From positions 1 to 27,491 of IMG/VR virus record IMGVR_UViG_3300017778_001401: a stretch of 27,491 nucleotides of DNA; one strand, given 5' to 3'. The notes under the pieces were generated by a model. The model saw only the letters and a list, made by a program, of their open reading frames with translations, ran no database searches and was not told the DNA's origin. Shown piece after piece: positions 1 to 27,491 of this stretch; the first letter of the stretch is position 1, and each line of letters begins with the position of its first letter. Source of the DNA: a virus. Lineage: Duplodnaviria; Caudoviricetes. The position numbers were made by a program, and so were the translations under genes.

Positions 1-678
1 GCAGGCGCGCTTTCTATGTTATCAGGCAATCAGTCAGGGGAGCTACCTAACAAGCCTACTGGCAATATGCTTCCAGGCGCGCCTGTAGATAGTGCGCCAA
101 CTTTAGAGCAGCTCACACAACTATACCCACAACTTGCTAATGCAGACCCCGCGCTTATGCAATATCTACAAGGCAAAGCTGGTAAAGCTAGTTACTATAA
201 GTACGGTAGTACAAGTAATCTAAACACACCTTTGATGACAGCAAGCACAGGAATGCCATCATACGGGTCTCCGTTTACAACAAACAACTCATACAACAAC
301 CCTGGGTTTGGGTCAATCCCAACTACAGGCAGTTCCAATCTAACCAGTACTGGTCAAAGTCTACTTAACGGCAGCCCATTGGCTGCATACCGCAAAGGCG
401 GGCCTGTCGACCACAAGCCTAAGTTCATCACAGGCAAGACAGGCAACTATGTTCGTGGCAAAGGCGACGGTCAGTCTGATGAGATTCCAGCCATGCTTGC
501 CGACGGTGAGTATGTTTTTGATGCTGACATAGTTGCTGCACTAGGTAATGGATCTAATGAGGCAGGGTCAAGGGTTCTGGATAAAATGAGAGAAAATATT
601 CGTAAGCATAAGCGATCTGCCGCATCTGGCAAAATACCGCCACCGGCTAAATCGCCATTGGCATACATGAAAGGCTAA
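1..678 (+). CDS. Putative virion/ejection protein, probably 5'-truncated (C-terminal part)
   Basis: Frame is open from base 1 (gca ggc gcg ctt tct atg). The C-terminus YRKGGPV...GKGDGQSDEIPAMLADGEYVFDADIVAALGNGS is a motif block typical of phage virion or ejected proteins. Confidence 0.6.
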   Translation, partial: AGALSMLSGNQSGELPNKPTGNMLPGAPVDSAPTLEQLTQLYPQLANADPALMQYLQGKAGKASYYKYGSTSNLNTPLMTASTGMPSYGSPFTTNNSYNNPGFGSIPTTGSSNLTSTGQSLLNGSPLAAYRKGGPVDHKPKFITGKTGNYVRGKGDGQSDEIPAMLADGEYVFDADIVAALGNGSNEAGSRVLDKMRENIRKHKRSAASGKIPPPAKSPLAYMKG

Positions 679-679
679 T

Positions 680-1654
680 ATGGCAACCTTAACGCAGGGC
701 GATGCGCTACCGAATATCACCACTTCTCAGCAAGCGGTAACATCAGCCCCTAGCTGGTACACCGACTATCTAAGTGGCATGGCAAATAGTGCCGCCACAG
801 GCGCGCAAAATGCTAAATTTGTTGGCGCTAATGATCTACAAAATCGAGCTTTTAATTTAGCAGGGTCTACTGCAGGCCAGTATCAGCCACAAATAGCAGA
901 AGCAAGTAGACTAGCATCTGGCGTAGGCAATACTGACATTACTCAAAGAGTAGGTCAGTTTATGACGCCATACACAAATCAAGTTGTGGATGCCTTAGGA
1001 GTGCTAGGTAAAAGAAACATTAACGATTATTTAATGCCGCAAGCCAATGCAAGTGCAGTAGGCACAGGTCAGTTTGGCTCTAAACGAGGCGCAGAAGTAC
1101 TTGGTCAGGCAGTAAACACTGGGCTTTCTAATCTTAGTGGCGCACAATCACAAGCTTTGCAGACAGGCTATACCCAAGCATTGGGGGCGACTCAAGCTGA
1201 TCAAGCTCAAAAGTTAGCATCTGCACAGCAACTTGGCACATTGGCGCAACAAGGCCAAGGAATGAATCTGGCTGACATCAATGCATTGGCTACCATGGGT
1301 GGACAGCAGCAGACAATCGACCAGAATCAGCAGCTATTTCCGCTTCAAGCACTAAACTTAGGCTCACAGGCACTTCGTGGCTATAGCGTACCAACTTCAG
1401 TATCTAATACTTACACCGGGCCCATCCCTGGTGCATATGCAACATCGCCATTGTCACAAATAGCAGGCTTAGGCTCAATCATTGCAGGTTCAAGCAATAC
1501 GCCATTTGGGCAATGGATAGGCAACAAAATCGGTGGTTGGTTAAGCAGCAATTCTACGTACACCGACCCAGCTGGGCCTACGGCGCTTGACTTTACAGGC
1601 TGGGAAGACTGGTACAAGACTCATGGTGGTGGCAATGCCGATGAAACCCCTTAA
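680..1654 (+). CDS. Putative DNA-ejection/pilot virion protein (324 aa)
   Basis: Gly/Ala/Gln-rich, with FMTPYTNQVVD and GQFGSKRG motifs typical of podophage ejection proteins. RBS-like GAAAGG upstream. Confidence 0.6.
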   Translation: MATLTQGDALPNITTSQQAVTSAPSWYTDYLSGMANSAATGAQNAKFVGANDLQNRAFNLAGSTAGQYQPQIAEASRLASGVGNTDITQRVGQFMTPYTNQVVDALGVLGKRNINDYLMPQANASAVGTGQFGSKRGAEVLGQAVNTGLSNLSGAQSQALQTGYTQALGATQADQAQKLASAQQLGTLAQQGQGMNLADINALATMGGQQQTIDQNQQLFPLQALNLGSQALRGYSVPTSVSNTYTGPIPGAYATSPLSQIAGLGSIIAGSSNTPFGQWIGNKIGGWLSSNSTYTDPAGPTALDFTGWEDWYKTHGGGNADETP

Positions 1655-1663
1655 GGATTAAAA

Positions 1664-3349
1664 ATGGCACTACCTTCAAAGCCCCCACTGATAGGCAATC
1701 AAAATGATCCTGCAAGCCGAGAGTATTACGCCGCATTACAAAAGACATTAGATGCGCTAGATGCTCGTGCAAACCAAGGCCCTAACTGGTTTCAAATTGC
1801 AGGCGCATTTCTAGACCCTGGTAAGACAGGTAATTTCGGTGAGTCGCTAGGCAATGTTGGAAAAGTAATGGGAGCTCAACAAGAGCAAAAGCAAGCACAG
1901 ATGCTGCCTATTGCCCAAATGAGAGCCGAGATCTCAGGCCAAAAGTATCAGATGCAAAACCAAGCCAAGGCTATGGGTATACTTGCATCGGCTATGGGTA
2001 CAACGCCTGATGTTGCGACTAAAGCACTTCAAGAAGGCACAGTACCGCCTGCCGCTGCTAGCAGAATTACGCCTCAGCTATACGCACAAGTTGCGCAACT
2101 ATCACCACAAGTCGGCGAGATGGTGTCTAAACTTTTTGGCATGCAAAATGAAGTCACTAAAGTTGATCTGCAAGGTAAACAATACCAGCTTGAGTTAGAT
2201 AAGTTTACAGCAGAGAAATCACAGCGTCTCGTTACTAACGCGCAAGCTGATCTTAGAAATGGCATGGACGTTGCAACGCTCAAAGCTAAGTACGGCGATG
2301 AGATTCTTAGCATGATTCCGAACTACGTACAACCTGGGGGTGGTCAACCTGCGCCGGCACCGGCTTCGGCATTACCGCCGGCGCCTAAGCCAGTGTCGTC
2401 TATACCAATGTCTTCGATGATTAGTGCGCCAAACCCTGATATGGGTGGTGCACCAGGGTTAAAAGCCCCTGCCGCGTTAATGCCTCCGCCCCCGTCTTCG
2501 CTTGCTATGGGACCTGCTGCAAGTGCGTCACCTAGCATTCCTGAGATGCGAGCAGCATTGGCTGCAAATACGCCTACTGCACCGACACCAACTTCAGTTG
2601 GCTCAACAGCTACAAGCATAAATACTGCAAGTTTACCTTTGGAAGCCAGAATTAGCACAAATCGGGCTATTGTAGAAGCTCAAGGCAAATCAGACATAGA
2701 AGTTGCGCAAAAGCGCACTGAAGGCCGCGATGTCGAATGGAAAGACAAACGGTCTGGTATCTTAACGTTTGACCCAAGCGCAACTAGCTCTCAGACTCGT
2801 GATCTTAAAGAGCTATATGACATTGCCAATAAGAAGCCTCATATTTTTGGCATACTGCAAAAAGAAGGCGCCATTGCTGCAATGAAAGCAGCGGCACAAG
2901 AAGGCGTAACTACACCATGGGGCAGTTTCTCACTTCCTGCTAAAATCATGGAAGAGAAATACAGGCTTAGCGAAGATGATCAGCGCGACTTAAGCATTGC
3001 GCAAAAGATACTTGGCAGACAGTTTTTTGAGAATGCAAAAACTAATAAGTCAGTGCTTGGCCCACAAATCTCCAATGCGGACGTGGTGTTGTTGAAATCA
3101 CCGCTTATTACTGATCAAGATTCTGCAGAAGCCATTAAGTACTGGGTGAAGCAAAACGTGCTTGCCAATAAACAGAAAGATGAGCTGTATAAAAATCTAA
3201 CAGCATTTGATCAAAAGTATGGGTCAAGAGTGCCTACGTCACAGTTCTTTACAGGGCCTGAATACAAAGCAATTTTTGATCGGTATGACAACCTCTTCCG
3301 TGAGCTTACTCGTACACACAGCCCTGTCTTCTCATCTCCATCGAGGTAA
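1664..3349 (+). CDS. Putative internal virion/ejection protein (561 aa) with central Pro/Ala-rich linker
   Basis: AAGGA RBS. N-terminal GAFLDPGKTGNFGESLGN motif, Q-rich helices and a P/A-rich linker at about 2330-2620. Lies in the ejection-protein cluster. Confidence 0.55.
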   Translation: MALPSKPPLIGNQNDPASREYYAALQKTLDALDARANQGPNWFQIAGAFLDPGKTGNFGESLGNVGKVMGAQQEQKQAQMLPIAQMRAEISGQKYQMQNQAKAMGILASAMGTTPDVATKALQEGTVPPAAASRITPQLYAQVAQLSPQVGEMVSKLFGMQNEVTKVDLQGKQYQLELDKFTAEKSQRLVTNAQADLRNGMDVATLKAKYGDEILSMIPNYVQPGGGQPAPAPASALPPAPKPVSSIPMSSMISAPNPDMGGAPGLKAPAALMPPPPSSLAMGPAASASPSIPEMRAALAANTPTAPTPTSVGSTATSINTASLPLEARISTNRAIVEAQGKSDIEVAQKRTEGRDVEWKDKRSGILTFDPSATSSQTRDLKELYDIANKKPHIFGILQKEGAIAAMKAAAQEGVTTPWGSFSLPAKIMEEKYRLSEDDQRDLSIAQKILGRQFFENAKTNKSVLGPQISNADVVLLKSPLITDQDSAEAIKYWVKQNVLANKQKDELYKNLTAFDQKYGSRVPTSQFFTGPEYKAIFDRYDNLFRELTRTHSPVFSSPSR

Positions 3350-3351
3350 TC

Positions 3352-4572
3352 ATGGCCGATACTCCAAAGTCTGCTGATAACTCTAATGCACTTGAAGATG
3401 TTGACCCACTGTTTTCGAAGTCTAAGAAAGCAGGCACCAAAGATGATTTTTACGTTCAAGATGACAGTGGCTCTGCGATTGATCTAGAGGGTATGGATGA
3501 CATCTTTAAAGACATGCCTAGGTCACCATCATCAACTACAACCGCGCCTAAGCGTGAACCTAAGTCAACAAACCCTGCTATGAGCGCAGTTGCAGGCGCC
3601 GTAACAGGGGCAGTGCTAAACCGCGTTAAGCCTACAGAGTGGAAAGCGCCTAGTACATCAGCAGCATCGTCAAACGTAGCCGCGGCTGAAGCTCGCGTAA
3701 ATAGTCTAAGACAGACTATTGCAGCTGCAAAAGCCGGCAAGTCACCAATTGCATCGGACATTATGAAGCAATTGGAAGGTGCACAAGCAGTGCTTGACCA
3801 AAAGCGTGCTGAGCTTAATTTGGCAAAACAAGAAGCCAGTAAGTTCGGAATTTCATCTGTTGAGTCCGCTGTACCTGAAGGCACGGAGCTTTCAGGCGAT
3901 AAGTGGAACCGTAAAGTTGTAGGCGATCTAGGCCCTGGTGCTGCAAGTAGCACTGAAGCTGCAAGAAACTATCAATTACAGCAAAGTCTAACTCCTGATG
4001 AAGCATCTAAGTTTAGAGCTGCTAGGTCCGGCTTAATTGTGCCAAATACTCTTGAGAACACTAAAGCATACTTCGGCACTGCTATGTCAAATGTGCATGA
4101 CTTGTTTTCTAAAGCACAAGCTGAGTATGAAGCGGCACAACAGCAAGTCTTAAAGCTTCAATCTGCGCTTGAAAAAGCTGCAGGCCCAGGCCGTATGGCG
4201 CAATTAAGTAATGCTTTAGACACTGCACAAACGGTTTCTGACGCTGCTAAAGCAAAACTTTCGTCACTTGCTAGTCAAGCGCCTCCGTCCATGGTTCAAG
4301 CTGGAAAGTTTATTAGCAAGATTCCATTTAGCAATATCGCATCAGGCGCATTTGCAGGATACGATGCTGCACAAGCATATGATGACTACAAACAAGGTAA
4401 CTACACCGATGCTGCATTTCATGGCATGGGTGCTGCCAGCGGCGCATTAATGGCAACCCCTAATTTGTATGCAAAAGGCGTAGGCGCTGCAATGGCCATT
4501 CCTCCGCTGGCATATGAAGCGTACAAATACTTTAATAAGCCAGATGAGAAAGAAAAAGCTAAAGCCCCTTAG
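3352..4572 (+). CDS. Putative internal virion protein (406 aa), coiled-coil with hydrophobic Gly/Ala C-terminus
   Basis: GAGG RBS. Ala-rich coiled coils and a glycine-zipper-like C-terminal segment. Last gene of the + strand block. Confidence 0.5.
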   Translation: MADTPKSADNSNALEDVDPLFSKSKKAGTKDDFYVQDDSGSAIDLEGMDDIFKDMPRSPSSTTTAPKREPKSTNPAMSAVAGAVTGAVLNRVKPTEWKAPSTSAASSNVAAAEARVNSLRQTIAAAKAGKSPIASDIMKQLEGAQAVLDQKRAELNLAKQEASKFGISSVESAVPEGTELSGDKWNRKVVGDLGPGAASSTEAARNYQLQQSLTPDEASKFRAARSGLIVPNTLENTKAYFGTAMSNVHDLFSKAQAEYEAAQQQVLKLQSALEKAAGPGRMAQLSNALDTAQTVSDAAKAKLSSLASQAPPSMVQAGKFISKIPFSNIASGAFAGYDAAQAYDDYKQGNYTDAAFHGMGAASGALMATPNLYAKGVGAAMAIPPLAYEAYKYFNKPDEKEKAKAP

Positions 4573-4849
4573 CTTCGATAATTCGAATTATCTGCTTTAG
4601 CATTGCAACTTGAAGCTGTTTGGCGTCATCAACTGACACTTTTAGGGTGTCATCAAAGTCTTCAGGCCTTACCAGCTGAATCTGCGTATGAATGGCATGC
4701 AAAACGCTACGCCTTTCCAGCATAGAGCCTACGTGAAAAGCTTCTGTCCAGACATCATACGGGTCTGTAAGAAGATCTTCTTTGCAGGTGCGCTTTAACA
4801 GCTCAATCCAGTTTTCATAGCCGTCACGAACAATGTTAAGAGGCTGCAT
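4559..4849 (-). CDS. Hypothetical phage protein (96 aa)
   Basis: AAGGA RBS. Overlaps the upstream gene, and its stop overlaps the convergent + strand gene by 14 nt. Confidence 0.65.
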   Translation of the reverse strand: MQPLNIVRDGYENWIELLKRTCKEDLLTDPYDVWTEAFHVGSMLERRSVLHAIHTQIQLVRPEDFDDTLKVSVDDAKQLQVAMLKQIIRIIEAKGL

Positions 4850-5060
4850 GAGTATTCCTTAGCTTAAGAATTTTTTCAGAATAAACAGGCTTTGGCTTTT
4901 CAATGCTTTCAATGCCTTTAATAGCCAAAGCTCTAAACTCTGCCCATTTACGTTGGTAGACAGGGTCTTCCGACGGTGGCACATAGCCGTATAGCTGTCT
5001 CCATCGGATTGATACATCAGTGGATGCAGGTGTGTACACAAAATGCTCTTTGGTAGTCAT
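4836..5060 (-). CDS. Hypothetical phage protein (74 aa) with WxxxYGYVPPSE motif
   Basis: AAGGAG RBS and ATGA coupling with the upstream gene. Confidence 0.7.
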   Translation of the reverse strand: MTTKEHFVYTPASTDVSIRWRQLYGYVPPSEDPVYQRKWAEFRALAIKGIESIEKPKPVYSEKILKLRNTHAAS

Positions 5061-5752
5061 AGTTCAGCTCCTTTGGTGTTTAGCCATGCACGAAGTGCAG
5101 ACATTCCGCCATCAATTAGTACATGATTAGAGAATTGCTGGTAGATGCCGTAAATCGAATGATTTACAAAGTTCTTCATAATAAGATAAGCATCGGCATT
5201 TATGACTGACTTTTCGTTTACTGACTTACTAGCATCAACAAATCTAAAATCGTGCTTATGACCGTACTCTGACTCAATCATGTGCGTTTGTGAATTAAGT
5301 AAGCCTATAACCACAATTCTAGGCTTATGAAAATTATCACCATTGTATGTCGGATCATGCTTTGTTAAACGAAATTCGTGCTCAAGCTCTTTAACTACCA
5401 ACTTCACATTGTCTTTGACAATTAATGCAATACGTCTAGCAATGGTGTTAATTAACTCATCTATTGAAGACTCTTGTGCAAGTTCAACCGTTACTTCTGG
5501 CTCTGGCTCTGGCTCTGGCTCTTTAGCAAGTGGCTTAACATAAGCTGCACGTTTCTTAACTTCATTAGTTAAGTCATAGCATGATGAGTAAGAATTAAAT
5601 GCTCTATGTCGGTTGCGATCAGTAAGCACCATTAGCTGTGCTTGCTTAATCGCGTCGTAAGGCGAGAGTGCACGCAATTTATAGTACTCTGTTGCTTTAT
5701 CAAGCACTTTTTCTTTTTCTTCATTTGTCCATCGAATTTTAGCAGTCATCAT
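5057..5752 (-). CDS. Hypothetical protein (231 aa): N-terminal helical (possibly DNA-binding) domain, PE-repeat linker, C-terminal DUF2325-like alpha/beta domain
   Basis: RWTNEEKEKV start, (PE)n linker and C-terminal IVVIG...ADAYLIMKNFVNHS resembling DUF2325. AAGGA RBS and ATGA overlap. Confidence 0.55.
   Translation of the reverse strand: MMTAKIRWTNEEKEKVLDKATEYYKLRALSPYDAIKQAQLMVLTDRNRHRAFNSYSSCYDLTNEVKKRAAYVKPLAKEPEPEPEPEVTVELAQESSIDELINTIARRIALIVKDNVKLVVKELEHEFRLTKHDPTYNGDNFHKPRIVVIGLLNSQTHMIESEYGHKHDFRFVDASKSVNEKSVINADAYLIMKNFVNHSIYGIYQQFSNHVLIDGGMSALRAWLNTKGAEL
5496..5522. repeat. (TCTGGC)x4.5 coding microsatellite (PEPEPEPE linker)
   Basis: tctggctctggctctggctctggctct read directly. 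Confidence 0.9.
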
Positions 5753-6000
5753 AGTTCCTTTTTGTATTCAGTAATATAGTAGCGGTAGTACTTCACACTT
5801 CTATTGAGTGCTTGCTTCTTAATGTTGTATTCAATACAAACATCTATTTGCCGCTCAAGACGCACTACCACACGTTCAAGAGCAGCAAATGTTGGTTTCT
5901 TCCAGTTTGGATAGGCAATCTTAAAAGCTTTAAAAATTTCTTTACGAGCCTTCAAAGGCATTACCTTAAGCTTACTGTGGATTGCCTTCCAGTTATTCAT
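5749..6000 (-). CDS. Basic hypothetical protein (83 aa)
   Basis: ATGA coupling to the ThyX-like gene and to the downstream gene. K/R-rich. Confidence 0.65.
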   Translation of the reverse strand: MNNWKAIHSKLKVMPLKARKEIFKAFKIAYPNWKKPTFAALERVVVRLERQIDVCIEYNIKKQALNRSVKYYRYYITEYKKEL

Positions 6001-6920
6001 GGGTGTTTCTTCTCAATGGCATCGATCTGGCTAAGCAAGCCTTCACGAATTTTTAAGTACACATCACTCCCAAGGTACTCATCACGGCCTTTAGAATGGT
6101 AAAACTGCTCTTCACACCAGTCAAAGTTATCGTTCTTTGCATTTGGCGGAAAGATATTTGTTTTACCCTTGGCCGATTGCCGCTGATAGAACACATCCGG
6201 CTTTCTAAAGTCTACCAACCCTTTAAGAAAAGGATAGACCTTTAATACTTCAAGCCATAGCTTTATGGCGATAATGTTGTCTACCGTGGTTTGAATTTGC
6301 TCATCACCACGCATGATGCAGTAACCAATAAGGTCTTTAATCGTGCACCTAACCATATAAAAATGCTCAAAATTGCGAGGCATGATAGTCCGAGTATCAA
6401 GACCGTGCACAAGACCACTATCAAGCATGTCGATATAAAGATCTCGAGCCATTGTAGTAATTTGCTGATAACGATCATAGAAGTCCTTGTTAGCCATAAT
6501 CCCGGGTTTAACCACAACGCGGTCATCGCGCATATCTCTATCGCCATGGACTTGAGCCGCAAAGCTAAACAGACGGTGTCTGATTAAATGCGTTGTATCA
6601 ACCATATCCATGCCATTAACCGACCAAGTGATGTTAATCGTTTCCATTGCAGTAGGCAACAGTTCATACTTAAATAGCTCATCAATGGTTTGATCAACGT
6701 CTTCTTTTGGAAAGTCCCATTGGATCTTGTCATTCCATGTGTTCATTAGAAACACTGAAATCGTCTGACGGAATTGCTCAACCGTAGGGGCATGGACGAT
6801 CTTGACATCAATGGCTTCCAGCTGGTTGACAAACTCAATTGGCTTTGGCTTTTGACCGAATTTAAGTGTGGTGTGCATCTTTTGTAGATGCGGCATTTGT
6901 TCTTTACTAACCTTTGGCAT
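5997..6920 (-). CDS. thyX: Divergent ThyX/Thy1-like FAD-dependent thymidylate synthase family protein (307 aa)
   Basis: TAMETINITWSVNG...THLIRHRLFSFAAQVHGDR and DTRTIMPRN...GYCIMRGDEQIQ...EVLKVYP align with ThyX motifs (HxSxxEH, RHRxxS, ARxxLP, LRxxxHAQ). The RHRx7S serine is replaced by Val. Confidence 0.75.
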   Translation of the reverse strand: MPKVSKEQMPHLQKMHTTLKFGQKPKPIEFVNQLEAIDVKIVHAPTVEQFRQTISVFLMNTWNDKIQWDFPKEDVDQTIDELFKYELLPTAMETINITWSVNGMDMVDTTHLIRHRLFSFAAQVHGDRDMRDDRVVVKPGIMANKDFYDRYQQITTMARDLYIDMLDSGLVHGLDTRTIMPRNFEHFYMVRCTIKDLIGYCIMRGDEQIQTTVDNIIAIKLWLEVLKVYPFLKGLVDFRKPDVFYQRQSAKGKTNIFPPNAKNDNFDWCEEQFYHSKGRDEYLGSDVYLKIREGLLSQIDAIEKKHP

Positions 6921-7191
6921 GTTGTTCCTTAATGAGTTGAAGTTCTACTAATCGTGCGTAGCCTGCAATATCTGTCCAGCTGTCTATGTGATTAGGCGAT
7001 ACAGCTAAACGAGAAAGTTTCATGGCTATCTTTGAGAGATAAATAACATAGATGGGGTCGAGCTCCTTTCCATGGGTTTTGCGATACCTGTCCTTTATAT
7101 TTTCAAGGATAACTGCTTCTAATGAAACACCATCATAAAAATCACCGTACACGGTACCTCGTTGTTCTAAAACTTGATCTGTCGTGGTCAT
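6907..7191 (-). CDS. DUF6378-like protein (94 aa), putative all-alpha nucleotide pyrophosphatase-type fold
   Basis: RGTVYGDF...KLSRL...HIDSWTDIAGYA signature. TAATG coupling with the HD gene. Confidence 0.75.
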   Translation of the reverse strand: MTTTDQVLEQRGTVYGDFYDGVSLEAVILENIKDRYRKTHGKELDPIYVIYLSKIAMKLSRLAVSPNHIDSWTDIAGYARLVELQLIKEQHAKG

Positions 7192-7700
7192 TACGCAACC
7201 TCGTAAGGCTTAAGTTTTTCTTGCAACTTAAGTAACCGTTTAGCGCTATTGGCATGCACGTCAACCATGTAGCCTTGGTTGCCTAGTGCAATCTCGTTTT
7301 GTGAATACTGCATGCATTGAAGAGCATCGGCATAATGCACAACCAAGGCTTCAGGCGAGTCCTCATGGTAAATGTCACAAAAATGCTTTATTTGAGGTGG
7401 AAAATTCTGTACGATCTGTTCTTCGGCTTCTTTAAGAGCCGCTGCAACGATTGGATAGTTCTTCTTAACCAAGTGGTTTACATCAGAGATTTCCATCTCG
7501 GCCAAGTCATGGCAAATAGCAATCTTAATTGCTTCATTGACATCAAACTTGTAAAAAGGCGCCATTAGCAAGACGCCTAAAGCCACAAAATAGCTATGTG
7601 TTGCCACACTCTCTTGATGAATTACCGGCTTCATGCTATATCGCTTGGTGTGCTCCAAGGTATAGCTTCGCATAAAAAAGTCCATGTCTTTACTATTCAT
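7191..7700 (-). CDS. HD-domain 5'-deoxynucleotidase (YfbR/HDDC2/DatZ-like, 169 aa)
   Basis: KRY...ESVATHSY...CHDLAEMEISD...VVHYADAL metal-binding motifs. GGAG RBS. Confidence 0.85.
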   Translation of the reverse strand: MNSKDMDFFMRSYTLEHTKRYSMKPVIHQESVATHSYFVALGVLLMAPFYKFDVNEAIKIAICHDLAEMEISDVNHLVKKNYPIVAAALKEAEEQIVQNFPPQIKHFCDIYHEDSPEALVVHYADALQCMQYSQNEIALGNQGYMVDVHANSAKRLLKLQEKLKPYEVA

Positions 7701-8154
7701 AGCTCATCTCCAAGTCTGACCAGTTTTTGCGGTCAAACACGCCTTTGTCAATTATTTCCCTAATGGCCATGTCCAACTGTATGAAGTTCCTAACCACGGA
7801 ACCGGATGCAGCTAAGACTAGATTAAACTTCTGACCAGGCTGACCATCCAGCCATAGGTATATGAGGGGAATTGAATTTGCGTAGCACCAGCCGGCCTCG
7901 AATAAGGTTCCTGGGTCCTTGCCATCGGTTACACACAAAGCTAGATCAGTTTTAAGTAAAGCCTTAACATTAAGTTCCAAGACCTGTTCAGGAGTAGTGG
8001 ACTTAGGGTCAAATAGGCATTCATCCTTAGGGCTAAAGTACCGGACGCCGTGGACGTCAAGAAGTGCCTTAGTGCTTTCGATGATTTCCACTTGTCGTGG
8101 ATTAAAAAATGGGCCGGCTATGTAAACATAGGGCTTAGTTGTGATTGAGTCCAT
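7693..8154 (-). CDS. Nucleoside 2-deoxyribosyltransferase (NDT) family protein (153 aa)
   Basis: YIAGPFF, FSP, DGKDPGTLFEAG (catalytic Glu) and FNLVL motifs. Start moved to ATG 8154, which follows an AGGA RBS. Confidence 0.85.
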   Translation of the reverse strand: MDSITTKPYVYIAGPFFNPRQVEIIESTKALLDVHGVRYFSPKDECLFDPKSTTPEQVLELNVKALLKTDLALCVTDGKDPGTLFEAGWCYANSIPLIYLWLDGQPGQKFNLVLAASGSVVRNFIQLDMAIREIIDKGVFDRKNWSDLEMSYE

Positions 8155-8174
8155 AGTTGTTCCTAGAAGTTGAC

Positions 8175-8188
8175 GGGGCCGAAGCCCC
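8175..8188 (-). promoter_or_regulatory. GGGGC-TTCG-GCCCC hairpin (UUCG tetraloop) upstream of the NDT RBS
   Basis: Perfect 5-bp GC stem with a C(UUCG)G loop on the - strand. Followed by AACTTCTA-GGA, with no U-tract. Confidence 0.6.
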
Positions 8189-8220
8189 AAATTTAGTACC
8201 GGGTTTGACTTGAGTGTGTT

Positions 8221-8424
8221 TCATATTTCATCCTCCTCATCGGGGTATTCTTCCTTGTCGGCACGGTCTTCGTCTGTCTCGAAAGACGTGTGCGCTGCCT
8301 CCCAGTCTCGCTGAATCTGGCGAAGCCGCTCCTCCTCGGCGTGCTGCTCTGCCGGAATGGCTTTGTACCGCTCAATCTGTTTAAGCAGGTCCGCCTGCAT
8401 TTCATCAAACAAGTTGTGTTTCAT
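8221..8424 (-). CDS. Small acidic protein (67 aa, 22 D/E)
   Basis: First ORF after the promoter at 8478-8506, with an AAGGG RBS. Acidic C-terminus TDEDRADKEEYPDEEDEI. Confidence 0.7.
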   Translation of the reverse strand: MKHNLFDEMQADLLKQIERYKAIPAEQHAEEERLRQIQRDWEAAHTSFETDEDRADKEEYPDEEDEI

Positions 8425-8435
8425 ATTTTAGCCCT

Positions 8436-8506
8436 TAGTAGTTTAGAAGTAAAGCGTTTACTGAAGTAAACAATTGCATTATACCTTATGTGCAGAGAAG
8501 TAAACA
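8436..8506 (-). promoter_or_regulatory. Promoter P1 and leader: TGTTTACT-N15-TATAAT, +1 hairpin, CTTCTAAACTACTA box
   Basis: TGTTTACT at 8499-8506, TATAAT at 8478-8483, hairpin at 8456-8471 and box at 8436-8449. Same architecture at 14704-14775 and 18350-18422. Confidence 0.75.
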
Positions 8507-8515
8507 CTTTATTTT

Positions 8516-9898
8516 CTATTGGCCCTCCTTTTCTTTCACTTTTTTTGTGTAGTCCCTAACTGCATTCATTAAAGCCTGCTGAGTTTTGTCTTTAGCATTG
8601 ATGGCAGCCACGATAGCCTCGTCAATAGTGTCTTTGGCAATAATCTGATGAACTACGATGTTGTTGCGTTGCCCTTGGCGCCATAGACGCCGAATAAACT
8701 GCTCATAGGTTTCTAATGACCACGTATTACTGAACCAGATCACGGCATGACCTGCCCCTTGCAAATTTAAGCCGTGGCCGGCACTTTGTGGGTGTGCCAG
8801 CAAAACCGGATACTCACCGTTGTTCCACTTGTCAATGACGGCCTGCATCTCTTTACCTGTACTGCCTGAACCAATGTGAGGCGCGTGCGGAAATAATTTC
8901 TTTAAACGTTGTAAATCATGTCTAAAGTGATAACCAATAATGCACGGTTTACCGTTTAAGCCTTCAACCAGCTCTTCAACGGCATTTAACTTCTCTTCGT
9001 GAATCTCTTTGATTTCACGCTCATTGCCGTCGATATATACTGCGCCATTTGCAATTTGCTGGCACTTTCCTACAGCAACAGCGGCATTTGTAGCTGTTAC
9101 TTGATTGCTTTCAAACTCGATAAGAAGCTTATCTTCAAGTTCCTTATAGACTGCTCTAGCTGCTTTGGGTAGATCCACATAAACCCGATTGAGCAACAAT
9201 TCTGGCATATCAAGATAGTCCTCAGCTTTCATGCGAAGGACTTTATCCGCAAGAAGCGAGTAAATCGTATCGGCTGAGCCTTCTTTTAAAGCCCATGTGT
9301 AGCCGCCAAAGCCTGTTTGATAAAAGTAATTAGTGCGAAAATGCGTGATAAACCGACCAAAGGTTGCGCCTCGATCAATCACAAGCTGTGGCCCAAATAC
9401 ATCAAGCAAGCTGTTAGGCGCAGGTGAGCCTGTTAGCCCAAACCGACGCTTAAACCTGTCAAGAAATACAGCAAGTGACTTAAACCGCTCAGTACGTGTA
9501 TTTTTCAAGTAGCTAATCTCATCCACTACAAGCATGTCATAAGGAAACGGTTTGCCGTTTAAAACTTTAGCTAGCCATTGCAAGCCTTCAAAGTTAATTA
9601 CATGAATGTCCGACATGTCTTCAATGCTTTTGTCTTTATTAGGCCCGTGAATAACCGTAATGCTAATGCCTGCAAAGTTATCCCACTTCTTAATCTCTTC
9701 AGGCCATACTGCATACGCCGGTCTAAGTGGGGCAACAATAAGCGCTTTCTTTACAGCGCCTGCTTGCTTTAGAATTTTGAATGCTTCTAAAGTAATACTG
9801 GTCTTACCTAGCCCAGGGTCAAGCCACAGTTGGCCTGAGCCATTGCTAACTAAAAACTTTACAGCTTTTTTCTGGTATTCATGAGGTTCCCAAAACAC
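8516..9898 (-). CDS. SNF2-family (SF2) helicase (460 aa)
   Basis: PHEYQ Q-motif, DPGLGKT Walker A, VVDEIS, LTGSP, SAGHGLNLQ and QFIRRLWRQGQ. Confidence 0.92.
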   Translation of the reverse strand: MFWEPHEYQKKAVKFLVSNGSGQLWLDPGLGKTSITLEAFKILKQAGAVKKALIVAPLRPAYAVWPEEIKKWDNFAGISITVIHGPNKDKSIEDMSDIHVINFEGLQWLAKVLNGKPFPYDMLVVDEISYLKNTRTERFKSLAVFLDRFKRRFGLTGSPAPNSLLDVFGPQLVIDRGATFGRFITHFRTNYFYQTGFGGYTWALKEGSADTIYSLLADKVLRMKAEDYLDMPELLLNRVYVDLPKAARAVYKELEDKLLIEFESNQVTATNAAVAVGKCQQIANGAVYIDGNEREIKEIHEEKLNAVEELVEGLNGKPCIIGYHFRHDLQRLKKLFPHAPHIGSGSTGKEMQAVIDKWNNGEYPVLLAHPQSAGHGLNLQGAGHAVIWFSNTWSLETYEQFIRRLWRQGQRNNIVVHQIIAKDTIDEAIVAAINAKDKTQQALMNAVRDYTKKVKEKEGQ

Positions 9899-10166
9899 GG
9901 TCTATCCCTTCTTTTGAGTCAATTGTGTAGACATTGTGCGAAAGACTTTGTAAATCAGCATGCACTTTGGTTTGTAGTGCCGATAGCTGCCCACCAGGGC
10001 GCTTTAGTTCTACCCACAAAACACGACCATTAGACAATGGCACAATACGATCAGGCCAACCACGAGCATAGCGCACATTTAGCTTAAGCGTTAGTAGCTT
10101 AAGCTCTTTGCACTTTTTAGAGAAGTATGCTTCAAGATGCCGCTCAAGAATAACTTTGGTTACCAT
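9879..10166 (-). CDS. VRR-NUC domain nuclease (95 aa)
   Basis: GWPDRIV...WVELKRPGGQLSALQ PD-(D/E)xK motif. ATG at 10166 overlaps the upstream stop. Confidence 0.88.
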   Translation of the reverse strand: MVTKVILERHLEAYFSKKCKELKLLTLKLNVRYARGWPDRIVPLSNGRVLWVELKRPGGQLSALQTKVHADLQSLSHNVYTIDSKEGIDRVLGTS

Positions 10167-10798
10167 TTGCAAGGGCCACCATTGCTCTTGCGAAAGTGGC
10201 AAAACTTGCACAAACCTGATGGATTGGCTGCAAAGATATTGTCTTTGTTAATTGTGCTTATGCGATTGGCAAGTTCATCTTTGTACTTGCCAAGTTCATC
10301 ACGAGTAATACGAGAGTATTGCACATTCTTTTGTGAGTCAATGAACTCAATAACTAAGTTTACACGATTAATGTGAGGTTTAGTAGCCAACACAACCGCG
10401 GCATACACAGACACTTGATCTACATAGTCACGTTCTTTGCCTGTCTTAAAGTCAAGCACTGTGGCTGTATCGCCTTCTTCAAAGTACAGGTCAATCACGC
10501 CGCGAAACCACGCATTCTTGTCTTTGTAATCTACAAGATCCCATGCCTCGTTAATAGCAAACTGCATTTCAGACTGTGCGTTAGATAGCTTCCACTTATT
10601 TAGCTGTGGTATTAAGTACTGAACAACATTCGATGCCAGTGGCAATTCACCTTTAATAATGGATTCAATCTCGGAGTGAATTAGACTACCTCTAGATGCG
10701 GCATCGCCTGATGGTTCTTGCAATCGATCAATACGATTAAACTTGTACCGCGAAGGACATTGCTCATAGAGCTTTACCGCCGAATAGGAATATGCCAT
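10160..10798 (-). CDS. PD-(D/E)XK Cas4/RecB-like exonuclease with putative Fe-S cluster (212 aa)
   Basis: SYSAVKLYEQCP, GSLIH, GVID, LDFKTG, QVSVYA and C-terminal CKFCHF...C cysteines. Confidence 0.88.
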   Translation of the reverse strand: MAYSYSAVKLYEQCPSRYKFNRIDRLQEPSGDAASRGSLIHSEIESIIKGELPLASNVVQYLIPQLNKWKLSNAQSEMQFAINEAWDLVDYKDKNAWFRGVIDLYFEEGDTATVLDFKTGKERDYVDQVSVYAAVVLATKPHINRVNLVIEFIDSQKNVQYSRITRDELGKYKDELANRISTINKDNIFAANPSGLCKFCHFRKSNGGPCKW

Positions 10799-12615
10799 TA
10801 TTTAACCTCTGCAAAGTTGCTGCCAATCTTGGCTTCTGCAATTAAAGGAACATCCAATGTAAATGCATGAATCATGCAATGAGCTAACTTATCAGCTTCA
10901 CGTTGAACAACATCGGCTTTTGCTGAAATAATCAGCTCATCGTGCAAAGACAAAAGCAACCGAGCATCTTTAGCAACGCGCCAATAGTTAATCATTGCCT
11001 GCTTTGCCATGTCTGCGCCACTACCTTGAATTAGTGTATTCAGTGACTTAAACCCAAAGTTCATAAGTTTACCGTTAATGATCTTAGGCGGTTCGCCTTT
11101 AACTAACCGGCCACCAATAGTAGAGAACGGGGCACGTATCTTGTACCTGTCCATTAAGTCGTTGTTGACTTTGTCAAGCCCAGGGGCTACCTCAGACTTA
11201 TAAAGATCTATCAGCTGACGGGCTTCTGCATAAGGTATGCCTAGCATTTCACATATCTTCTTAGGGCCTGCGCCATACAAGATACCAAAGGACATAGTTT
11301 TGGCATAGTCTCTAATGACCGTCTTGCCAGACTTTTCACTCATCAAATTAGCAGCAAAAGCATGCAGATCAGCATTAGGATCTTTACGATACTGATCGGC
11401 CAGCTTACCGTCCTCAAAGTGTGCAAATAACCGCAGCTCTTGAGCTTGAAAGTCAGCCGCTGCCATCATGTGGCCTTCATCAGGCAAGATAAACTCACGA
11501 ACCTTAGGAATTATTAAGTCTTGCAGTATTTCCGGCAATGGGGTCTTAGGCCCACGTGTTGGCATGGTCTGTAGTGTTGGCTTAGCCGACAATCTGCCGG
11601 TTCGTGTACCACCAGCCTCACCGCGGACGGTATTCCATTCCGTGTAGATCCTTCCTGTTGAAAGCGATTGACTTAGCCATGGTTCTATATAGGTGCCGGT
11701 TAGTTTAACCAACACGTCCCTATGCCGTAGGACGGAGGATAACTCCGTGTCGGTTAGCATTACTTTTAGCGTGTCTTTGTCAGATAATGGGGTACCTTTG
11801 TCACTTGTGGGCCATTGCTTGTTTGTGTCATACACGCCTTTTTCCATAACAGCCTTTACAAGCTGAGCGCCGGAATTAAAGTTAAGCTCATAACCAAAGT
11901 ACTTAAACAGCCAGACTTCACACATCTGAATATCAGCATTGGCTTTTTCAAGGCTAGCGTTTAAGCCGTCACGATTTACACGAATGCCTAGCTTACTGTT
12001 TTCCAGCAACACCGGCATTAGTCGTATTTCACGAAGGTAAGCCTCAGGCATTGCATCGCGGACTTCTTTAGTGAAATCCCATAATCCTGCAGTAAGCCGT
12101 ACATCGGCCTCGGCATACTTACCTACAAGATCGGCAGGACCACGAGCAATGTAAGCGCCTGCCTGTTTAGGCTTCTTACGAACAGCTTCGATGTTCATAG
12201 TTAGCCAGTCAAACAGCTCATCGCGTTCTTCTGGTTGCACATTTAACCAGTCTTTACATAGCTCTTTTAGCGATAAGCTCCTAACATATGGATCATAAAG
12301 AAATGCAAGCACCATAGTGTCGTGCAAACATCTTGGGTCAATAAACGGTAGGTCAAATTTTTCATAGATGATTGCCATGTCAAACATTGCATTGTGAAAA
12401 CACACATGTCTACCAGACGCCCACATGTCTTGCAGCATTTGTCGAACATGAACAAATGTGGTGTTGTTATTACTATCATGCGCAAATGCAAAGTAGCCAG
12501 ACTTAAATTGTCCTGTCCTGTCAAGCACCGCCAAGCCAACTGGCTTAGGCGGATACTCATGCGGACGTGGACCAATCGCCTCGGACTCAAAGTCAAGGAA
12601 GATTGGATCCATCAT
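10798..12615 (-). CDS. polA: Family A DNA polymerase with 3'-5' exonuclease (605 aa)
   Basis: Exonuclease motifs DFESE, HNAMFD and YAEAD. Polymerase motifs TRTGRLS, A (DFQAQELR), B (RDYAKTMSFGILYG) and C (LHDEL). Confidence 0.95.
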   Translation of the reverse strand: MMDPIFLDFESEAIGPRPHEYPPKPVGLAVLDRTGQFKSGYFAFAHDSNNNTTFVHVRQMLQDMWASGRHVCFHNAMFDMAIIYEKFDLPFIDPRCLHDTMVLAFLYDPYVRSLSLKELCKDWLNVQPEERDELFDWLTMNIEAVRKKPKQAGAYIARGPADLVGKYAEADVRLTAGLWDFTKEVRDAMPEAYLREIRLMPVLLENSKLGIRVNRDGLNASLEKANADIQMCEVWLFKYFGYELNFNSGAQLVKAVMEKGVYDTNKQWPTSDKGTPLSDKDTLKVMLTDTELSSVLRHRDVLVKLTGTYIEPWLSQSLSTGRIYTEWNTVRGEAGGTRTGRLSAKPTLQTMPTRGPKTPLPEILQDLIIPKVREFILPDEGHMMAAADFQAQELRLFAHFEDGKLADQYRKDPNADLHAFAANLMSEKSGKTVIRDYAKTMSFGILYGAGPKKICEMLGIPYAEARQLIDLYKSEVAPGLDKVNNDLMDRYKIRAPFSTIGGRLVKGEPPKIINGKLMNFGFKSLNTLIQGSGADMAKQAMINYWRVAKDARLLLSLHDELIISAKADVVQREADKLAHCMIHAFTLDVPLIAEAKIGSNFAEVK

Positions 12616-12616
12616 G

Positions 12617-13363
12617 CTAGTACTTGCTCGACTTTTCTGCTGTTACAGGAACATCAGTGTCTTCTTCAACGCCGGCTGTTGCAATTGCATTGGCCAGTTC
12701 TTTCTCACTGCGAGCGATTAAAGCGCGTACAACATTAATGTCGTCAATGGTACGAACAAAGTCAAAATTAACTTTAAACTGTGTCTTAGCATCTGGCACT
12801 ACGCTAATGCGTGTAACAACAGCCGACAATGGCCGTTTAGTAGTGCTTGCAATCTTTTGCAAGTAAGTGGCAAAGCCGCGAACACTTGTAACCGGTGTGC
12901 GAAGTGCTGCCACTTCACCTGCATTTACTGCTTCAACCGAGCTAACGGTATCAGCTGTCATAATTAACAGCCTACGCTTTTCAGCGCATGCTTTGCCTTT
13001 GCCACCATTGGCAGAACTGCCCCATTGGTCTTTAGGGCAATTTGAGCAAGTAGCAAATTGCTTTTCAGTTGCATTTACATTAGGCTTTAAGTCTGACATG
13101 GTTGAGCCAAGCGCAAAACACACCGGACCTGCAGGCTTTGTTGGGTCATACCGGCTAGTGTAGTACAGCCGCTCAACAGGGCTGCTTAAGATCACCACCT
13201 CGATCTGATTGTTAGCAATCGGGTTATCCCGATACGTTAACACACCGCTTTTGGTGCTTAAAAACTGAGTACCTACAGTACTACGTTCTGCCACCATGCT
13301 TGCCGCGGCCAGCTTTTCCAGTTCATTTTCGAACAATGCCAATTGATTTTCAGGTTTAGCCAT
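12617..13363 (-). CDS. Putative phage ssDNA-binding/annealing protein with Cys cluster (248 aa)
   Basis: VC...CSNCPKDQWGS...GKGKACAEKRRL, an acidic C-terminal tail and position next to the polymerase. AGGAG RBS. Confidence 0.6.
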   Translation of the reverse strand: MAKPENQLALFENELEKLAAASMVAERSTVGTQFLSTKSGVLTYRDNPIANNQIEVVILSSPVERLYYTSRYDPTKPAGPVCFALGSTMSDLKPNVNATEKQFATCSNCPKDQWGSSANGGKGKACAEKRRLLIMTADTVSSVEAVNAGEVAALRTPVTSVRGFATYLQKIASTTKRPLSAVVTRISVVPDAKTQFKVNFDFVRTIDDINVVRALIARSEKELANAIATAGVEEDTDVPVTAEKSSKY

Positions 13364-13374
13364 TTTAGAAACTC

Positions 13375-13749
13375 CTATTTACGTGACTTAGTGATTGAAA
13401 TGCCCCATATCTCAGCAATGGAAGAGCCGGGTATCTCTTCACCTGCTTCCCAGCGATCCTTAAATGCAGTACTGCTGAGCCTCTTATGCAATAAATCAAA
13501 ACTGTTTGTAGTTGTGACATACGCATAAAACTTGTCCCAATCCGTAATGGTTGGATGTTTGTTCTTGTTCATTGAAACCGAATGGCCAAGATCAGATGCC
13601 GCTTTCATAGTGCCTGCCTCATTCATGGCATGCATAAGATCGCGCTCTAGTATTGCAATTTGCTTACCAAGGTCTTCATCTTTCTTGGATAGCTCGGTGC
13701 GTTGGGCTCTTACCTCAACAAGTTTGTTAATTATTTCAGATAGATTCAT
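13375..13749 (-). CDS. Conserved phage coiled-coil protein of the replication module (124 aa)
   Basis: N-terminal coiled coil and ITDWDKFYAY...LLHKRLSSTA...GEEIPG, a pattern common upstream of SSB-like genes. Confidence 0.65.
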   Translation of the reverse strand: MNLSEIINKLVEVRAQRTELSKKDEDLGKQIAILERDLMHAMNEAGTMKAASDLGHSVSMNKNKHPTITDWDKFYAYVTTTNSFDLLHKRLSSTAFKDRWEAGEEIPGSSIAEIWGISITKSRK

Positions 13750-14206
13750 ATTTACGCTCTAAAAAAGAAGGGTGATAAAAGTATTGCGTAATGCCGGCTT
13801 CATTAAACATAAGGTCTGCTAATTTCCATGACTTAGCCCATCGGTCATTTTCATTCATAACCGACACATGTTGTGTAATGCCAGCTTGTATCATCATAGC
13901 AGCGCATTGACTGCATGCCTGCATTGGCCATGTATACATTGTGCAATCTTTAAGCGTTTGCTTTGCAAATAGTATAGCATTAGTCTCAGCATGCAATGTC
14001 ATCATAAGCTTAGTTTCACGGTCATTTAGACGGTCGGCATGGTCTTTAACATTAGGCGGAAAACCGTTAAAGCCTAGGCTCACAATTGCATTGTCAGAGC
14101 TTACGATAACAGCACCGCATTTAGTGGATGGGTCTTTTGACCATGAGGCAACCAGCCTAGCCATGTTTAAATACCTATGATCCCATTTAACCCCTGATCT
14201 AGACAT
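13736..14206 (-). CDS. dCMP deaminase (156 aa)
   Basis: WSKDPSTKCGAVIV, GFNGFP, HAETNA and CSQC zinc motifs. ATG at 14206 follows GGAG. Confidence 0.92.
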   Translation of the reverse strand: MSRSGVKWDHRYLNMARLVASWSKDPSTKCGAVIVSSDNAIVSLGFNGFPPNVKDHADRLNDRETKLMMTLHAETNAILFAKQTLKDCTMYTWPMQACSQCAAMMIQAGITQHVSVMNENDRWAKSWKLADLMFNEAGITQYFYHPSFLERKYESI

Positions 14207-14693
14207 CACCAGCTCCCATCCAGTTAGGCTGCTGACCTTTGCCACGATAGTAGGTACGTGCCCACAAAGGGTTTTTAGACTGGTAGTACCGACGGTATGC
14301 CTGCACTGTGTCATAGTGCTTGTGTTCATCCGGCATGCATTGTGGCGGGTTATCCCAACGGTAATTATCAGAAATTGCAGGCGGTGGATTTTTGAGCTCG
14401 CCTTGTAGCATAGCTAAGCACTTGTGCACTTTGCCATACCTGAATGTAAATTCTTTGCACAAGTTAATGGCCAACTTAACTACCCATGCATAATGCTCAG
14501 CAGTTGCACGAGTCCAGATTGCCGATGGGTGATTTTTATGTGTAGGTTTGTAAGTAACATTGTGGCCATTGCCATGCTCATGATGAGCCGTAGCCAGCAT
14601 TTGGCATGATTCCACGACCATTTTGACAACGTGCTTGTCGCAATGAAACTGTGCTGCAATTTGCGGTAGATGGTGTAGATAGAAGATGTTCAT
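14199..14693 (-). CDS. Pyrimidine-dimer DNA glycosylase/endonuclease V-like protein (164 aa)
   Basis: MNIFYL...HCDKHVVKM..E..QML, YKPTHKNHPS.IW, RYGKVH and PQCMP...AYRRYY family pattern. Confidence 0.8.
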   Translation of the reverse strand: MNIFYLHHLPQIAAQFHCDKHVVKMVVESCQMLATAHHEHGNGHNVTYKPTHKNHPSAIWTRATAEHYAWVVKLAINLCKEFTFRYGKVHKCLAMLQGELKNPPPAISDNYRWDNPPQCMPDEHKHYDTVQAYRRYYQSKNPLWARTYYRGKGQQPNWMGAGDV

Positions 14694-14703
14694 TTTAGCC
14701 TTT

Positions 14704-14775
14704 TAGTAGTTAAGAAGTTTAGGTGTTTACCGAAGTAAACAAGGGCATTGTACTAGGTTTTTTGGCTAGTAAACA
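14704..14775 (-). promoter_or_regulatory. Promoter P2 and leader: TGTTTACT-N15-TACAAT, +1 GTTTAC-TTCG-GTAAAC hairpin, CTTCTTAACTACTA box
   Basis: TGTTTACT at 14768-14775, TACAAT at 14747-14752, hairpin at 14725-14740 and box at 14704-14717. Confidence 0.75.
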
Positions 14776-14776
14776 C

Positions 14777-15169
14777 TTATTTTCGACTTTTTTCAAATAA
14801 AAGTAAAGCAATAGTTTCTTCTGGTCCGGTCCAGCCTGCAGGTTTTGTGGCATCTTGCTGTGTGCCTCGACTAGTAGCACCGGGGACTTTTTTCATATTG
14901 CAATCATGCACAATGTCAAGAATCTCTGGTAGTGGCAGACCCATGTGATGCGCACAGCCCATGGTGACATAGGCTAAATCAGCAATGGCATCGGCAGCAT
15001 CGACCAAGTTGCCTTTTTCATGGGCTTTAAGCAACTCGCTTAGCTCTTCCATTAGAAACCGTGCATAAAAGCTGATGTGAACAGGCTCTAGCAATTGCGG
15101 TTGATGTGATACCGGCAAGTTTAGTTTGTTACGAAACTGCAAGACCTTAGAGTACATGTCATTTGTCAT
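14777..15169 (-). CDS. MazG-like NTP pyrophosphohydrolase (DR2231/PRA-PH-like, possible dUTPase; 130 aa)
   Basis: MEELSEL...DAADAIADLAYVTMG...VHDCNMKK...KPAGWTGP motifs. Confidence 0.85.
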   Translation of the reverse strand: MTNDMYSKVLQFRNKLNLPVSHQPQLLEPVHISFYARFLMEELSELLKAHEKGNLVDAADAIADLAYVTMGCAHHMGLPLPEILDIVHDCNMKKVPGATSRGTQQDATKPAGWTGPEETIALLLFEKSRK

Positions 15170-15420
15170 TTTTTTACTTTCAGTTTTTTGGTAGGTTTAG
15201 GGCAGTCTTCAGGCGGTACAACGGCGCACCACACTGCTTCTGAAGGCTGTCGTATTTTTGCTATTGTCCATCTGTCAATGTAAGTATCAGGCATGTCGCG
15301 TAAAGCTCGATACACAGTGTCTCGTTTACGATCTAAACGTTCGGCTATTTGCATTGATGTTAACCCATCATGATACTGATGCAATAAGCGCCGAATGTAA
15401 GGGTGGTTTGGCGAGATCAT
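15166..15420 (-). CDS. HTH-like DNA-binding protein (84 aa)
   Basis: GLTSMQIAERLDRKRDTVYRAL helix-turn-helix. Start at 15420 by ATGA overlap with the upstream small ORF. Confidence 0.65.
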   Translation of the reverse strand: MISPNHPYIRRLLHQYHDGLTSMQIAERLDRKRDTVYRALRDMPDTYIDRWTIAKIRQPSEAVWCAVVPPEDCPKPTKKLKVKK

Positions 15421-15521
15421 AGAATTTCTAGTCCTACGTGAAAGCAAAGAAGAATTACAAACACTAATGTAAGTGCGCCTAGGGTCATTAAGCATGACAG
15501 TATAAGAATTGTAGTAAGCAT
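15417..15521 (-). CDS. Small hydrophobic membrane peptide (34 aa), not in ORF track
   Basis: MLTTILILSCLMTLGALTLVFVILLCFHVGLEIL*. TAATG coupling upstream, ATGA coupling downstream and GGAG upstream. Confidence 0.6.
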   Translation of the reverse strand: MLTTILILSCLMTLGALTLVFVILLCFHVGLEIL

Positions 15522-15628
15522 TACGGTCTCCAAATGAATAAGTCTAAGAGTGTAACTGCTATGCAAAGGGCGTAGATAGTAAGCCATAGCCATGTAGGTG
15601 GCTCGTATTTATTGGATGTGTTGTGCAT
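15521..15628 (-). CDS. Small membrane peptide (35 aa), not in ORF track
   Basis: MHNTSNKYEPPTWLWLTIYALCIAVTLLDLFIWRP*. One TM segment that fills the gap in the coupled gene chain. Confidence 0.6.
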   Translation of the reverse strand: MHNTSNKYEPPTWLWLTIYALCIAVTLLDLFIWRP

Positions 15629-15788
15629 GTTCTGATGAAGTTTTTAGTTTAAGTAATTGCGCGATAACTTCGGCGATAACAAGGTCCTCGCCTTGCTTGC
15701 GTTGAATGCGCTTAAGCTCATGAATAACGTAGTCACATCCGTCGTCAAAGCCTGCCACATATTCAGCTAGTAATTGCGGGTCTTTCAT
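15609..15788 (-). CDS. Hypothetical protein (59 aa)
   Basis: MKDPQLLAEYVAGFDDGCDY, with AAGGT RBS before ATG 15788. Confidence 0.6.
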   Translation of the reverse strand: MKDPQLLAEYVAGFDDGCDYVIHELKRIQRKQGEDLVIAEVIAQLLKLKTSSEHAQHIQ

Positions 15789-15957
15789 ATTTACCTTTGC
15801 GTTGTTGTATAAAAACAGCAAATGATGCCGTTGTGTCATCAGGAAATGCTTTCATGTTTAAGATCTCAATAGCCACTTTAGATAGCGCATTGTCCCAGCC
15901 TTGCTGATAACTAACTTCAAGTAGTTCGATTACTTTAAGCTTTTCTTCAGGGCTCAT
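15763..15957 (-). CDS. Hypothetical protein (64 aa)
   Basis: AAGGAG RBS. YQQGWDNAL...AFPDDTTASFAVFI. Confidence 0.65.
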   Translation of the reverse strand: MSPEEKLKVIELLEVSYQQGWDNALSKVAIEILNMKAFPDDTTASFAVFIQQRKGKYERPAITS

Positions 15958-15982
15958 ATGCTTTTCTCCTTTGCTTCTTTAG

Positions 15983-16222
15983 TCATCCGTTCTTCTCCTT
16001 GAGTTTGGCTTCAATTTCTTTGGCAAAATCATCAACATGACCGCCATAGATAATTCTCCATTTATTGCTTAGTTGTAATAACTCCTCATCCGTCAGGCTT
16101 ACCCACTCGCGCTTGTAGACTTGAATGTCGTCGTCTTGATCGTCTTTGCGCTTAGTGTGATGCACAAGGTACATCCCGTCCTCGTCCAGCGCCGCTGCCT
16201 TCTTTGATTTAAATCCGGTCAT
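15983..16222 (-). CDS. Hypothetical protein (79 aa) with WVSLTDEE...IEAKLKEKNG tail
   Basis: TGATG overlap with the upstream gene. C-terminal motif common in small phage genes. Confidence 0.65.
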   Translation of the reverse strand: MTGFKSKKAAALDEDGMYLVHHTKRKDDQDDDIQVYKREWVSLTDEELLQLSNKWRIIYGGHVDDFAKEIEAKLKEKNG

Positions 16223-16440
16223 CACTTCCCCCATATAACGTAGGCCAGCAGCGTGAGTGTTGCGATTACAGCTATCATGGCAAGCAGTACTTTGAAAGTG
16301 TCGGCAAGGTCATTTAGTGGGTCTTCCTGCCCCATCAGAAATCCTTTGATGTACGCATCATTGGTTTCCTGTTGGCGTTGCTTGCGTATAGGGCAGTCAC
16401 GCCCTTGTGTGCAAGTTCCTATGTCGTTACAACAGTTCAT
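16222..16440 (-). CDS. Small Cys-rich protein with C-terminal TM helix (72 aa)
   Basis: MNCCNDIGTCTQGRDCPIR and a hydrophobic C-terminus. AAGGAG RBS and ATGA overlap. Confidence 0.7.
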   Translation of the reverse strand: MNCCNDIGTCTQGRDCPIRKQRQQETNDAYIKGFLMGQEDPLNDLADTFKVLLAMIAVIATLTLLAYVIWGK

Positions 16441-16649
16441 TTGGCACGCTCCTTGAGCATTGCGTCTGCTATCAAGTAAGCGCGTTCTGAGTAATCACCA
16501 ACAAGTTGTTTATCGTCCTTATAAACAATAATTAAACTCTGCATAGCCAACCCCGCAAGGTGGTCTCGCATAGTCATGGCAGTTACCATGCCGCCGTTTT
16601 TGATATTCCATTCGGTGTACTCTCTTGATATTGTTGCGTTGTCTTTCAT
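16437..16649 (-). CDS. Conserved small phage protein (70 aa)
   Basis: MTMRDHLAGLAMQ...AYLIADAMLKER motif widespread in phage early genes. Confidence 0.75.
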   Translation of the reverse strand: MKDNATISREYTEWNIKNGGMVTAMTMRDHLAGLAMQSLIIVYKDDKQLVGDYSERAYLIADAMLKERAK

Positions 16650-16939
16650 TTTGTACCTTCTTCAATTGTGCCTAGATACCTATGCGCCTTGCTAGTAAGA
16701 CTATAGAACTTTTGACGATTGTCTTTACCGTCTTTGATGGACAAATACCCATGCTCACGTAGCCACATAAGCGATGAATGCGCAGTGCTACGAGATGTAA
16801 TTTTATGCGTGTCCACCGACAATGAAATAGCCGCCATGATGTTGATGCCATTGTGTAGTACCAACATGTCCATGATGAGCTCGGCAGGCAACGGCATTCT
16901 AGTTGCCGCTCGTTTTCTAAACCACTTCAATGGTCTCAT
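16646..16939 (-). CDS. MarR-like winged-helix DNA-binding protein (97 aa)
   Basis: SRSTAHSSLMWLREHGYL...DNRQKFYSLTSKA winged-helix pattern. AGGAAG RBS before ATG 16939 (GTG 16945 is an alternative). Confidence 0.65.
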   Translation of the reverse strand: MRPLKWFRKRAATRMPLPAELIMDMLVLHNGINIMAAISLSVDTHKITSRSTAHSSLMWLREHGYLSIKDGKDNRQKFYSLTSKAHRYLGTIEEGTK

Positions 16940-17099
16940 TTTCACTTCCTTCTAGTTGATCAAGCAAATGCTGAACGGCCTCTTCTTGGGTGGAGCCATA
17001 ACCCAAAGGATCACCAAGATCCCAACTGTCGACGTAAGCCTCGTAATCAAAATTGCAAAATGGTACGGGCTTGGGGTCATACGTTACTTTAACTTTCAT
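16917..17099 (-). CDS. Hypothetical protein (60 aa)
   Basis: AAGGAG RBS and ATGA overlap. DYEAYVDSWDLGDPLGYGSTQEEA. Confidence 0.7.
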   Translation of the reverse strand: MKVKVTYDPKPVPFCNFDYEAYVDSWDLGDPLGYGSTQEEAVQHLLDQLEGSENETIEVV

Positions 17100-17305
17100 T
17101 TGTTTAACTCCTTAAAACGAATAATTGCCCACTCTACGGCTTCGTGAAAACACTCACGATACTCACGATCCCAGTCATGCGCATGATCATCAATTTCAAT
17201 TTCATCGATATCCACCCATACGCGGCTTTGTGGCTCTGTAAACCCAGGAATGGAATGCTTATCCATCACGTCCTGCAGGTCTTGAAAAAAGTCTTTAACT
17301 TTCAT
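17096..17305 (-). CDS. Acidic hypothetical protein (69 aa)
   Basis: GGAG RBS before ATG 17305 (MKVKDFFQDL). Confidence 0.65.
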   Translation of the reverse strand: MKVKDFFQDLQDVMDKHSIPGFTEPQSRVWVDIDEIEIDDHAHDWDREYRECFHEAVEWAIIRFKELNK

Positions 17306-17588
17306 GGTGTGTACTCCACTCCAATGCTTGAAGCTTGCTAATACGAATGTCAATGCCTACGATCTTGTTGGCGCATTCTTTTTTGGCTTTGTCTTTTTGC
17401 GCTTCCAATGCTGCTATTTGCTGTGCGGTAGGGTCATAGTTATCCGGAACATCAACCTCGATTGCTTTCTCGCATACAAATGTGCGAGTCTCATCATCAT
17501 CAACTCTAAATGGCACCACCACATAGCTGCCTTGCTCTTGAAAAGAGTATTTCTGGAAATAAATAAATGTTGTAGCGTTAATTTTCAT
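17295..17588 (-). CDS. Hypothetical protein with C-terminal coiled coil (97 aa)
   Basis: AAGGTG RBS. PDNYDPTAQQIAALEAQK...RISKLQALE. Confidence 0.7.
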   Translation of the reverse strand: MKINATTFIYFQKYSFQEQGSYVVVPFRVDDDETRTFVCEKAIEVDVPDNYDPTAQQIAALEAQKDKAKKECANKIVGIDIRISKLQALEWSTHHES

Positions 17589-17598
17589 GATTACACCT

Positions 17599-17754
17599 TT
17601 AGGTTAAATTAATGTGCCTTGCTGAGACTGGTATGTAACCATACTTTTTCCACTCCATTCTGATAAGTGGGCTATACGAGGTCTTGCTTTTGTCTGCGTT
17701 TGCCAATGCGCTGTGAGTTTGGCTGCGAACTTTATAAATTTCACGTTTAGTCAT
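17599..17754 (-). CDS. Small basic protein (51 aa), not in ORF track
   Basis: MTKREIYKVRSQTHSALANADKSKTSYSPLIRMEWKKYGYIPVSARHINLT*. TAAGGA RBS, overlaps the upstream stop. Confidence 0.65.
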   Translation of the reverse strand: MTKREIYKVRSQTHSALANADKSKTSYSPLIRMEWKKYGYIPVSARHINLT

Positions 17755-18043
17755 TTTGGTTCCTTAAAAGACCTTTGAGTTGAATGCCACTTACCAATGC
17801 TTGCCCAGGACGGACAGGATAGGTGAACATAGGAATGTTGCGTACACCTATGTTGTGCACGATCTGATTGTGACGAAGATCATAGACATACAGATCATCA
17901 TCATTAATAGATGCCTGAGCTGTAACAGCAGGTGCACGATTGACCATATAGTTATCGTACTGCTTGCTATATTCTTGCTCGGCCTTGGCAACTAAACGTT
18001 GTGCCATGACATCTATCTCTTTTTTAAAAGAAGATTGTTTCAT
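17747..18043 (-). CDS. Hypothetical protein (98 aa)
   Basis: GGAG RBS and TAATG coupling. Confidence 0.65.
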   Translation of the reverse strand: MKQSSFKKEIDVMAQRLVAKAEQEYSKQYDNYMVNRAPAVTAQASINDDDLYVYDLRHNQIVHNIGVRNIPMFTYPVRPGQALVSGIQLKGLLRNQND

Positions 18044-18228
18044 TATGCAAGCTCCAATACTTGTTGAACAATCTCTATCTCGTAGCCAAGGGCTTTGATG
18101 TGCTTGAGTGTTTCACGAGTTAGTGTATATTGACGGGCAATGTCAGCAAAGATTTGAGCCGTACTATTGGCTGCATAAATTGTCTCTTTGCCGTAGACCT
18201 TTGTAATTCTGACCATTACTTTTTCCAT
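18043..18228 (-). CDS. Small conserved phage protein (61 aa), first gene of the leftward arm
   Basis: VYGKETIYAAN..AQIFA.IA...TLT...IKALGYEI. AGGA RBS downstream of promoter P3. Confidence 0.75.
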   Translation of the reverse strand: MEKVMVRITKVYGKETIYAANSTAQIFADIARQYTLTRETLKHIKALGYEIEIVQQVLELA

Positions 18229-18237
18229 GATAGTTCC

Positions 18238-18306
18238 TAGTAGTTTAGAAGGTTAGTGTGCCTGAGCACAGTTGCATTGTACACATATTTTTAATGTCTG
18301 ACACTA
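18238..18306 (-). promoter_or_regulatory. Leftward promoter P3 and leader
   Basis: GTGTCA (18299-18304)-N17-TACAAT (18276-18281), hairpin TGTGC-TCAG-GCACA at 18257-18270 and CTTCTAAACTACTA at 18238-18251. Confidence 0.7.
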
Positions 18307-18349
18307 TTTTGCAAAAATTTTTTATTTTTTAATATTTTTTTACGCAGCC

Positions 18350-18422
18350 TGTTTACTTCATTGCAGACGGTGTACAATGCACATGTGGCAACACACTAAC
18401 CCTCTAAATCTCTTAACTTCTG
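18350..18422 (+). promoter_or_regulatory. Rightward promoter P4 and leader
   Basis: TGTTTACT (18350-18357)-N15-TACAAT (18373-18378), TGTG-GCAA-CACA hairpin at 18384-18395 and an upstream A/T tract. Confidence 0.72.
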
Positions 18423-18442
18423 TATTCACAAAGGACATCAAA

Positions 18443-19429
18443 ATGGCACACGAAATCGACACATCCAAAGGCTTTGCAGCAATGGCCTATATCGGCAGCG
18501 CCCCATGGCACGGCCTAGGTCAGGTCATGGCCAAAGGCGCCAGCATCGAGCAATGGCAAACCGCGGCCGGTATGGACTTCTCCATTCAGGAAACCCCTGT
18601 GTATTACAAGTCTCACGAGGACAATGTATATGCCATGGACAAAGTGGCAGGCAAGAAGGTCTTGGTCCGCTCTGACACACGGAAGGCCCTTGCCGTCGTA
18701 AGCAAGAAGTATCAGGTAGTTCAACCCCAGGAAGTCTTGGAGTTTTACCGTGCCCTCACGGCTAAAGCAGGGTTTGACATGGAAACGGCCGGCGTGCTTC
18801 GGGGTGGTACAAAGTACTGGGCATTGGCTAGCATGGGCCAAGAGGCCAAGGTGCTTGATGACACCATTAAAGGCTATTTATTACTAGGCACTGCATGTGA
18901 TGGCAGCATGGCAACGACGGCAATGTTCACCTCGGTCCGTGTAGTATGCAATAACACGCTAGGTTTTGCAATGCAGGAAGCTGAAGGCAAGACCAAGCAT
19001 GTGGTACGCGTTAGTCATCGGTCCGTGTTTGATGAGGCTGCGGTTAAAACACAACTCGGTATTGCCGCCACTTCATGGGATAGTTTCATACGGTCGGTAG
19101 AGACCTGGTCCTCAGTAGGTGTTAATAGTGACCAAGCCAAGCAGTATTTTGATAGCATTGCTTCTTATCAGACCACGGATGGTGATGTAGTGGTAAGCAA
19201 GAAAACGACAGAGAGGCTTATGGCTTTGTTCAATGGGCAAGGCAAGGGCAGCGAGCTCTCATCAGCTAAGGGGACAGTCTGGGGATTGGTCAATGCGGTA
19301 ACTGAGTTTGTAGACCATCACCGTGGTCGTACATCCGATGTTCGTATTGACCGTGCATGGTTTGGTGACGGCCAAGCCATTAAGCTTACAGCAACTGCCT
19401 TAGCCGATGATCTAGTTGCAGCAATATAA
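18443..19429 (+). CDS. DUF932 / phage-plasmid-like protein (328 aa)
   Basis: MAHEID...PWHGLG, YQVVQPQE, ETAGVLRGG, DGSMAT...SVRVVCNNTL, GTVWGLVNAVTEFVDH and WFG motifs. AAGGA RBS before ATG 18443. Confidence 0.88.
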   Translation: MAHEIDTSKGFAAMAYIGSAPWHGLGQVMAKGASIEQWQTAAGMDFSIQETPVYYKSHEDNVYAMDKVAGKKVLVRSDTRKALAVVSKKYQVVQPQEVLEFYRALTAKAGFDMETAGVLRGGTKYWALASMGQEAKVLDDTIKGYLLLGTACDGSMATTAMFTSVRVVCNNTLGFAMQEAEGKTKHVVRVSHRSVFDEAAVKTQLGIAATSWDSFIRSVETWSSVGVNSDQAKQYFDSIASYQTTDGDVVVSKKTTERLMALFNGQGKGSELSSAKGTVWGLVNAVTEFVDHHRGRTSDVRIDRAWFGDGQAIKLTATALADDLVAAI

Positions 19430-19432
19430 TCG

Positions 19433-19466
19433 AAAAAAAGGCCCTTGGCGGTAACCTAGGGCCTTT
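19433..19466. terminator. Stem-loop, probable intrinsic terminator (stronger on the - strand)
   Basis: AAAGGCCCTTGG-CGGTAA-CCTAGGGCCTTT. A7 on the left gives a U7 tract on the - strand; only T3 follows on the + strand. Confidence 0.55.
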
Positions 19467-19493
19467 AAAGACAACTGCTAAAGGAAATACGCT

Positions 19494-21593
19494 ATGTCAA
19501 TGGGATTCGCATCTCATATAACACAACCGCCTCAATTATACGACACATTTCTTAAGAATAGACAGTTCACGGACCAAGACAGCCAAATACTTGGTCTTGA
19601 ATTGCTTGACAAAGACACGACCAAGGTATTGCTTGGCCACACCAATGAGTGGTCAATCAAAATACCGTACTTTGACGTAGATGGCAAAGATACAGGGTTT
19701 GTTCGCGTTAGGCTGTTAGTGCCTAAGACTAAGATGAAGTATTCGCAGGCAAGAGCCAGCGGCTCACACATTTACTTTTCACCCACTGTTAGTTGGCGCC
19801 CTATACTTATCAATGTTGACATACCGCTGATCATCACCGAGGGCGAATTTAAAGCATGGGCCATTACCAAGGCAATACAAGCCGAGGGACTGGTCCATTC
19901 TTGTATTGGCTTGGCAGGTGTGACTAGTTGGACAAGCAAGAGTGGCACGCACCTACACCCTGATCTAATGCAGTTCATGTGGCAAAAGAAAACCAGCTTT
20001 GACACCAAGCATCGGCAAGTTTTCATTGTCTTTGACTATGACGGAGCCAAAGAAGACGGTGAGCCAAATGAGCAGGTTGCTTTAGCTGAGACTAAGCTAG
20101 CCATTACGCTTCGTGGCCTCGGGGCTGAAGTGCATTTGTGCCGTGTAGGGCGGTTTGGCCCAGGTAAGGGCAAGAAGTTTGCCATTGACGACCACCTACA
20201 GGCTAATTGCAGTCTTGGCAGCGTATTGGCTAGCACGTCGGTCATTATGAACGGCATTGACACGTTGGATGTAAAGCTGCATGAGTTTAGCACTAAGTAT
20301 GCATTGTTTAATGGCGATGTGATTCGAATTGATGATGGTCACATCATGCCGTTTCATAAAGCAAAGATTGATAGTGCCCAGCATATTTTCATGCAGACCA
20401 CTATGGTTCCGGGGCGTGCCAACCAGCCGCCAAGACCAGTCACACGAGAGATCACATTGCTTGAGGAGTACAAGAAATGGCGCAAACGGTGCGACATTCG
20501 CAAAGTTGGCGTGTTTCCGCACTATCAAGGGCTGAAGATCACGCCTGAGGGTTGCTATAACTACTTAAGTACTTGGAGCCATGAGCCTATTGTCGGTGAT
20601 GCTCAGCTATATTTAAACTTTTGCGGCTATTTCTTTCGTGATGAGCCGGCATTTGCTGAGTACTGGCATGACTGGGTTGCCAATGTTGTGCAATTTCCGC
20701 ATAGACGGAATAACACAACTCCGCAGTTCGTGTCTAGTGTTGAAGGCATTGGCAAGTCGGCCGTTGCCGAGTTTATAGCCGAGATGCTTGGCCTCGGTGA
20801 GAATGCACCAGCCATCATCATCGGACCGGATGAGCTGTTTGGCAACTTTAACGGCATTTTTAAGAACAAGATTCTAATTGTGATTAATGAGCCAAGCAGT
20901 GACCGCGAAGACCACTCAGCTCAGCTTAAGAGCATGATCACAGGCAAGGAGATTGCCATCAACAACAAATACGGGGCACAGTACAACATTGAAAACTTCA
21001 TGAACTTCATATTCACTAGCAATAAGCCGTATATCACTAAGATGGGCAACAATGCTAGGCGTGAAGCCATCTACAAGCCAACCAGCCTGACTAATGACGA
21101 GACGCACCCATTGGTCGTAAACTTAATGGCCTGGGCACGGTCTGAGCAAGGCTTTGGCAAGGCGCTTAACTGGTACTACAACCGAGACATCAGTCAGTTT
21201 GACCCATCAAAACCTGCCCCAGATACTAAGTACAAACAAACGGCAATACAAGCGGCAAGAAGCCCAATGGAAGCATTTGCCAAAGATCTATCCGACTGGA
21301 CTATAGAAAATCTGGACGGATTGGCGGCATTTACTACTGCGCACCTTGAGCTGCTATGCGAGAGATGGGGCCATGAGTCAAGGCCAAGAGCCCAGTATAT
21401 TAAGAAAGCGTTACTAAACTATGCCGACGTTGAGTCAACATCCACCTCGATTGGTGGCAAAACGGCTAGACTAACTTTGGTCAAAATTACAAAACACAAA
21501 GGCAAAACTATAGATCTGACTAAACATGGCGCTATGACAGGGCTAGCAAGTGCTACAGACTTGGCTGTTAGAGGTGAAATTGAGCATAGCTAA
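19494..21593 (+). CDS. Primase-helicase: N-terminal TOPRIM (DUF3854-like), C-terminal SF3-type helicase (DUF5906-like); 699 aa
   Basis: ITEGEFKA and VFDYD TOPRIM motifs, SVEGIGKS Walker A, IVINE Walker B, LKSMITG..I.IN.KY and FIFTSN. Confidence 0.85.
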   Translation: MSMGFASHITQPPQLYDTFLKNRQFTDQDSQILGLELLDKDTTKVLLGHTNEWSIKIPYFDVDGKDTGFVRVRLLVPKTKMKYSQARASGSHIYFSPTVSWRPILINVDIPLIITEGEFKAWAITKAIQAEGLVHSCIGLAGVTSWTSKSGTHLHPDLMQFMWQKKTSFDTKHRQVFIVFDYDGAKEDGEPNEQVALAETKLAITLRGLGAEVHLCRVGRFGPGKGKKFAIDDHLQANCSLGSVLASTSVIMNGIDTLDVKLHEFSTKYALFNGDVIRIDDGHIMPFHKAKIDSAQHIFMQTTMVPGRANQPPRPVTREITLLEEYKKWRKRCDIRKVGVFPHYQGLKITPEGCYNYLSTWSHEPIVGDAQLYLNFCGYFFRDEPAFAEYWHDWVANVVQFPHRRNNTTPQFVSSVEGIGKSAVAEFIAEMLGLGENAPAIIIGPDELFGNFNGIFKNKILIVINEPSSDREDHSAQLKSMITGKEIAINNKYGAQYNIENFMNFIFTSNKPYITKMGNNARREAIYKPTSLTNDETHPLVVNLMAWARSEQGFGKALNWYYNRDISQFDPSKPAPDTKYKQTAIQAARSPMEAFAKDLSDWTIENLDGLAAFTTAHLELLCERWGHESRPRAQYIKKALLNYADVESTSTSIGGKTARLTLVKITKHKGKTIDLTKHGAMTGLASATDLAVRGEIEHS

Positions 21594-21790
21594 CCAAAGT
21601 TACGGTCAAAGTTACTTATAAATTACGTTAAAAGAGCTTGATAAACCATTGATTTGTATAGTGTATTTAGTCTATTATTACAATATTACATTATTACTTA
21701 TAGAGAGTATAGTATAAATATAGAGTATATATATGCACATCGTATATACACTCTTTTGAACATGTAATTTTGTAATTTGTAATTTTGACC
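21479..21790. other. Putative replication origin (AT-rich, oriented TTAC iteron-like repeats)
   Basis: 15-bp perfect inverted repeat GGTCAAAATTACAAA (21479-21493 / 21776-21790). TTAC repeats on the left, GTAATT x3 on the right, AT-rich core, directly after the primase-helicase. Confidence 0.6.
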
Positions 21791-21794
21791 TGTT

Positions 21795-21832
21795 TAGTGT
21801 GCGGTCTAGCCAGAAGTAGTACAATCTTGACA
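21795..21832 (+). promoter_or_regulatory. Putative promoter for a leaderless terS mRNA
   Basis: TACAAT at 21820-21825 places +1 on the A of ATG 21832. No SD upstream. Confidence 0.5.
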
Positions 21833-22281
21833 TGACTACACTTGTTAAGAAACCCGTAGGTCGTCCGTCTAAATACGATCCTTCATATTGCGATCAAGCA
21901 GTAGAGTGGGGCAGACAAGGCTATAGTCGTGAGATGATCGCAGCCGAGCTTGACGTTGCTTGGACTACGCTTGTAGGCTGGACTGAAACAAACCCAGATT
22001 TTCAAACGGCCTTAGAAAAAGCTAAGACATTAGAGATGGCGTTCTTTGAAAAAGTGGCGCTTAATCACATGATTGAGAAGCCTCAGGGCGATCGTTTAAA
22101 CTCAGCGCTGTGGTCTCGGTCCATGGCAGCTCGGTTCCCTACTAAGTATCGCGAAAACTCTAAGCTTGAAGTCACTGGTAAGAATGACGGTGCCGTTCAA
22201 GTTGACGTTATGCATGACTTTGCGCAATCATTGATGGACGACTTGTTGGCGTCAAGGCAAAACGACGGCAAGAACGCTTAA
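21832..22281 (+). CDS. terS: Terminase small subunit (149 aa)
   Basis: GRPSKYDPSYC, HTH (GYSREMIAAELDVAWTTLVGW), PDFQTAL and EVTGKNDGAV. Upstream of TerL. Confidence 0.85.
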   Translation: MTTLVKKPVGRPSKYDPSYCDQAVEWGRQGYSREMIAAELDVAWTTLVGWTETNPDFQTALEKAKTLEMAFFEKVALNHMIEKPQGDRLNSALWSRSMAARFPTKYRENSKLEVTGKNDGAVQVDVMHDFAQSLMDDLLASRQNDGKNA

Positions 22282-22294
22282 CGAAAGGGCTAAC

Positions 22295-22465
22295 ATGGCT
22301 AAACCACCGGGCTTATGGGCAAACATACATGCAAAGCAAGATCGCATAAAAGCCGGATCTGGCGAACGCATGCGCAAGCCGGGCGCCAAAGGCGCACCGA
22401 CAGCTAAAGACCTTAGAGTGTCTGCTAAGCCGGCTAAGAAGAGTGCTAAATCCGACAATCGCTGA
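22295..22465 (+). CDS. Small basic conserved phage protein (56 aa), not in ORF track
   Basis: MAKPPGLWANIHAKQDRIKAGSGERMRKPGAKGAPTAKDLRVSAKPAKKSAKSDNR*. AAAGGG RBS. Confidence 0.75.
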   Translation: MAKPPGLWANIHAKQDRIKAGSGERMRKPGAKGAPTAKDLRVSAKPAKKSAKSDNR

Positions 22466-23873
22466 ACAGTTTGCCGAGCGCATTAAGGCTGGGCCTAACT
22501 TAAACTTAGCATCGCCTGAATGGAAAGCGGCGCTTAAAGCTCGCACCAAGTGGCTATTACACCAAGCAAGTCCGCACCAAATTACGCCTAAGGGCGATTG
22601 GTGGACTATTTGGCTATTGCTGGCAGGCCGTGGTGCTGGTAAGACAAGATGCGCCGCTGAGTGGCTATGGTGGGAAGCTTGGACACAGCCAAAGACGCGC
22701 TGGTTGATCTCGGCGCCAACATCCGGCGATGTGCGCGATGTGTGTATTGAGGGTGATTCAGGGCTGATGAATGTTATTCCTGAACAGCTTGTTGATAACT
22801 ACAATAAGTCACAGCATGAGATCACTTTAGTCAATGGGTCAATACTTAAAGGCATTGCCGCATCTGAGCCCGAACGTTTTCGTGGCCCACAGTTTCACGG
22901 CGGCTGGTGCGATGAGCTAGCAGCTTGGCACTATCTTGACGAAGCATGGGACATGTTGCAATTTGGCATGCGTCTTGGCAAACGGCCTAAGATCATTTGC
23001 ACCACAACGCCTAAGCCAAAGCCTTTGATCATTGACCTTGTCAACCGCGACGGGCAAGACGTTATCTACAAAACAGCCACTACGTTTGACAACCTTCAAA
23101 ACTTGGCGCCTACTTTTAAACAACAGATACTGCAATATGAAGGCACTACACTTGGGCGGCAAGAGATCTATGCCGAGATTATTGATCCCGAAGAATCCGG
23201 CATTGTTAAACGCGCATGGTTCAACTTGTGGCCCAATGACAAGCCGTTGCCAAGATTCGAGTACGTTGTGCAGTCTTATGATTGCGCCACCAGCGACAAG
23301 ACAAAGAACGACCCAACTGCCTGCACTGTTTGGGGCATCTTTAAGCCAAGCCCTGACAAAAAGATGGCTGTAATGCTCATTGATTGTTGGGAAGAGTACA
23401 TGCAGTACCCAGACCTTCGGCCTCGAGTCATTGAAGAAGCCTCGTCCATCTACGGCGATGACAACGAGTTTGGCAGCGGCAAGAAGGTTGACCTGATTCT
23501 GATTGAGGACAAGTCCGCGGGCATAAGCCTAATACAAGACTTACAGCGTGCAGGACTACCTGTCAGAAGCTACAACCCAGGAATGGCGGACAAGATGATG
23601 CGGCTTAATATAGTATCGCCGATCATTCAAAAAGGGCGTGTCTATGTGCCTGAGTCGACCAAGAACGAGGGCATGGCAAGAGACTGGGCCGAGATACTGA
23701 TAGCTCAGATCTGTGCATTTCCTGAAGTGCGCCATGATGACTTGGTAGACTCGACCACACAAGCCTTGCGTATTTTGCGCGATCTTGGATTCTTGAACAT
23801 CGATCCGGAGTATGATCCTGACGACTCGTATGACGATGATCGACCTAAGAGGGTGAACCCATATGGCGTATGA
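22443..23873 (+). CDS. terL: Terminase large subunit (476 aa)
   Basis: AGRGAGKT Walker A, WCDE Walker B, TTTPKP, and nuclease motifs SYDCA, IEDKSAG and HDDLVDSTTQA. Confidence 0.95.
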   Translation: MLNPTIAEQFAERIKAGPNLNLASPEWKAALKARTKWLLHQASPHQITPKGDWWTIWLLLAGRGAGKTRCAAEWLWWEAWTQPKTRWLISAPTSGDVRDVCIEGDSGLMNVIPEQLVDNYNKSQHEITLVNGSILKGIAASEPERFRGPQFHGGWCDELAAWHYLDEAWDMLQFGMRLGKRPKIICTTTPKPKPLIIDLVNRDGQDVIYKTATTFDNLQNLAPTFKQQILQYEGTTLGRQEIYAEIIDPEESGIVKRAWFNLWPNDKPLPRFEYVVQSYDCATSDKTKNDPTACTVWGIFKPSPDKKMAVMLIDCWEEYMQYPDLRPRVIEEASSIYGDDNEFGSGKKVDLILIEDKSAGISLIQDLQRAGLPVRSYNPGMADKMMRLNIVSPIIQKGRVYVPESTKNEGMARDWAEILIAQICAFPEVRHDDLVDSTTQALRILRDLGFLNIDPEYDPDDSYDDDRPKRVNPYGV

Positions 23874-26800
23874 CGCACTAGGCAACTATGTACCAGACTC
23901 ACCAAATGCTAGTATCGATGATATGCGGTACTATTTGGCTCGGCACCCAGCACCGGCGCAACAGTCAGTAGTAGCTCAAGCAGCGCCTGAAAAGCGACCG
24001 CTTGATAAAGCGACCGACATGTTCAAGCAAATGGCGCTTGACTTTAACCCACTAATGATGATGCGCACATTGACCGATGCGCCAAAGATTGTGTCTAATA
24101 CTCTGGCTGCACCATTGGCTAGCATGTGGTCAGTGCCGTTCCAAGGAATGCAAAACAAAGGCGCTGAGTTTCTACATCGGTTAACAGGTGATGAGCAGTC
24201 GGCGCAAGAAGCCGCAGCTCGTAATACAAATATTCAACCGTCTAACTTTCAATTGCCACTACAGTCTACGACTGGTCAAATGGCGCAAGAAGGATTAGTT
24301 AAAGCATTCGACGAGTCTAAGCTTGCCGGAGCAATTGGTATGCCTAGGATTCCGAGCCGTGGGTTTACGCCAAACGACTTACGTGTTGCGGCGGCCAATG
24401 CACAGCGCATAGGCAAGCAAGTTAAAGAGCTGCCAACCGACATTGCCAATGCGCGAGCAGGCATCACAAAGATTGATCCAGTAACAGGGCAAAGTACGTT
24501 TGGTGCAAAAGTCCAACCGGTCGTAGATGCGCCTGTAAAAGCAGGCATGAAGGCAGAGCGTGCGCTTGATCCTATTGTGCAAGACATCATGAATCGCGGT
24601 GGCTACTCAGCGGATGTACTAGCTGCAATGGCAGGCCAACCGTCGTATGCAGTTCGCAAACCCGGTGGCATAGTGCCTAGACCTGAAGTGCCGGATACCG
24701 TGGATAGAGTAGACATTAGGTCCAGTCCGCTATCGGCGTTAATTTCTGAAATTAGAGTTCTATCTGACGAGCCTACTGTCGGTGAAGTAACTCAAGCATA
24801 CAAAGAAGCACTAATTACATCGGATGAGCAAGCAAATCAGTTTCAAGAGTTGAAAAACAAGAAGCTAGAAGAAGAGTTTCCGACACTTGACAAAGAGGAC
24901 AGGACTAGAGCATTAGCAATTAAGTACAGTAAGGTAAGTGCTAGCAGTCAATGGGAACGTAATTTGCTTAATGAGTTTATAGCTCAGCAAAACGATCCCA
25001 ACTTACCGACGATGGAAGAGTTTGCCAATCGTGTAGACAAAGCTCACAACTGGCTTGAAGGCCCATTTGCTCGTGACTTTACGCAATATGCAGGCACAAA
25101 TGAGAACCCAAGCCTTGCTCTTGCCGCGCAAGGGCATACGTTTATAGACCCAGAAAAGCTATACAAAGCTGCTGAAGAGCAGGACCTTGACACTACGATT
25201 GGTCAGCGTAGAGAAGCTGCAGGCTTTAGCTCCTTGGGGCAGTTTCAACCTCAGATTATGGACCTACGTGATAAACGTAATGCTCTTGACACTAACTATC
25301 AAAGCCGGTTAAATGCACAACAAGATGAGTACTTGCGGCTACAATCTGCAGGTATTCCGGACCCATATCAAGACCCTGAGTTGGCCAAGTTTAAAGCAGC
25401 AAATGAAAAGATTGGTAAAAAGATTGCCGATATGGACAAGCAAATTAGTAATTTAAAGACCGGACGATCGTATGAAACTTTGTCCGATGCATCCGTCATT
25501 GGTCGCCCTGCAAATTTAGCATTCGGCGCTATTGATGCAAGTGAGCAACAGTTCTATCCAAGTTTAGAGCGCACGGCAAGAGAGACGCCAGACCAAACAG
25601 TGTACTCAATGTATAGAGGGCCTGCACTAGAGCTAGGCATGAAAAAGCTCGGCAAGGATTACGTTAATGACATACTTACAGGCAAAGTAGATCCGGCAAA
25701 CACGTCTATTCCGGCATACATTAAGCGCACATCAGAAGTCCGCATTAAAGCCAAAGAAGCTAAAAAAGCAGCGCTTGAAGAACGTAAGTCGAACGTGCTG
25801 ACCGCGTTAAAAGACCAGTTAGTGAATACGCCTAGCAAGGCATATGGCAATGCTATAGCAATCGTAATTGACGACAGTTTGCCGCCTGAAACAATACAAA
25901 AGCTGTTAAGCGCGGACTGTGAAGTGCTGGATCATTGCATAGGCGACGTAGGTGGTACACTTGTAGGCACTAAGAACCTAATTAAGAACCCCAATGTTAA
26001 GCGTTCAACCCAGACTTTGTATGACTTGGCAACAGGTCAGCCGACGCGTTACGATGCGCGCCCAACATCATATATGAAGTCAGCTGCAAGAGGTGAGGAC
26101 AAGTACATAAGCTTGCGAACTGCTGACAAAGGCATACCTGAAGCTACTATTCAGTTTTCAAACCCTCATCTTGATGTAAGCGGTAAGAAAACATACACAC
26201 TTGGTTATGTAAGCGGATTTCACAACGGCACGATCGATCCGACATACCGCAATGCGCTAAGAGACGTGCTTAATGACCATGCTGATGAGATTCGTGATAG
26301 CGGTGATAGAGCTGAAAACAGTGGTGTGTATGACAAAGACAACGTGCAAGGCAGAAATCTAACAACACGTGATAACTGGACAGCAGTTAAAGACAGCTTG
26401 CCACGGTTCTTTACCAAAGAAGATCTTAAAGCTGAAGTTGCTAAGATTCAGCAACCGGCTACACAAGCACCAATTAGAGTAATACAAGATGGCATAGAAA
26501 CGGCATTTGAGAGGGCAATAGTTGCTGCGGGTGAAGAGCCTAATGACCCAAGTCTATACCGCGAAGTCGAAGCTAGACTTAGTCGGGCGTATGCGGACTG
26601 GGCTGCACAATTCCCTGACAATGTTTTTGCGCAAGATCCACTTAGAGCAGTAACGCATCTTGTAGACCGTCTTGATAACATGTCAACTTATGTGCCTGTT
26701 GAACTTAGAGGTGCATTTGCCGAGGCTCGTGATAACGTAACTGCTGTTTTACAAGGAATGCAGGTGCCACAACGACAAGCGGCACAGCCGCCAAGGCAAG

Positions 26801-27491
26801 TCGATGTGAATGCATTGCTTAATGATGTAAACACGGCAATGGACAATGCGATTACTTTTGCAATAAATGATGATCCGAACATGGCAGTATCTACTGCAAC
26901 AAGCATTAACATGGGTGTTCGAAGAACGGTTGACGTTTGGAGAAATGAGCAATCAGTTGGTGAGTTTTCGACTGACCCGATAAGGCACCTTGACCGACTT
27001 ATGTCTCGTGCAGCGTTTTTAGCAGGCAACCCTGGCTCGCTTGGGTTCGCGCGTGATGCATATGCAAACTTGCTTGATGAACTTACAGCAGTACGTGATT
27101 CATATGCACCACAAGCACAAGCACCTGCACCACAAGCACCTGCGCCACAAGCACCTGCGCCACAAGCACCTGCACGAGATCGAACGATGGGATTATGGTT
27201 AGCTGATGAGATGAGGCGTATTGCCGTAGCTGATGGTCTTGATGCATCTAGCGGCGTATGGGAAGTAGTAGGGCCAATCATGCGCATATATGATATAGAT
27301 ACTCAGCCGCAACAATTTGCTAATAGTCTTGTGGGCGCTGCAACGTTAGCACAAAATGCCCTTGTTGAAGAAAATCTAAATGCATTGGCAGACCGTATTA
27401 GAGAAGAAGTGAATAATAGGGCACCACAAGCACAAGCACAAGCACAAGCACAAGCACAAGCACAAGCACAAGCACAAGCACAAGCACAAGC
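23863..27491 (+). CDS. Large multidomain protein (>1209 aa, 3'-truncated) with PcfJ-like domain and repeated helical domains; not in ORF track
   Basis: ATG 23863 (MAYDALGNYVPDSP...) overlaps the terL stop. Translated by hand with no stop to the window end. LLSADCEVLDHCIG...YISLRT...PEATIQ...VSGFHNG. Confidence 0.85.
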   Translation, partial: MAYDALGNYVPDSPNASIDDMRYYLARHPAPAQQSVVAQAAPEKRPLDKATDMFKQMALDFNPLMMMRTLTDAPKIVSNTLAAPLASMWSVPFQGMQNKGAEFLHRLTGDEQSAQEAAARNTNIQPSNFQLPLQSTTGQMAQEGLVKAFDESKLAGAIGMPRIPSRGFTPNDLRVAAANAQRIGKQVKELPTDIANARAGITKIDPVTGQSTFGAKVQPVVDAPVKAGMKAERALDPIVQDIMNRGGYSADVLAAMAGQPSYAVRKPGGIVPRPEVPDTVDRVDIRSSPLSALISEIRVLSDEPTVGEVTQAYKEALITSDEQANQFQELKNKKLEEEFPTLDKEDRTRALAIKYSKVSASSQWERNLLNEFIAQQNDPNLPTMEEFANRVDKAHNWLEGPFARDFTQYAGTNENPSLALAAQGHTFIDPEKLYKAAEEQDLDTTIGQRREAAGFSSLGQFQPQIMDLRDKRNALDTNYQSRLNAQQDEYLRLQSAGIPDPYQDPELAKFKAANEKIGKKIADMDKQISNLKTGRSYETLSDASVIGRPANLAFGAIDASEQQFYPSLERTARETPDQTVYSMYRGPALELGMKKLGKDYVNDILTGKVDPANTSIPAYIKRTSEVRIKAKEAKKAALEERKSNVLTALKDQLVNTPSKAYGNAIAIVIDDSLPPETIQKLLSADCEVLDHCIGDVGGTLVGTKNLIKNPNVKRSTQTLYDLATGQPTRYDARPTSYMKSAARGEDKYISLRTADKGIPEATIQFSNPHLDVSGKKTYTLGYVSGFHNGTIDPTYRNALRDVLNDHADEIRDSGDRAENSGVYDKDNVQGRNLTTRDNWTAVKDSLPRFFTKEDLKAEVAKIQQPATQAPIRVIQDGIETAFERAIVAAGEEPNDPSLYREVEARLSRAYADWAAQFPDNVFAQDPLRAVTHLVDRLDNMSTYVPVELRGAFAEARDNVTAVLQGMQVPQRQAAQPPRQVDVNALLNDVNTAMDNAITFAINDDPNMAVSTATSINMGVRRTVDVWRNEQSVGEFSTDPIRHLDRLMSRAAFLAGNPGSLGFARDAYANLLDELTAVRDSYAPQAQAPAPQAPAPQAPAPQAPARDRTMGLWLADEMRRIAVADGLDASSGVWEVVGPIMRIYDIDTQPQQFANSLVGAATLAQNALVEENLNALADRIREEVNNRAPQAQAQAQAQAQAQAQAQAQAQ
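27118..27174 (+). repeat. 15-bp tandem repeat CAAGCACCTGCRCCA x~3.8 (QAPAP linker)
   Basis: Read directly; in frame with the large ORF. Confidence 0.9.
27427..27491 (+). repeat. (CAAGCA)n hexamer repeat, ~11 copies, running off the window end (poly-QA)
   Basis: Read directly. Confidence 0.95.

Follow-up and report, generated by a model that had tools for sequence, protein, structure and literature searches.

The window, a stretch of 27,491 nucleotides of a Caudoviricetes virus (IMG/VR record IMGVR_UViG_3300017778_001401), carries on its minus strand four closely packed genes for enzymes with apparent roles in nucleotide metabolism. The first (7693..8154, minus strand, ATG at 8154) encodes a 153-residue protein of the nucleoside 2'-deoxyribosyltransferase family (NDT; PF05014, E 6.5e-13), the second (7191..7700, minus strand, 169 residues) an HD-domain, YfbR-like 5'-deoxynucleotidase (HD_3 3e-18, YfbR-like 9e-14), the third (6907..7191, minus strand, 94 residues) a lineage-specific, four-helix accessory protein with a DUF6378 domain (PF19905, 9e-8), and the fourth (5997..6920, minus strand, 307 residues) a divergent ThyX-fold flavoprotein with a remodelled active site and a C-terminal extension (PF02511, 6.6e-11). 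An earlier note had described these as a four-gene operon behind a promoter of its own. The genes and their junctions are real and translationally coupled, i.e. an overlap of 8 nt (7693/7700), a TAATG at 7189-7193 and an overlap of 14 nt (6907/6920). The operon is not closed, in that the ThyX-like gene in turn overlaps by 4 nt an 83-residue open reading frame (5749..6000, minus strand), which has a tblastn match in 65 of 80 close loci and no family in Pfam or PHROG searches, and the four genes form part of one long co-directional run with those for a family A DNA polymerase (PolA) and an SNF2 protein. The supposed promoter, P1, is a weak sigma-70-like match (8425..8453, minus strand, 9/12 positions); four sites of that quality were found versus 9.6 +/- 2.7 in shuffles, i.e. 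no better than chance against shuffled sequence, and it was dropped.

Other genes in the window may be tied to the same pathway, including those for a dCMP deaminase (13736..14329, minus strand; PF00383, 4e-19), a probable source of dUMP, and for a MazG/PRA-PH-type nucleotide pyrophosphohydrolase (14777..15169, minus strand; PF01503, 1e-14; phrog_671), which by its inferred substrate is a possible dUTPase. That the four genes lie apart from these two is correct within the window, but does not extend to relatives; the dCMP deaminase gene adjoins the ThyX-like gene in several, and in five loci (L101, L117, L124, L133 and L137) the ThyX-like gene is followed directly by both. The 605-residue PolA (10798..12615, minus strand; PF00476) scores 194 bits with the DpoZ model, against a cut-off of 500, so is not a DpoZ, and has no match to a uracil-DNA glycosylase (UDG). 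Among the 38 window ORFs scanned there is no PurA/PurZ family match, as the earlier note had observed for PurZ, and no glycosyltransferase, the window being a partial genome.

The assignment of the ThyX-like protein to the Thy1 fold is secure. Its AF2 model has a pLDDT of 96.2, the best Foldseek matches are ThyX enzymes (E 4e-11, TM 0.5-0.7), and, as in the canonical enzymes from Mycobacterium tuberculosis (3GWC/2AF6) and Thermotoga maritima (TM0449), the RHR flavin-binding motif and the equivalents of R147 and R174 are present. It fails, however, the NCBIfam thyX equivalog model TIGR02170, scoring 29 bits versus a cut-off of 87.9, and a motif census of 47 representatives of the ThyX-like family upholds the claim that it is atypical. 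R114, R116, R177 and R204 are kept in all 47. By contrast, the folate-stacking His located five residues before the conserved Glu in canonical ThyX is Leu in 47/47 representatives and His in 12/12 canonical sequences. The canonical RHRxxSxxxxS-x-R-Y motif is likewise absent, the window protein reading V124-H-G-D-R. Across the 47 representatives the S-x-R-Y positions have Cys at Ser (44/47), Gly or Ala at Arg, and Asp at Tyr (46/47), whereas the canonical set has Ser in 12/12 and Arg in 11/12; with a one-residue shift of the alignment at Ser, 44/47 have Ser or Thr, the window protein having His. The clade thus reads C/V-S/T/H-G-D-R/K in place of S-x-R-Y. One dUMP-phosphate Arg position is also altered and, unlike canonical ThyX, the clade has a C-terminal extension of about 70 residues and is linked to an NDT and a nucleotidase.

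In many phages the genes for the NDT, the nucleotidase and the divergent ThyX are co-inherited. Among close loci with sufficient flanking sequence, DUF6378 was found in 77/77, the HD protein in 72/72 and the NDT in 69/70. In the divergent set, i.e. the 40 of the 47 representatives with adequate flanks, an NDT is present in 37/40, an HD or HAD nucleotidase in 38/40 (HAD standing in for HD in six), a dNMP kinase in 30/40, and a dUTPase-like protein or dCMP deaminase in 33/40; truncated ThyA-like genes follow the ThyX-like gene in 12/40. DUF6378 occurs in only 5/40, with another helical ORF in a further 2/40, and never together with the dNMP kinase, which HMM searches did not detect in a complete close relative (G002). 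Co-conservation of all four genes, as earlier proposed, therefore holds for a core of three; DUF6378 is ruled out as a core pathway enzyme by its rarity. Three complete genomes with a ThyX of the window clade (G016-G018) have no NDT; such members have an HAD protein and a Rossmann-like protein, for which PDB and PHROG gave no assignment. In the cultured Geobacillus phage GR1, on which no paper was found, all three best matches lie in one block, and the polymerase is of a different type. A single pattern scan of GTDB gave no cellular homologues, and the ESM Atlas returned only already-known Pfam families. Inserts in the block in close relatives are small accessory ORFs, none of which, among those listed, is by eye an obvious enzyme. 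Palindrome avoidance was mixed (GGCC 0.70, CTAG 0.80, GATC 1.15, GCGC 1.42) and uninformative.

The NDT has the features of the nucleoside-type enzymes (Tyr, Asn/Asp, Asp, a Glu nucleophile and a C-terminal Asn). In 26 aligned NDTs, the catalytic residues Y11, N62, D80 and E86 are invariant and N111 nearly so; an Asn at the N62-type Asn/Asp site is also found in Trypanosoma brucei NDT (PMC12645435). The best PDB match of the family profile is to the nucleoside-type 6EVS (E 5e-25), with NMP glycosidases matching at 9e-5 or more weakly. The HD protein scores below the NCBIfam YfbR cut-off (32 versus 122 bits), and matches a dATP triphosphohydrolase PHROG at 6e-13. Since HD matches in QdP_Psa3 and Manatee Spring virus adjoin ThyA-type genes, the HD protein is not by itself specific to the module.

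The assertion that the gene set matches no known pathway was too strong, since all three enzyme classes are shared by SP-15, YerA41 and Carin-5, the three phages in which a pentyl-type linker on thymine, a five-carbon hydroxyalkyl chain, has been measured chemically. SP-15 and Carin-5 also carry a second, ordinary thymidylate synthase, as do some relatives of the window. Each of the three has an NDT, a YfbR-like HD protein and a divergent ThyX of another kind, often adjacent, together with dUMP supply genes (in SP-15 the counterparts compared were the gp127 NDT, the gp129 SDR and the gp130 Thy1-like protein); the window genome has the same three classes, the combination by which we define, in an unpublished criterion of our own, the SP-15 type. 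In other respects they differ. Their ThyX, of about 400 residues, looks like a degenerate tandem form and is weakly similar to the 307-residue window clade; they have a large UDG-fused PolA and sugar-transfer clusters, features not shared by the window. In hhalign comparisons, the window-clade profile matches the SP-15 type at P 53.7 and E 1e-4 but lies far nearer to canonical ThyX (P 99.9, E 5e-34), and orthology with SP-15 gp130 was dropped on this ground and because tblastn gave no reciprocal match. The link to the measured chemistry is therefore by analogy and, at the level of gene content, via GXN1, in which an SP-15-type ThyX is paired with an NDT and HD protein that nest within the window family. 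The ThyX of LIS04 is closer to the SP-15 type. The outgroup of the NDT tree is narrow and gives no basis for a single origin with the SP-15-type NDTs.

Given the co-conservation and the non-canonical ThyX, a pathway to a modified pyrimidine is, of the readings considered, the most likely for the module. The NDT–nucleotidase pair looks more like a supply line for deoxyribose than a DatZ/MazZ-style depletion system, because HAD can replace HD and the NDT belongs with the nucleoside-type enzymes. In the specific form that we favour, which by analogy has slightly less than an even chance of being right, the nucleotidase and NDT would free 2-deoxyribose, and the ThyX-like enzyme would couple it reductively to C5 of dUMP, giving hydroxypentyl-dU. 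The HD (or HAD) nucleotidase would convert dNMPs to deoxynucleosides, which the NDT would cleave via its Glu nucleophile, releasing or handing on 2-deoxyribose. The sugar aldehyde may then be captured at N5 of the reduced flavin in the ThyX-like enzyme, much as formaldehyde is in ThyX, and be transferred to C5 of dUMP, itself probably supplied by the dCMP deaminase and dUTPase-like enzyme; reduction would give 5-(3,4,5-trihydroxypentyl)-dUMP, with a predicted nucleoside mass of 346 Da. A kinase, phage-encoded in most relatives and presumably the host's in the window phage, would make the triphosphate, and PolA would swap part of the T for the modified base, probably as anti-restriction armour. 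The pathway would be pre-replicative, with the hydroxyls possibly tailored in other lineages by variable neighbours (glycosyl- and O-methyltransferases, reductases).

Masses computed over dT are +104.05 for trihydroxypentyl and +88.05 for dihydroxypentyl. The YerA41 core of 346 Da corresponds to 242 + 104 (PMC9023294), and dU + deoxyribose + 2H − H2O equals it at 346.14; the 88 Da of Carin-5 (PMC12686479) fits dihydroxypentyl. The title of a 1978 paper states that ribose label enters the SP-15 base. ThyX is reported to take up free aldehyde via a flavin carbinolamine, with S88, R90 and Y91 of the T. maritima enzyme assisting the aldehyde chemistry (PMC8316439); the equivalents of these three residues are lost in the ThyX-like clade, which counts against aldehyde coupling. 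The three complete NDT-less genomes and the dNMP kinase not detected in G002 likewise weigh against the proposed route.

Published papers (2018, 2025, 2026) suppose a 5hmdU route for SP-15-type phages or leave the biosynthesis unsolved. ThyA-type dUMP hydroxymethylase pathways resemble the module in modifying C5 of dUMP before replication and in including dCMP deaminase, dUTPase, a nucleotidase and a dedicated kinase, but they use another fold and cofactor and a one-carbon folate donor, and the two ThyA+HD phages checked have no NDT. Among the papers covered by our literature searches, none proposes deoxyribose and ThyX chemistry and none bears on trihydroxypentyl and uracil. The broader proposal, likewise by analogy and with appreciably less than an even chance, is that this ThyX branch may be a flavin 'C-alkyl synthase' using nucleotidase/NDT-derived 2-deoxyribose, may be the missing biosynthesis of the base in SP-15, YerA41 and Carin-5, and may mark a large, overlooked phage group. 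If true, it would explain dihydroxypentyl-uracil formation in SP-15, open since the 1970s, by a new ThyX chemistry, C–C coupling of a sugar aldehyde, and offer an enzymatic route to C5-functionalised DNA; it would also predict a bare or differently tailored modified base in abundant freshwater, marine, gut and thermophile phages now annotated with a plain thymidylate synthase.

A different modified pyrimidine, made by the ThyX-like enzyme from another C5 donor or on a nucleoside or free base, with the NDT swapping bases and the nucleotidase editing the pool, is unlikely, albeit with a real chance of being correct. The gene linkage and motif data fit it equally, the altered phosphate-contact positions could mean a substrate other than dUMP, and phage NDTs swap bases in Z-genomes (PMC12884076; bioRxiv 2025.10.22.683976); the NDT-less members and the truncated ThyA-like genes described above also favour it. 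It leaves unexplained, however, the presence of an NDT and a divergent ThyX in all three phages with measured pentyl linkers and the +104/+88 mass fit, and the uracil-activating R204 is invariant.

Ordinary supply, in which a drifted ThyX makes dTMP and the NDT and nucleotidase salvage host DNA, is improbable, even though the fold and flavin arginines are intact, dUMP-supply genes adjoin and no further thymidylate synthase was found in 7/7 close relatives tested, as plain dTMP synthesis predicts. Against it, the folate His and S-x-R-Y residues are replaced throughout the clade; an ordinary ThyX or ThyA accompanies the divergent ThyX in G008, G010, L243, L209, SP-15, Carin-5 and LIS04, in L243 as a canonical ThyX two genes upstream of an NDT–HD–kinase block; and none of five control phages has an NDT. 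That module genomes sequence normally from metagenomes also speaks for ordinary supply, but is compatible with a modified base, given that PCR readily takes up dihydroxypentyl-dUTP in its unglycosylated form (PMC11550810).

The earlier suggestion that the HD and DUF6378 proteins destroy one canonical dNTP, in the manner of DatZ and MazZ, with full substitution of the genome, is very improbable. The module does resemble the Z-genome accessory enzymes (DatZ, MazZ/DUF550, DmtZ, NDT-M2) in having an HD hydrolase, a small helical protein and an NDT-family enzyme beside PolA, and the HD match to the dATP triphosphohydrolase PHROG fits depletion. MazG-type enzymes are all-helical, as is the DUF6378 model (four helices, pLDDT 94.7), in which the only conserved acidic residues are D5, D70 and D74. 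By contrast with the Z-genome sets, the scanned window ORFs hold no PurZ match, PolA lies under the DpoZ cut-off and the partner is ThyX-like; DmtZ acts on dAMP, whereas the window NDT has its nearest matches among nucleoside-type enzymes. Only 7/40 representatives have a DUF6378-type ORF, HD is interchangeable with HAD, and thymine substitution in the comparison phages is partial, about 50-75%. Signalling nucleotides can be substrates for hydrolase families, but destruction of nucleotide immune signals by the NDT and HD proteins with an incidental ThyX, also raised earlier, is hardly credible and finds no support here. The NDT groups with nucleoside-type enzymes, and the tight linkage runs to ThyX-like, kinase, dUTPase and dCMP deaminase genes.

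The combination of a nucleoside 2'-deoxyribosyltransferase-family protein (NDT), a nucleotidase and a divergent ThyX constitutes a real, widespread and undescribed phage module. In the window, a 27.5-kb phage fragment with terminase, primase, PolA and SNF2 genes, it lies on the minus strand, comprising NDT (8154-7693), a YfbR-like HD 5'-nucleotidase (7700-7191), DUF6378 (7191-6907) and a Thy1-like (ThyX-like) protein (6920-5997). The gene overlaps described in the earlier note are confirmed (8 nt for NDT/HD, TAATG for HD/DUF6378, 14 nt for DUF6378/ThyX-like); the unit is open-ended, because the ThyX-like gene overlaps an 83-aa ORF downstream. The promoter P1 assigned to it is not supported: it is a 9/12 match, and the region has 4 such matches compared with 9.6 in shuffles. 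The slot upstream of NDT (8221-8424) holds variable small genes across close relatives; its 67-aa acidic ORF was seen only in the three window-identical loci of the best 80. Elsewhere in the window a pyrimidine-dimer glycosylase-like gene (14199-14693) adjoins dCMP deaminase.

For close relatives, 100 viral loci were retrieved and the best 80 analysed (ThyX identity 83-100%, three identical to the window). Where upstream DNA is sufficient, 77/77 of these loci have DUF6378, 72/72 have HD and 69/70 have NDT. ThyX is mostly the most conserved of the nearby proteins, e.g. ThyX 91%, PolA 83% and NDT 66% in the locus L007. Linkage at this distance is by itself weak evidence, since SNF2 is likewise syntenic there. 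The ThyX-like family comprises 160 clusters (50% identity) at E<=0.001, the weak tail being canonical ThyX, and 32 at 1e-30. From a sample of it, 304 loci pooled from best-80 lists, 303 have a ThyX-like gene and form 47 single-linkage groups at 70% identity; seven representatives were excluded for short flanks and neighbours were counted in the remaining 40, using HMMs seeded from the same loci, with main labels cross-checked against Pfam. Among these divergent representatives the proposed co-conservation with ThyX-like is upheld for NDT (37/40; 36 by ORF calling, and locus L124 by six-frame search) and for a nucleotidase (38/40; HD in 32, the alternative HAD in 6), but not for DUF6378 (5/40). 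A different small helical ORF is present in 2/40 and canonical ThyX in 3/40; a dNMP kinase, frequently fused to NDT, is present in 30/40, and 33/40 have a dUTPase-like or dCMP deaminase gene. The small helical ORF (DUF6378, as at 6907-7191 in the window, or other, as at L124:7748-8011) and the kinase are mutually exclusive (7 with the former, 0 with both, 30 with the latter, 3 with neither; p 6e-6, lineage-confounded). In small controls, NDT occurs in 0/5 phages, of which three carry a synthase annotated as Thy1-type and two carry ThyA and HD; Thy1 occurs in 0/2 Lactobacillus NDT phages.

The AF2 model of the window ThyX-like protein (pLDDT 96.2) has ThyX as its structural matches. In the alignment census R114, R116, R177 and R204 are invariant in 47/47 representatives; by spacing, we take these to be T. 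maritima R78, R80, R147 and R174. The last of these is reported to activate dUMP (PMC8316439). The claim that this ThyX is atypical is borne out: Leu occupies the folate-His position in 47/47 representatives, where 12/12 canonical ThyX have His, the Q75 position is His in 47/47, and the S-x-R-Y site is replaced by C-S/T-G/A-D-K/R (V-H-G-D-R in the window). Judged from the alignment, these changes are fixed replacements rather than decay. A second, canonical synthase accompanies the ThyX-like protein in a few cases (ThyX in genome G010 and loci L209 and L243; ThyA in genome G008), and a canonical thymidylate synthase is absent from all seven close relatives tested. The module probably makes a modified pyrimidine of some kind.

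Against 50,697 phage records, the ThyX-like query matched solely the cultured Geobacillus phage GR1 (37.5%), whose ThyX-like block also holds NDT and HD together with genes for a glycosyltransferase, a kinase-like protein and a nitroreductase, and the NDT query matched five (GR1, GXN1, GN1, YerA41 and Carin-5). GXN1 has the order NDT-HD-ThyX-like, and its ~400-aa ThyX matches SP-15 gp130 (40.6%), Carin-5, three Vibrio phages, YerA41/GN1 and phiXF1; in SP-15, NDT gp127, SDR gp129 and gp130 are grouped together. NDT is present in 9/9 and YfbR-like HD in 8/9 named phages checked, counts that leave out Vibrio phage 150E35-1; four of the nine entered via NDT and five via ThyX (GR1, SP-15, Va2, 1.031.O, phiXF1), and the latter have NDT in 5/5. 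The GXN1 NDT and adjacent HD nest within the window-type family (80/98; SH-aLRT 94), and other SP-15-type NDTs and HDs lie outside it, with outgroups too narrow for single-origin inference. By profile comparison (P 53.7 against SP-15-type ThyX, 99.9 against canonical ThyX), window-type and SP-15-type ThyX are not clearly orthologous; the window module may work like the SP-15-type system, of which it is not demonstrably a member.

SP-15 DNA is described as containing 5-(4,5-dihydroxypentyl)uracil of pre-replicative synthesis, and a 1978 title cited in the same source has ribose label entering the base (PMC5977210). The reported thymidine increments are 88 Da in Carin-5 (PMC12686479) and 104 Da in YerA41 (PMC9023294), the latter given as the SP-15 linker plus 16 Da in PMC13697223; PMC12686479 assigns both masses one hydroxyl fewer. 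Calculated increments (trihydroxypentyl +104.05, dihydroxypentyl +88.05) agree with PMC13697223. Further, dU + deoxyribose + 2H - H2O gives 346.14, and ribose in place of deoxyribose would add +120; the YerA41 match carries a 1-Da ambiguity, because PMC9023294 gives 346 as m/z, equated with neutral masses. The YerA41 NDT is annotated 'mannosyltransferase' (L082:15004-15540), and its gene 081, annotated 'hypothetical' (L082:11544-12707), is a divergent Thy1 protein. A reductase adjoins NDT in both +88 Da phages (Carin-5 gene 17, L084:12525-13367; SP-15 gp129, L085:13351-13995), and none is annotated next to NDT in YerA41 (+104 Da).

By profile comparison with structures, the window-family NDT is nucleoside-type (best 6EVS, E 5e-25; DNPH1/MilB 9e-5 or weaker), which would account for the 5'-nucleotidase requirement and for HD/HAD interchangeability. 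NDTs are reported to hydrolyse nucleosides under limiting acceptor base (PMC12645435), and T. maritima ThyX to couple free formaldehyde to dUMP, folate-free, via a flavin-N5 carbinolamine (PMC8316439). Deoxyribose might take formaldehyde's role at the ThyX-like flavin, giving the YerA41 core. UDP-galactopyranose mutase is a precedent for a flavin-sugar adduct. The SDR/reductase beside NDT in SP-15 and Carin-5 could then remove one hydroxyl, and the window phage product would be the bare triol, since a tailoring gene is absent from the window. Normal sequencing is not counted against a modified base, because a related diol dUTP is reported as a ready substrate in PCR (PMC11550810). By analogy with the measured phages, that the module makes deoxyribose-derived hydroxypentyl-dU is a tentative reading, its chances a little short of even. 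In the literature found, characterised phage NDTs come from Z-genomes only (PMC12884076; bioRxiv 2025.10.22.683976), a jumbo-phage survey names ThyX in a single general passage, and no proposal of a deoxyribose plus ThyX route was found, supplements and subscription journals being outside the scope.

Real weak points stand against deoxyribose coupling: the canonical ThyX residues aiding aldehyde transfer are, on alignment, those replaced here, and NDT-less members need another donor. NDT is absent genome-wide from the complete genomes of the three NDT-less representatives (G016-G018), in which a ~295-aa Rossmann-like gene (L172:6579-7451; L186:6557-7453; L167:6228-7118) and HAD occupy the place of NDT and HD; the Rossmann-like protein may supply a different donor.

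Other neighbours, some with Pfam matches below cut-off, are variable, and include TylF-, FkbM- and class I methyltransferases, GT8- and TAGT-like proteins, epimerases, a nitroreductase, a radical-SAM protein and a GT2-ThyX fusion (P0149). Inside or after the module lie, e.g. a TylF-like O-methyltransferase (L137:1674-2441), two FkbM methyltransferases (L285:1158-2512) and a glycosyltransferase-looking ORF without a Pfam match (L104:9304-9981). Short or truncated ThyA-fold genes (L081:12939-13394; L169:8936-9544; L267:3324-3983; L246:9039-9944), some kinase-fused, occur 3' of the divergent ThyX, one type in 12/40 and a ~150-aa type in 7. Two relatives have homing-endonuclease fusions (HNH with ThyX-like, P0122; GIY-YIG with HD, L096:6548-7684), and two a small phosphoribosyltransferase-like gene (L096:9098-9538; L154:14688-15122), once directly downstream of the module. 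QdP_Psa3 (L143:2691-12489) combines a ThyA-type synthase with HD, a kinase and sugar enzymes, and L144:6215-8905 combines ThyA-type, HD, a TAGT glycosyltransferase and DUF3310; both are likely other base-modification clusters.
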